Assembly (NCBI GenBank): GCA_030390025.1
Contig: JASTWF010000033.1
Coordinates: forward strand, 5,272,001 to 5,336,000
From: Squalus acanthias
Lineage: Eukaryota
DNA: 64,000 bases
Direction: 5' to 3'
Positions 1-64,000 of the stretch are shown here, piece after piece. The position numbers and the translations under genes are program-made. Every line of letters begins with the position of its first letter. Position 1 is the stretch's first letter. The notes under the pieces were generated by a model. The model did no database searches and was not told the origin of the DNA. It worked only from the letters and a program-made list of their open reading frames with translations.

Positions 1-830
1 TCTAGAACATAGAACATAGAACATAGAACAGCACAGTACAGGCCCTTCGGCCCTCGATGTTGTGCCGAGCATTGTCCGAGACCAAGAGCAAGCTATCACA
101 CTCCCTAGCACTCTGGTGTGCTCCATGTGCTTATCCAATAACCGCTTGAATGTTCCTAAAGTGTCCGACTCCACCATCACAGCAGGCAGTCCATTCCACA
201 CCCCAACCACTCTCTGAGTAAAGAATCTACCTCGGATATCCCTTCTATATCTCCCCCCATGCACCTTATAGTTATGCCCCCTTGTAAGAGCTGCCTCTAC
301 CCGAGGAAATAGTCTCTGAACATCCACTCTATCTATCCCCCTCATCATCTTATAAACCTCTATTAAGTCGCCTCTCATCCTCCTCCGCTCTGAAGAGAAA
401 AGCCCCAACTCCCTCAATCTTTCCTCATAAGACCTCCCCCCCAAACCAGGCAGCATCCTGGTAAATCTCCTTTGCGCTCTTTCCAATGCTTCCACGTCCT
501 TCCTATAGTGAGGTGCCCAGAACTGCACACAATATTCCAAATGTGGTCTCACCAAGGTCCTGTACAGTTGCAGCATAACCTCACGGTTCTTAAACTCAAA
601 CCCTCTGTTAATAAACGCCAACACACCATAGGCCTTCTTTACTGCTCTATCCACTTGAGTGGCAACCTTCAGAGATCTGTGGATATGAACCCCCAGATCC
701 CGCTGCTCCTCCACGTTCCTCAGAACCCTGCCGTTGACCCTGTAATCCTTATTCAAATTTGCCCTACCAAAATGAATCACCTCGCACTTATCAGGGTTAA
801 ATTCCATCTACCCTATCTCTCACAATTCAA
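1..830 (-). mobile_element. CR1 LINE 3' fragment
   Basis: (AGAACAT)n tail and CR1 terminal hairpin at the left end; RT C-terminal coding sequence on the minus strand. Confidence 0.9.
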
Positions 831-1358
831 CTGATATCAGCCGGAATGTGCAGCTTTGAGAGGGGCTTTCTGCACCGTCAGTACTGTTGACGGCAGCGAG
901 TGAGAGAGCATCGGAACATCGGAACAGGAGGAGGCCATTCAGCCCCTTGAGCCTGCTCCGCCATTCCAAGAGATCAAGGCTGATCTGCGACCTAACTCTA
1001 TACATCCGCCTTTCATATCGCTTCATACCTTTATTTAACAAAAAACTATCAATCTCAGATTTAAACTTTGCAATTGATCTAGCATCAATTGCAATTTCCG
1101 GAAGAGAGTTCCAAAATTCTACCACCCTTTGTGTGTAGAAGTGTGTCCTAATTTCACTCCTGAAATGTCTGTCTCTAATTTTGAGACTATGCCCCCTGCT
1201 CCTAGTATCGCCAAATAGCAAAAATAGTTTCTCGCTATCTACCCTATCTGTTCCCCTTAATAGAAACATAGAAACATAGAAAATAGGTACAGGAGTAGAC
1301 CATTCGGTCCTTCGAGCCTGCACCGCCATTCAATGCGTTCATGGCTGAACATGCTACC

Positions 1359-4295
1359 TCAGTACCCCATTCCTGCTTTCTCGCCATACCCCTTGATCCC
1401 CTTAGTTGTGAGTGTTATATCTAACTCCCTTTTGAATATATTTAGCGAACTGGCCTCAACAACCTTCTGTGGAAGAGAATTCCATAGATTCACCACTCTC
1501 TGGGTGAAGAAGTTCCTCCTCAGCTCAGTCCTAAATGGCTTCCCCTTAATCCTTAGACTGTGACCCCTGGTTCTAGTTTTCCCTACCATTGGGAACATTC
1601 TGCCTGCATCTAATTTGTCTAAACCAGTCAGGATTTTAAATGTCTCTATAAGATCCCCCCTCATTCTTCTGAACTCCAGAGGATACAAGTTCAGTTGACC
1701 CAATCTTTCTTGATATGTCAGTCCGGCCATCCCAGGAATCAATCTAGTGAACCTTCGCTGCACTCCCTCAATAGCAAGAATGTCCTTCCTTAAGTTAGGA
1801 GACCAAAACTGCGCACAATACTCCAGGTGTGGCCTCACCAAGGCCCTGTACAACTGTAGCATCACCTCCCTACTCCTGTACTCAAATCCCCTTGCTATGA
1901 AGGCCATCATTCCGTTTGCTTTCTTGACTGCCTGCTGCACTTGCATTCCCACCTTCAGTGACTGATGTACCATGACGCCCAGGTCTCGTTGCACGTCCCC
2001 TTTCCCTAATCTGCCACCATTCAGGTAATAGTCCGCCTCTCTATTTTTACCACCAAAGTGGATAACCTCACATTTATCCACATTGTACTTCATCTGCCAT
2101 ACATTTGCCCATTCACCCAACCTGTCCAAGTCACTCTGTAGCCTCCTAGCATCCTCCTCATTGTTCACACTGCCTCCCAATTTAGTGTCATCCGCAAATT
2201 TGGAGATATTACATTTAATCCCTTCGTCCAAATCATTAATATATAATGTAAACAGCTGGGGTCCCAGCACCGAACCCTGCGGTACCCCGCTGGTCACTGC
2301 CTGCCATTCTGAAAAGTACCCATTTACTCCTACTCTTTGTTTCCTGTGTGCCAACCAGTTCTCAATCCACGTCAACACATTACCCCCAATCCCATGTGCT
2401 TTAACTTTGCTCACCAATCTCTTGTGTGGGACCTTGTCGAAGGCCTTCTGAAAGTCCAAGTACACCACATCTACTGGTTCCCCCCTGTCCACCCTATTGG
2501 AAACATCCTCAAAAAATTCCAGAAGATTTGTCAAGCATGATTTCCCTTTCACAAATCCATGCTGACTTGGACCTATCATGTCGCCACTTTCCAAATGGTC
2601 TGTTATGACATCTTTAATAATTGCTTCCATCATTTTACCCACGACCGATGTCAGGCTGACCGGTCTATAATTCCCTGCTTTCTCCCTCCCTCCTTTTTTA
2701 AAAAGAGGGGTTACATTGGCCACCCTCCACTCCATCGGAACTGATCCAGAGTCTAAGGAATGTTGGAAAATGATCGTCAATGCATCCACTATTTCCAAGG
2801 CCACCTCCTTAAGTACTCTGGGATGCAGACCATCAGGCCCCGGGGATTTTTCAGCCTTCAGTCCCATCAATTTCCCCAATACCTTTTCCCGACTAATAAG
2901 GATTTCCCTCAGCTCCTCCCTCTTACCAGATCCTCTGACCCCTTTTATTTCCGGCAGGTTGTGTGTGTCCTCCACAGTAAACACCGAACCAAAGTACTTG
3001 TTCAATTGATCAGCCATTTCCTTGTTCCCCATTACGACTTCCCCTGTTTCCGACTGCAGGGGACCTACGTTTGTTTTTACTAACCTCTTTCTTTTTACAT
3101 ATTTATAGAAGCTTTTGCAGTCCATTTTAATGTTCTCTGCAAGCTTCCTTTCATATTTTATTTTCCCTGCCCTAATCAAACCCTTCGTCCTCCTCTGCTG
3201 AGTTTTGAAGTTCTCCCAGTCACCGGGTTTGCTGCTACTTCTGGCCAATTTGTATGCAACTTCCTTGGTTTTAATACTATCCCTGATTTCCCTTGTTAGC
3301 CATGGTTGAGCCACCTTCCCTTTTTTATTTTTACGCCAGACCGGGATGTACAATTGTTGTAGTTCATCCATGCGATCTCTAAATGTCTGCCATTGCCCTT
3401 CCACTGATAGCCCCTTAAATATCGCTTGCCAATTTAACCTCGCCAATTCACGCCTCATACCCTCAAAGTTGCCCTTATTTAAGTTCTGGACCATGGTCTC
3501 TGACTTAACTGTTTCCTTCTCCATCCTAATGTAGAACTCCACCATACTATGGTCACTCTTCCTCAGGGGGCCTCGTACCACAAGATTGCTGATTAGTCCC
3601 TCCTCATTACACAACACCCAGTCCAGGATGGCCTCCCCTCGAGTTGGTTCCTCAACATATTGGTTTAGGAAACCATCCCTTAAACACTCCAGGAAATCCT
3701 CCTCCACCGTATTGCTTCCAGTTTGAGTAGCCCAATCTATATGCATATTAAAGTCACCCATGATAACTGCCGTGCCTTTTTTGCACGCACCTCTGATTTC
3801 CTGTTTCATACCCTCCCCCACCTCACTACTGCTGTTTGGAGGTCTGTACACAACTCCCACTAACGTTTTCTGCCCTTTGGTGTTCTGCAGCTCAACCCAT
3901 ATTGATTCCACATCCTCCAAGCTGATGTCCTTCCTAGCTATTGCATTAATCTCCTCTTTAACCAGCAATGCTACCCCACCCCCTTTTCCTTTTATTCTAT
4001 CCTTTCTGAATGTTGAATACCCCTGGATGTTCAGTTCCCAGCCTTGATTGTTCTGGAGCCACGTCTCTGTAATCCCAATCACATCGTATCCGTTAACATC
4101 TATTTGCACAGTCAATTCATCCACCTTATTACGGATACTCCTTGCATTAAGACACAGAGCCTTTAGGCTTGTTTTATTAACATCCTTTGTCCTTTTAGAC
4201 TTATGATTTAGTATGGCCCTTTGTGTTTCTTGCCTTTGTTTACTCGGCCTTCCCCTATTGTTTCTCACCCTTCTAACATTTGTTTCTGACTGCAT
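1359..4295 (-). CDS. CR1 ORF2: APE endonuclease plus reverse transcriptase, 978 aa, uninterrupted
   Basis: APE motifs CLNARS, GITETW, GDFN, LDWVL, SDH; RT motifs YLDFQKAFDKVPH, GVPQGSVLGP, FADD. Confidence 0.95.
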   Translation of the reverse strand: MQSETNVRRVRNNRGRPSKQRQETQRAILNHKSKRTKDVNKTSLKALCLNARSIRNKVDELTVQIDVNGYDVIGITETWLQNNQGWELNIQGYSTFRKDRIKGKGGGVALLVKEEINAIARKDISLEDVESIWVELQNTKGQKTLVGVVYRPPNSSSEVGEGMKQEIRGACKKGTAVIMGDFNMHIDWATQTGSNTVEEDFLECLRDGFLNQYVEEPTRGEAILDWVLCNEEGLISNLVVRGPLRKSDHSMVEFYIRMEKETVKSETMVQNLNKGNFEGMRRELARLNWQAIFKGLSVEGQWQTFRDRMDELQQLYIPVWRKNKKGKVAQPWLTREIRDSIKTKEVAYKLARSSSKPGDWENFKTQQRRTKGLIRAGKIKYERKLAENIKMDCKSFYKYVKRKRLVKTNVGPLQSETGEVVMGNKEMADQLNKYFGSVFTVEDTHNLPEIKGVRGSGKREELREILISREKVLGKLMGLKAEKSPGPDGLHPRVLKEVALEIVDALTIIFQHSLDSGSVPMEWRVANVTPLFKKGGREKAGNYRPVSLTSVVGKMMEAIIKDVITDHLESGDMIGPSQHGFVKGKSCLTNLLEFFEDVSNRVDRGEPVDVVYLDFQKAFDKVPHKRLVSKVKAHGIGGNVLTWIENWLAHRKQRVGVNGYFSEWQAVTSGVPQGSVLGPQLFTLYINDLDEGIKCNISKFADDTKLGGSVNNEEDARRLQSDLDRLGEWANVWQMKYNVDKCEVIHFGGKNREADYYLNGGRLGKGDVQRDLGVMVHQSLKVGMQVQQAVKKANGMMAFIARGFEYRSREVMLQLYRALVRPHLEYCAQFWSPNLRKDILAIEGVQRRFTRLIPGMAGLTYQERLGQLNLYPLEFRRMRGDLIETFKILTGLDKLDAGRMFPMVGKTRTRGHSLRIKGKPFRTELRRNFFTQRVVNLWNSLPQKVVEASSLNIFKRELDITLTTKGIKGYGEKAGMGY

Positions 4296-4342
4296 TTTAC
4301 TTCCCCCTGTTTCGCTACATAGGTTCCCATTCCCCTGCCATA

Positions 4343-4894
4343 TTAGTTTAAATCCCCCCGAACTGCTTTAGCAAATATTACCCCGAGGACATCGGTTCCA
4401 GTCCTGCCCAAGTGCAGACCGTCCCTTTTGTACAGGTCCCACTTCCCCCAGAACTGGTTCCAATGCCTCAGGAATTTGAATCCCTCCCTCCTGCACCACT
4501 GCTCAAGCCACGTATTCAATCTCACTATAATGTTCTCTCTATTCTGATTAGCACGTGGCCCTGGTAGCAATCCAGAGATTACTACCTTAGAGGTCCTACT
4601 TTTTAATTTAGCTCCTAGCTCCCTAAATTCTGCTTGTAGGACCTCTTCCCGCTTTTTACCTATATCGTTGGTACCTACATGCACCACGACAGCTGGCTGT
4701 TCACCCTCCCTCTTCAGAATGTTCTGCAGCCGCTCCGAGACATCCTTGACCCTTGCACCAGGGAGGCAACATACCATCCTGGAATCTCGGTTGCGGCCAC
4801 AGAAACTCCTGTCTATTCCCCTTACAATTGAGTCCCCTATCACTATAGCCCTACCACTCTTTTTCCCGCCCTGCTGTGCAGCAGAGCCAGCCAT
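4343..4894 (-). CDS. CR1 ORF1 SGNH/GDSL esterase domain (5'-truncated ORF1)
   Basis: IVIGDSIVR, LPGA, HVGTND and DGLH blocks, directly upstream of ORF2. Confidence 0.85.
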   Translation of the reverse strand: MAGSAAQQGGKKSGRAIVIGDSIVRGIDRSFCGRNRDSRMVCCLPGARVKDVSERLQNILKREGEQPAVVVHVGTNDIGKKREEVLQAEFRELGAKLKSRTSKVVISGLLPGPRANQNRENIIVRLNTWLEQWCRREGFKFLRHWNQFWGKWDLYKRDGLHLGRTGTDVLGVIFAKAVRGDLN

Positions 4895-5311
4895 GGTGCC
4901 ATGAACCTGGCTGCTAGTCTTGAAAAATTCGATCAGGTACCCCTTAACCTTCTAAACTCCAGTGAATACAACCTTAATATGTTTAATCTCTCCTTGTAAC
5001 TTAACACTTGAAGTCCGGGTATAATTCTGGTAAACCTACGCTGCATTCCCTCCCAGGCCAATATATCCTTCCTATGGTGTGGTGCCCTAAACTGCTCACA
5101 GTACTCCAGGTGTGGTCTAACCAGGGTTTTCTATAGTTGCAGCGACACTACATACAGAGATACAGAGACACTGTAGAGTTTGAATGTGTACAGAACCGAA
5201 CAGAGAAACAGCAAATATAACACAGCTGAGAGATGTTGTATTTTGTTAATATCGAAACACAAATGTGAATTATTCTATTTTCCTAATATTTAATTGAACA
5301 AATTCTCAAAA

Positions 5312-5384
5312 TATTTCTGTCCAGTTCCGAAGAAGGGGTATTTCCTGTGTTAAGCAAACATGATAACCACTGCACTACGGAAAT
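5312..5384 (-). pseudogene. tRNA-Val(AAC) pseudogene
   Basis: Reverse complement follows vertebrate tRNA-Val (TTTCCGTAGTGCAGTGGTTATCA...TAACAC); T arm degraded. Confidence 0.8.
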
Positions 5385-5881
5385 ACGGCAGCAAGAATGA
5401 TTTAGGAACATAACCAGCCGTGCAACACTTCAGGAATTATTTTTGCAGAAATATAATTTCGGTGCTCTATTGCGGAAGGCTGTAGAGAATGGCAGAATTT
5501 GATCTGTTAGTAGAATCATAGAATGACACAGCACAGAAGGATGGAATTCACCCATCCTGCCTGTGCCGGCTCTTTGAAAGAGCACTCCAATTAATTCCAC
5601 TCCCCTGCTCTTTCCCCACAGCCCTGCACATTTATCCTTTTCAAGTAATTATCCAATTCCATTTTGAAAACTGAGAGTTTGGAAAAACAATATTGTCAGA
5701 GATGTTGGAGCCACTGCAGTGTCGATGCACTGTGTGTGGTGATTGACGAAGTTCCTTGATCCAATGACACTAAAACTGGATACCGGGATTCTTATACAGT
5801 TTCTTAAAAAAATAATTTGTGGAATTGATTTCAAATCGAAATTTTTAAACAGTTTATTCCGGTCAAACGAGTTCTTATTTG

Positions 5882-6111
5882 CCGAAATAACAACAGAAAA
5901 CGCTGGAAAAACTCAGCAGGCCAGGCAGCATCCGTGGAGAGAGAAAGAGAGTTGACGTTTCAGGTCGATGACCTTTCATCAGACTGATGAAAGGTCATCG
6001 ACCTGAAACGTCAATTCTCTTTCTCTCTCCACGAATGCTGCCTGGCCTGCTGAGTTTTTCCAGCGTTTTCTGTTGTTATTTCGGATTTCCAGCATCCGCA
6101 GTATTTTGCTA
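5882..6111. mobile_element. Palindromic Penelope-end element with 13-bp TSD
   Basis: ~100-bp inverted repeat centred at 5983; right arm nearly identical to the Penelope 3' end at 55284-55412; TCTTATTTGCCGA at 5873-5885 and 6112-6124. Confidence 0.85.
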
Positions 6112-6124
6112 TCTTATTTGCCGA

Positions 6125-6470
6125 GTTGGTATATACAATGCACTCACACGAGCTGTATAATCGGTTACAGAGGCAGTTATACAAATGGGAGAAAGTGTTG
6201 CTACAGCTGTACAAAGTCTTGGTTAGAAAACCTCTGGAGTAATCTGTACAGTTCTGGTCACGGCACCTCAGAAAGGTTTGACATTGGCCTAGGAAACAGT
6301 GCAGCACAGATCCACCAGAATGTTTCCAGGGTCCAATGGTTAGATTATGAGGCGAGATTACATGAACTAGGCTTGTATTCCTTGGAATATAGAAGGTTAA
6401 GCGCTGATTTCATTGAGGTTTTTAGAATTATGAAAGGAATTAATAGGGATAAACGAGAGAAACGTGTTGT
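6125..6470 (+). mobile_element. Degraded CR1 RT C-terminal fragment
   Basis: LDYEARLHELGLYSLEYRRL motif. Confidence 0.75.
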
Positions 6471-7667
6471 TGACTTGATCAGTGTGCACAGGACTCTTAC
6501 TTAGAAAAATGATCGATAACTTTCAATGACGTTGGAGTATTTTTGTTGTCCTATTCTGCAAATTCTGTCATCAATCTACCCACTGAAAGGGTCTGGTAGC
6601 ACAGGGGTTGGACAAACTCCATGTGTCATTATACAAGTCGGTTGCTTTACACGTGTTGCATTGTCCTCTCATCTTGAAATACGAGTCTCTTCAATATCCA
6701 ATACAAACTGAATTGCAAACTTGAAAGACAAGCACAGGAATTCAAGTCACTAGTGAACACAAACCACATGGTGCTCATTTTCAAAATCATAGCAGTCAGC
6801 TTTTATATAAAGTGAAATAAATGTGCATTGATAAGATTTGGAAATAGATATTACTTGTATTTGTTTCTTTTGTTGTTCTATCTATTAAACTTTCTGGCGT
6901 CTGTCTCCCGTTGAGTCTCTTCTTCCTCTATTGAATGAGAAAGGAGGAGTTTGACGTTGTCCAGACCCGCACTGCGCCTGATATTTGTGAGCTCATCCTT
7001 ATATTTAGTGTTTTATGCCCCTTTGATCGGCGTCAGCTTTAGCTCATTATATTATATTATAATATGGAACTATTAATAGGGTTGACCCAAACTGTTCAAA
7101 GCCTTCGGTTTTAAGGAGGGTGTGAAAGGAGGTGAGGGAGGGTTAAAGGTGGAGGGGTTTAGGCAGGGAGTTCCAGAGCATGACGCCTGCACAAATATTG
7201 CATCATGTTCGCATGTGCCTGCTGTCAGACCGCAGTGTTTTACAACGTTTTACATTGAAAAAATACAGTTATTAGATGGAGCTAAATTATCACAAAAATG
7301 GCCCAGCGTGTTTTAAATTGTTTTCCCTAATACCAGCTGTACAATAGCCACACATTCAATGTAGCCTCACACGGTGCGATGGCGTGTTCCAGTTCTATAT
7401 ATGTAGATACAGAACCAATTTCCATCAGTTTATTTGAATCCAATAACTTAATGTTTTTCTAATGGGTTAGTTGGAGGAACATGATCCTCGACATGTTTTT
7501 ATCATTTGATTTGAAATGAGTACTCATAAAAGTATTTGGGTGGGAACTTACTGGAACAGCACAGCTGGCAATGTGTGCAGAATATTTTCCTGCAGTCAAA
7601 GCACACGTTGAGAACCTAGAACTGTGCGACAAAGAATCATAAAGGGGAAAAAAACTGTTAACATCTT

Positions 7668-7720
7668 CGTCCCTGGGTGGGCTCAAACCACCAACCACTA
7701 ACCGATTGCGCCACAGAGAC
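7668..7720 (-). pseudogene. tRNA-Asn pseudogene lacking the anticodon arm
   Basis: GTCTCTGTGGCGCAATCGGTTAG joined to GGTTGGTGGTTTGAGCCCACCCAGGGACG; T7 terminator at 7648-7654. Confidence 0.88.
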
Positions 7721-8279
7721 GACGGACCTTTTGTTGCAAGATTTCCTAAACCAGGGTGTCAGGGAGTGAAAGTTTCAGATTGCTACGACCGGAATAGCAA
7801 TTGCCCACTCTCAGTTTTACATTTCCAAATTAAAGAATGGGCCATTCATTGTGAACACACAGAGACGATCTGGTCCGCACACTGCAGACACACCCATGTC
7901 ACTGCGAAGCAGCTCTCCTGCAACCGGTGCGGTCTCCCTTCCAGCCTTTCGCTGCCTTGTTTGTTCCGAATTACTCTGAATGTCCCCAACCCAATGTTGC
8001 GTTTGATTTCCTGATCTGCAGTAACGAGAATCATTTAAATGTCTCAGAGCAGTTAATGTCACCGATACCATCAGAGAAAATGTCCCAGCGTCTTAAACCA
8101 GGGAGCGGTGTCTTAACCGCCTCGGGTCGATCGGGCGGTTCGGCCTTCATTCTCCTCGGATTCCGTTTCCTGAAGCGGATCTAAAGATTCACAAAGCTGG
8201 CGAATGTATTTTTTTTTGGATAAATTCGATTTTCCCGCTCCTAACTGGCAATATTTTCCAAACTTCGTAGCTTTGCATG

Positions 8280-8738
8280 ATGCCCAGTGATGAGGGAATT
8301 CAGTTATGTGGAGAGACTATAGAAGCTGGGATTGTTCTCCTTCGAGCAAAGCAGGTTTATCGGAGATTTAATGAATGTGTTCCAAATTATGGCCGTGGGG
8401 GTTGGGGTGGTAATAGATCAGAGAAGGTGAAACTGTTTTCACTGACAAGAGGGTCGCTAACCAGAGGACACTGATTTCAGATAATTGGTAAAGTGGTGTG
8501 AAGAGATTGTTCTTTACTCAGCGAGTTGTTACGATCTGGGTGACAGTGCGTGCACTGCGTGAGAGGGCGGGGAAAGCAGACTCAATTGTAACTTTAAAAA
8601 GTGAAGTTAAAATGAAAAGCATTGCAGGGCTATGGGGAAAGAGCAGGGAAGTTGAACAATTGCATAGCGCTTACAAAGAGCCGGCACAGGCACGGTGGGC
8701 CCAATGGCCTCCTACTGTGCTGTGTGATTCTATGATTC
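8280..8738 (+). mobile_element. CR1 3' fragment
   Basis: TRGH and FFTQRVV coding remnants; GATTCTATGATTCT tail. Confidence 0.8.
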
Positions 8739-9102
8739 TGTGTCCGATCCTTGACAGCAGCCTCTACCCGCGGTTTCCCACCTCTCCCATGTTCCTATCG
8801 TTGCCTCAATGGCAGCAACCGTGACCTGCCACTCTGGAACACTCACACCATCCAGGACACTGGAAGCGCAACTCGGCAAAGCCATTCTAGAGCTCGATGG
8901 GATTTTCGGTAATAATCGAGACAATGATGCAGAATTTCAACAAAGTCAATCAGTGTCTAAAATTGTATATATCAGGAATAAGAGAAAGGACAAACATGAT
9001 AACGCAACCTAGGTGGGTGGATGGAGTGTAGGTAAAGATCGGCCCTGATCTAATTCAATGGTGGATAAGTTCGAGAGGCTGAATGGCCTCCTCCTTTATT
9101 CC

Positions 9103-9585
9103 TAACAACAACAACTTGCATTCACAAGGAGCCTTTAACGCAATAAAACGTCTCAAAGCGCTTCACATGATCGATTATCAAACACAGTTTGACACCGAAC
9201 CACGTAAGAAAATATCGGGGCAAAAGAACAAAATCTTGGTCAAAGAGAAAGGTTTTAAGGTGCAGCTTAAACGAGGAAAGAGAGGTAGAGAGGTGGAGAG
9301 GCTTAGGATGGGAATTCCGGAGCTTAGGCCCTTGGCAAAATGAAGGCAAAGCCACCAATGGTGGAGCGATTAAAATCGGGGAGGCACAAGAGGCCAGATT
9401 TGCAGTATCGCAGAAATCTCGGCCGGTTTAGGACTGGACGATATTACAGAGATAGGGAAAAGCGAGGCCATGGAGGGATTTGATAACAAGGAACAGAATT
9501 TTAACATCGAGGCGTTGCTTAAGCGGGAGCCACTGTAGGTCAGCGAGCAGAGTGGTGATGGGTGAACGGGACTTTATGCGAGAAA
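9103..9585 (-). mobile_element. L2 LINE 3' fragment
   Basis: SPITTLLADLQWLP...KSLHGLAFPYL and a (TTG)n tail. Confidence 0.8.
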
Positions 9586-10224
9586 GGGTGAAATTCAAAT
9601 CCATGTGAGCATCACACAATTGGTTAATAATCCATCGCTGAATCACTCGGCGCCCACGTTCCTTACACCAACTGCATGTGGCGAATGTTACTGAAATTTA
9701 AATGTTAAGTTTCAGTGCCACAAAAGCTTAAATAATCTTCCTCACGAACAAGCCTTCAACCAAAACATTGATATAGACACACTCCACCTGGAATGTAATT
9801 CGATTAATCAAGAGAGATGAACTTTGATTCGAATTGTCCTTAATAGATAAGCGGATTTTATATTTTTATGGCACTTAGAACAATATTTGGGAAAAGTGGG
9901 TGAAGAAATGGTGAAATTTTCATTGAAGAGTTGTGAACATTTTATTCAACAATTGAACGTCAGCACTTTCATAAGTTGGAATAGAAGAAAATAGGGAAAT
10001 AGCTAAAAACCCACACAACAAGAACAGAGGCAGGGTTCAGACTCGCTTTGACTCAGTTCCAGCACTCTCATCTCCGCGTCAGAAGATCGTTGAGTGAAAT
10101 TGGTCTAAGCCAGCAGCGAACCGGCGGTAAACATTTGGCCAGTTGATTCCCGGAACCACTTAAAAGTTGCACAAGTAGATGAAGTTTGCACGAGGGAATA
10201 TCTGTGCTATATTACACATTATTA

Positions 10225-10705
10225 CACAGTATTTACAGCAGGGAAACAGGCCATTCAGCCCAACAGGTCCATGCCCGTGTTTTCAGTCTGCTCATGAGCC
10301 TCCTCCCACCCTCCTTCATCTCTCTCCATCAACATATACTTCTACTCCTTCCTCAAGTGTTTATCTAGATTACCTTTAAATGCATCTATGCTATTTGGCT
10401 TAATTAATGCTGTGGCAGCGAGTACGACATTGTAACCACACTCAGGGAAAATAAGTTTCTCCTGATTTCCCTATTTAATTTATTAGTGACTATTTTAGAT
10501 TTATGGCACCTAGATCTGGATTCTCCCGGAAGTGGGAACATCTTCTCTACGTCTACCCTATCAAACGCTTTCATAATCTTAAAGTTTTCTATCTGGTCAC
10601 CCCTCAGTCTTCTATTTTCTAGAGAAAAGATCCGCAGCCTGTTCAATTTTCCTGTTCGGTATAACCTCTCAGTTCTTGGTATCATTCTAGTGATATATTT
10701 TGAAT
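10225..10705 (-). mobile_element. CR1 3' fragment
   Basis: FSLENRRLRGD, MFPLPGESRSR. Confidence 0.8.
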
Positions 10706-10714
10706 CTTCTCAAG

Positions 10715-11916
10715 TGTAAGGGGTTTTTGTCTCAGGGGCTTATTTGTAGGTCAGCCAGTTTTGTTTTCCTGGATTGTCTGCCCGCTGTGCGGTTGCGCAT
10801 CGCTATCCCCTTCCTAGTTCTGAGCCCAGAACTTATCGAGCGGCGATAAGGACAAACGAACAGACCCGTGGATTGGTTCAAGGAAAACCAATGTTTATTT
10901 AACAGAGATGAAACATGACATGTCAATCTTCACTTCGGTACAAACGAGGGAAATGACAGTAGAACAATACCTCACCCCTCCCACCCCCACTTTACTAGCT
11001 AAGTTAGAATCTTGAGGACCGGGGATAATGCTCACCAAACGAATCCTTTGACAGTAAAAAGTTTCATAAGGCCCTTGTGCCTCGAGGTGTTTGATGGTCA
11101 CTGGAACCGTTGCTGTGGTTTCTTGCGTGTCGGTCTGTTTCTGGAGCTGCTGGCCTTCTTTGTTGAATGGTCTTGTTTTCTGTTGAACTGTGTACTGGAG
11201 AACTCCTGTGCTTCAGCTTTCCTGCTTCTGGCCTGTCTGTGTGGCTTGAACAGCTTGTTTAAACTGCTAGCCTCCAAAACTGCCAGTCTCGTCTCTGTAG
11301 AACTCTGGCTTGTTCCAGCACAGGTCTCAAGTTATACTGTTCGATTGTTCCTTATTTGCCCGCCAAATCTTCCCAGAGCTTTGTTTAATTCTGGTGGGCT
11401 CGTTAAGGTCGTTAACTTTAACGGCAGGAGATGGCCTTTAACGATATTAAATATTTGTTAAGTGGAGGATGATTGCTGGTCTGACGGTTGTTCATTTGTG
11501 TTGCCTTTACTTCTTTGTATAAATACTAAACAGTTTGATGGGGCTGGAGACAGGCCGACCACCTGTAATATACAACATTGTCTCTGTAGAGGCCAGCCCC
11601 GCCTCCTTTGGCAGCCTGTGCTGAGGTCTGCCCAGGCATGTTTAAAAATGTCCCTGGTCCAATACACTCAATTGGTTTTAAAATGTCCAAAGCCCCTTTT
11701 TCGTAGGGTCTCTCTCTTTTCCTCCGAGTCTTTTGGGGGTCTGGAAATTTCGCAACTCTCTTACAGACCCAGGCATGTCACCTGGCCTGTTGTTTTTCCA
11801 GGGCCCTGGTTTCTGTTCAATGTCGCAGGCTTCTGCCACGAGGTCTAGAAGCCATTTTGTCTAGGGTACCCCTTTTTAATAACTATGGGGAATGTGGGAA
11901 TTTTGAGAACCCTATA
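10715..11916 (-). mobile_element. 3' LTR (LTR-D) of an env-less LTR element related to the 39.8-50.0 kb provirus
   Basis: Begins TGTAAGGGG on +; polypurine tract AGGGGGGAG at 11917-11925 (minus); core GGATAATGCTCACCAAACGAATCC shared with LTRs A-C. Confidence 0.85.
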
Positions 11917-13825
11917 CTCCCCCCTGTTGATACTAAAACTCGCTTTAAGTATCATACCTACGAAGGTGAGCAAAATTCCGACCCTCCACAGCCAACTTTC
12001 CCCGTAATTATCTATCTATAGTCCCAAAAAAAACATACATTTTCCTTTAGTGTACTTTTTCCAAAAATTCAGATACAGGTAAGAATTCACTTTAATACAT
12101 TCACATCCAAGCACGGAGGGGGTCCAACACCCCTGCACCACTTGGAAAATACATACATAGAAAACGTTATTCTCAAAATCGGTCCAGGCTCGTCTCATGC
12201 TTTCCGATTTCCTCTCTGTAGGACACACAAAAACAGATAGCAATGACCCGAGAGGGTTCTTTGGCTTAACAAGTGATCGAGTCTTGAGAATTTAAACTTA
12301 ACTCACTACAAATTCTTAAACTACAAAACCTATAAAAGTTTAAAACAAAAGAAACTATATACATTCGCCGTCCATCTCCGGATGGCTAGCCTAACTCCTG
12401 TCAGGACTGCGGCAGGCTGCTCCCTGCAGCGTGGCTGTACGGACCCTTACTTCTGTTCCCTTACAGCCTGCGACTGCTGGCTGGTGACCTTTGTCTTTTA
12501 ACTTAACTTTTGCTCGGGAGGTCGCCCCTTTAAACTGGAGAATCGGCGACCATGTCTTCCTAGGTTGGGGTGTCCGAGGGGACCTCCTAGGAAGTGCTAT
12601 AGGTGGGGCTACCCTGGCGAGCAGACCCTTGCAGTCCTCGCTGGCTGGGGGCCTTTCCCCCGTGGCTCCTCCCATCCCAAGTCTGAGCTGGGGACAGGCA
12701 ATCCCTCGCTGTCTGCTGCTGTTGGCTGAGAGTCCTCGCCTCCAGGTTCAAAACCTGGGTCAGGGGCGGGGCTATCTGGTTCGGGCTCCTCCTCCCCCCC
12801 AGCTGAGTCCCAGAAGAGAGGGGGGGTGTTCTGAACAGGGGCCTGGGTGACTCCTCCCTCAACGCACGCAACTGTGCCTGTGTGTGTTGCCTGTGAGCTG
12901 AGACCTACTGGGAGCTGAGGACTTCTAACCTCGGGTTGGGTTCCAGCTGCCTGCTTCTTCGCCTCCGGCTTATACAGCTTGCAGTGGTTTATGTGAAACC
13001 ATTTCGGGCGCCAGGGCAATTTTATTGCGTAAACCATGGGGCTGGCTTTATCCACTACGCTATAGGGCGTTTCTGCACGGGTAACAATCCTCTTTGGGTG
13101 GGACCCTTTAAACTGGTACACTGGAGACCAGGGTGGTTTAGGCAGTGGTGTGCGGGGAGACCTTCTTAGGGCTCTGGCCATAGGGGGAGTGCCTGAGTCC
13201 CACATGATCGATGGAGTATACCCTACTGTGATACAAGCCCCTGTCCTCACCGCTGCAGTCTGTGAGTCTGCCACAGCTGCTGGCTGGCCATTTCTAACTT
13301 GGGGGCAGTCCACCTTTGCTGGCTGTTCCCTTTTAGGTTTAAACAGTTTACACTGGTCAATCTCCCACTCGTGGGTTCTCTGGGGTTCTACCAGCAACCG
13401 ATCTTTCTGGTGCTGGCTCCCCAGGTTACTGGCTGCTTGCCAGTGCCTCTGTTAAAAAAAATCTCGTCCTCTGCCCTGAACGGACCTTCTCGGGACTTCC
13501 CATTCTCTCTCTTTACCAGGACGGCCTTAAGGACGGGATTCTGGGCTTGGACCTGCTTTAAATCCGGGGGCAAAGCTATCCCCTGTGTGCCTCCCTTTTC
13601 CTGGATTGCGGCTTCCGGACCTGCTTTACAGGGATTCCAGAACTCTCCTTCCCTGGCCCCCTGCTTGGCCAAATTGCCGGCCTTTTGGTTACCCTCCCAC
13701 GTGATATGGAGTGATCTTAAATCTCTGTCCAAATTTTGGACATTGCCCCAGCCTGCTTGTTCCCTGTGAATCCCATTAAACTGTACGGGACCCCATTAGA
13801 CCTGGGTGAATTGGTCAGGTCTTCC
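11917..13825 (-). mobile_element. Deleted internal region of LTR element: RNase H end, integrase C-terminal pieces, 3' UTR; no env
   Basis: GNQKAGNLAKQGA and VVDKASPMVYAIK...WFHINHCK, homologous to 45400-47050; 3' UTR homologous to 42310-42530. Confidence 0.8.
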
Positions 13826-14092
13826 GAAGTGTTCCCCGACTGGGAGGGAACACTCCTGCCTGGCGATTGTTGCGCGGTGTCCGTTCATACGTTGTCGCAG
13901 TGTCTGCATGGTCTCGCCGATGTACCATGCTCCGGGGCATCCTTTCCTGCAAAGTATGAGGTAGACAACGTTGGCCGAGTCACATGAGTATGTTCCATGT
14001 ACCTGGTGGGTGGTGTCCTCACGTGTGATGATGGTATCTGTGTTGATGATCTGGCATGTCTTGCAGAGGTTGCCGTGGCAGGGTTGTGTGGC
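13826..14092 (-). mobile_element. Penelope-like element GIY-YIG endonuclease fragment
   Basis: Translates as CHGNLCKTC...NVVYLILCRKGCPGAWYIGETMQTLRQRMNGH...PVGEHF. Confidence 0.85.
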
Positions 14093-14207
14093 ACATCTTG
14101 TAATTCAGAGAGCTCGGTTCATAGTTTCCAGAACAAGCTACAACCCTGGGATGGAGCGAACAGCCATCTCTCTGCATTAACCGACAAGGTTGCCAATCAT
14201 TTTTTGT

Positions 14208-14280
14208 GCCCGGCTAGCTCAGTTGGTAAAGCATGAGATTCTTAATTTCAGGGACGTGGGTTCGAGCTCCACGTTGGGTG
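14208..14280 (+). tRNA. tRNA-Lys(CTT), several substitutions (possibly pseudogene)
   Basis: GCCCGGCTAGCTCAG...CTT...GGTTCGAG; full 73 nt; one D-stem mismatch and extra G-U pairs; TTTT at 14285. Confidence 0.8.
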
Positions 14281-15302
14281 AATGTTTTAAGTTTTTATGT
14301 TGCTTTCTCGGTTCAACCCCAGTTCCGAATTTCCGCGGCTGTATCACCGCGCTGCAAATGGGTCTTTATCCTACATTTTTCTCTTAATAATATAATTGTC
14401 GGTATAAGAATGAAAATAGGGCCGCGCTTCACTGCAATTGGCAGACTTAAGTTGTTATGTGCCACGCAGTCATAGAATCATAGAATGACGCAGCACAGAA
14501 GGAGGCCATTTGGCCCATCGTGTCTGTGCCGCCTGTTTGGCAGAGGTATCCCATTCATCCCACACCCCTGTTCATTCCCCATAGCCCTGTATTCCCCCCT
14601 CAAGTAATATACTTGGTAAAACTTTAAAAGGAACAGAAAGTGTTAGACGTTTAGATTCCTGACGGGCCTCAGATTTTGTCCAGTTAACATTGCCATTTGC
14701 GAGGCAGGTGTGACGTTCCAGTCACAGAATTAGAATGGCCATGTACTGGGGCCGATAACAGCCGGTCCACGTTGAGGAAGAATCAGAGGCGAGATGAGAA
14801 AACATTTTTTTACACAGCGAGTTGTTGTGATCTGGAATGCCCTGTCTGAAAGGGTGGTGGAAGCAGATTCAATAGCAACTTTCCAAAGAGAACCGGATAA
14901 TTACCTGAGGGGAAATAACACAGGATTCATTGGAAAGCTCAACCAAAAAGCCGGCACATGCAGGATGGGCCGAATGACCTTCTGTGCTGTCTCATTCTAT
15001 AATCCTATGATTCTATGTAAAGGAAGCTGGCGGGAATTGTCTAATTGAGGAGACTGGGGGAGGACAATTAGGGAGCTCCTTCAGAACGATAATCACTTGA
15101 AAAATCAATTTCTTGATTGACTTGTGTGGTTTCCATCAGTGAAATGTTTGTAAAAGCAACGGAGGAGCAGGATTGAGAGTTTTTAGTGTGGGACAGCAGC
15201 GATGTTGTTTAAGGTCAGCGAGACTTCCAGCATTTACGTACGACCAGAAGGAGTGACACCTTCTCTGGCCTCTTTGGAGAAATTCCGGGGTGCTGAGTAT
15301 GA

Positions 15303-15387
15303 GTCAGGATGGCCGAGCGGTCTAAGGTGCTGCATTCAGGTCGCCAAACCTCGCCAGAGGCAATTGGTGAGAATCCCACTTCTGACA
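15303..15387 (+). pseudogene. tRNA-Leu(CAG) pseudogene
   Basis: GTCAGGATGGCCGAGCGGTCTAAGG...TTCAGGTCGC...AATCCCACTTCTGACA; B box mutated (GGTGAGAATCC). Confidence 0.85.
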
Positions 15388-16183
15388 AAGCAATTGTTTC
15401 AATTCCCTGCGCAACTGTATTTTGCGGAATTAGCTGCCGCTGCCTTGTCGGCCCATTGTATTTGAAAACTAACCCTGCGATTGTTCGAACAGAGAAGGTT
15501 AATGGGAGACCGAGCAGAGGTATTCAAACTTATGATAGTGCACGTAGGGAGAAACTGTTTCCTCTGGTCCGTGGATCGGCAACCAGAGTTCATTGATTTA
15601 ATGGTCCCAAAGACCTAGAGGGGCCATTGGGATAATTCTTTTCACAGCCTGTTATTGTTATTTACAATGGCTGATAGGAGATTCTTTATTTCTGAAGAAC
15701 TTCATTTAGTGGCAGAGTCCGTATGGGGAGTTGCAGCTTCCACAGTGGTAGCTTTCCATCTCCGAGTTAGTTATTGAGGGACCTGCTGTGGACTTGATAC
15801 CATTTAAGGTTGATCCCTTTAAATATTGAAATACAAGAAGGGTGGTAAGATCCGGAACACATTCCCTGAAAGGATGGTGGAATCAGATTCCATAGGAACT
15901 TGCAAAAGGCAATTGGACATATATTTGAAGACAACTAATTAGCAGGGTTGCGGGGAAATGCTGGGGTGTGGGCCTAAATTGGACAGTTCTTTCAAAGAGC
16001 CGGCACAGGCAGAACGTGTCGAATGGCCTCATTCTGTGCTGTAAGATTCTATGATTCAATGACTCCAGTCACTTGCACGTCCCCTTTTCTCTTCACACTT
16101 TAAATAGTCTGTCATAACCTTTGTCTCACTCTCTGGAATTTGCTCCCCAAATTCCCCGTCTCCTCATTTAAGACACTCCTTAA

Positions 16184-16880
16184 CGGGCTGATCCTGCACA
16201 CTCTCCACTTTGCCATCTTCGTCTGCCGTCCGGACATGCCTTGGCGTACTATCTTGCCGTCCGGCGGAGGCGAAGGTCCCCAATGGAGGGCTCTCTACGC
16301 GGGAGTCTTCCCTTGTTCTATTGGGGACTTGGCCTGGAGGGTGTTGCACGGAGCAGTCCCGTGCAATAGGTTATTAAGTAGGTTTACGGACTCCCAGGCC
16401 GCTTGCCATTCCTGCGGCCTGGAGGAGTCCGTGTTTCACGTATATATAGAGTGTGAGAGGTTGCAGCCCCTCTTTCATTACCTGAAGGGGCTGCTCCTCA
16501 ATTTCTGGTTGCACTTCAGCCCCACGCTCCTGATCTACGGTCACCCGGTGCGGAGGGGAGCGGGCAGGTCGGAGGACCTCCTCGTAGGACTGCTCCTGGG
16601 TCTGGCTAAGAAAGACATTAATTGGTCCAGGCAGCGGGCGGTCGAGGGGGTCGTTCGGCCCGATTGCCTGCCTCTCTTCCGCGGCCATGTTCGCGCCCGG
16701 GTGGCCCTGGAGATGGAGCACGCGGTGTCCGCCGGCACGCTTAAGTTTTTCCGCGACCGGTGGGCGCCGCGGGGACTGGAGTGCATCGTCACCCCGGACT
16801 ACGAAATTTTAATTTGATTTGTTAAGTTTCCTTTAAAGTTTTATTGAGTTACAGTTACGTTATTGGTTTGATCAAAATAG
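16184..16880 (+). mobile_element. Tx1-like (L1 clade) LINE 3' fragment with 15-bp TSD
   Basis: C-terminal CCHC CHSCGLEESVFHVYIEC in an open frame to 16817; TAAGACACTCCTTAA at 16169-16183 and 16881-16895. Confidence 0.8.
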
Positions 16881-17236
16881 TAAGACACTCCTTAAAACTG
16901 TAAGCTTTGAGTATTCTTAAAGGAGATGACGTTTAAATGCCCCTCCTTTGGATTTGGCTTCCATATTTTTGATCACACCTCTCTGAAGCTCATTGGGAGT
17001 TCCCCTAGAAGTGGGGAGGGGGTCAGGGTTTATCAAGCTGTATGGAACACTTTACTGAACACGTGTGTTTGTGTGTGTTTGTTAAATTAAATAAATGAGG
17101 GCATCTGGCACTTCTCTCCCTGACACTGGGGAACGAGTGAGAAAGACTTTATAGCAAGGTTCTGTTTATCGTGGAAAAGCAACAAAAAATATTCTTCGGG
17201 AATTATCCACACTCCAATCAACGCTAAAAAGAGTGC

Positions 17237-17287
17237 TGAGCCTGACGTGATCTGAACACGCAGCCTTAATGATTTAGCGAGTCAGAC
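17237..17287 (-). pseudogene. tRNA-Trp 3' remnant
   Basis: Matches the 3' two thirds of the Trp copy at 52107; downstream flank also shared. Confidence 0.7.
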
Positions 17288-17727
17288 TGGGAAACTGCTC
17301 ACAATACACAACAGATCGAGCAGCTTCCGAAAAACAATGAAACTGTCGGCGTGTAGACAATAGTTAGAACTGCAAACAAGGCCGTGTGAAAATATAAACT
17401 GAGGGTGTAAATATAGAATCATAGAAACTCACAGGACAGGAGGAGGACATTCGGCCCGTCGTGCCTGTGCTGGCTTAGAAAGAGCAGCCGTGCTCAGTCC
17501 CACACCCCGCTTTTTGTCCCTAACCCTGTAAGTTCCTCATCTTCAAGTACCTGTCCCCTTTAAAATTATTGATGGAATCAGCTTCCACCACCTTTTCAAG
17601 TCGAGCGTTCCAGATCCTGACAACTCATCCCCCTTCTAGATCTTTAGCCAATGATTTTAAATCTATTACCTCCGGTTATTGACCCACTCGTCCGAGGAAA
17701 TAGTATTTCTCTATCTACTCTATAACT

Positions 17728-18096
17728 CATGATGTGGAGATAGTAATGTCATGACATGTCATGTCATGATGTCATGTCACGAAACAGAACGTGACTTGAC
17801 ATCATGGCCGGTCTTTCCAGGTTTTGTTTTAAACACAACAAATGGAGAGGATATGCAGCCAGCAGGTGTTTTGACACGTTGGACCCCCTGGGACACATCT
17901 CATTGTCTTGGCTGTGCTCTTAATGTGTCTTTGATGTAGGGAAAGATTTGAATAGATTTTTCTGTGTTTATATTGTGAATTCTGGGAGATTCTCTCACAG
18001 CTACCTTACCTGAAGAAGGAGCGAACAGCTCCGAAAGCTTGTAAAATTAAATAAATCTGTTGGACTATAACCTGGTGTTGTGCGACTTCTGATTTT
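17728..18096 (+). mobile_element. Penelope-like 3' end with 12-bp TSD
   Basis: TACTCTATAACT at 17716-17727 and 18097-18108; hammerhead motif followed by AATAAA. Confidence 0.7.
18006..18044 (+). ncRNA. Minimal type I hammerhead ribozyme motif
   Basis: TTAC-CTGAAGA-A-GGAGC-gaaca-GCTCC-GAAA-GC-TT-GTAA: helix I TTAC/GTAA, helix II GGAGC/GCTCC, palindromic helix III AGCT. Confidence 0.75.
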
Positions 18097-19141
18097 TACT
18101 CTATAACTAGCATTATATTTTTCTTTTATATTCTATGCCTCTATTTATAAACCCATTAACCCACGTGCTTTTTAAAGCACCTTATCAACTTGCTCTGTCG
18201 CCATTAAGGATTTGTGTATATGGACAACAAGGTCTCTCAGCTCATCTACACGTTTCAAAATCGTTCCATTTATAGTATACTGCCTTTCCATATTACTCCT
18301 GCCAAAGTGCATCACTTCAGATTTCTTCGCATTGAACTCTATCTGCCATGATTCTGTCCATTTCACCATCCTGCCTATGTCATCCTGAAGGCTACCAGTG
18401 TCATTATCTTCACTATCTACTACATTGCCAAGGTTCGGTTACAGCTGCAAACTGTAGAATGCTGCTCCCTACACCTGAGTCTAGGTCGTTTATAAAACTT
18501 GAAAAGAGTAATGGACCAACAACGGATCCTTGGGAACACAACTGCGAACCATCACATCGTCTGAAAGACATCCGTCCATCACCAGCCTTTGTTTCCTGTC
18601 ATTGAGTTAATTCATTATTTACACCATAACTTTCCCCTCAATTCCATGGGCTTCCGACATCTTAACAAACCTCCTGTGTGGGTGTGATGTTAATATATAA
18701 ATTCAGTGTTTATGTGATGATTGCGATGCTTTATATGTGTGCCAATTTAAAGTTTATTTTTATAATATGATATATCCTACATAAAATATAAATATATATA
18801 ATTTCATCTGTGGTACTTCTAAATGTATTAGTTATATATATATATATTTGTTTCTTTTTATGTTATTTATCATTGTATATGTGTCTGTCTGTGTTAAATA
18901 TAAATGCATTGATGTGCAATTTAAAAGTACCATAATGAGAAATAAATAATTACAAAATACATTTGGAATGAAGACAGAAGCCCCCAATAAAAGAATAAAT
19001 ATCACAAATACAGGGAAACACATTTGTAAGCAGCAGAGTCAGGAAATGCATTTATATGTTAAACAAGTCAAAAATGAATTTGCATCCGAAACGGATAGAG
19101 TCAATTGTATTTAAAATGATCACTTTTGTTTAGTTCAGTTG

Positions 19142-19213
19142 TCCCCGGTGGTCTAGTGGTTATGGTTCGGCGCTGTCATTCATGGTGGCAAAAGTTTGAT
19201 TCGCTGTCTCGTT
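19142..19213 (+). pseudogene. tRNA-Glu-derived pseudogene
   Basis: TCCCCGGTGGTCTAGTGGTTATGGTTCGGCGCT 5' half; 3' half heavily degraded. Confidence 0.7.
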
Positions 19214-19516
19214 AGAATTAACAAGAGAAAACACATCTCTTAATTAAATTACTTACGTGCATCTAATGTCAGAAAATAATTGTTTTAATCACCATTAATT
19301 AACTGATGACCTTCTTTTGAAGAATGAAAGAAATGCTGACTGACTAAGACTCGATATTTCAATATTTTTTCTGTGATGAACTGTTACCCACATCTCATTT
19401 TACACATAGGAATTTGGTTTAAAATGTTCATTACTTCTGACCCCAGGAATGTGGTGCAACTTCTGTTAAGTTTAACAGGACTTGTTATTTCTCAGCGACA
19501 AATATTCTCTGACATT

Positions 19517-20263
19517 GGCCCGTATTTTCCGACCCCTACGGGTGTGTACGCGCAGTGTACGCACGCGTAGGGGCCTCGCAAGTGCCGGTTTCAGGCATGC
19601 GAAGCAAACCGGCACTTCCGATCTGTCAAGAATTCTCTTGACAGATCTTCCGCCTGCCCTGGAGAAGGGCCTCTGCGGCTGGAGATTTCCGCTTTCTGCA
19701 GAACCTCCGCCCGCTGAAAAGCTTTAAAAAAACTCATGCCTGTTAAAAGCAGGCATAAGGTCTGCTTTTACCAGCATAACAGTTTAAAAACGGAAAAGAA
19801 TATTTTTTCAATCATTTATAATTTAAAAATACTTTTAAAAAAGGTAAGTTTATTTTTAGCCCCGTAAAAAACTTTAATTATTTTTTTCAAAAAATTTAAT
19901 TTTTGTTTAAAATAATTTCATGTAATTTTAACTAATTTTAAAAACGTGATGATTTTTTAAAAAATTATTTAATGCTTTAGTGTGTTTTTTCAGTGATCCT
20001 TATTCATACTTTTGACAGGTCTAAGCAGAGAGACCTGTCAAAATTGTGAAGGTCAGATTAGCTTCTTCCATTGGTTTCCCATGGCCCACGTGATCCCAGG
20101 AACGCTTGCGAACCACCTGTGATACCTGAGCCTCTGCGCGCGCACCAGGAGAGGCCCAGGAGCGGAAATGTCCAGACCTCCGAAGCTCTCAGGTAAGGGA
20201 GTAGATTTTTTCCAGCTCGGAGGCATCCGCACGCAGGAAGCCTCCGATCGGAAAATACGGGCC
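19517..20263. mobile_element. MITE (non-autonomous DNA transposon), family 1
   Basis: Perfect TIR GGCCCGTATTTTCCGA / TCGGAAAATACGGGCC; AT-rich core; no convincing ORF. Confidence 0.85.
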
Positions 20264-20506
20264 AAGACAGGATTGAATGTACAACATGTATTCATCCCCA
20301 GTGCGACTGCGCACCAAGAGTGCATGGTCATGTGACCCTGTGATACCTCGACTGGGCGGACCTCCGGCTGCTGTGTGACATTGTGAGTGGCTGCTGTATG
20401 ATTGGCAGCTGGCTCCTTTGTGATGTCACCTGGAGAAATGTTTCCTCCCCTGGTTGCGTTCCATTGTGTGTTATTGTGGGCGGAGCTGGAGATGGCAGCA
20501 GATAAT

Positions 20507-21232
20507 GGCCCAAAAATTTGTGAGAGTACGCACTGCGTACTCTCGCGTATTCTGTCTCCAATTGCCGGTTTTCTGCATGCACTGCGCATGCGCTGAAAAC
20601 CGGCACTTGGTGGATGGAAAAGGGGCGGTTCCTAAGTGAACCGCGTGCGCGCTACAGGCTGCGCGCATGCAGTGCACTTAGTGGTTTCAACGCGCAGGTA
20701 AGTATGGAGATTTTACACATAAAAAAAGGAGTAAGACCCACTTTTAACAAGGTAAGTAGTGAATTAAGTATTATTTTGAATTTTTTTTAACAGGTATATC
20801 TTTTTTAGAGACTTTAAAGACAGGTAAGTTTATTTTTATAACTTTTTAAAAGATTTTAAATTTTTTCAAAAATTTAATTTTTTATTTAAAATGGTTAATT
20901 TATTTAACTATACTTATTTTATTAATGTGATGGTTTTTTTTAAAATTTAATTGAGGTTTAGCTGTTTTTTGGGGGGGTATAGATTCATAGCTTTCACAGC
21001 ACGTATGTGAAAGTTATCAATGGAAGATGGTGTGCTGCCATTGGCTCTAACTGAGTCACGTGATCCCACAGCTCGCACGAATTAACTACGCCTGTGGGAT
21101 ACGCAAGCCCAGCACAGCTGCTGTCCAGAACATCAAGTTCGTGGGAGCTGGAACTGAAAAAGCCAACGCGCAATGAGAGATCGCGGGGAAGCCTTACCCT
21201 CGCACGAAGGCTTCCTCACGAATTTTTGGGCC
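20507..21232. mobile_element. MITE family 2, copy 1
   Basis: TIR GGCCCAAAAATT; highly similar copy at 36021-36746; empty paralogous site at ~22885. Confidence 0.9.
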
Positions 21233-21616
21233 ATTTGTGAGTGAGTAAAGCTCCTATAAATGGGGGCAAGGAAAGAAAATAGCAATGTAATATTAAATAA
21301 GTAAAGCAACCAAATGTAATTGATTGTAAATATATTCCAATTAAATATAAAATAGTCACAAAAATAGTCTCATTGTATTCCGAATACAGTTTATGGAATT
21401 AATATGAATCATTTTTATGTTGATAGATTACTGGAGTCAACCGCATTTCAGGAAGGTGGAGAGAGAAAAGTCGAATCTATGCAGTGAACACGGAATTTTA
21501 TCCTGTAACCGTACCATGCTGTACCTGAGTTGTTGAGCTTCATTGGATAATATCAGAGGAGCTTTACGCTGCATTGAGCACATGCTGAGTTGACTCTGCT
21601 TGATGAACCAAAATTC

Positions 21617-22290
21617 AGCGGCGTTTACACTGTATTTAACCCCTGCCGTATCTGCCCTGGTAGTATTTGACAAGAAAGTATAAAGGAAGCTTTACTCTGT
21701 ATATAACCCGTGCTATATCTGCCCTGGCAGTGTTTGATGGGACAGTGTAGAGGGAGCTTTACTCTGTATATAACCCGTGCTATATCTACCCTGAGAGTGT
21801 TTGATGGGACAGTGTACAGGGGGCTTTACTCTGTAGCTAAGCTGTCCTGTACCTACCATGGGAGTGTTTGATGGGGCAGTGTAGAGGGAGCTTTACTCTG
21901 TAGCTAACCTGTCCTGTCCCTATCATGGGAGTGTTTGATGGGACAGTGTAGAGGGAGCTTTACACTATAGCTAACCTGTCCTCTCCCCATCATGGGAGTG
22001 TTTGATGGGGCAGTGTAGAGGGAGCTTTACACTATAGCTAAACTGTCCTCTCCCCATCATGGGAGTGTTTGATGGGACAGTGTAGAGGGAGCTTTACTCT
22101 ATAGCTAACCTGTCCTGTCCCTATCATGGGAGTGTTTGATGGGGCAGTGTAGATGGAGATTTACTCTGGAACAAACCTGCCCTTGGAGGGTATGATTGTA
22201 CGTTGTAGATAGAACTTTACTCTGTATCTAATCCTGCCCTGGGAGTGTTTGAAACTACAGTGTTGAGCGAACTTTACCCTATGTCTTACC
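21617..22290. repeat. 67-bp minisatellite, about 10 units
   Basis: TGTTTGATGG recurs at 21731, 21798, 21865 and onwards; unit core GGGAGTGTTTGATGGGACAGTGTAGAGGGAGCTTTACTCTGTA. Confidence 0.95.
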
Positions 22291-23394
22291 GCTGCTGTTC
22301 CAAACCCAATGATTCATCCATTTGATACCACTGATGATCCCTTCACTTATTTTCACTAATGTTCCTTTTTGTTGAAGTGAGAACACAGAGGTGGTTGTAA
22401 TATCCCTGTCTCATCTCAGCACTATTACCAAAAGCAGCCTCTCACTGCCAAAGCAGGAGGGAGACAAGCTGCCTGATATAAAGATACGGGGAACTTTGGA
22501 ATTTACAAAGCAACTGATGGACATGGGGTCCATTAAATAGTGGGATCTCACATTTGGAATATGGGAGGGAGAAGGCATACGGGGTCATTTTGGGAGGCTG
22601 TGCTACCTGCCTCGAGTCTCAGTAAATGGGGGAGGGGTCAGAGACAGGACTGAGTGTACAACCTGCGTTCATTCCCAGTGAGACTGCGCACCAGGAGCAG
22701 AGCCTGGCCACGTGACCCTGTGACACCTCTGATGGGCGGAGCTCCAGCTGCTTTGTGACATTGTTCCTGGTTGCTGTGTGATTGGCTCCTTTCTCCATTG
22801 TGATGTCACCTGGAGACAGGTTTCCGCCCCTGGTTACACACCATCAGTGGAATGTCACTGTGGGCGGAGCTGGAGTTGGCAGCAGATGTTGTGAGTGACT
22901 TTAGTGCCTATAGGGGCAAACAAAAGAACTATTTAACAGTAAAGTAAATCATTCAAAACAAATTGTAAATATTTTCAAATTAACTATATTAATAGTCAAA
23001 AAAATAGTCCCATTACTTTCCAGTAACAGATTCGCTAATTAAGGTGAATCACGTTCATCTTAAACGTTTGTTTGATTAATCAGTATCCCAGGAAGGTGGA
23101 GAGAGAGATGTCGAATCATCCCTATATTAACTGGGACTGCAAAATGTTCGCTAGGTTCATAGAGAGAATCTGGTGGGACCAAGACCCCCATTTTCAAAGT
23201 CCGGGAACGGGAAGATTCAACAATGATTGGAAATGTGAGCAGCTTTACTGAGAATATCTTCAATCGATGATTTTGCCGAGGTGAGAGTCTAACCAGCTAT
23301 TGGGAGAATTTTAGCATCTGGCATACATCGCGGCCTTTGATGCAGCAAATTGACTGCAGATTCACTGGTATGTAAAGCTAGACAACATCTCTAG

Positions 23395-25082
23395 ATCTTG
23401 ACCCACTTCGCCAAACGCAATGGTTTACTCTATTTACTCTATCAAACCTCACATCATCTTGAAAACCTCGATTAGGTAACCTGTTAACCAGGTAACCTGC
23501 TGCAAGGAGAACAGTCCTAACTTTTGCAAACTCTCCTCATAACTGAAGAACCTCATCCCTGGTAACATCCTGGTAAACCTACTCTGTTCACTTTCTAAGG
23601 CCTTTACATCTTTCCTGAAGTGTGGTGCTCAGAATGGTCAACAATACTCCAGCTGAGGCTTTACCAGTGATTTATAAATTTCTAGCATGATCTCTTCTCT
23701 TTTATATTCTATTCCTCTATTTAAAACCCAAGTAAACCAGATATATTTTAACCAACTTGTCAACTTGCCCTGCCACCTTTAAGGATTTGTGTATATGGAC
23801 ATCTTGGTTCCTCTGATAATTTAAATATTTCAAAATTGTGCCATGTATAGTTCACTGTCTTTCCCTTGTAGTCCTCCCAAAGTGCATCACTTACACTTCT
23901 CCGCACTTCTCTGCCATGCTTCTCCACATCGCACCATCCTTGCTATGTCATCATGAAGCCTGTAACTATTCTCATTACTATCTATTGCTTTTCCAAGTGT
24001 CGTATCGTCTGTAAACTTTATAATGCTACTCACTAGGTTCTTTATAAAAAAAATGAAATGAGTAATGGACACAAAATTACCCTTGGAGGACACCACGGCA
24101 AACTACCTCCCAGTACGAAAAACCTCCATCCAATATCACCATTTGCTTCCTGTCACTGAGCCAAGTTTGTATCCATACCGCCACATTCCACTTGATTACA
24201 ACTTCTTAACAAGCCACATATCCAAGTTTGCCGATGACACAAGGATAGGCGGCATTGTAAGCAATGTGGATGGAAACATCACATTCCAAATAGATAGTAA
24301 TCAATTAAGTGACTTGACAAAACTGTGGCAACTGGGTTTTAACGGAGGCAAAGTGAGATCATCGACTTTGGACCTAAAAAGGAAAGATCAGAGAACTTTC
24401 TAAATGGTGACAAGCTGGAACAGTGGAGGTCCACAGAAACTTACAGTCCGTGTAGATAAATCATTAAAATGCCATGGACAGGTACAGAAAATAATCAAAA
24501 AGGCTAATGGAATGCTGGGATTTATACCTAGGGGACTAGGTTATAACGGGTAGAAGCTAGGCTACAGCTATACAAACCCCTGGTTAAACCTTACCTGGAA
24601 TACTGTGTTCAGTCCTGGGCACCACACCTTAGGAAGGATGCATTATCTTGGAGTGAGTGCAGCGTAGATTTACCAGAATGATACATAGAGTCCAAGGGTT
24701 ATATTACCAGGAGAGATTACAGAAACTGGGGCTGGATTCATGGAATTTAGAAGGTTATGGGGTGTTTTGAAAGACGTTTTCAAGATATTAAAGGGAACTG
24801 ATAGTGTCGATAGAGAGAAACTATTTCCGATGGTTGGGAAGTCCAGGTCTGGGGAACACTTCAATATGCAAAGGGTGGTAGACATTTGGCAAGCTCTCCA
24901 AAAAAGGCAGTTGATGCTAGGTCAATTGCAAATTTTAAATCTGAAGTTGATGGATTTTTGTTAACTAAAAGAATTCTGGGGACTAAGGCTGTTATATTGA
25001 GCTCGGTCACAGTTCAACCATGATCTCAATGAATGGCAGAACAGGCTCGAGGGGCTAAATGGCCTGCTCCTGTTCTATGTCA
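23395..25082. mobile_element. Two degraded CR1 fragments, minus (~23395-24210) and plus (~24210-25082)
   Basis: KFTDDT on minus; ISKFADDT, MVGKSR and a terminal hairpin on plus. Confidence 0.75.
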
Positions 25083-25121
25083 ATGCACGAATGTGGAGAT
25101 TAGATTCGTGATATAAATGAA

Positions 25122-25195
25122 CACCTGACCAGGAACCTGAACCCTGGAACTAAAGATTATAAAGTCTGATGCTCTACTGACTGGGCAATCCACGC
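25122..25195 (-). pseudogene. tRNA-Lys(TTT) pseudogene
   Basis: Reverse complement GCGTGGATTGCCCAGTCAGTAGAGCATCAGACTTTATAATCT...CAGGGTTCAGGTTCC follows Lys-TTT, with an anticodon-loop insertion. Confidence 0.8.
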
Positions 25196-26984
25196 TCTGG
25201 ATCTCAGGCTCACACAGCGACCTTCACCGGCTGCCGTGCATCATTACACCCTCTATATTTTCCATTTGCTTCTCCATTGATCCACTCTGTACAGCACATT
25301 TTTCTCACACACCCAGACTGACTGCCTCACACAGGCTTCACTTGTGGAATATTCTCCCTCCCACAAACGACACGCTCTTTAGCAGCGGCGTCAGATGTGA
25401 GAAGTGCTGTTCCCCAGATATCTGTATTGGATCCTCATCTTTTCACCATGTTTATAGAGTGCTGTAGATTCATGTTTGTAGATGGCGCTAAATTAGGATG
25501 TACAGTAATAGTGCAAATGGGAGCGGGACTTAACCAAAGGGACAGAGATAGATGAAGCGAGTGGGTAAAACAAGACAACTTGAATTCATTGTGCGCAAGT
25601 GTGACCTCATCCAATTTGGAACCAAGTAAGATAATCAGTTTATTTTCTAAATGATTGAGGAGAAAAGAGGTTTGTGAGTGCCAGTTCCCAAATCATTAAA
25701 CACTAGTAGACATGTACATACATCAGTCAAAAGTCTAATGTAACCCTGCCCTTTATCACAAGGGGGCTGGACATGGAGGAGGAGGTTATGCGTCAGTTGT
25801 ATGGACCCTTGTTCACTGCCATCAGAATCACTGCATTCAGATACTGCCTGGCCTGCTGAGTATTCCCAGCATTTTCTGTTTTTATTTCAGATTTCCAGCA
25901 TCTGCAGTATTTTGCTTTGGTAATAGAAATCTGGAACCCTGTTCTCAAAGAGGCTGTGGATTTTCGGAAAACTGTTTCGAATTGTATCAATCAGTTTTGC
26001 TAAAGTTCACACAACGACCTTCACTGGCTGACGTGCATCAATACACCCTCTACAATTTGCATTTCCTTCTCCAGTAATCCCGCCTGTACAGCGCATTTCT
26101 CTCACACACCCAGACTGACTGCCTCTCACAGGCTTCACTTCAGAAATATTCTTCCTCCCACAAGCGACACGCTGTTTAGCAGCGGCATCAGATGTGAGAA
26201 GTGCGGTCCCCCAGATATCTGTATTGGATCGTCATCTTTTCACCATATTTATGAATGACTTGGACGGAGCAACAGAGTGCGGCAGCTCCAAGTTCGCACT
26301 AAGTTAGGAGGCACTGTAGTAGTAAGCGACAGACAGATGTAGTGAGTGGGCACAATTATGTCAAATCGAGTTCATTGTACAAAAGATCATCCACTTTGGA
26401 ACCAACTAAGATAGATCTGAGTATTTTTAAATGATGGGGAGCTATTAATTTGTGGAGCAAAGATCTTTGTGAGTACGAGTTCACAAATAAGTAAAAACAA
26501 GTATACATGTACAAAAATGCATTCGATAAATTCACTCCTCATAAGAGGCTGTTAGCTAAAGCTGATGCTCGTGGAATTGAAGGCACATTATTGTCCTGGT
26601 TAGGAAATTGGTTGAGTGACAGGATACAGAGTGTACAGATAATGGGCAGGTACTTCAGTTGGCAGGATATGACTAGTGGTGTCCCGAGGGTTCTGTGTTG
26701 GGGCCTCACCTATTCACCGTATTTATTAACGATTTAGATGATGGGATTCAGAGCCACATATCCAAGCGTGACGATGATACAGATAGGTGGCATTGTAAGC
26801 AGTGTAGATTGAAGCATGAACTTACATAGAGATATTAATAGACTGTAAATGGGCAAAATTGTGGCAACTGGATTTAAGAAGTGTGAGGTCATCCACATAG
26901 GACCTAATAAGGATAGATCAGAATACTTTCTAAATGGTAAAAGGCTAGAAAAAGTGCAGGTTCCAAGAAACATTCATTGTACAT

Positions 26985-27335
26985 ATGGGTACAGTAGCAT
27001 AGTGGTTATGTTATTCATTATTAATCCTGAGGTCATCACGAGAGATGGGTTCTAAATCCGCCCACAGCAGCTGGGAAATTTATATTCAATTAAATAATCA
27101 ATCAGTAATGGCAAAACTACCATATCGTCGCAAAAAAGCATCTGGTTCCACCATTGAGCCAAATCTGCCATTCTGGCCTATATGTGATTCCAGACCCACA
27201 GCAATTTGGGTAACTTTTAACTGCACTCTGAAATGATCTAGCAAACCACTCACTTTTATTCAAGAAGGCAGCTCACCACCACCAATAAAAACTGGCCTTG
27301 CTGGCGGCGTCCACATGTCCAATGAATAAAATAAT
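26985..27335 (+). mobile_element. tRNA-headed SINE inserted in a CR1 fragment
   Basis: A-box-like TAGCATAGTGG and B-box-like GGTTCTAATCC variant; tail similar to the 3' end of the LINE at 27645-28832. Confidence 0.65.
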
Positions 27336-27644
27336 CATTAAAATAGCATGGGCAGGTATATCTAGGAGATTCCAATATAGACATGTGCTGCTGATGCTCC
27401 AGCAATACAAAGCCCTGTTAAAAATACAGCTGGAGGATTGGGTTCAGTTCTGGGCCCCTGAGGAAGGTTGTATTTTCTTTGGAGGTGAGCGAATAGGGGA
27501 GATAGAAAAAAAACATTTCCGATGTTTGGGACGTCTAGGACTGGGGGACAAAGCTTAAAAAATTAGAGCCAGGGGTTAAGTTAGGAAACAATTCGATGTG
27601 AAAAGTGTGGTAGAAATTTGGAATTCCCTGCCGCAAATGGCAGT

Positions 27645-28832
27645 TTTAGAGGTGAGGTGAGAGTGACTGTCCTTGACATCAAGGCAGCATTTGACCGAGT
27701 GTGGAATCCAGGGGCACTAGTAAAATTGAAGTCGATGGTAATCAGGGGTAAAACTCTCCACTGGCTGGAGTCATACCGAGCACAACGGAAGATGGTTGTT
27801 GTGGTTGAATGTCAATCATCACAGCCCCAGGACATCGCTGCAGGAGTTCCTCAAGGCAGTGTCCTCGACCCAACCATCTTCAGTTGCTTCATCAATGACT
27901 TTCCCCCCATCATAAGGTCAGAAGTCGGGATGTTCTCTGATGACTGCACTGTTCAGCGTTATTCACAACTCCACAGATAACGAAGCAGTCCATGCGCGCA
28001 TGCAACAAGACATGGATGACGTTCAGGCTTGGGTTGATAAGTGACAGGTAACATTCGCGCCACAAAAGTGTGAGGCAATGACTATCTCCAACAATCGTGT
28101 GTCTAACCACCTCCCCTTGACATTCAATGGCATTACCATCGCCGAATCCATCCCATCAATATGCTGGGGTTCAACATTGATCAGAAACTAAACTGGATCA
28201 GCCACAAAAATACTGTGGCTGCAAGAGCAGGTCCGAGGCTGGGTATTCTGCGGCGATTGTCTCACCTCCTGACTCCCCAAAGCCTTTCCACCATCTACAA
28301 GACACAAGTCAGGAGTGTGATGGAATACTCTCCACTTGCCTGGATGAGTGCAGCTCCAACAACACTCAAGAAACTCGACACCATCCAGGACAAAGCAGCC
28401 CGCTTGATTGGCACCTCATCTACCAGCTTAAACATTCACGCCCTCCACCACCGGCGAACCATGGCTGCAGTGTGTACCATCTACAAGAGGCACTGCAGCA
28501 ACTCGCCAAGGCTTCTTCGGCAGCACATCCCAAACATGCGACCTCTACCACCTAGAAGGACGAGGGCAGCAGGCTCATGGGAACTCCACCACCTCCAAGT
28601 TCCCCTCCAAGTCACACACCATCCTGACTTGGAAATATATCGCCGATCCATCATCATTGCTGAGACAAAATCCTGGAGCTCCCTTCCTAACAGCACTATG
28701 GGAGTACCTTCACCTCATGAACTGCAGTGATTCAAGAAGGTGGGTCATCACCACCTTCAAAGGGGCATTAGGAATAGAAATTAAATGCTGGCATTGCCAG
28801 CGAAGCCCACATCCCAAGAATGAAGAAAAAAG
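27645..28832 (+). mobile_element. LINE RT 3' fragment of a separate CR1/L2-group family
   Basis: LDIKAAFDRVW, GVPQGSVLDP, FSDD, YKTQVRSVMEYSP; A-rich end. Confidence 0.85.
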
Positions 28833-29175
28833 GAATTATTGGTGAAGTTTAAAAAAAAAGTTATTTAACTTTTTCTTTTGTCTCTTGTATCTGTCACTCT
28901 CTTAATTGCAACTTACAATTATCTCTTTATTTCGCTTTCTGTTCTTGATTTGTCACTGAATTAACTGTTCTAATTTACGCTTCCTGGTTCAGCCCCTGAG
29001 AGCCTCAATAAGGATTTTCTAATCTGATTGGTTGAGGAGTTGCACAGTTGCTTGTCCTGTTCACCCGGGTCCCAGAACCCCTGTAGAGGGCGCCGCGCTG
29101 TTTTGGATTTCCAATCACCGCAATTTTCCAGAGCAAAAGCCCGGAGAAAATCTGTGGTCAAGTGGAAGTGTAATA

Positions 29176-29586
29176 TAGACATAGAATCTAGGAGCAGGAG
29201 TAGGAGTAGGCCATTCGGCCCATCGAGCCTGCTCCGCCATTCACTACGATCATGGCTGATCATCCCTGCTTTAATCCCCACAGTACACATATCCCACCCT
29301 ACCCCCGTAACCCCACGTATTTAATTCCCCCTAACATATCCCATCCTGTCCCCATAACCCCACATATTTAATCCCCCCTAACACTAAGGGTCAATTTATC
29401 ATAGCCAAATCAACCTAACCCACACATTTTTGGACTGTGGGAGGAAACCGGAGCACCCGGAGGAAACCCACGCAGACACGGGGAGAATGTGCAAACTCCA
29501 CACAGACAGTCACCCGAGGTCAGATTCGAACCCGGGTCTCTGGCGCTGTGAGGCACCAGTGCTAACCACTATGCCACCGTGTTGCC
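29176..29586 (-). mobile_element. HE1-like V-SINE
   Basis: tRNA head, V-domain (CTGTGTGGAGTTTGCACATTCTCCCCGTG...) and CR1-derived tail. Confidence 0.92.
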
Positions 29587-29639
29587 GTAATGAACGGCGA
29601 GCGCTGCTAGTTCACTGCTGACCGCAAAATCCGAGCCAA

Positions 29640-31175
29640 AATTTCGGACAGATGACCAAAACCGTGGTCAAACCGGGAGGTTATAAGGAGCGTCTTAAAG
29701 GAGGTGAGAGTTGGAGAGATTTAGGGAGGTAATGCCAGAGTTGAAGGACTGAACGGCTGAAGGCACGGCCACCAATGGAGGGCTGAAGAATGTGAGCGAT
29801 GCACAAGAGGCCGGGTAGGAGCACCGCAGATTTATCAGAAACTTTAAAAATTAAATCTCGCAATATCTACTCTTGTAAGGATGTAACTGCACATTATAGG
29901 TCTTGTAGAGCTGGGGGTTGTTGCAGAGATAGGGAGGGGCGAGTCAATGATGGAGAATTTTCAAATCGAGTCGTTTCAGGACCGGGAGCCAGTGTAGATC
30001 AGCGGACACAGGGCTGAGCTGCGATTCGGACTTAGTGCGAGTTAGGTTACAGGCAGCAGAGTTTTGGATGAGCTCATGTTTATGGAGAGTGGAAGATGTG
30101 AGGCAGTTCAGGAGAGTTTTGGATTAGGCAAGTCTGGAGGTGACAATGATATGGATGAGGATTTTGTGCCAGATGGAGCAGAGCTGATCGATGTGACACA
30201 GTCTTTGTGATGGACAGGATCTGGGGTCAGAAGCTCAGCTCAGGGACAAACAGGACAGTGAAGTGGACAGCAGTCCATTTCAGCCTGAGACAATGGCCAG
30301 GGATTGGGATGGAATCAGCGGCTGGTGAATGGAGTTTGTGCGGGGATCATAGAAAATAGCTACAATGTGCCCAATGTTTAATTGGAGGAAATTTATGTTT
30401 TTTCCAGGACTGGATATCAGACACGTAGTTATACAACACAGAGACAATGGACTGGTTGAGAGAGGTGGTGGTGAGCTACAGCTGTGTGGCATCAGCTTAT
30501 ATGTGGAATCTGACAATGAGTTTTCGAATGATGTCGCCGAGGGCAGCATGTAAATGTACAATAGCAGGGAGGTGAGGATAGTTCCCTTGGGGTCTCCAGA
30601 GGTAATGGTGCGGGATCGGGAACCGAAGGCATTGCAGCATATTCTCTGGTCCTGACTGCGGGGGTAACAATGGAAACAGGCGAGGGCGGTCCCACACAGC
30701 TCAATGATGGAGAAATGGATTGAAGGAGGATGGTGTAGTCAACCGTGTCAAAAGGGGAAGAATGAGGAGGGATAGTGCGCCACGGATAACATAGGATATC
30801 ATTTGTGACTTTGATAAGGGGCATTTCAGTGCTGTGGCAGAGACGGGAACCAGATTGGAGAGGTTCACACATGAAGTTGCGGGAAAGATAGGCACGGATT
30901 TGGGAGAGGGCAATACGTTCAAGGACTTTGGAGAGGAATAGGAGGTCGGAGATGGGCAGTATTTTGCTAAGATAGAGGGGTCGGGGTGGATTTGTAGGAG
31001 GGTTGATAACGGCAGATTTGGAAGAGTGTGGAACAGTACCGGAGCAGAGGGAACCGTTCACAATATTAGCCAGCATGGGGGCCAGGGAGGGAAAGGGTTG
31101 GTCAGCAATTTAGTGGGAAGACGGTCGAGAGACTCAGAGCTGGGTCTCATGGGCAAGATGAGCTTGAAGATGGCA
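29640..31175 (-). mobile_element. Degraded L2 LINE
   Basis: FLSKVLER, HSTEMPLIKVTNDIL, FDTVDYTILL, IGGRAFS. Confidence 0.85.
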
Positions 31176-31204
31176 TTACTAGAAATAGCAGAAAATGGGA
31201 AATT

Positions 31205-31536
31205 GAGGAGAACACAGTAACTGTTCAATTAGAAATATAGTACAGAGTAATTTAGGGGAAACAGCAACTGCTTAAATAGAAATAGAGAACAGGGGGAGTA
31301 AGGGGAACACAGTAACTGTTTAATTAGAAACAGAGAACAGGGGGAGTAAGGGGAACATGGTCACTGTTTAGTTAGATATAGCGGACAGGACGATTTAGGG
31401 GAACACAACTGTTTAAATAGAAATAGAGGACTGGGGATTTAGCGGAACACAGTAACTGTTTAATTGGAAACAGAGAACAGGGGAAGAAAGGGGAACACTG
31501 TAACTATTAAATTAGAAAAGAAGACAGAAATAGGGG
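31205..31536. repeat. ~48-bp minisatellite, about 7 units
   Basis: Unit AACACAGTAACTGTTTAATTAGAAACAGAGAACAGGGGGAGTAAGGGG. Confidence 0.9.
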
Positions 31537-34078
31537 TCTTCAAATATCCGAATATAGACTGGGACAGTAATAGTGTAAAGGGCCAAGAGGGCGAAGAATT
31601 TCTGAAGTGTGTTCAGGAGAACTTTCTTGATCAATATGTTTCCGGCCCAACAAGGAAGGAAGCATTGCTTGATATGGTTCTGGGGAATGAGGTGGGTCAA
31701 GTGGAGCAAGTGTCAGTCGGGGAACATTTAGGGAACAATGATCATAGAATCATAAGCTTTAGATTAGCTATGGAAAAGCACAAGGAGCAATCTAGAGTGA
31801 AATAGTTAATTGGTGGAAGGCCACTTTGAGTGGGTTGAGAACGGATCTGGCCTGGGTGAATTAGAATCAAAGATTATCAGCAAAACTATAATCGAACAAT
31901 GGGCTGCATTTAAAGATGAGATGGTTTTTGTACAGTCGAGGTACATTCCCACGAGGGGCAAAGGTAGGGCAACAAAAGCCAGAACTTCCTGGATGGCGAA
32001 AGAGAAAGAAAGGAACATGAAGCAGAAAAAGAGTGCATATGGCAGATGTCTAGTTGAGTATAAAAGTGAGAACCAGGTTGAATATAAAAAGTTCAGAGGG
32101 GAAGTGAAAAAGGAAAGAAGAGAATATGAGAATACACTGGCAGCTAACATAAAATGGAATCCAGAAGTCTTCTATAGGCATACCAATAATAAACGGGCAG
32201 TAGGAGGAAGGGTGGGTCGATTAGGGACCAAAAAGGACACCCAAACATAGAGGCTGAGGTACTAAATAAGTACTTTGCATCTGTCTTTACTAAGGAAGAA
32301 TATGCTGCCAAAGTCATAGTGAAATAGGAGATACTGGATCGGATAAAAATTTAGAAAGAGGAGGTACTAGATAGGCTGGCTGTACTTAAAGTAGATAAGT
32401 CACCAAGACCGGATGGGATATATCCTAGAATGCTCAGGGAAGTAAAGGTGGACATTGTGGAGGTACTGACCATAATCTTCCAATCCTCTTTAAATAAGGG
32501 GGTGGTGCCAGAGGACTGTAGAATTGCAATTTTTACACCCTTGTTCCAAAAAGGGTGTAAGGATAAACCCAGCAACTACAGGTCAGTCAGATTAACCTCG
32601 GTAGAGGGGAAGCTTTTAGAAAGGATAATGCGGGACAAAATTAGCAGTCACATGGACAAATGTGAATTAATTAAGGAAAGCCAGCACGGATTTGTTAAGA
32701 GCAAATAGTGTTTAGCTAACTTGCTTGAGTTTTTTGATGAGGTAACCGAGAGGGTTGATTAGGACCCATCGTGCTGCGCCGGCCATCAAGCCTTATCTAA
32801 GGCACTGTTACACTGGCCAAGAATCGAACACCGGGCTGCGGTGGTGAGTAGCGCTGAATCCTAACCACTAGACCAGCAGGGAAGCTTTATGTGGTTTACA
32901 TGGACTTCAAAAAGGCATTTGATAAAATGCCACAAAGTAGGATTGCCAGGAAAGTTAATGCCCATGGAATAAAAGGGACAGTGGTAGCATGGATACGAAA
33001 TTGTCTAAGTGACAGGAAACAGAGAGCAGTGGTGAACGGTTGCTTTTTGGACTGGAGGAAGATATACAATGTTGTTCACCAGGGGCCGGTACCAGGACCA
33101 CTGCTTTATTGATATATATTAATGACTTGGACTTGGGTGTACAGGGCACAATTTCAAAATCCCCAGATAACACAACACTTGGAAGTATAGTGAACAGTGA
33201 GGAGGAGAGGGATAGACTTCTGGAAGACATCGGCAGGCTGGTGAAATGGGCGGACACGTGGCAAATGAAATTTAACTCAGAATATTGCGAAGTGATACAT
33301 TCTGTTAGGAAGAATGAGGAGAGGCAAAATAAACTAAAGGGTATAATTCTAAAGGGGGTGCAGGAACAGAGACACATGAGGGTATATGTGCACAAATCGT
33401 TGAAGGTGGCAGGGCAGGTTGTGAAAGTGGTTAAAAAAGCAAATGGGATCTTGGGTTTCATAAATAGAGGCATAGAGTACAAAAGCAAGGAATTTATGAT
33501 GAACTTGTATAAAATACTGGTCCGACCTCAACTGGATTATTGTGTCCAATTCTGGGCACCGCACTTTAGGAAGGATGTGAAGGCCCTATAGAGGGTGCGG
33601 AAAAGATTTAGAAGAATGGTTCCAGGGTTGAGGGACTGCAGTTATGTGGATAGACTGGAGAAGCTGGGGCTGTTCTCCTTAGAGCAGAGAAGGCTGAGAG
33701 GAGATTTGATAGAGGTGTTCAAATTCATGCAGGGTCTAGACAGAGCAGATAGAGATAAACTGTTCCCATTAGCGGAAAGGTCGAGATCCAGAGGACACAG
33801 ATTTAATGTGATTGGCAGAAGAAGCAAAGGCGACATGAGGGAAAACTTTTTTACGCAGCGAGTGGTCAAGATCTGGAATGCACTGCCTGGAAGGGTGGAG
33901 GAGGCAGATTCAATCGTGGCTTTCAAAATGGAATTGGATAAGTACCTGAACGGAAAAAAAAATCAGGGCTAATGGGAAGGGCGGGGGAGTGGAACTAGCT
34001 GAAGTGCACTTGCAGAGAGCCGTCAAGGCTCGATGGGCCGAATGACCTCCTTCTGTGGCCCAAATGTTTATGATTGTA
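31537..34078 (+). mobile_element. Long degraded CR1 ORF2 with 3' end
   Basis: APE and RT motifs in several frames (FLDQYV, NYRSV, YMDFKKAFDK, RRLRGDL). Confidence 0.92.
32808..32882 (-). pseudogene. tRNA-Glu(CTC)-derived copy inside a CR1
   Basis: Reverse complement TCCCTGCTGGTCTAGTGGTTAGGATTCAGCGCTACTCACC...GTTCGATTC. Confidence 0.85.
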
Positions 34079-34987
34079 GAATTGCCCTTTTCAATGGTAT
34101 AGCATTTTCCAATATAATAGTCCTTTGCAATATAATCGTGCATTGCAGTGGACTGTCACTTTATAGGGCGCACAGCTTGTGTTGCAGAGCGGGGTCCTGC
34201 CTGGACTCTATGTGTGGCCATTGTCTGGAGCCGCTCACAGGCTGTGCTGCTGCTCACAGACACACCCAGGCCGGCAGCACATGGCGCAGGAATGAAGGAA
34301 GGAAGGAATGGCGGCTGCAGCTCACCAGCTCGGCTCCTGTGTGAGTGAGAGAGTGCGTGTGGAGCTCAGGACTACAAGGGGCAGGGGGAGTGGAGGGGGT
34401 GAACAGGCATATAGGGGGTGAGTGACGCCCTAGGAGATGGGCAGAGAGGGAGGGTGAAAAGAAGTAAATACTGTCAAGAATAAGTAATAATAATATCTGT
34501 ACTTTACTTCTGTAAAGGAAATGTCTGTCTGTCTGTGTTTTGCATAGAGTGGAATCAAAGGAATGGAAAGATCTCACAGCAGCTTTTGCTCTGAAAATAT
34601 GCCAAGCACATTCCTCAATAAATCCCAGTCCAGAAAAAAATCAAATGGATTATTCTGAAAATAATTTTAAAAATATATATTATATATTTGTTTTTACAAA
34701 AATCTTGTCTTGGGTGGGTTGGGTTGGGAATTAAAGGGAGAGTAAGATCCCACAGCAGGATATGCTCTGAAACACCTCAAAAATATCCCGATAAAGTCCA
34801 GTCCAGAGAAAAAACAAATGGCTTGAAAGAAAGGCAAAGTGAGATCCCACAGCAGTGCAGTCTGGAATGAAATCAGCATGATCTAATGGTGTACACTTTC
34901 TGCTTTTTTCCAGGCATGAGATGCAGTACCAAAGCACACAGCAGGTAACTTGAACGCAGAGAAACCCTGCATACACACCAGCTTTTG

Positions 34988-35030
<43 letters not shown>

Positions 35031-35034
<4 letters not shown>

Positions 35035-35468
35035 GGTGGCATAGTGGTTAGCACTGGTGCTTCACAGCGCCAGGGACCCGGGTTCAAATCTGATCTCAGG
35101 TAACTGTCTGTGTGGAGTTTGCACATTCTCCCCGTGTCTGCGTGGGTTTCCTCCGGGTGCTCCGGTTTCCTCCCACAGTCCAAAAATGTGCGGGTTAGGT
35201 TGATTTGGCTATGATAAAATTGACCCTTAGTGTTAGGGGGTGATTAAATATGTGGGGTTATGGGGATAGGATGGGATATGTTAGGGGGAATTAAATACGT
35301 GGGGTTACGGGGATAGGGTGGGATAGGTGCAGGCTCGATGTGGGGATTCTGTGTGAGAAAGCAGGGACAGGGTACTGGATTTGGATGATCAGCCATGATC
35401 GTATTGAATGGTGGAGCAGGCTCGACGGGCCGAATGGCCTACTCCTGCTCCTAGTTTCTATGTTTCTA
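35031..35468 (+). mobile_element. HE1-like V-SINE in a (CA)n tract
   Basis: Same structure as 29176-29586; absent from the paralog at ~37860. Confidence 0.92.
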
Positions 35469-36020
35469 CACACACATACAGGCCAGCCTGCAAAATTGCC
35501 ACTAAACACTGTCAGCATGAAAGAAAGTTGATTTCTCGCATTGCTCTGCTGTGTTTGGCAGTTTAAAAGCAAAAAAAAACATTTATAGTATCTTATTTCA
35601 TTTTGCGGCCTACAGAAACAGGCTTTCTATTCTGCATCAAAAGCAAAATACTGCGGATGCTGGAAATCTGAAATTAAAACAGAAACTGTTGGAAATACTC
35701 AGCAGGTCAGACAGCATCTATGGAGAGAGAGAGAAATAGAGTTAATGATTCAGCTCGATGAACTTTGGTCATATTCTAGCAAAGTTCTGACAAAAGGTCA
35801 TCGAGTTGAAACACTAACTCTGTTTCTCTCTCCACAGATGCTGCCTGGCCTGCTGTGTATTTCCAGCATTTTCTGTTTTGATTTCTATTCTGCATGTTGT
35901 CTTGATTTCATTAGTCTCTCTCACTGCCAGCCTGCCTTGTCTTGATTTCAGTGGAGTGGAATAGAAAGAAAGCAATGATCCCAGAGCAGCTTTTACTGTC
36001 AGACAGTCCACAAAGACATT

Positions 36021-36746
36021 GGCCCAAAAATTAGTCTCACTACGCGAGAGTACGCACTGTGTACTCTCGCGTATTCTGTCTCCAATTGCCGGTTTTCTGC
36101 ATGCACTGCGCATGCGCTGAAAACCGGCGCTTGGTGATTTCAAAAGGGGGCGGTTCCTAAGTGAACCGCGTGCGCGCTACAGGCTGCGCGCACGCAGTGC
36201 ACTTAGTGCTTTGAACGCGCAGGCAAGCATGGAAGTTTTTGCACATAAAGAAAGGAGGCGTAAGACCCTCTTTTAACAAGGTAAGTCATTAATTAAGTAT
36301 TATTTTGAACTTTTTTCAACAGGTATATCTTTTTTAGAGACTTTAAAGAAAGGTAAGTTTATTTTTATAACTTTTTAAAAGATTTTAATTTTTTTTGTTT
36401 AAAGTGGTTAATTTATTTAACTATACTGATTTTATTAATGTGATGGTTTTTCTTTAAATTTAATTGAGGTTTAGCTGTTCTTTTGGGGGGGTATAGATTC
36501 AAAGCTTTCACAGCACTTGATGTGAAAACTATGAATGAAAGATGGTGTGCTGCCACTGGCTCTAACTGAATCACGTGACACACAGCTCGCACGAATTAAC
36601 TGCGCCTGTGGGATACGGAAGCACTGCCCAGCTGCTGTCTAGAACATCAAGTTCGTGCGAGCTGGGAATGAAAAAGCCGGCGGGCCGTGTGATATGGCGG
36701 GGAAGCCTTACCCCCGCACGAAGGTTCCCTCACTAATTTTTGGGCC
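36021..36746. mobile_element. MITE family 2, copy 2, ATT TSD
   Basis: ATT-GGCCCAAAAATTAGT ... ACTAATTTTTGGGCC-ATT. Confidence 0.9.
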
Positions 36747-38405
36747 ATTGTTCAGAATCTCACTGACTGACTGTCTGACTTGAAGTGAAGTGAAATAAAG
36801 TGCAATAAAATAATACACTGCAGCATTATATGTGGACCAGGCCAGAATGAAATCAATAGTGTTTAATACAACAACAGCAAGATAGCAGACCACATCTCAC
36901 ACAAACACCAGCTTTTGCCCGCTATCACACACACACACACACTCACAGCCTGGCCAGCCTTCAGAGGGATGACTGCTGTGCTGGAAAAATAAAACCAAAA
37001 ACTTTTAATTACCTTATCTTTTCACTTTGTAGCCTGCAAAAACAGGCTTTCTATTCTGCATCTTGCCTTTTGGTTTAATGTCTCTCTCTCTCACTGACTG
37101 TCTGTCTGTCTGTCACTCACACACTCTCCTTCCCACTGACATTGAACTAAAATTTACAGTGACGTGGCACACAGACTCACACAGACCCTGCAATTTGAGG
37201 AAACACAGACACCCACGCACAAACAGACACACTCACACATACCTTGCAATTTGCAGAAACTTACACTCACACACACACATCCATTATGAAAGGGGTGCAG
37301 CCTGGGATTGTCAATTTTTGATGATGTCCCTTCCTGGCTGTGCAGCCATGTTCGATGAGGACAATCCAACAGGAAAAAGTGACGCCGAGGCCGCAGAAAT
37401 CCGGGTCCCCGAGAGGAAATGAAAGCCCGGGAGGGTGAAAAGAAGGAAATACAATCAGGAATAAATAATAATATATATAATTTACTTGTGTTAACTAAAT
37501 GTCTGTCTGTCTGTGATTTGAGTGGAGTGGAATAAAATGAATGGAAAGATCCCACAGCATCTTTTACTCTGAAAGCTCCCCACAAGCATTTCCCCGATAA
37601 AGTCCAGTCCAGAAAATATCAAATGGCTTAATGTATATATGTCGCTTTGATTTTTTCAAGTCTTGAAAGAAAGGCAAAGTAAGATCCCACAAGAGTGCGG
37701 TCTGGAATGATATCAGCACGATCTAATTGTGTATACTTTGTTTTTTTCAGACATGATATGCAGTACCAATGCACACTGCAAATAACTTGAACTCAGGCAA
37801 GCCCTGCATACACACCAGCTTTTGCTGTCTGTCTCTCTCTCTATCTGTCTCTCAAACACACACACAGTCCAGCCTGCAAAATTGCCACACAACACTGCCA
37901 GAAATGAAAGAAAGTTGATTCCTATCATTGCTCTGCTGTGTTTTGCAGTTTAAAGCAAAAAGACACTTCTCAGTATCTTATCTATCCATTTGGCGGCCTA
38001 CAGAAACAAGCTCTCTATTCTACATCAAAATCAAAATACTGCAGATGCGGGAAATCCAAAATAAAAGCTGAAAATGCTGGAAATACTCAGTAGTTCAAGC
38101 AGCAACTGTGGAGATTGAGAAAATCAGAGATAATGTTTCAGCTCGATGACCTTTCATCAGATTCTGTCAAGGTCCTGCCGAATGATGGAGCTGAAACGTT
38201 AACTCTGTTTCTCTCTCGCCCCACAGATGCTGCTAGACCTGCTGAGCATTTCCAGCATTTTCTGTTTTGATTTCTGTTCTGCACATTGTCTTGATTTCAT
38301 GTGTCTCTCTCACTATCTGCCTGGTCTCAATTTGAGTGGAGTGGAATAAAAAGAATGCAAAGATCCCAGAGCAACTTTTACTTCTGACACTCCACAATAT
38401 ACATT

Positions 38406-39673
38406 TGTAGGGGGAGGCAGTGGGGTTAGCCTTCACCTCTGACTCAGTGAGCGGTTCGATTCGCTCCCACGCCCCTGGTTCCTGGACTTTGGACTTATTT
38501 AGGGGTTGTGAACAAAGAGTCAGTAGACAACAGGCTCTGATGAAAGAATTTTGACTTTATTAAAAGAAAAAGGTAACAAACTTAAAACACACGTAATATT
38601 TAAACACAGGTTGGAGAACACACAGACAGGCGAGGGAGAATGACGATATACAAAAAAACCTTAACCCTCCCAAAAATCCCACTATCTAGCTAGGTTTTGG
38701 TTTCAGGGGATCAGGGATAATGCTCACAAAACGAATCCTTGACAGTTGAGAGTTAGGGTTTAGAGTATTTTGAGTAAAAGGTTTTGTAAGTCCCTTGTTG
38801 CCGCGTGGTGTCCAATGGTCACTGAGGCAGTCGCTCTGGCATCTTCTTGTGTGTTGGTCTGTTTGTGAAGTTGTTGGCCTTTTTTCCTCCTCCTCCTCGT
38901 GGCTTGTGGTGTCTTTGCTGGAGCAGAGCTGAGAGAGAGAGGTCTGTGCGAGCGTTGTCAGCGAGTCGAGAGAGAGAGAGTCTTGGGGGTATAGGCCCCC
39001 AATTATACTGGTTCTGCCCCTTTGTCCTTTTCGCGCCCAAAACCCCTTACTAAAACGGTTTCCTTTAGATTTCAAATGAGCCCTGTTTATTCCATTGTTT
39101 TAGTTTTGGCGAGCTTGTTAGTTTCGATGGCTTTAACTTGGTGTTAAACATGTCCTGATAGCTTCAGATTTAGTCAAGGCCTTTATCTGCGCGCCAAAAC
39201 TTGTCCCTATTGTCCTAGGTTTTTGGTGAGCTTTTAAATCTGTCCTGTGGATACCTGGTTGATTTGTTTTTGATGAAGTAAATCGGGGTACTAAATGTTT
39301 TATTGATTTCAGGCTTCTGGTATCCTGCTTGGGCCTGGAAATTTCAAAAGAGGTCTTGGATTATTCATATTTCGATGTGTGTGTGAGGCTTTTGGGTTTG
39401 TATCTTCCTCCTTGGTAGGAAGGCAGTGTAAACACATTCCCAGACAGCTTGATTGGGCCCCAATACCCAAAGCTGTCCACTGCCTGGCCATGCCCCTCCG
39501 CAGCCTGTCTGTGTCTGTGAAAGTTGTCTTTCCCAACAGTAAGATTCAAAAAGTCATTTTCCTCAGGGTTTTTCTTCCTTGATCCTTAAAAATGTCCAAA
39601 ACTGAGGTTTTTACTTCAAATCAGTTCACTTAGGGTTCTGTTCGAGTTTCTGGGGGATTTTGCGAAGCCTACA
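38406..39673 (-). mobile_element. Solo LTR (LTR-A)
   Basis: TGTAGG...CCTACA termini; colinear with LTRs B and C; host duplication sequence continues on both sides. Confidence 0.9.
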
Positions 39674-41029
39674 ATTTCAGTATCTCATTCTTTTACTTTG
39701 CAGCCTAACCAACAGGCTTTCTATTCTGCATCTTGCCTTTTGATTTCAAGTCTGTCTCTCTCACTGAATGTCTGTCTGTCCCTCTCTCACTCACACACAC
39801 TTCCTCCCACCCACATTGAACTAAAATTTACAGTGACATGTGTAAGGGGTATCGTAATCGCTCCCACACCCCTCCGGTTCTTGGACTTTGGACTTATTTA
39901 GGGGTTGTGAACAAAATTGCAGTAAACAGGTTCTGATGAAAGAATTTTACTTCATTTATAGAAAAAGGTAACAAACTTGAAACACACGTATTACTTAAAA
40001 CACAGATGGGGAGCACACGGTACAAGCGAGGGAAATGACAATATATCAAGCAAAACCTTATCCCTCCCAAAGATCCCACTATCTAGGTCGGTTTTTGTTT
40101 TCAGGAGATCGGGGATAATGGTCACCAACGAATCCTTGACAGGATTTTTTAGAGTCTTTTGTTTAAAAGACTCCGCAAGGCCCTTGTTGCTGCGAAGTGT
40201 CCGATGGTCACTGAGGCAGTCGCTCTGGTTTCTTCTTGCGTGCTGGTCTGTTTTCTGGCCTTCTTCCTCGTGGCTTCTGGTAGGTTTTGCTGGAACAGGG
40301 AGAGAGCTGTGTACGCCTGGTCAGCCAGTCCGAAAGAGAGAGAGATTATGGCACAGGCTTTCAAGTTATACTGTTTCTTTTTTACGCCTAAAAAACTCTT
40401 ACTAAAACGGATTCCTTTTGGTTGCAAATGAACCTTGCTTAGTCCAATTGTCTAGTTTTGGCGGGCTTGCCAGTTTCGATGGCTTTACCTCAGTGTTAAA
40501 CATGGCTTGATCGTTTTCCGATTTAAACACAGCCTTACCTACGCGCCAAATCTCCATCCTACTGTTCTAGGTCTGTTGGCGGGCTTTAAAATCTGTTCTG
40601 TGGATACCTGGTTGATTGTTTTTTTTGATGGGATAATGGCTATGAAACTGTGTGATCGAAATTTTATTGTCAGGAATCGTTTTTAGATTTCCAGCCTCTT
40701 TTTTGCCCCTGGGGATTCATATTTGAATGTGTTTGTGAGTTTTTGCTTTGTCTCTTGCACCTTGGTAGGATTCGCAGTGTAAACAATTCCCAGACAGCTT
40801 GATCTGTTCACTGTTCGGCCACGACCCTCGAAGCTTGTGTCTGTGAAAGGTGTCTCTCCCAACAGTAAGATTCAAAAAGTTTCCACAGTTTGTTTTCTTC
40901 CCTGATCTTTAGGTTTTTACATCAAATAACTTCACTTAGGCCCCATCATCCCAAGATTGTATGAAAAGTCCAAAAATCACTCCCTTTAGCGCACTGTTCG
41001 AGTTTCTGGTGGATTTTGCGAAGCCTACA

Positions 41030-42309
41030 TAAGAACATAAGAACATAAGAAGTAGGAGCAGGAGTAGACCAATCGGCCCCTCGAGCCTGCTCCGCCATTC
41101 AATGAGATCATGGCTGATCTGATCCAACCTCAACTCTAAAGAACACAAGAAGCAGATGCAGGACCCGGCTACTTGGCCCCTGGGCCCGCTCCGCCACCCA
41201 CAGGGCCTTGACCGATCCGAACTCAAACTCTTGTCCAATTTCCAGCGGGAACATCCTCCCCGCATCCACCCGATCCAACCCCTTCACAATCTTATATGTT
41301 TCAATAAGATCGCCTCTCATTCTTCTGAACTCCAATGAGTAGAGTCCCAATCTTCTCAACCTCTCCTCATATGTCCACCCCCTCATCCCGGGGATTAACC
41401 GAGTGAAGCTTCTTTGTACTGCCTCGAGAGCAAGTATGTCTTTTCTTAAGTATGGACACAAAAACTGTATGCAGTACTCCAGGTGCGGTCTCACCAATAC
41501 CCTATACAACTGCAGCAATACCTCCCTGTTTTTATATTCTATCCCCCTAGCAATAAAAGCCAACATTCCATTAGCTTTCTTGATCACCTGCTGCACCTGC
41601 ATACTAACTTTTTGATTTTCTTGCACCAAGACCCCCAGATCCCTTTCTGCTGCAGTACTTTCCAGTTTCTCGCCATTAAGATAATAACTTGCTCTCTGAT
41701 TTTTCCTGCCAATGTGCATAACCTCACATTTTAAAATATTGTATTGCATCTGCCAAATCTTTGCCCACTCAGCCAGCCTGTCTATATCCCCTTGTAGGTT
41801 TTTTATGTCCTCCTCACTCTCTACTTTCCCTCCCATCTTTGTATCATCTGCAAACTTTGATATGTTACACTCGATCCCCTCCTCCAAATCTTTAATATAG
41901 ATTGTAAAGAGTTGGGGACCCAGCACCGACCCCTGCGGAACACCACTGGCTACTGGTTGCCAGTCCGAGAATGAACCATTTATCCCAACTCTCTGCTTCC
42001 TGTTAGATAACCAATCCTCCACCCATGCCAGAACATTACCCCCAATCCAGTGATTTTTTATCTTGAGTAATAATCTTTTATGTGGCACCTTGTCGAAATT
42101 CCTTCTGGAAGTCTAAATACACTACATTCACTGGATCCCCTTTATCCACCCTGTACGTTATGTCCTCAAAGAACTCGAGCAAATTTGTCAGACATGACTT
42201 CCCCTTCTTAAAGCCATGCTGACTTTGTCCTATTAAATTATGTTTATCTAAATGTTCCGTTACTGTCTCCTTAATAATAGACTCCAAAATTTTACCCACC
42301 ACAGATGTT
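41030..42309 (-). mobile_element. 5'-truncated CR1 inserted at the provirus PPT
   Basis: RT ORFs 41108-42088 and 42078-42302; (AAGAACAT)n tail abuts LTR-B. Confidence 0.92.
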
Positions 42310-42582
42310 TGATACTATAACTGAATTAGTATCATTAACAGGTGAGCAAAATTTCCGAGCCCCGAAAACCAGCCTTCCCCTGTATTACCTAATCTAAAAA
42401 CCCAAACATTCATTCCCCTTTTGAAAGTGGTGTTTCCAGTACATACAGGTAAGAATCAATCTTTATTTCACTTCCAAGCACAGAGAGGGTCCGACACCCC
42501 TGCACAGCTTGGAAAAAACACATCATACACATCATAAAAATGACACAACACATATACAGCATTTTTTATTAAAAGATAAAAT

Positions 42583-44920
42583 TCAAGGTTCGTTCCATCC
42601 TTGGCCAAAGCCTTTATTTTGAAGCACTTCCCAAGTCCCTTCGTGTCTGGAGCGGAGCTCCCCGTCCCTTCCCCTGCTCTTTGTACACAGCGGGTAGAGA
42701 ACTATCCCGAGCTGGCAGACCACCAAAAGAGCGGGAAACCATCCTGATCCAGGAAGGCACCTCTATATTCTCGAAAATATCCCACCAGGGTGGAAATACT
42801 ATATCCAAAATCTCTGCCCCTATTTCAACTGCTTTCTGTTCCAGGGTGTATAAATGTTTTTGTGAAATCTCTACAGATTTAAGTAGGATGGTAAGATGTT
42901 CGGGTAGAGGGGGAATTTTATATCCAAAGTAAGTCACATACTTTTGCAGGTTGGTGATGTTTTCTGTTACAGTGAGGTGAACGGTGGAGGGTTCAAGAAT
43001 GGGGACAATCCGTTCCTGGGCCACTTGAAATTCTGCCTCGGGTTTAAAGCAGAAACTGCTTTCACTTACCGGACACCAGAAGTGTCCATGCTGGTAGTGG
43101 GACGCAGCTGTGGTGAGACAATATTTCCAACCCCCTATATATGCTACTTGTGGGGAAACATGGCCGCGTGCCATCACCTCCATGGTACAATTGATAGGTC
43201 GTGCGCCAGCAGCTTTAAACCCGCACTGTGGTTTGGAATAGGCGTTCAAGTGCTGGGGACACAGTATTATGTGTGAACCCGGCTCCGGCACCCAGAGAGG
43301 TCAGTATCTGTCATGGCGTGCTCCCACTTTATGACATAAGGTGGGACCGCTGTAAAACGGATGTGTGCACCCCGTTGAATGACTCCAATGTTCTCCACCC
43401 TGTATACCGGTACGGGTCGGGCTGTCCCACTCATGACCGGCATTCTCACTACTATCCCCATGATAGTGTGATTTGAACGCCCACAATCTATTGGGACAAG
43501 GTAAGCTTCAGAGGCTAGAAGAAATTGGCATGGGCTCAGCGAATTACTAAACGGGTGGATGGCTGCGAGGTGCTTGTTGCTGATCCAGGAGGGGACAAAA
43601 CCTTGCTTTAAATCCTCCAGGTTGCTACGGCCCTCGCCCAGCAACCATGCCCCGTACAGCGCACACACCTCATTCTGTGCAGCCTGATCCGATGCATTCC
43701 TATCCTCCAGTATGAGTGCATTTACTGTTTTGGCATGCCTTTCCAATTCTGCAATAATTTCCTTTAAATGAACCGTCATAGCTTGGTCCTCATGTAGCTC
43801 TGAGCCTACCACTGTGTTCCCATCGTTCAGGATCTTTCTTAACTGGGTTTTTAAACCATTTATCTGTGTCTGTAATTCCATATCATCCAGGCTATTTATT
43901 ACAGAGGACCCTGTACTATAGTCAGTGAAGACATCATTCCAGGCTCCCCTTCTTTGTCTACCCGTGCCCGTAGGGTTCTCAGGGTGGGTTCTGTATAGCT
44001 CTACCTTGTCTATATTGGCAAAATCAAATTCGTAACATTTCCTAAATATTTCCTTTAGCAGGGCCTGGTACAGCTGCTCCGTCTCCTTGAGACACCACTC
44101 AGGTAAGTATACCTCGGTAAGGTTTAATATTACTGAAGCTACTCCATAGTGTACCCACTGGTATAGTACCTTTTCGGTTGGTACTAGAACTAACCCATTC
44201 CCTGGTCCTAGTGTTGGTAGGGCACTTTTCTTCCAGGGTCGTGGGTAGGGGCTTTAGGGTGTGTGCCACGAGTTCAGTGGCATTAACTGGGACCGGAATG
44301 TGTGGGACCACGCACCCATGCAGGCTAGAATCCCAGCCTATCCCCTCCCCGGCATCTTGCCATTGGCTGGAGAAGCTGATGGATAACCCTGTGGGGCAGG
44401 CTTCCTCTGATCCCCACATACAAACATAGACTCCCTGTTCCGAATCCCACCACTTATTCCAACAAACACTTACTCCTCCTTGGGTCCCTGTGATTGTCCG
44501 GTGGGTGTCGTTCCCTAATCTTTCACAGTCGGCTGTATGGTACCCTGCGTCCCTGCTCAGCTTCCTGAGCCACCACCACCTGTTCAGCGGAATTCGTCCC
44601 TTACAGGTAAGGCACACACGCTTCCCCTCGGTGACACTGATCTTTGTGGCAACGACCTGTATTCTGGGGCATGGGAGGAAGGCCTCCCCGTACGTGAACC
44701 CGGGCTGGTTGAAGTATTTAGTAGAGTGGGACCCCAGCCACCCTGGCCACCTTCCCTCGTGGAAGTAGATGGCGAGCTCCTCCACTCCTCGCTCGCCAAC
44801 CCCTGCGGTGATGACTGGTGCTCTCACTCCTGAGCACCCATAGATGTGGGAGTCCTCCACGTCACCTCGGTCACCGATGCTCACCCCTACCAGGGCGAGC
44901 AGGAGCAGAAACCTTGTCAT
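42583..44920 (-). pseudogene. env: env: signal peptide, Ig-like domain, class I fusion protein with TM; three frameshifts
   Basis: MTRFLLLLALVGVSIG; VTEGKRVCLTC...WWWLRK...DSEQGVYVC; RQRR furin site at 43948-43959; heptad repeat; TM LLVVCQLGIVLYPLC. Frameshifts near 44222, 43278 and 42730. Confidence 0.8.
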
Positions 44921-45376
44921 TCCGAAGTCCTTTCTGTCGGGGCACACACAAAACATTTATCCATGTCCCAGAAAGGTTCTCTGGCTGGATAACTAATCAA
45001 GCCCTTAAACTTAAAAAAAAACTCTACAAACAACTAAACTAATGATAACCCATAACCACCAAAAATGCAATTACTTAAAACCGAAACAAATCTGTACGTT
45101 TGCCGCCCGTCTCCGGACGGCCAGGTCAAATCCTGTTTAGTCTCTGCCTTATGTTGCCTCTGGATGGATTGTACATCTGGGTGCAGTGCGGCCTGTACCG
45201 CCGGACACAGAAGGCTTTCCTCAAAACCGCTGGGGGTATCTTAGCATCCCAGCTGCGTCCTGTGCTGCAGCACACTATCCCCTTTGGTGTGGCTGCAGCG
45301 CCCTCGATCATATCTGTGGGCTCCTCAATGTCTGAGGCTGCAGGCTGGGGACCCTTCTCTCTCTCTTCTCCCAGTA

Positions 45377-47045
45377 CTACCTCTCCTGTGAAACCCTTAC
45401 TGTTGGAGGCTGTAGGCTGGAATCCCCAACTTTAGAACGCTCCCTGCTCTTGGGCGCTCTTCTTCGGTTTGCAACCCTCGTTGGGTGGGACCCTCTAAAA
45501 ATATACACCTGTGGCGACAGTAGCCTTTGCTGTGGCATGCGAGGAGACCTTATTAGGGCTCTGGCCACTGGGGATGTGCTTGAGTCCCACATAATCGGTG
45601 GAGTGACATCTCCTGTGAAACAACACACTGTCCCTCCCGCTGCAGTTTGTGCGTCTGCCACAGTTGCGGCTGGCTGCGGAATTCTAACTTGGGGACCATC
45701 CCCCTTTGCCCGCTGTTCCCTTTTAGGTTTAAACAGTTTGCATTGATTGATATGAAAACACTTTGTACGGCGGGGCATCTTTATGGCATAGACCATGGGG
45801 CTTGCCTTATCTACAATGTTGTAGGGCCCCGTGTACAATGTTTCGAAATTCCCTACCCGGGCAAAATTTCTCACCATCACCTGATCTCCAACCTCACACT
45901 CGTGGTGCTTGTTTGGTTCCAGCAGCAATCGGTTACACCGATGCTGTTTTCCCATGTTACTCGCAGCCTGCCAGTGGACCTATTTAAGGTGGTCCAACAG
46001 ATTCCTGACGAATCTGTCTCGGTTCACCTCCCTGAGCTGCCCTTCCGTGAGCACCGGGGCTAGCACATGTGTGGGGGTCGTCATAATTCTTCCAGTCATG
46101 AGCTGGTGTGAGGAATACCCCGTGCGTTTTGACTCGCTGGCCCGGATCCCCATTAGGACCAACGGTAAGGCTTCTACCCACTTTTTGGGTGAGTCTCCAA
46201 TCTCCTTTCACAGACTTTCTTTCATGGCACGGTTTAAACGCTCCACAATCCCTGATGACTGTGGGTTGTGGGCGACGTGCCATTTCCCTTCTATGTCGAG
46301 TACCCTGAGGGTCTCTTGCATGACCTGCCCAGTAAAGTGACTCCCCTGGTCTGACTCCAAATACAGTGGGAGCCCCCACCGTGAGAACACTTCCCTGACC
46401 AGGATCCTGGCTTTACCCAAAGCGGTTGCTGTTCGACATGGAAAAGCTTCCACCCACTTTGAGAAGACATCCAGCAAGACTAGGCAGTATCTGTAGCCTC
46501 CCTGAGCGGTGTGTAGGGGCCCGATTTAGTCGACCTGCATCGACTGCCATGGTCCCTCTACCTTCCTGATGTGTCCCATAGATATCTTCCTTTTCTGGGG
46601 GTCAGGGTTGTTAGCAGCACACACCAGACAGCCTGCACAGAACTCGCAGACATCCTTCCTCACTCCTGGCCACCATCCTGCCTGTTCCACCAGCTGCCAG
46701 GTGCTCTCTGGCCCGGGATGCCCCCCTCCTGAACCCTCATTGGCCACTTGGAGGAATTTCCTTCGGTTCTGCTGCGGCACTACCCATTGTTCCCCCCTGA
46801 ACAGCATGCCTTCTTTGTGGGTGATGGCTGCTGCGCCGTATGTGCCCTCTACCTTCTTCCCTCTAGCCAGCGTTTCCAGGACAGTTTTTAGGATGGGATC
46901 CTGTGTCTGGACCGTCTTTAGGTCCGGGTCAATGCTACCCCTGCACTCCCTTGGGTCCCTCCTCTGCCTCAGATTGCTGCTACCGGGTTTGATCCATATG
47001 GATCCCAAAACGTGCCTGTACTGGCGCCCTCTTTGGCCAACATGT
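45377..47045 (-). pseudogene. pol: pol remnant: RNase H end plus integrase (stops and frameshifts)
   Basis: DMLAKEGA; GGHPG...CAGCLVC; LDVFSKWVEAFP; SDQGSHFTG; PQSSGIVERLNR; GPY module. Confidence 0.9.
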
Positions 47046-47049
47046 CGTC

Positions 47050-48844
47050 TTGGTGATTAGACCGCCAGTGGCTGTAGCTACCTTCCCTGGGCCATCAAAT
47101 AGGACTCTGATGGCCGCTACTATTTTGTCCAGTGTGGGGGAAGAGGTCGGTGCCTCTACTTTTAGGGCAGGAGTTGGGGACTTCTTTGCTAGCCTATCCT
47201 TCCAGGGATTCCTACAGTCCTTTCTCCAGTGTCCAGTGCTCCCGCACCCGAAGCAGCTACGCTTCGTGTCGGAGGGTTTCCCATCTTACTGGTGCCGCTC
47301 CTGCTTTTCCTGACTGGGCTTTATCACATGCACCTTCCCTTTCGGTGGGGTGTCTTCAGCTCCCCTACCGTTGCGATAGGCTAGGGTCAGTTGCCAGCTC
47401 ACTGCCTCCACGGTGACCCGGGGGTCTTTCGGGTCAAATAAAAGCTCAGCCTTGGTTTTTATTCGTGGCAAGCTGTTTGCCACTAGGCTATAGCCAGTGG
47501 GCCAGCTCGTCCCTGTTCAGGTTAGCTCGATCGAGATCCCCATTTCAAGCACCCTTGTACACCGGCCACAGTCTGTCTGCGAAAGCCTATGGGGTCTCCC
47601 CTGCGAGCTGCACTGTTTTATTCACCCGGGAGAAAGGACTTCCCTCATTCATTCCCATGGACTCTAAAACCTCCTCTCTGACGGCGGCATACCCATTCCG
47701 TCCTCACTTGCTCTCAGTAGAGAGGGACTGTTTAGTTTGCAATCTAATGAGAACAGGAGCATTTTTGCCAGCTCGGCATCATCACAGTCGCTGATGCCTG
47801 CTGTCTGCTCCAACTCCATGAAGTGGACTGAGGGGTCTTCCTTTTGGGTAAGTTTACTCAGGTGGCTTACCATAGCCCTAAGCTGTTGTGTACCGTGGGG
47901 AGCCAAGAATTGACTTTCAAGGGGTCCCTGACCTCCACCACCGGCGGGCGGGCCAAACATTTGCTGTCGTGCTGGGCACATTGGCCCTGGCTCCGACTTC
48001 TTCTGCATCGGTTTGCCCTCCTCTCCCTGCTGCCAGACCGAGTCAAAACTCGGCGCCACAGGTGCTGGTGTGCACTCCCTGTCAGCATCACAGATTGTCT
48101 GCCCCTCCTGCCGCCTAACCAAGCTTCTCCTTGGCGCCACAGGTGGTGTTTGAACAGTCTCCCCTTGCTCTTCCAGGTCTACCTGGGCCGCACCCGGGCT
48201 TATCAGGCACAGCATGCCTTTTGTCTTGGACAGAGCAAGGTTCAGACTCTCAATCTGCTTCTGACAGGGACCGTGGTCCCTAACTTAAACTCCCTTGTAT
48301 TGGCGTCTCTGTAAGCTGCCTAAACATCGTTTAACTTCTCTGTGAGTTCCCTTAATTGCTTGGCAAGGCGGGTGTTCTCTTCCCGCAATGCCAGTTCACT
48401 ACTTTTGGCCTCGGTGGCCTGACACTGGAGGTATCACTTACTGGCACGGTGATCCTCCAGTATCTGTGACTGTTCCTGATCTTTTGTGCCGAGCTCTGCT
48501 AACAACTTCCCCCCATCTATACCTCTGGCACGGGACAGTTGGCTTTCTTCCTTTAGCTCTTCTGTGAGAGCCTGAATGCGCTTCCCCATAAGCTGCATAT
48601 GTTTCTGGGAGCAGACCAACCATATGCCTTTCTCCACAGACTTATTGTATTCCTTGCTCTCAGTCCATGCAGCTGCAGCGTCCATAGGACATTCAGCATG
48701 CAACAGCCTGAGGACCCATTGCTTGGTGATATTGATCTTTTTTTATACATCGGATGACATCCTCTCTTCCATTTTTGTTCTCTCCTCAAAACCACCATTT
48801 ACTGCTTCACAACCCTTTTGCCAAAGTCCTGCCGCGGTCGCCAT
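47050..48844 (-). pseudogene. gag: gag with coiled-coil N-terminal half and one CCHC zinc knuckle
   Basis: CFGCGSTGHWRKDC at 47214-47255; heptad-rich IQALTEELKEE...LREENTRLAKQLRELTEKL; lies between PBS and pol. Confidence 0.8.
48826..48843 (-). promoter_or_regulatory. Primer binding site for tRNA-Arg(TCG)
   Basis: TGGCGACCGCGGCAGGAC, 3 nt inside LTR-C; complementary to the 3' end GTCCTGCCGCGGTCG-CCA, recalled as vertebrate tRNA-Arg(TCG). Confidence 0.85.
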
Positions 48845-50043
48845 AATGTAGGGAGTGGTAGTGGGCTCAGCCTATGCATTCTGACTGTGTGAGTGGTTCG
48901 AATCGCTCCCACGCCCCTGGTTCCTAGACCTTGGACTTATTTAGGGGTTGTGAACAAAATTGCAGTAGACAACAGGTTCTAATGCAAGAATTTCGACTTT
49001 ATTAAAATAAAAAGGTAACAAACTTAAAACACACTTAATACTAAAACACAGGTTGGGGAACACACGGTACAAGCGAGGGAGATGAGAATATACCAACACA
49101 AACATTATCCCTCCCAAAGATCCCACTATCTAGCTAGGTTTTTGGTTTGAGGAGATCAGGGATAATGCTCACCAACGAATCCTTGACAGGGATTTTAGAA
49201 TCTTTTGATTAAAAGATTTCGTAAGGCCCTTGTTGCTGCGAGGTGTCCGATGGTCACTGAGGCAGTCGCTCTGGTTTCTCTTGCGTCTGTTTGTGGAGTT
49301 GTTGGTGTTCCTTTCCTCCTCCTCGTGGCTTGTTGTGTCTTTTGCTGGAGCAGGCCTGAGAGAGAGAGAGAGAGAGAGAGAGATTGAGAGAGCTGTTCCA
49401 GCGTTGTCAGCGAGTCCAAAAGAGAGAGAGTCTTGGGACAGGCTCCAATTATATTGTCTTTTTCGCGCCCAAAACCACTTACTAAAACGGTTTCCTTTTG
49501 GTTTCAAATGAGCCCTGTAAAGTCCATTGTCTTGTTTTGGCGGGCTTGCCAGTTCTGATGGCTTTAACTTAGTGTTAAACATGCCCTGATCGTTTTATGA
49601 TCTCGGCAAAGCATTATCTACGCGCCAAATCTCATCCCTATTGTCATAGGTCTATTGGCGGGCTTTTAACTCTGTCCTGTGGATACCTGGTTGATTGGTT
49701 CTTAATGAAGTGAATCGGGTTGCTTAATGTTTTATTGATTTCAAAAAGCTATTGGATTATTCATATTTCGGTGTGTTGTGAGGCTTTTGGGTTTTGTCTT
49801 TTCCTCCTTGATAGGAAGGCAGTGTAAACACACTGCCAGAGAGCTTAATACACTGCCTGGCCACGCCCCTCTGCAGCCTGTGTGTCTGTGAAAGGTGTCT
49901 TTCCCATCAGTAAGATTCGAAAAGTCATTTTCCTCAGGGTTTTCTTCTTGTAATCTATAAAAATGTCCAAAACTGAGGATTTTACCTTAAATCACTTCAC
50001 TTAGGTTCTGTTCGAGTTTCTGGGGGATTTTGCGAAGCCTACA

Positions 50044-50915
50044 CATCGTCAGAGCAGATGCAGCAGAGCGGAGAAACTGGGAGATTGGAATAGAGTCCTT
50101 ACAGGAGGCGGGGTGGGAGGAAATGTAGTCCATGTAGCTGTGGTAGTCAGTGGGCTTGTAGTGAATGTCTGTCAATAACCTATCCCCAGAGATGGTGACG
50201 GAGAAGTCGAGGAAGGGAAGGGAAGAGTTGGAGATGGACCATCTGAAGGTGAGGGAAGGGTGGAAATAGGAAGCAAATTGAATGAAATTAACTAGTTCAA
50301 GGCGAGATCAGGAAACGGCACCAATACAGTCATCAATGTACCGGAAAAATAGGTGAAGGAGGGGACCTGATTCGCAGGGAACAAAGAGTGTTCCACATAT
50401 CCCACGAAAAGGCAGGCACAGCTTGGACCCATGCGGGTTCCCATAGCAACACCTTTGATTTGGATGAAGTGAGTGTAGTCAAAAGAGAAATTGTTCAATG
50501 TGAGAAGAAGTTCAGCCAGGTGGAGGAGGGTGGTGGTGGATGGGGACTGGTTGGGCCTCTGTTCAAGGAAGAATTGGAGCGCCCTCTGGCCATCCTGGTG
50601 GCGGATGGAGGTGTAGAGGGATTGTACGTCCATAGTGAAAAGGAGGCGGTTGGGGCCAGGAAACTCGAAACTGGTGTTAAAGTAGCGGAGGGCGTCGGAA
50701 GAGTTGCGGATGTAGGTGGGAACAGACTGGACAAGGGGAGAAGAAATAGAGTCGAGATAGTAAGAGATAGGTTCTGTGGGGCAAGAACAGGCTGAAACGA
50801 TGGGTCTACCAGGGCAGTCCTCTTTGTGGATTTTCGGAAGGACTTAGAAGCGGGCTGTGCGGGGTTGGGGAATTATGAGATTGGCGGCCATGGGGGGGAA
50901 GATCTCCAGAGGAGA
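50044..50915 (-). mobile_element. Penelope-like RT fragment
   Basis: MDVQSLYTSI, NNFSF, QIKGVAMGTRMGP, YKPTD. Confidence 0.9.
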
Positions 50916-51503
50916 TAAGAACATAAGAATTAGGAGCAGGAGTAGCACATTCGGCCCTTCGAGGCTGCTCCGCCATTCAATAAGATCATAGCTGACCTTT
51001 CACCTCAACTGCACTTTCCCGCCCAATCCCCATATCCCTTGATTCTCTTAAAGTCTAAAAGCCCCAAACAATTGCAGGAAGACTTCTCTACTCTTGTACT
51101 CCAAACCCCTTGCAATAAAGGCGAACATGCCAAACGCCTTCCTAACTGCTAGCTGTACATACACGTTAACTTCTGTATTTCGTGTAAAAGGAAACCCAAA
51201 TCCCTGAATATACTCAATGACTGTCCTTCGAGGTTGAGAACTCCAAAAAATTCAAAACCCTCTGAGTGAAGAAATGTCTCCTCATCTCAGTTCAAATGGC
51301 CGGCCCCTTATCCTGAGACTCTGCCCCTAGTTCTAGACTCTACACCCAGGGGAAACACCTTCTCAGCATTTACCCTTTCAAGCCCTCCAAGAAAATTGTT
51401 CCTTTCAATGAGATCACCTCTCGTTCTTCTGAATTCCAGAGAATATCGGCCCAATCTACTCAATCTCTCCTCATAGGACAACCCCATCATCATAGGAATC
51501 AAT
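50916..51503 (-). mobile_element. CR1 3' fragments
   Basis: Tail at 50916-51000; LSYEERLSRLG...RRTRGDL. Confidence 0.8.
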
Positions 51504-51527
51504 CAGGTTTGATTCCCAGTCAGGGAA
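51504..51527 (+). pseudogene. tRNA-Glu 3' remnant truncated by CR1
   Basis: CAGGTTTGATTCCCAGTCAGGGAA versus canonical CGGGTTCGATTCCCGGTCAGGGAA. Confidence 0.55.
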
Positions 51528-51708
51528 TTCAGTTCTGACAAAGACAATTGAAGTCTGTGAGACACTTAATAATTGTTTTAATCAACCCACAAACATTTTT
51601 GTTGCACACTGAAGGAAATGCTGACATGTTTGCCGGGTGACAGTCAAACGTTATTAACTTTTTTACAGAATCATATATCCGGCGCAGAAGGCGTCCTTTC
51701 AGCGCAGC

Positions 51709-51781
51709 GTTTCCGTAGTGTCCTGGTTATCACGTGTGCCGAACACGCGAAAAGTCCCCCGTTCGAAACGGGGCGGAAACA
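51709..51781 (+). pseudogene. tRNA-Val(AAC), probably pseudogene
   Basis: Intact acceptor and T arms (GTTTCCG...GTTCGAAAC...CGGAAACA) and TTTT terminator; anticodon stem mismatch and U33 lost. Confidence 0.85.
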
Positions 51782-52106
51782 TTTTGAAAAATGGACAATT
51801 CGCATTTGTGGTTCAATGTAACAAACTCCTGTTACATTTGCTGTTTCTCAGCACAGCAATTTCCCTGTGATGTGATGATTGTGGGGGCTCGGTGCGTGTA
51901 ATTGGATTTGCTGCAGTCCGCCGGCAGCAGGTGGTGAAAGCGGGCGTGAGACGGTGACTGACAGGTGAGCGCTGCTTCTGATGCTTTCTGACACCCGGTG
52001 GACTCGAGTCGGCGGGGATTTTAAAACCGATTATTAATCTGAGGCAGGATAAATGAAACAGTGTTTGAGTATCTTCATATATTCAAACATCCATGTTAGA
52101 AATGTG

Positions 52107-52178
52107 GAGCTTGTTGTGCAACGATAGCGCGTCTGACTCCAGATCAGAAGGCTGCGTGTTCAAATCACGGCGGGGTCA
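52107..52178 (+). pseudogene. tRNA-Trp(CCA), probably pseudogene
   Basis: Intact anticodon arm TCTGACTCCAGATCAGA and B box; D-loop GG and acceptor stem mutated; TTTT at 52185. Confidence 0.85.
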
Positions 52179-52354
52179 CAAGTCTTTTGGATAAACCCAG
52201 GATTAATATTTTCTTTGCTTTTTCACAATAAACAGACCCTTGCTCTTAAGTCAGTATCATTGTTTCCCCAGTGTCAGGGAGAGAAGCGCTTGATGCCCTC
52301 ATTTATTTAATATGACAAGACACAAACACAGGTATTCGTTCAAAATCAACCTGC

Positions 52355-53220
52355 AGGCTCGTCAGTTTGACCTCGGTGCTGGGGAAGATTATAGAAACAG
52401 TAATCCGCGACAAAATTAACAGTCATTTGGACATGTGTGGATTAATTAAGGAAAGCCAGCACGGATTTGTTCAAGGCATATCCTGTTTAACTAACTTCAT
52501 TGAGGTCTTTGATGAGGTAACAGAGAGGGTTGATGAGGGCAATGCAGTTGACGCAGTATACATGGATTTCCAAAAGGCGTTCGACAAAGTGCCACATAAT
52601 AGGTTTGCCAGCAAAGTTGAAGCCCGTGGAATAACAGGGACAGTGGCAGCATGGGTACGGAATTGGTCTGAGTGATAAGAAAAAGAGAGCTGAGGTGAAC
52701 GGTTGATTTTTGGACTGGTGGAAGTGGTACAGTGGTTTTTCATAAGAACAAGACAACATAACATATAAGAGCAGGAGTAGGGCATACGGCCCCTCGAGCC
52801 TGCTCCACCATTCAATAAGATTATGGCTGATCATCGACCTCAACTCCACTTTCCCGCCCGATCCCCATATCCCTCGATTACCTAGACTCCAAAATTCTAT
52901 TGATCTCAGCCTTGAATATACTCAAAGACTCAGCATTCAGAGCCCTCTGGGGCAGAGAATTCCAAAGATTCACAACGCTCTCAGTGAAGAAATTTCTCCT
53001 CATCTCAGCCTTCAATGGCCGACCCCTTCTCCTGAGACTCTGCCCCCTAGATCAAGGCACTCTAGCCAGGCGAAACCACCGCTCAACATCTAACGTGTCA
53101 ATCCCCTTCAGAATCTTATATAGCTTAATGAGATCACCTCTCATTCTTCTAAACTCCAGAGAGGATAGGCCCGTTCTACATAATATCTCATCATAGGAGA
53201 GCCCTCTCATCCCAGGAATC
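52355..53220. mobile_element. CR1 RT fragment (+, to 52740) and CR1 3' end (-, 52741-53220)
   Basis: YMDFQKAFDKVPH on +; tail and hairpin on minus. Confidence 0.85.
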
Positions 53221-54755
53221 CCAGGAACCAACGATATAGGTAAAAACGGGATGAGGTCCTAAAAGCTGAAAATAGGGAGTTAGGAAGGTAAATTAAAAAA
53301 TAGGACCTCAAAGGTAGTAATCTCAGGATTGCTACCGGTGCCACGTGCTAGTCAGAGTAGAAATGGAAGGATATTTCAGATGAATACGTGGCTAGAGGAA
53401 TGGTGCAAGGGGGAGGGATTACAATTCCTGGGACATTGGAACCGGTTCTGGGGGAGGTGGGACCAGTACAAACTGGATGGTTTGCACCGGGGCAGGACCG
53501 GGACCGATGTCCTAGAGGGAGTGTTTGCTAGTGCTGTTGGGGAGGGTTTAAACTAAAAAGGCAAGGGTTTGAGAACCTGTGCAGGGGAACAGAAGAAAGG
53601 GAAGCAAGGATAGAAGCAAAAAACAGGAAGGAGAAAAGCAAAAGTGGTAGGCAGAGAAATCAAGTGTGTAAATCAAACAGGGCTACAGTAAATAATAATT
53701 CTAAAACGACTAAGAGTCTTAAAAAAAACAAGCCTGAAGGCTTTGTTTCTTAATGCGTGTGCATTCGTAATAAGGTGGATGAATTAGATGCGCAAATAGA
53801 TGAAAACGGATATGATATACTTGGGATAACGAAGACATCGCTCCAGTTTGACCAATGCTGGGAATTCAACATACAGGGTTCTTCAATATTCAGGAAGGAC
53901 AGACAAAAAGGAAAAGGAGGTGGGATAGCATTGCTGGTTAAAGAGGAGATTAACACAATAGTTAGAAAGGTTATTAGCTCTGATGATGTGGAATCTGTAT
54001 GTGTAGAGCTGAGAAATACCATGGGGCAGAAAACGTTAGTGGGAGTTGTATACAGACCCCCAAACAATAATGCTGAGGTTGGGGATGGCATTAAATGGGA
54101 AATTAGAGACGCGTGCATTAAGGGCACAGCATTTATCTTAGGTGACTTTAATCTACATATAGATTGGGCTAACCAAATTAGTAGCAATACTGTGGAGGAG
54201 GAATTCCTAGAGTGTTTACGGGATGGTTTCCTGGACCAATATGTCGAGGAACCAACTGGAGATCAGGCCATCTTAGACTGGGTATTATGTAATGAGAAAG
54301 GATTAATTAGCAATATTGTTGTGCGAGGCCCTTTGGGGAGGAGCGATCATAATATGATAGAATTCTTCATTAAGATGGATAGTGAAGTAGTTGACTCAGA
54401 GACTAGGGTCATGAATTTAAATAAAGGAGACTTCGATGGTATGAGGCTCGAGTTGGCTAGGATGGATTGGGGAGCGTTACTTAAAGGGTTGACTCTAGAT
54501 AGGCAATGGTAAACATATAAAGATCGCATGGATGAACTACAGAATTTGTTCATCAATGTTTGGCATAAAAATAAAACAAAAAAGGTGACTCAACCTTGGC
54601 TAACAAGGGAAATTAGGGATAGCATAAGATGCAAGGAGAAGACATATAAATTGTCCAGAAAAAGCTGCAAACCTGAGGATTGGGAGCAGTTTAGGGTACA
54701 GCAAATGAGGACAAAGGGATTAATTAAGAGGCGGAAAATAGAATAAGAGAGTAAG

Positions 54756-55414
54756 TTTGGGGAGACCAAACGCAGATTGGGTGACCGCTTTGCGGAACAC
54801 CTCCGTTCAGTCCGTAAGGGGGACCCCGAGCTCCCGGTGGCCTGTCACTTTAATTCACCGCTTCACTCCCACTCTGACCTCACCGTCCTCGGCCTATTAC
54901 ACTGTTCCACGGAAGCTCAGCGTAAGCTCGAGGAACAGCACCTCATCTTTCGTTTAGGCACGCTACAGCCCTCTGGACTTAATATCGAGTTCAACAATTT
55001 TAGATCATAACCTCAGCTCCAATCACATTTATATTTTATTTTATCTACCCTTTTATTTGACCCCTCCACCCTTTTTTTTTTCCTCCTAGAAGCTGGCAGC
55101 TGTCCTTCATTCTGCCAGTGGATTTCACACTTCATTCAGCCTTAATCTGTCACATTAACACCACCTCTAGCCTTGCATATCTCTTAATGTCTCTTCATCT
55201 CCCCCTTTGTTCCTTTATCCCCTCCCCCTTTTCCCAGCTTTACCCTGGCCTTAAATCTATTTGATTTCCGGCTCTTCCCAGTTCTGATGAAAGGTCATCG
55301 ACCTGAAACGTTAACTCTGTTTCTCTCTCCACGGATGCTGCCTGGCCTGCTGAGTTTTTCCAGCGTTTTCTGTTGTTATTTCGGATTTCCAGCATCCGCA
55401 GTATTTTGCTATCG
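54756..55414 (+). mobile_element. 5'-truncated Penelope element (GIY-YIG end and 3' UTR) inside CR1, 12-bp TSD
   Basis: GETKRRLGDRFAEH...PVACHFN...GLN; TAAGAGAGTAAG at 54744-54755 and 55415-55426. Confidence 0.92.
55280..55316 (+). ncRNA. Minimal type I hammerhead ribozyme motif
   Basis: AGTT-CTGATGA-A-AGGTC-atc-GACCT-GAAA-CG-TT-AACT: helix I AGTT/AACT, palindromic helix III ACGT. Confidence 0.8.
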
Positions 55415-57309
55415 TAAGAGAGTAAGCCTGCGGATAACATAAAAACTGACTGTAAAAGCTTCTATAGATATGTGAAGAGAAAAAGATTGTTGAAGTCAAG
55501 CGTAGTTCCCTTGCAGTCAGAATCAGGGGAATATACAATGGGAACAAAGAAATGGCAAACCAATTAAACACATACTTTTTTCTGTCTTCACAAAGGAGGA
55601 CACAAATAAACTCCCAGAGTTGTCGGGAACATAACTTCGAATGAAAGGGAGGAATTGAATGATATCAGTATTTGTAGGGAAATGGTGTTAGGAAAATTGA
55701 CGGGATTGAAGGCCGATAACTACCCAGGGCCTGATAATCTACATCCTAGGGTACTTAAGGAATTGGCCCTAGAAACAGTAGATGCATTGCTGTTCATCTT
55801 TCAAAATGCTATAGACTCTGGAACAGTTCCCATGTATTGGAGTGTAGCTAATGTAACCCCACTATTTAAAAAAGGTGGTGGAGAAAAAACGGGGAATTAA
55901 AGACCGGTAAGCCTGACATCGGTAGTGGGCAAAATGCTAGAGTCCATTTTAAAAGATGTAATAGCAGATCACTTGGAAAACTGTGACAGGATCGGACAAA
56001 GTCAACATGGATTTACAAAAGGGAAATCATGAGTGACTAATCTACTGGAATTTTTTGAGGATGTAACTGATAGAATAGATAAGGGAGAAACAGTGGATGT
56101 GGTGTATTTGGACTTTCAGAAGGCTTTCAAGAAGGTCACGCATAAGAGATAAGCGTGCAAAGTTAAAGCACATGGGATTGGGGGTAAGTTACTGATTTGG
56201 ATAGAGAACTGCTTGGCAGACAGGAAGCAAAGAGTTGGAATAAACGTTTTTTTTTCCGAGTGTCAGGCAGTGACTAGTGGGGTACTACAGGGATCGTTGC
56301 TTGACCCCAGCTATTCACAATATATATTACTGATCTAGACGAGGGATGGAGATGTAATATCTCTAAGTTTGCAGACGACACAAAGCTGGGTAGGCGTGTG
56401 TGCTGTGAGGAGGATGCAGAGAAAATCCAGTATAATTTGGACAGGTTGGGTGATTGGGCAGATGCATGGCAGATGCAGTATAATGTGGATAAATGCGAGG
56501 TTATCCACTTTGGTGGAAAAAACAGTAAGACAGATTATTATCTGAACGGCAATAGATTGGTAAAAGGGAAGTGCAACGAGATCTTGGAGTCCTTGTGCAC
56601 CAGTCGCTGAATGTAAGCACGCAGGTGCAGCAGGCGGTTAAGAAGGCAAATGGTATGTTGGCCTTCATAGCGAGAGGATTCGAGTACAGGAGCAAGGATG
56701 TCTTGCTGCAGCTGTACAAGGCCCTGGTTGAAACCACACCTTGAGTATTGTGTGCAGTTTTGGTCGCCTATCTGAGGAAGGATGTTCTTGCCATGGAGGG
56801 AGTGCAGCGAAGATTCACCAAACTAATACCTGAGATGGCAGGAATGACGTACGAGGAGAGATTGGGTCGATTGGGCTTATACTCGCTTGAGTTTCGAATA
56901 ATGAGAGGGGATCACATTGAAACTTCTAAAATTCTAACGGGACTAGATAGACTAGATGCAGGAAGGATGTTCCCGATGGCAGGGGAGTCCAGAACCAGAG
57001 GTCACAATCTAAGGATACGGGGTAACCCATTTAGGACTGAGATGAGGAGGAATTTCTTCACCCAGACAGTGGTGAAGCTCTGGAATTCTCTACCACAGAA
57101 GGCAGTTGAGACCAATTTATTAAATATATTCAAGAAGGAGATAGATATATTTCTTAAGGCTGAAGGGATCAAGGATATGGTTAGAAAGCAGGGACAGGGT
57201 ACTGAATTTGGATGATCAGCCATGATATCATTAAATGGCGGAGCAGGCTCGAGGGGCCGAATGGCCTACTCCTGCTCTTATCTTCTATGCGTCTACGCTT
57301 CTACCAATC

Positions 57310-58765
57310 AATCTAGTAAACTTTTATTGTACCGCCTCCAAGGCAAGTATATCCTTCCTTAGATAAGGAGACCAAAACTGTGCACAGTACTCCAGGTGTG
57401 GTCTCAGCAAGGCCCTATACAATTCTAGCAAGACTTCCTTAACCTTATACTCAAACCTCTTGAAATTAAGTCCGACGTGCCATTTGCCTTCCTTATTGCT
57501 TGCTGTACCTGCATGCCAGCTTTCTGTGTTTCTTGCACTAGGACACACAAATCTCTCTGAACACCAACATTTGAAAGTTTCTCGCCCTTTAAAAAATATT
57601 TTGTTTTTCTATTCTTCCTACCAAAGAGAATAACCTCACATTTCCCTACATTACACTCCATCTGCCAGCTTACTGCCCATTCACTTCCTCTATATATATC
57701 ACTTTAAGACTCTTTGTGTTCTCCTCACTGTCCCACCTAGCTTTGTATCATCAGCAAACGCGTAGGTTCTAGGACAACTGCTTTTCTTCATATATATTAA
57801 TGACTTGGATGTGGGTGTACAGGGCACAATATCAACATTTGCAGATGAAACCAAACTTGGAGGTTTAGTGAACAGTGAGGCGGGGAGTGATAGACTTCAG
57901 GAAGACATAGACAGGCTGGTGAAACGGCCGGACATGTGGCAGATGAAATTTAATGCGGAAAAGGGTCAGGTGTCTCATTTGGTTAAAAAGAATGAGGAGA
58001 GGACATATAAACTGAGTGTTAGAATCATGAAGGGGGTGCACCAACAGAAAGACCTGGGGGTATGTGTGCACATATCGTTGAAGGTGGCAGTGCAGGTTGA
58101 GAAAGCAGTTAAAAATGCTTACGGGATCCTGGGCTTCATGAATAGATGTATAGATTAAAAAAGTGGAGATATTATAATGAACCTTTATAAAACACTGGTT
58201 CGGCCCCAACTGGAGTACTGTGTCAATATCTGGGCACCGCTCTTTAGGAAGGATGTGAAGGCTTTAGGGATGGTGCAGAAATGATGAACAAGAAGGGTTC
58301 CAGGGATGAGGGACTTCAGTTACGTTGATAGATTGGAGAAGCTGGGGTTGATCTCCTTGGAGCAGAGAAGATGAGAGGAGATTTGATAGAGGTTTTCAAG
58401 ATCATGAGGAATCTGGACAGAGTGGATATAGACAAACTGTTCCCATTGACAGGAGGGTCGAAAATAACGGACACAGATTAAAGGTGATTGGCAAAAGAAA
58501 CAAAAGCGACATGTGGAAAATCTTTTTTACTCAGCGAGTGATTAAGATCTGGAATGCACTGCCAGAAATTGTGGTGGAGGCAGATTCAATGGCGGCTTTC
58601 AAAGGGAAATTGGATAAGTACCTGAAGGGAAAACATTTGCAGTGCTACGGGGAAAGGGCGGGAGAGTGGCACTAGCTGAAATGCTCTTGCAGAGAGCCAG
58701 CACGGGCTCGACGGGCCGAATGGACTTCTTCTGTGTTACAACCATTCTATGAATCTATGATTGAT
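57310..58765. mobile_element. CR1 fragments: minus 57310-57760, plus 57780-58765
   Basis: [13 protein letters not shown] on minus; TFADET...FFTQRV and tail on plus. Confidence 0.85.
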
Positions 58766-58911
58766 AGATTCTGTAACCTACAGGTGGCCACACACATATT
58801 AACAGAGCAAGAGACAGACAGAATCGGGAAACACAGGGAGATAGACAAGAGATATTGACAAGGACTGAAAGCGTCTTGCGATCAGAAAATTGCCTGAACC
58901 CCTGTGGTTAA

Positions 58912-59897
58912 TACATAGATACATAGAAGATAGGAGCAGGAGTAGGCCATCCGGCCCTTCGAGCCTGCTCCGCCATTTAATGAGATCATGGCTGATCCTC
59001 GAATTCAGTATCCCGTCCCCGCCTTCTCTCCGTAACCCTTAACCCCTTTTGCCTGTAGAAATATATCTAATTCCCTCTTAAATATATTTAATGAGCTGGC
59101 GTACACTGCCCTCTGTGGCAATGAGTTCCACAGGTTCACCACCCTCTGAGTGAAGAAATTCCCCCTCATTTCTGTCCTAAATGGTTTAGCCCTTATCCTT
59201 AAATTATGTCCTCTAGTTCTGTTCTCACCCGCCAAGGGAAACATTCCATCTGCATCTAGTCTGTCTAGACCTGTCAGAATTTTATACACTTCTATGAGGT
59301 CCCCTCTCAATCTTCTAAACTCCAGTGTGTACATCCCTAAACTACATAGTCTCTCCTCATAGGTCAATCCCGCCATTCCTGGTATCAGCCTGGTGAATCG
59401 CCGCTGCACCCCCTCCATGGCAAGAACATCTTTCCTCAGATGAGGCGACCAAAACTGTACACAGTACTCGAGGTGTGGTCTCACCAGTGCCCTGTACAGC
59501 TGCAGCAAGGTATCCCTGTTCCTGTATTCCAACCCTTTTGCTATGAAGGCCAGTATACCGTTTGCCTTCTTGACCGCCTGTTGCACCTGCATGCTCGCCT
59601 TCAGTGACTGGTGTACAAGAACACCCAGGTCTCTCTGTACTTCCCCCTCTCCCAATTTATTGCCATTTAAATAATAATTTGCCCTCCCGTTCCTGCACCC
59701 AAGGTGGATAACTTCGCACTTGTCCACATTATAGTGCATCTGCCATTTATCCGCCCAATCACCCAGTCTGTCCAAATCGCTCTGGAGCTTCCTGGTCTCC
59801 TCCTCTGAGCCCACCCCCCCTCCTAGTTTAGTGTCGTCTGCAAATTTGGAAATGCTGCATCCGACTCCCTGATCCAGGTCATTAATGTAAATTGTGA
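58912..59897 (-). mobile_element. Young 5'-truncated CR1 with open RT C-terminus
   Basis: Uninterrupted frame from TIYINDLD to GYGEKAGTGY; 3' hairpin and tail. Confidence 0.92.
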
Positions 59898-60034
59898 CTT
59901 TTGATGCTTGATTTCCTGACACACCTTGGAATTCATGAGAACCTAGTTCGTGTTTGCAGAGCAAGTTAAACCCCTGGGGCGGAGCCAACAGGCGCCTGAC
60001 GGCAATCAGCGACAAGGACGTACAACTTGAACAA

Positions 60035-60107
60035 GCCCGGCTAGTTCAGTCGGTAGGGCATGAGATTCTTAATCTCAGGGTCGCGGGCTCGAGCCCCACG
60101 TTGGGCG
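60035..60107 (+). pseudogene. tRNA-Lys(CTT), probably pseudogene
   Basis: Full 73-nt match; T54 changed to C in the B box and a T-stem mismatch. Confidence 0.85.
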
Positions 60108-60556
60108 AGTGCTTTATGTTCAACTTTTACGTTGCTTTCACAGAAAAGCATAATTAATTAACCGATAATCTTCTTTTGCCGAATGAAAGAAATGAAAACT
60201 GAGCGAGTGTCGATACTTCAATCATTTTAGTTGTGCTTTGCATGTTAACTGTTACCCATATCTCATTTTACACAATATATGGGCTAATTCTGCTCTTAAT
60301 TATTTCGTTCTTATTTTCTTAAGTCCTCTCACAGGAGAGCAAACTCGCCCCTGGACATGCATAAGGAGCAAGTTCCAACAAAATGTTTCCGCGAACGTGC
60401 TAGCTGCTATTCTGCGGAATCGTCACCACTTTCAGTACCAGGTCAGATTGAATGTTAAGGGAGCAGGTGATCCGCAGAATCCCACTTTTAAGGGATGTCC
60501 CAAAGCACCTCATAGCGATGTCAAAAAGATGAGCTCCGCTGACTAATAAAAAGGAA

Positions 60557-60640
60557 TATCAGAATTGGTATTTAAACCCACAGGTTGCAGCAATCAATAC
60601 GACCTGAACGCAGCGCCTTAGACCGCTCGGCCACCCTGAG
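60557..60640 (-). pseudogene. tRNA-Leu(CAG) pseudogene
   Basis: 5' half GGCCGAGCGGTCTAAGGCGCTGCGTTCAGGTCG intact; 3' half degraded. Confidence 0.85.
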
Positions 60641-61346
60641 AATCAGAAAGCTAACTTGCAAGTTATCACCTCCGCATTGATAAAGTTTCAGTCCGGGTGC
60701 TTGTTCAATGCTGCTCGAAGGCTCAGTGACCGGGATATCATCTCCCCCGGGGTTTTCCTGAGCTGAGCTCGGTGTTTGGGGAGGTTTGGCCCGGGTCCGT
60801 GGTATCTTGCAGCCCAGGGAAGGTCAATAACCCTCTGAGATCTGGAGCTGGGGAAGAGCGAGTAATTACTGGTTTGTTTCCGCGTCTGAAATGCGGCTTC
60901 GATCTGATGATATTAACCGAGGCTGGGGCTGCGAGATATTGCATTTTGTTCACGTTTAATCAGAGGAATATCCGCAGTCAGGAGCTGAAAAGGATCAAGA
61001 GCTGAAAAAACACAAGAAAAAAGATAAGAATTGTCAGCAATTGTGATCAACTCTTTAATGTGTTTTCTGGTAGTTTAGTGGCTTAATTCTTTTAGTCACC
61101 ATTCATTAACCGATAGCGTTGCTCTGCAGAATGAAATAAATTCTCACACTGAGGGACAGTCGAAACTTGAATAATTTAACTTTAATAATTTGCAAAACTT
61201 TATTCTTTGATGAAGTTTTATCCCCTATCTGATTTTACACATGAGTATTTTAGGATCTGTTTTAAAATTGTCATTGCTTCTGTCACAAGGAACCTGGGGC
61301 TACTTTTGTTAAATGTATTTCGCAGAAAAAATACTCTGCAACATTA

Positions 61347-61420
61347 TGTTCCCACCCGGGATCGAACCGGGGACTATTTAGCGTGCGAAGCGAACGTGAT
61401 AATCGCTACAATACGAAAAC
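61347..61420 (-). pseudogene. tRNA-Val-derived pseudogene (anticodon position reads CGC)
   Basis: Val body GTTTTCGTATTGTAGCGATTATCACGTTCGC...CCCGGTTCGATCCCGG. Confidence 0.8.
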
Positions 61421-61499
61421 GAGGCTTAGGTTAAGACCCAGAAAGACGTGTTCAGCGAGAACGTGAAATACTGAATCGCTCTTCCTGCAAAAATATCCT

Positions 61500-64000
61500 T
61501 TCACGAACATTTCTCTGACCGAAACTGCACAACTCAAAAATGTTCATTTCAAACTCATTAAACTCCCGAATTTCCTTCCCCCCGAATCTTCTGAATCAGA
61601 TGCATTCAGTTTTACCCACTCAATCAATGTCCCGTTGCAATTTTCTTCCCCCATCCACACTACTTACTGTGCCACTAAAATACTGTCGTTAAACTTGGTA
61701 ATATATGCCTGGAGAAGAGTTTTGGATTAAATTTTATGTTAGCTGCCATTCTATTCTCATACCCTCTCTTTGCCCCTCTTATTTTCCTTTTCATTTCTCC
61801 TCTGAACTGTCTATATTTAGCCTGATTCTCAGATATATTAGGATAGTTGAGGTCCACCATGATCACTACTCTATAGTTCATAGTCCTAGAGTCATAACGG
61901 CACAGTAGGAGGCCATTTGGATCATCGATTCCATGCCGGATCTCTGTGGCGCAAACCAGTCTGTTCCATTACCACGCTATAGCCCTGCAAGTTTATTTCA
62001 CTCAAGTGCCTATCCAGTCTACCCTTGAAAACATTGAGCGTCTCCATTTCCACCACTTCCGTCGGCAGCGAGTCCCGGTCCTCACCACTCGCTGCGTAAA
62101 GAAGGTGCCCTCACATCCCCCTCTGTACCTCTTGCCCAAAACCTTAAATCTGTTTCCATTGGCCTTGTACCGTCAACTAGTGGGAACAACCTTTCCCTGT
62201 CTAGCCTATCCAAACCCATCATAAACTTGCACACCTCTATCAAATCACCCCTCAACCTCCTTTGTCTTAAAATACTCAAGTGCAGCGCCTTGGGACTAGG
62301 TTAAAGATGCTATATAAATACAAGTTATTGTTGTTGTAATGCAAACAAATGCAGCTTCTCCAACCTGTCCTTGTTGCTAAGATCCCCCATCCCCAGAACC
62401 ATTCTGGTGAATCTCCTCTGCACCCTCTCAAGGGCCTTCACATCCTTCCTAAATTGTGGTGACCCGAACTGGACGCAATGCTCCAGTCGTGGCCTAACCA
62501 GCGCTTTATAAAGGTTCAGCATAACTTCTCTACTTTTGTACTCAATAGCTCTATTTATGAAACCCAAGATTCCAAATGCTTTGCTAAGCACTCTCTCAAC
62601 ATGTCCTGCCACCTTCGGGGACCTATGCACATTAACTCCCAGGTCCCTCTGTCCCTGCACACTCTTTAAAACTGTCCCATTAAGTGTATCTTGTCACTCC
62701 CTGTTCCTTCTGTCAAAATGCATCACCTCACACTTCTCTGTATTAAATTCCAGCTGCCAGTTGTCTGCCCATTCTGCTAGCCTTTCTATGTCCTGCTGCA
62801 GTCGATTGGTATCATCCTCACTGTTTGCCACACCCCAAAAAATTCAATAAGATTAGTCAAACACGATCTGCCGTTTAGAAATCAGTGTTGGCTCTCCTTA
62901 ATTAGCTTAAATGTCTCCAAGTGCACATAAATTTTTTTGCTTTATTACTGTTTCCACAACTTTACCCACCACTGATGTTAAACTGACCGGACTTTAGTCA
63001 CGAGGATTATCCTTAAAACCTTTCTTCAACCTTTCTTGGATCTCTCTGAAATTTCCCTGCAAATTTGCTCCTCCATATTTCCCACTAGTTGGTGGCCTAT
63101 AGAATACACCTAGTATTGTAATGGCCCCTCTATTATTTCTTAACTATTGCCATATAGATTCTGTCCTTGACCCCTCCAGGGCATCCTCACTCTTCAGGAC
63201 TGTAATATACTCCTTAACCAATACTGCCACACCACCTCCTATCTTTCCTTCCCTATCTTTCCCGTACACCTTCTATCCATGAATATTTAATACCCAATCC
63301 TGCCCTTTTTCGAGCCATGTTTCCGTTATTGCCATAACGTCATATTCCCATGTGGCTATTTGCGACTGCAGCTCACCTACCTTGTTTACTATAGTTTGTG
63401 CGTTCACATACATGCACTGTAAACCTATCTTAGACAATCCTGTGGTCTCTCTTAGTCTGACTTCACCTAAAGTCTTACTAAGGGCAACACGGTGGCATAG
63501 TGGTTAGCACTGGTACCGCACAGCGCCAGGGTCCCGGGTTCGAATCTGACCTCGGGTGACTGTCTGTGTGGAGTTTGCACATTCTCCCCGTGTCTGCGTG
63601 GGTTTCCTCCGGGTGCTCCGGTTTCCTCCCACAGTCCAAAAATGTGCGGGTTAGGCTGATTTGGCTATGATAAATTGACCCTTAGTGTTAGGGGGGGATT
63701 AAATATGTGGGGTTATGGGGATAGGATGGGATATGTTAGGGGGAATTAAATACGTGGGGTTACGGGGGTAGGGTGGGATATGTGTACTGTGGGGATTAAA
63801 GCAGGGGCAGGGTACTGGATTTGAATGATCAGCCATGATCGTATTGAATGGTGGAGCAGGCTCGAATGGCCTACTCCTGCTCCTAGATTCTATGTTTCTA
63901 TTTCTTACTTTAGTGCTATCCATCTCTGCAGATCCTTTGTGCGCCTGGTTTCTCCTTTCTATTGCTACATCCTGCTGCCCACACCCCTGCCAAGTCAATT
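61500..64000 (-). mobile_element. Several degraded CR1 fragments with a short L2-type tail (+, ~62275-62337)
   Basis: RRLRGDL, RPRLEHCVQF, and APE remnants toward the window end. Confidence 0.8.
63482..63900 (+). mobile_element. HE1-like V-SINE
   Basis: A and B boxes, V-domain and CR1-type tail; very similar to the other two copies. Confidence 0.92.

Follow-up and report, generated by a model that had tools for sequence, protein, structure and literature searches.

Does this region of the Squalus acanthias genome encode an immunoglobulin (Ig)-like domain joined to an F-like fusogen in a single protein, and what would such a domain do? The locus lies in a 64,000-nucleotide stretch of DNA (hereafter, the window). 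A preliminary description made from the letters alone had proposed a captured host Ig domain ahead of an F-like fusogen. The results point to a real feature belonging to one gene, probably an Ig-like head on an F-type retroviral envelope.

The env gene and the element that carries it

The env gene is on the minus strand and is composed of the following parts (coordinates are those of the window).

44920 to about 42590, minus strand: env; its front part is the region of the preliminary description
44099-44956, minus strand: open frame with the env start (Met at 44920; a further in-frame Met upstream, at 44956)
44873..44920, minus strand: signal peptide of Env, a hydrophobic leader with a predicted cleavage site
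44285..44872, minus strand: N-terminal Env head of ~195 residues, with RGD (44869-44861) at its start
44357..44647, minus strand: probable Ig V/I-set-like domain in the head (Cys 44605, Trp cluster 44578, Cys 44422)
44225..44284, minus strand: Pro/Thr-rich linker, with the first frame break of the window copy just past it
43948..44232, minus strand: F2-like subunit, with a C-terminal basic site, RQRR (43959-43948)
42589..43947, minus strand: F1-like subunit, with breaks near 43,279 and 42,730

All the motifs and the Cys pair on which the Ig proposal had been built were found: RGD at 44869, ISVTEGKRVCLTC at 44641, WWWLRK at 44578, VSVCW at 44473, and DSEQGVYVC at 44446 on the minus strand, with the cysteines at 44605 and 44422 separated by 61 residues. 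The proposed Ig-like domain is probable, but it spans only about 44647-44357, half of the head at 44872-44285; the remaining half of the head is made up of two more Cys-containing stretches outside the Ig-like part. Past the Pro/Thr-rich stretch of the window copy, the F2-like sequence resumes in a different frame. The F1-like part has, in order, a weakly hydrophobic fusion-peptide region, a helical repeat, a Cys-rich domain, a second helical stretch, a transmembrane (TM) anchor, and a tail. The fusogen had been placed one frameshift away from the head; in fact, env of the window is in four pieces, with three breaks (near 44,210-44,230, 43,279, and 42,730).

The element around env contains the following features.

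48847..50043, minus strand: 5' LTR (TG...CA), matching the LTRs of other family copies
48826..48843, minus strand: primer-binding-site-like stretch, presumably of the Arg-tRNA type, directly past the LTR end and overlapping the gag start codon
47075..48844, minus strand: gag, with stops and frame breaks; a CCHC zinc knuckle near its end; PF00098 (E 6e-5)
45720..47058, minus strand: integrase remnant (PF17921, PF00665)
41030..42308, minus strand: LINE fragment (RVT_1), occupying the polypurine-tract site of other copies
39841..41029, minus strand: second LTR of the same family

The second LTR is only 76% like the 5' LTR and is therefore probably not its original partner; LTR-based dating of the window copy was rejected, its two LTRs being no pair. 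A further LTR of the family begins at 39673 and, with the LINE fragment and the 76% LTR, suggests a hybrid or nested insertion. The gag start codon abuts the LTR end (48826-48847), with no usual leader left for a packaging signal. The integrase core and env are separated by ~0.7 kb (45000-45720), the counterpart of which in other copies is an extension of the pol frame by some 200 low-complexity residues; in a second subfamily, unrelated sequence takes its place. Elsewhere in the window are two tRNA-Lys(CTT)-like genes (14207-14281 and 60035-60107) and long minus-strand frames at 1359-4367 and 59005-60045.

In copies of the family, gag, pol, and env are flanked by two LTRs; compared with these, the window copy lacks the protease, reverse transcriptase (RT), and RNase H (~2.4 kb) at about 47058. 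The natural pol frame has the dual-RNase-H retroviral order of protease, RT, tether, RNase H, and integrase (RT_RNaseH at 465-597 and RNase_H at 645-787), a dual RNase H being common to all retroviruses. Pol lies downstream of gag in one frame with it, after a stop, and would be reached by read-through. LTR pairs were found at 11/12 loci examined and were 95.7-98.7% identical at 10 of them, which makes the family young as judged by sequence. The source of the Env is an abundant, high-copy dual-RNase-H endogenous retrovirus family, and the paramyxovirus frame in which the locus had been placed gives way to a retrovirus-like LTR-gag-pol-env element. Neither RT nor integrase was present in 14/20 fetched copies, which retain env, 13 of the 20 having been picked for long env frames. 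Two recurring pol-less forms with gag and env retained were seen (L021-L040; e.g., L028:4190-5398 and L030:4444-5202), in which a shorter frame, open over at most about 400 codons and with a protease-region-like start, stands in place of pol. These look like non-autonomous lineages mobilized in trans.

The best named relatives of pol were frog and coelacanth proteins (40-45% identity), and the top named matches were automatically labeled "NYNRIN-like." Relatives of env came from one skate, three sharks, and three frogs, with only 3 shark/skate proteins recovered by a word-indexed homologue search. In a quick tree of 47 RTs, which contained no lokiretrovirus or foamy virus reference, the family RT fell on the retrovirus side (SH-aLRT 100), apart from Ty3/gypsy, and grouped with frog and coelacanth elements (89). 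By eye, the RT motifs are LPQG and QYVDD in the family versus CPFG and VYVDD in Loki-Lca, and the protease-RT spacer is shorter than in 6 published loki pol starts. Because the RT motifs and the protease-RT spacing differ, and because the RT tree contained no loki or foamy reference, we did not file the element as a lokiretrovirus.

Head and fusogen are joined in other copies of the family. A query with the head gave 6,067 first-look candidates in the genome, and the 150 that were scored were 87-100% identical; stop-free frames of at least 785 codons were present at 15 of these 150. When the 19 best-scoring other copies were taken, a choice in which openness of the frame played no part, the Ig segment shared one stop-free frame with the F2 start in 18. 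The frame ran from the head to the transmembrane region in all 13 copies fetched for long frames. The claim of a single protein is thus borne out by the 18 uninterrupted copies of 19, in which Ig and F are not separate reading frames. Contigs from three sequencing runs, presumably of RNA origin, cover env, and one contig in each spans the linker into F2; they attest to the presence of the sequence, not to transcription.

The natural Env has 796 residues, with the basic site RQRR at 339, one TM segment near 745, a helical stretch, and a Cys-rich domain. For residues 250-770, the nearest cluster in the ESM Atlas was Fusion glycoprotein F0 (0.92; 200/256 features), followed by baculovirus F and gypsy Env. 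Weak matches to PF00523 (E 0.036) and Baculo_F (E 0.0011) were given by the Env proteins of relatives; a Pfam search of the family's own Env had no PF00523 match, and a PDB sequence search for the fusogen yielded nothing meaningful, with either the single protein or a 19-sequence profile. Published loki envelopes are more hydrophobic than this one in the segment past the cleavage site. The predicted assignment of the F2/F1 part to the paramyxo/baculovirus-type (class Ib) fusogens is well supported by features of the sequence.

The dN/dS-type check suggested for the head was run as pN/pS. The value was 0.33 (codon bootstrap, 0.20-0.57) for 19 copies chosen without regard to openness of the frame, versus 0.73 and 0.99 in the two off-frames; pairs of copies in these comparisons are mutually dependent. 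The head is under purifying selection. The Ig segment alone gave 0.31, and without CpG codons 0.32 (0.10-1.62), no longer significant; the F core gave 0.22-0.34 (codon counts, 13 copies). The RGD motif, to which attention had been drawn earlier, is probably incidental: it is present in 18/20 top loci of the genome and in none of 6 homologues outside the S. acanthias genome, and attachment to integrins through it was rejected as a reading.

The N-terminal slot and its proposed task

The part ahead of F2 varies among relatives. All of those with an N terminus begin F2 with the same CP....GP-type motif, preceded by heads of differing sequence, which are Cys-rich in two sharks, automatically named Ig-like in a third shark, and Ig-like-looking in two frogs. 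In a further relative, which shares 48% identity with the end of a frog gene model whose pol is the top named match, the head is of the V-set type; this frog head resembles CD84 (E 0.0016) and CEACAMs, with 10/10 matches in the Ig family. Additional families of F-type env, associated with other pol genes, are present in S. acanthias itself. More F-type env lineages, each with another head, were noticed at L053, L054, and L051, and at least four F-type env families coexist.

A sister family displays this variation within one genome. Its F cores are 86-90% identical over about 270 residues beneath dissimilar heads (E 0.05 or worse), of the following kinds.

L043/L052: head of about 250 residues
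L049: Cys-rich head of about 140 residues
L050, L068: Cys-rich head of about 90 residues
L042 type: nearly headless, the start of one head being joined to the linker of another

The L049 head had 108 matches in the genome, of which 21 span 59-99 of its 99 residues and about 83 span only the first 31-41 residues, corresponding to the nearly headless variant; the L050 head had 5. An F core followed the head at 9/9 L049/L050-type loci checked. Given the ~83 nearly headless matches, a head is dispensable for the multiplication of such an element. In the family of the window, two subfamilies have env flanks that are 57-82% identical around a 1.9-kb block that is 96-100% identical (three copies per subfamily), reaching from where the signal peptide ends to residue ~660. 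Judging from this block, the head moved together with most of the ectodomain, as a single unit; exchange of the head alone was seen in the sister family, not in the family of the window.

Other observations concern F-type env genes elsewhere. At one locus (L075), the F-type env belongs to a family that has otherwise decayed and is related to bamboo shark P0014; its long stop-free frame follows an integrase remnant and a piece of a LINE, a situation seen nowhere else among the long matches listed, and its head had no clear Ig match in PDB or Pfam. This env has possibly been kept by the host. The annotation of one frog genome includes sixteen near-identical F-type env proteins whose heads look Ig-like (the P0044 cluster), which suggests a recent burst in the frog as well. 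Public gene models join env fragments to Niban, cadherin, zinc-finger, and F-box genes (P0004, P0005, P0009, and P0039); these fusions are probably annotation artifacts.

What could such a slot be for? We favor, as rather likely, an exchangeable slot for receptor binding, in the manner of spike, on an F-type retroviral Env, with binding as a proposed property. One precursor comprises the signal peptide, the ~195-residue head with its Ig-like domain, a Pro/Thr stalk, F2, the basic site, and a membrane-anchored F1. It would be cleaved at RQRR, form a trimer, and drive fusion by its F1 part. Because the head precedes F2, it would remain on the cleaved trimer, projecting on the stalk. Its most likely task would be attachment, i.e., binding a cell-surface molecule and setting which cells are entered, in the way of the S1 domains of coronavirus spike or the receptor-binding domain (RBD) and proline-rich region of gammaretroviruses. 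The slot is exchangeable in that the fusion core is kept and the head is swapped by recombination at the linker, as the sister family shows, and domains of the Ig type occupy it in several lineages.

Several of the same observations could be explained if the head modulated or shielded against immunity, as an Ig-receptor decoy or a glycosylated cover, and the F core did the attachment. Of 23 lokiretrovirus Env proteins listed in PMC7947760, 22 have an N terminus, and in the sections considered here all 22 are headless, with the signal peptide leading directly into F2; these published envelopes work without a head. Also in line with shielding, the near-headless variant of the sister family multiplied, 3 of the 8 N-glycosylation sequons of Env are on the head and linker, the frog head resembles immune receptors of the SLAM/CEACAM kind, and antibody pressure is consistent with rapid turnover of heads too. 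We nonetheless regard shielding as unlikely, since the head is covalently joined to the entry protein, selection within the family is purifying and not diversifying, and the non-Ig, Cys-rich domains in the slot of relatives are easier to reconcile with a general-purpose binding slot than with mimicry of Ig.

The Ig-like part of the head and its age

The attachment reading does not say what the head is made of. An Ig-like domain is likely present in about half of the ~195 residues, roughly at residues 104-200. A 116-residue segment matched Pfam Ig_3 at E 0.0028, with 18.6 bits against a cut-off of 30, i.e., below it. In PDB, which is rich in antibodies, all six matches at E up to 10 were of the Ig family (five antibody light chains and FCRL5; best E, 0.17), and in their alignments the Cys, the Trp, and G-x-Y-x-C line up in register across some 80 residues. 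The ESM Atlas neighbors of the head were mostly Ig clusters, at 0.86-0.87, which is a lead only. The head has the B-strand Cys, the C-strand Trp, [DE]xGxYxC, and a Cys spacing within 55-75, as expected of the V/I set. This V-set-like pattern arose in 12 of 200,000 shuffles of the head, a figure that overstates significance because the pattern was written post hoc, from textbook features and with the sequence known. The pattern is kept in 4/4 full-length outside homologues (P0003, P0008, P0009, and P0011).

Every one of these Ig scores is sub-threshold, no Ig protein was found among 48 matches from 1.84 billion proteins, and the segment contains an additional pair of Cys as well as a Trp-rich stretch ahead of its F-strand motif, both of which are unusual for Ig domains. 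The head could accordingly be a virus-specific, Cys/Trp-rich beta domain whose Ig motif is coincidental or convergent. We give this reading a small chance, a little below that of shielding, as three methods agree on Ig, the PDB alignments are in register, the canonical Asp stands ahead of G-x-Y-x-C in homologues P0002, P0003, P0008, and P0011, and a related shark Env bears the automatic database name "Ig-like domain-containing."

If the domain is of the Ig type, where did it come from? The head is 56% identical to that of a skate element. Its similarity to the head of another family, one with a core only ~24% identical, is weak but in register (profile E 0.019, 80 columns). Since the head is shared with the skate element, and weakly with this distant env family, any capture would be old. 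The search for the closest host Ig protein, which had been recommended, returned no donor among the 48 matches mentioned above. Thus, the recent capture of a host domain that the preliminary description implied is not supported; on these comparisons, the Ig module of this family is old, not a recent acquisition. A donor search with the frog-type head gave 1 match among 13 candidates, a viral-type protein and no named host gene. In profile comparisons, homology of this head (type A) was not supported with the frog V-set head (E 0.36) or with the Pelodytes and Mantella heads (E 0.09-0.11), and the frog head matched this one pairwise at E 0.002, but out of register, so that the match was rejected. 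That this family took up a host Ig exon recently and just once is a reading in favor of which stand the host Ig-family genes, as the obvious source, and the still CD84/CEACAM-like frog head; it is highly improbable in view of the missing host match, the skate head, the distant head in register, and the single viral-type protein from the frog-type donor search.

Going beyond the exchangeable slot of this Env, we put forward more tentatively, as a possibility with somewhat less than even chances, a retrovirus lineage of sharks, skates, frogs, and coelacanths, distinct from loki and foamy viruses. It would bear a plug-in N-terminal slot on an F-type fusogen, filled by repeated capture and recombination of host Ig adhesion domains (V-set, CD84/CEACAM-like) and unrelated Cys-rich domains. 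If this holds, each captured domain would supply ready-made cell binding, and the lineage would be a living record of the origin of spike-like attachment-plus-fusion proteins.

Comparison with known systems

F-like envelopes are not new among retroviruses, being already known from lokiretroviruses and foamy viruses in the parts of PMC7947760 and PMC11468914 considered. The Env of lokiretroviruses, since renamed lokiortervirus (PMC9040795, in the part considered), is F-like, and 0 of 3 cartilaginous fish genomes were positive for them in the sections of PMC7947760 covered here. Their elements and the present one are both vertebrate LTR-gag-pol-env elements with a tether and RNase H and an F-like Env with a basic cleavage site and a TM segment, and the F2 start, GP..G.VL, is recognizable by eye in both. 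However, about 220 extra residues lie between the signal peptide and F2 in this family, and the fusion-peptide region, like the RT motifs and the protease-RT spacing, differs by eye. No teleost loki Env was among the named matches when 1.84 billion proteins were searched with this Env.

Foamy Env is likewise a retroviral envelope on a paramyxovirus-F scaffold. According to the portions of PMC11468914 considered, it shares the F fold and has its own receptor-binding domain, which lies between the subunits and has its own fold, whereas here the extra domain is N-terminal and Ig-like. In addition, gag of this family has a CCHC knuckle, which foamy Gag is not known to have. Endogenous foamy viruses of cartilaginous fish have reportedly been found and may bear on classification.

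The F proteins of paramyxoviruses and pneumoviruses (PF00523), baculovirus F, and errantivirus Env share with this Env the signal peptide, F2, basic site, F1 with helical repeats and a Cys-rich domain, and TM segment. They differ in the N-terminal head, none being described for them in the part of bioRxiv 10.1101/2023.10.26.564294 considered. Paramyxoviruses use a separate attachment protein, and errantiviruses are Ty3/gypsy elements of invertebrates. Gammaretroviral SU has an RBD, a proline-rich region, and a C-terminal domain, and, comparably to the present case, its variable N-terminal binding module sits on a Pro-rich hinge and is exchanged by recombination; unlike here, the fusion machinery is of the unrelated class Ia, and the RBD is no host-type Ig domain.

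An Ig-headed or head-exchanging F-type retroviral Env was not found described in the open-access literature considered. This holds for the sections considered of PMC9040795, PMC12440569, PMC9967133, PMC8672886, PMC6001957, PMC13709493, and PMC4422223 and of bioRxiv 2023.10.17.562709, 2024.07.05.601823, 2023.10.26.564294, and 2021.11.23.469661; likewise, those of PMC11468914 and PMC12583693 contain no account of a retroviral F-type Env with an exchangeable Ig head. Of the suggested novelty of an attachment-plus-fusion architecture, the Ig-plus-F layout stands to that extent, but coronavirus spike and foamy Env already use this scaffold for both tasks (PMC11468914, in the part considered). The finding points to under-described retroviruses of fish and amphibians with F-type envelopes, in a host class from which lokiretroviruses had not been known.

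The closest working model is offered by the class I glycoproteins of coronaviruses (spike) and alloherpesviruses, in which receptor modules are N-terminal on an F-type core; N-terminal extensions in both are described in the part of the Viro3D study (PMC12583693) considered. These belong to different virus groups and are much longer proteins than this Env. The F scaffold is stated, in the part of PMC11468914 considered, to take receptor modules either N-terminally, as in spike, or between the subunits, as in foamy Env. In those cases the gain of the modules is too ancient to watch. The exchangeable slot is the most interesting part of the present finding: near-identical F cores lie under different heads in one genome, so the gain, exchange, and loss of modules become traceable and datable.
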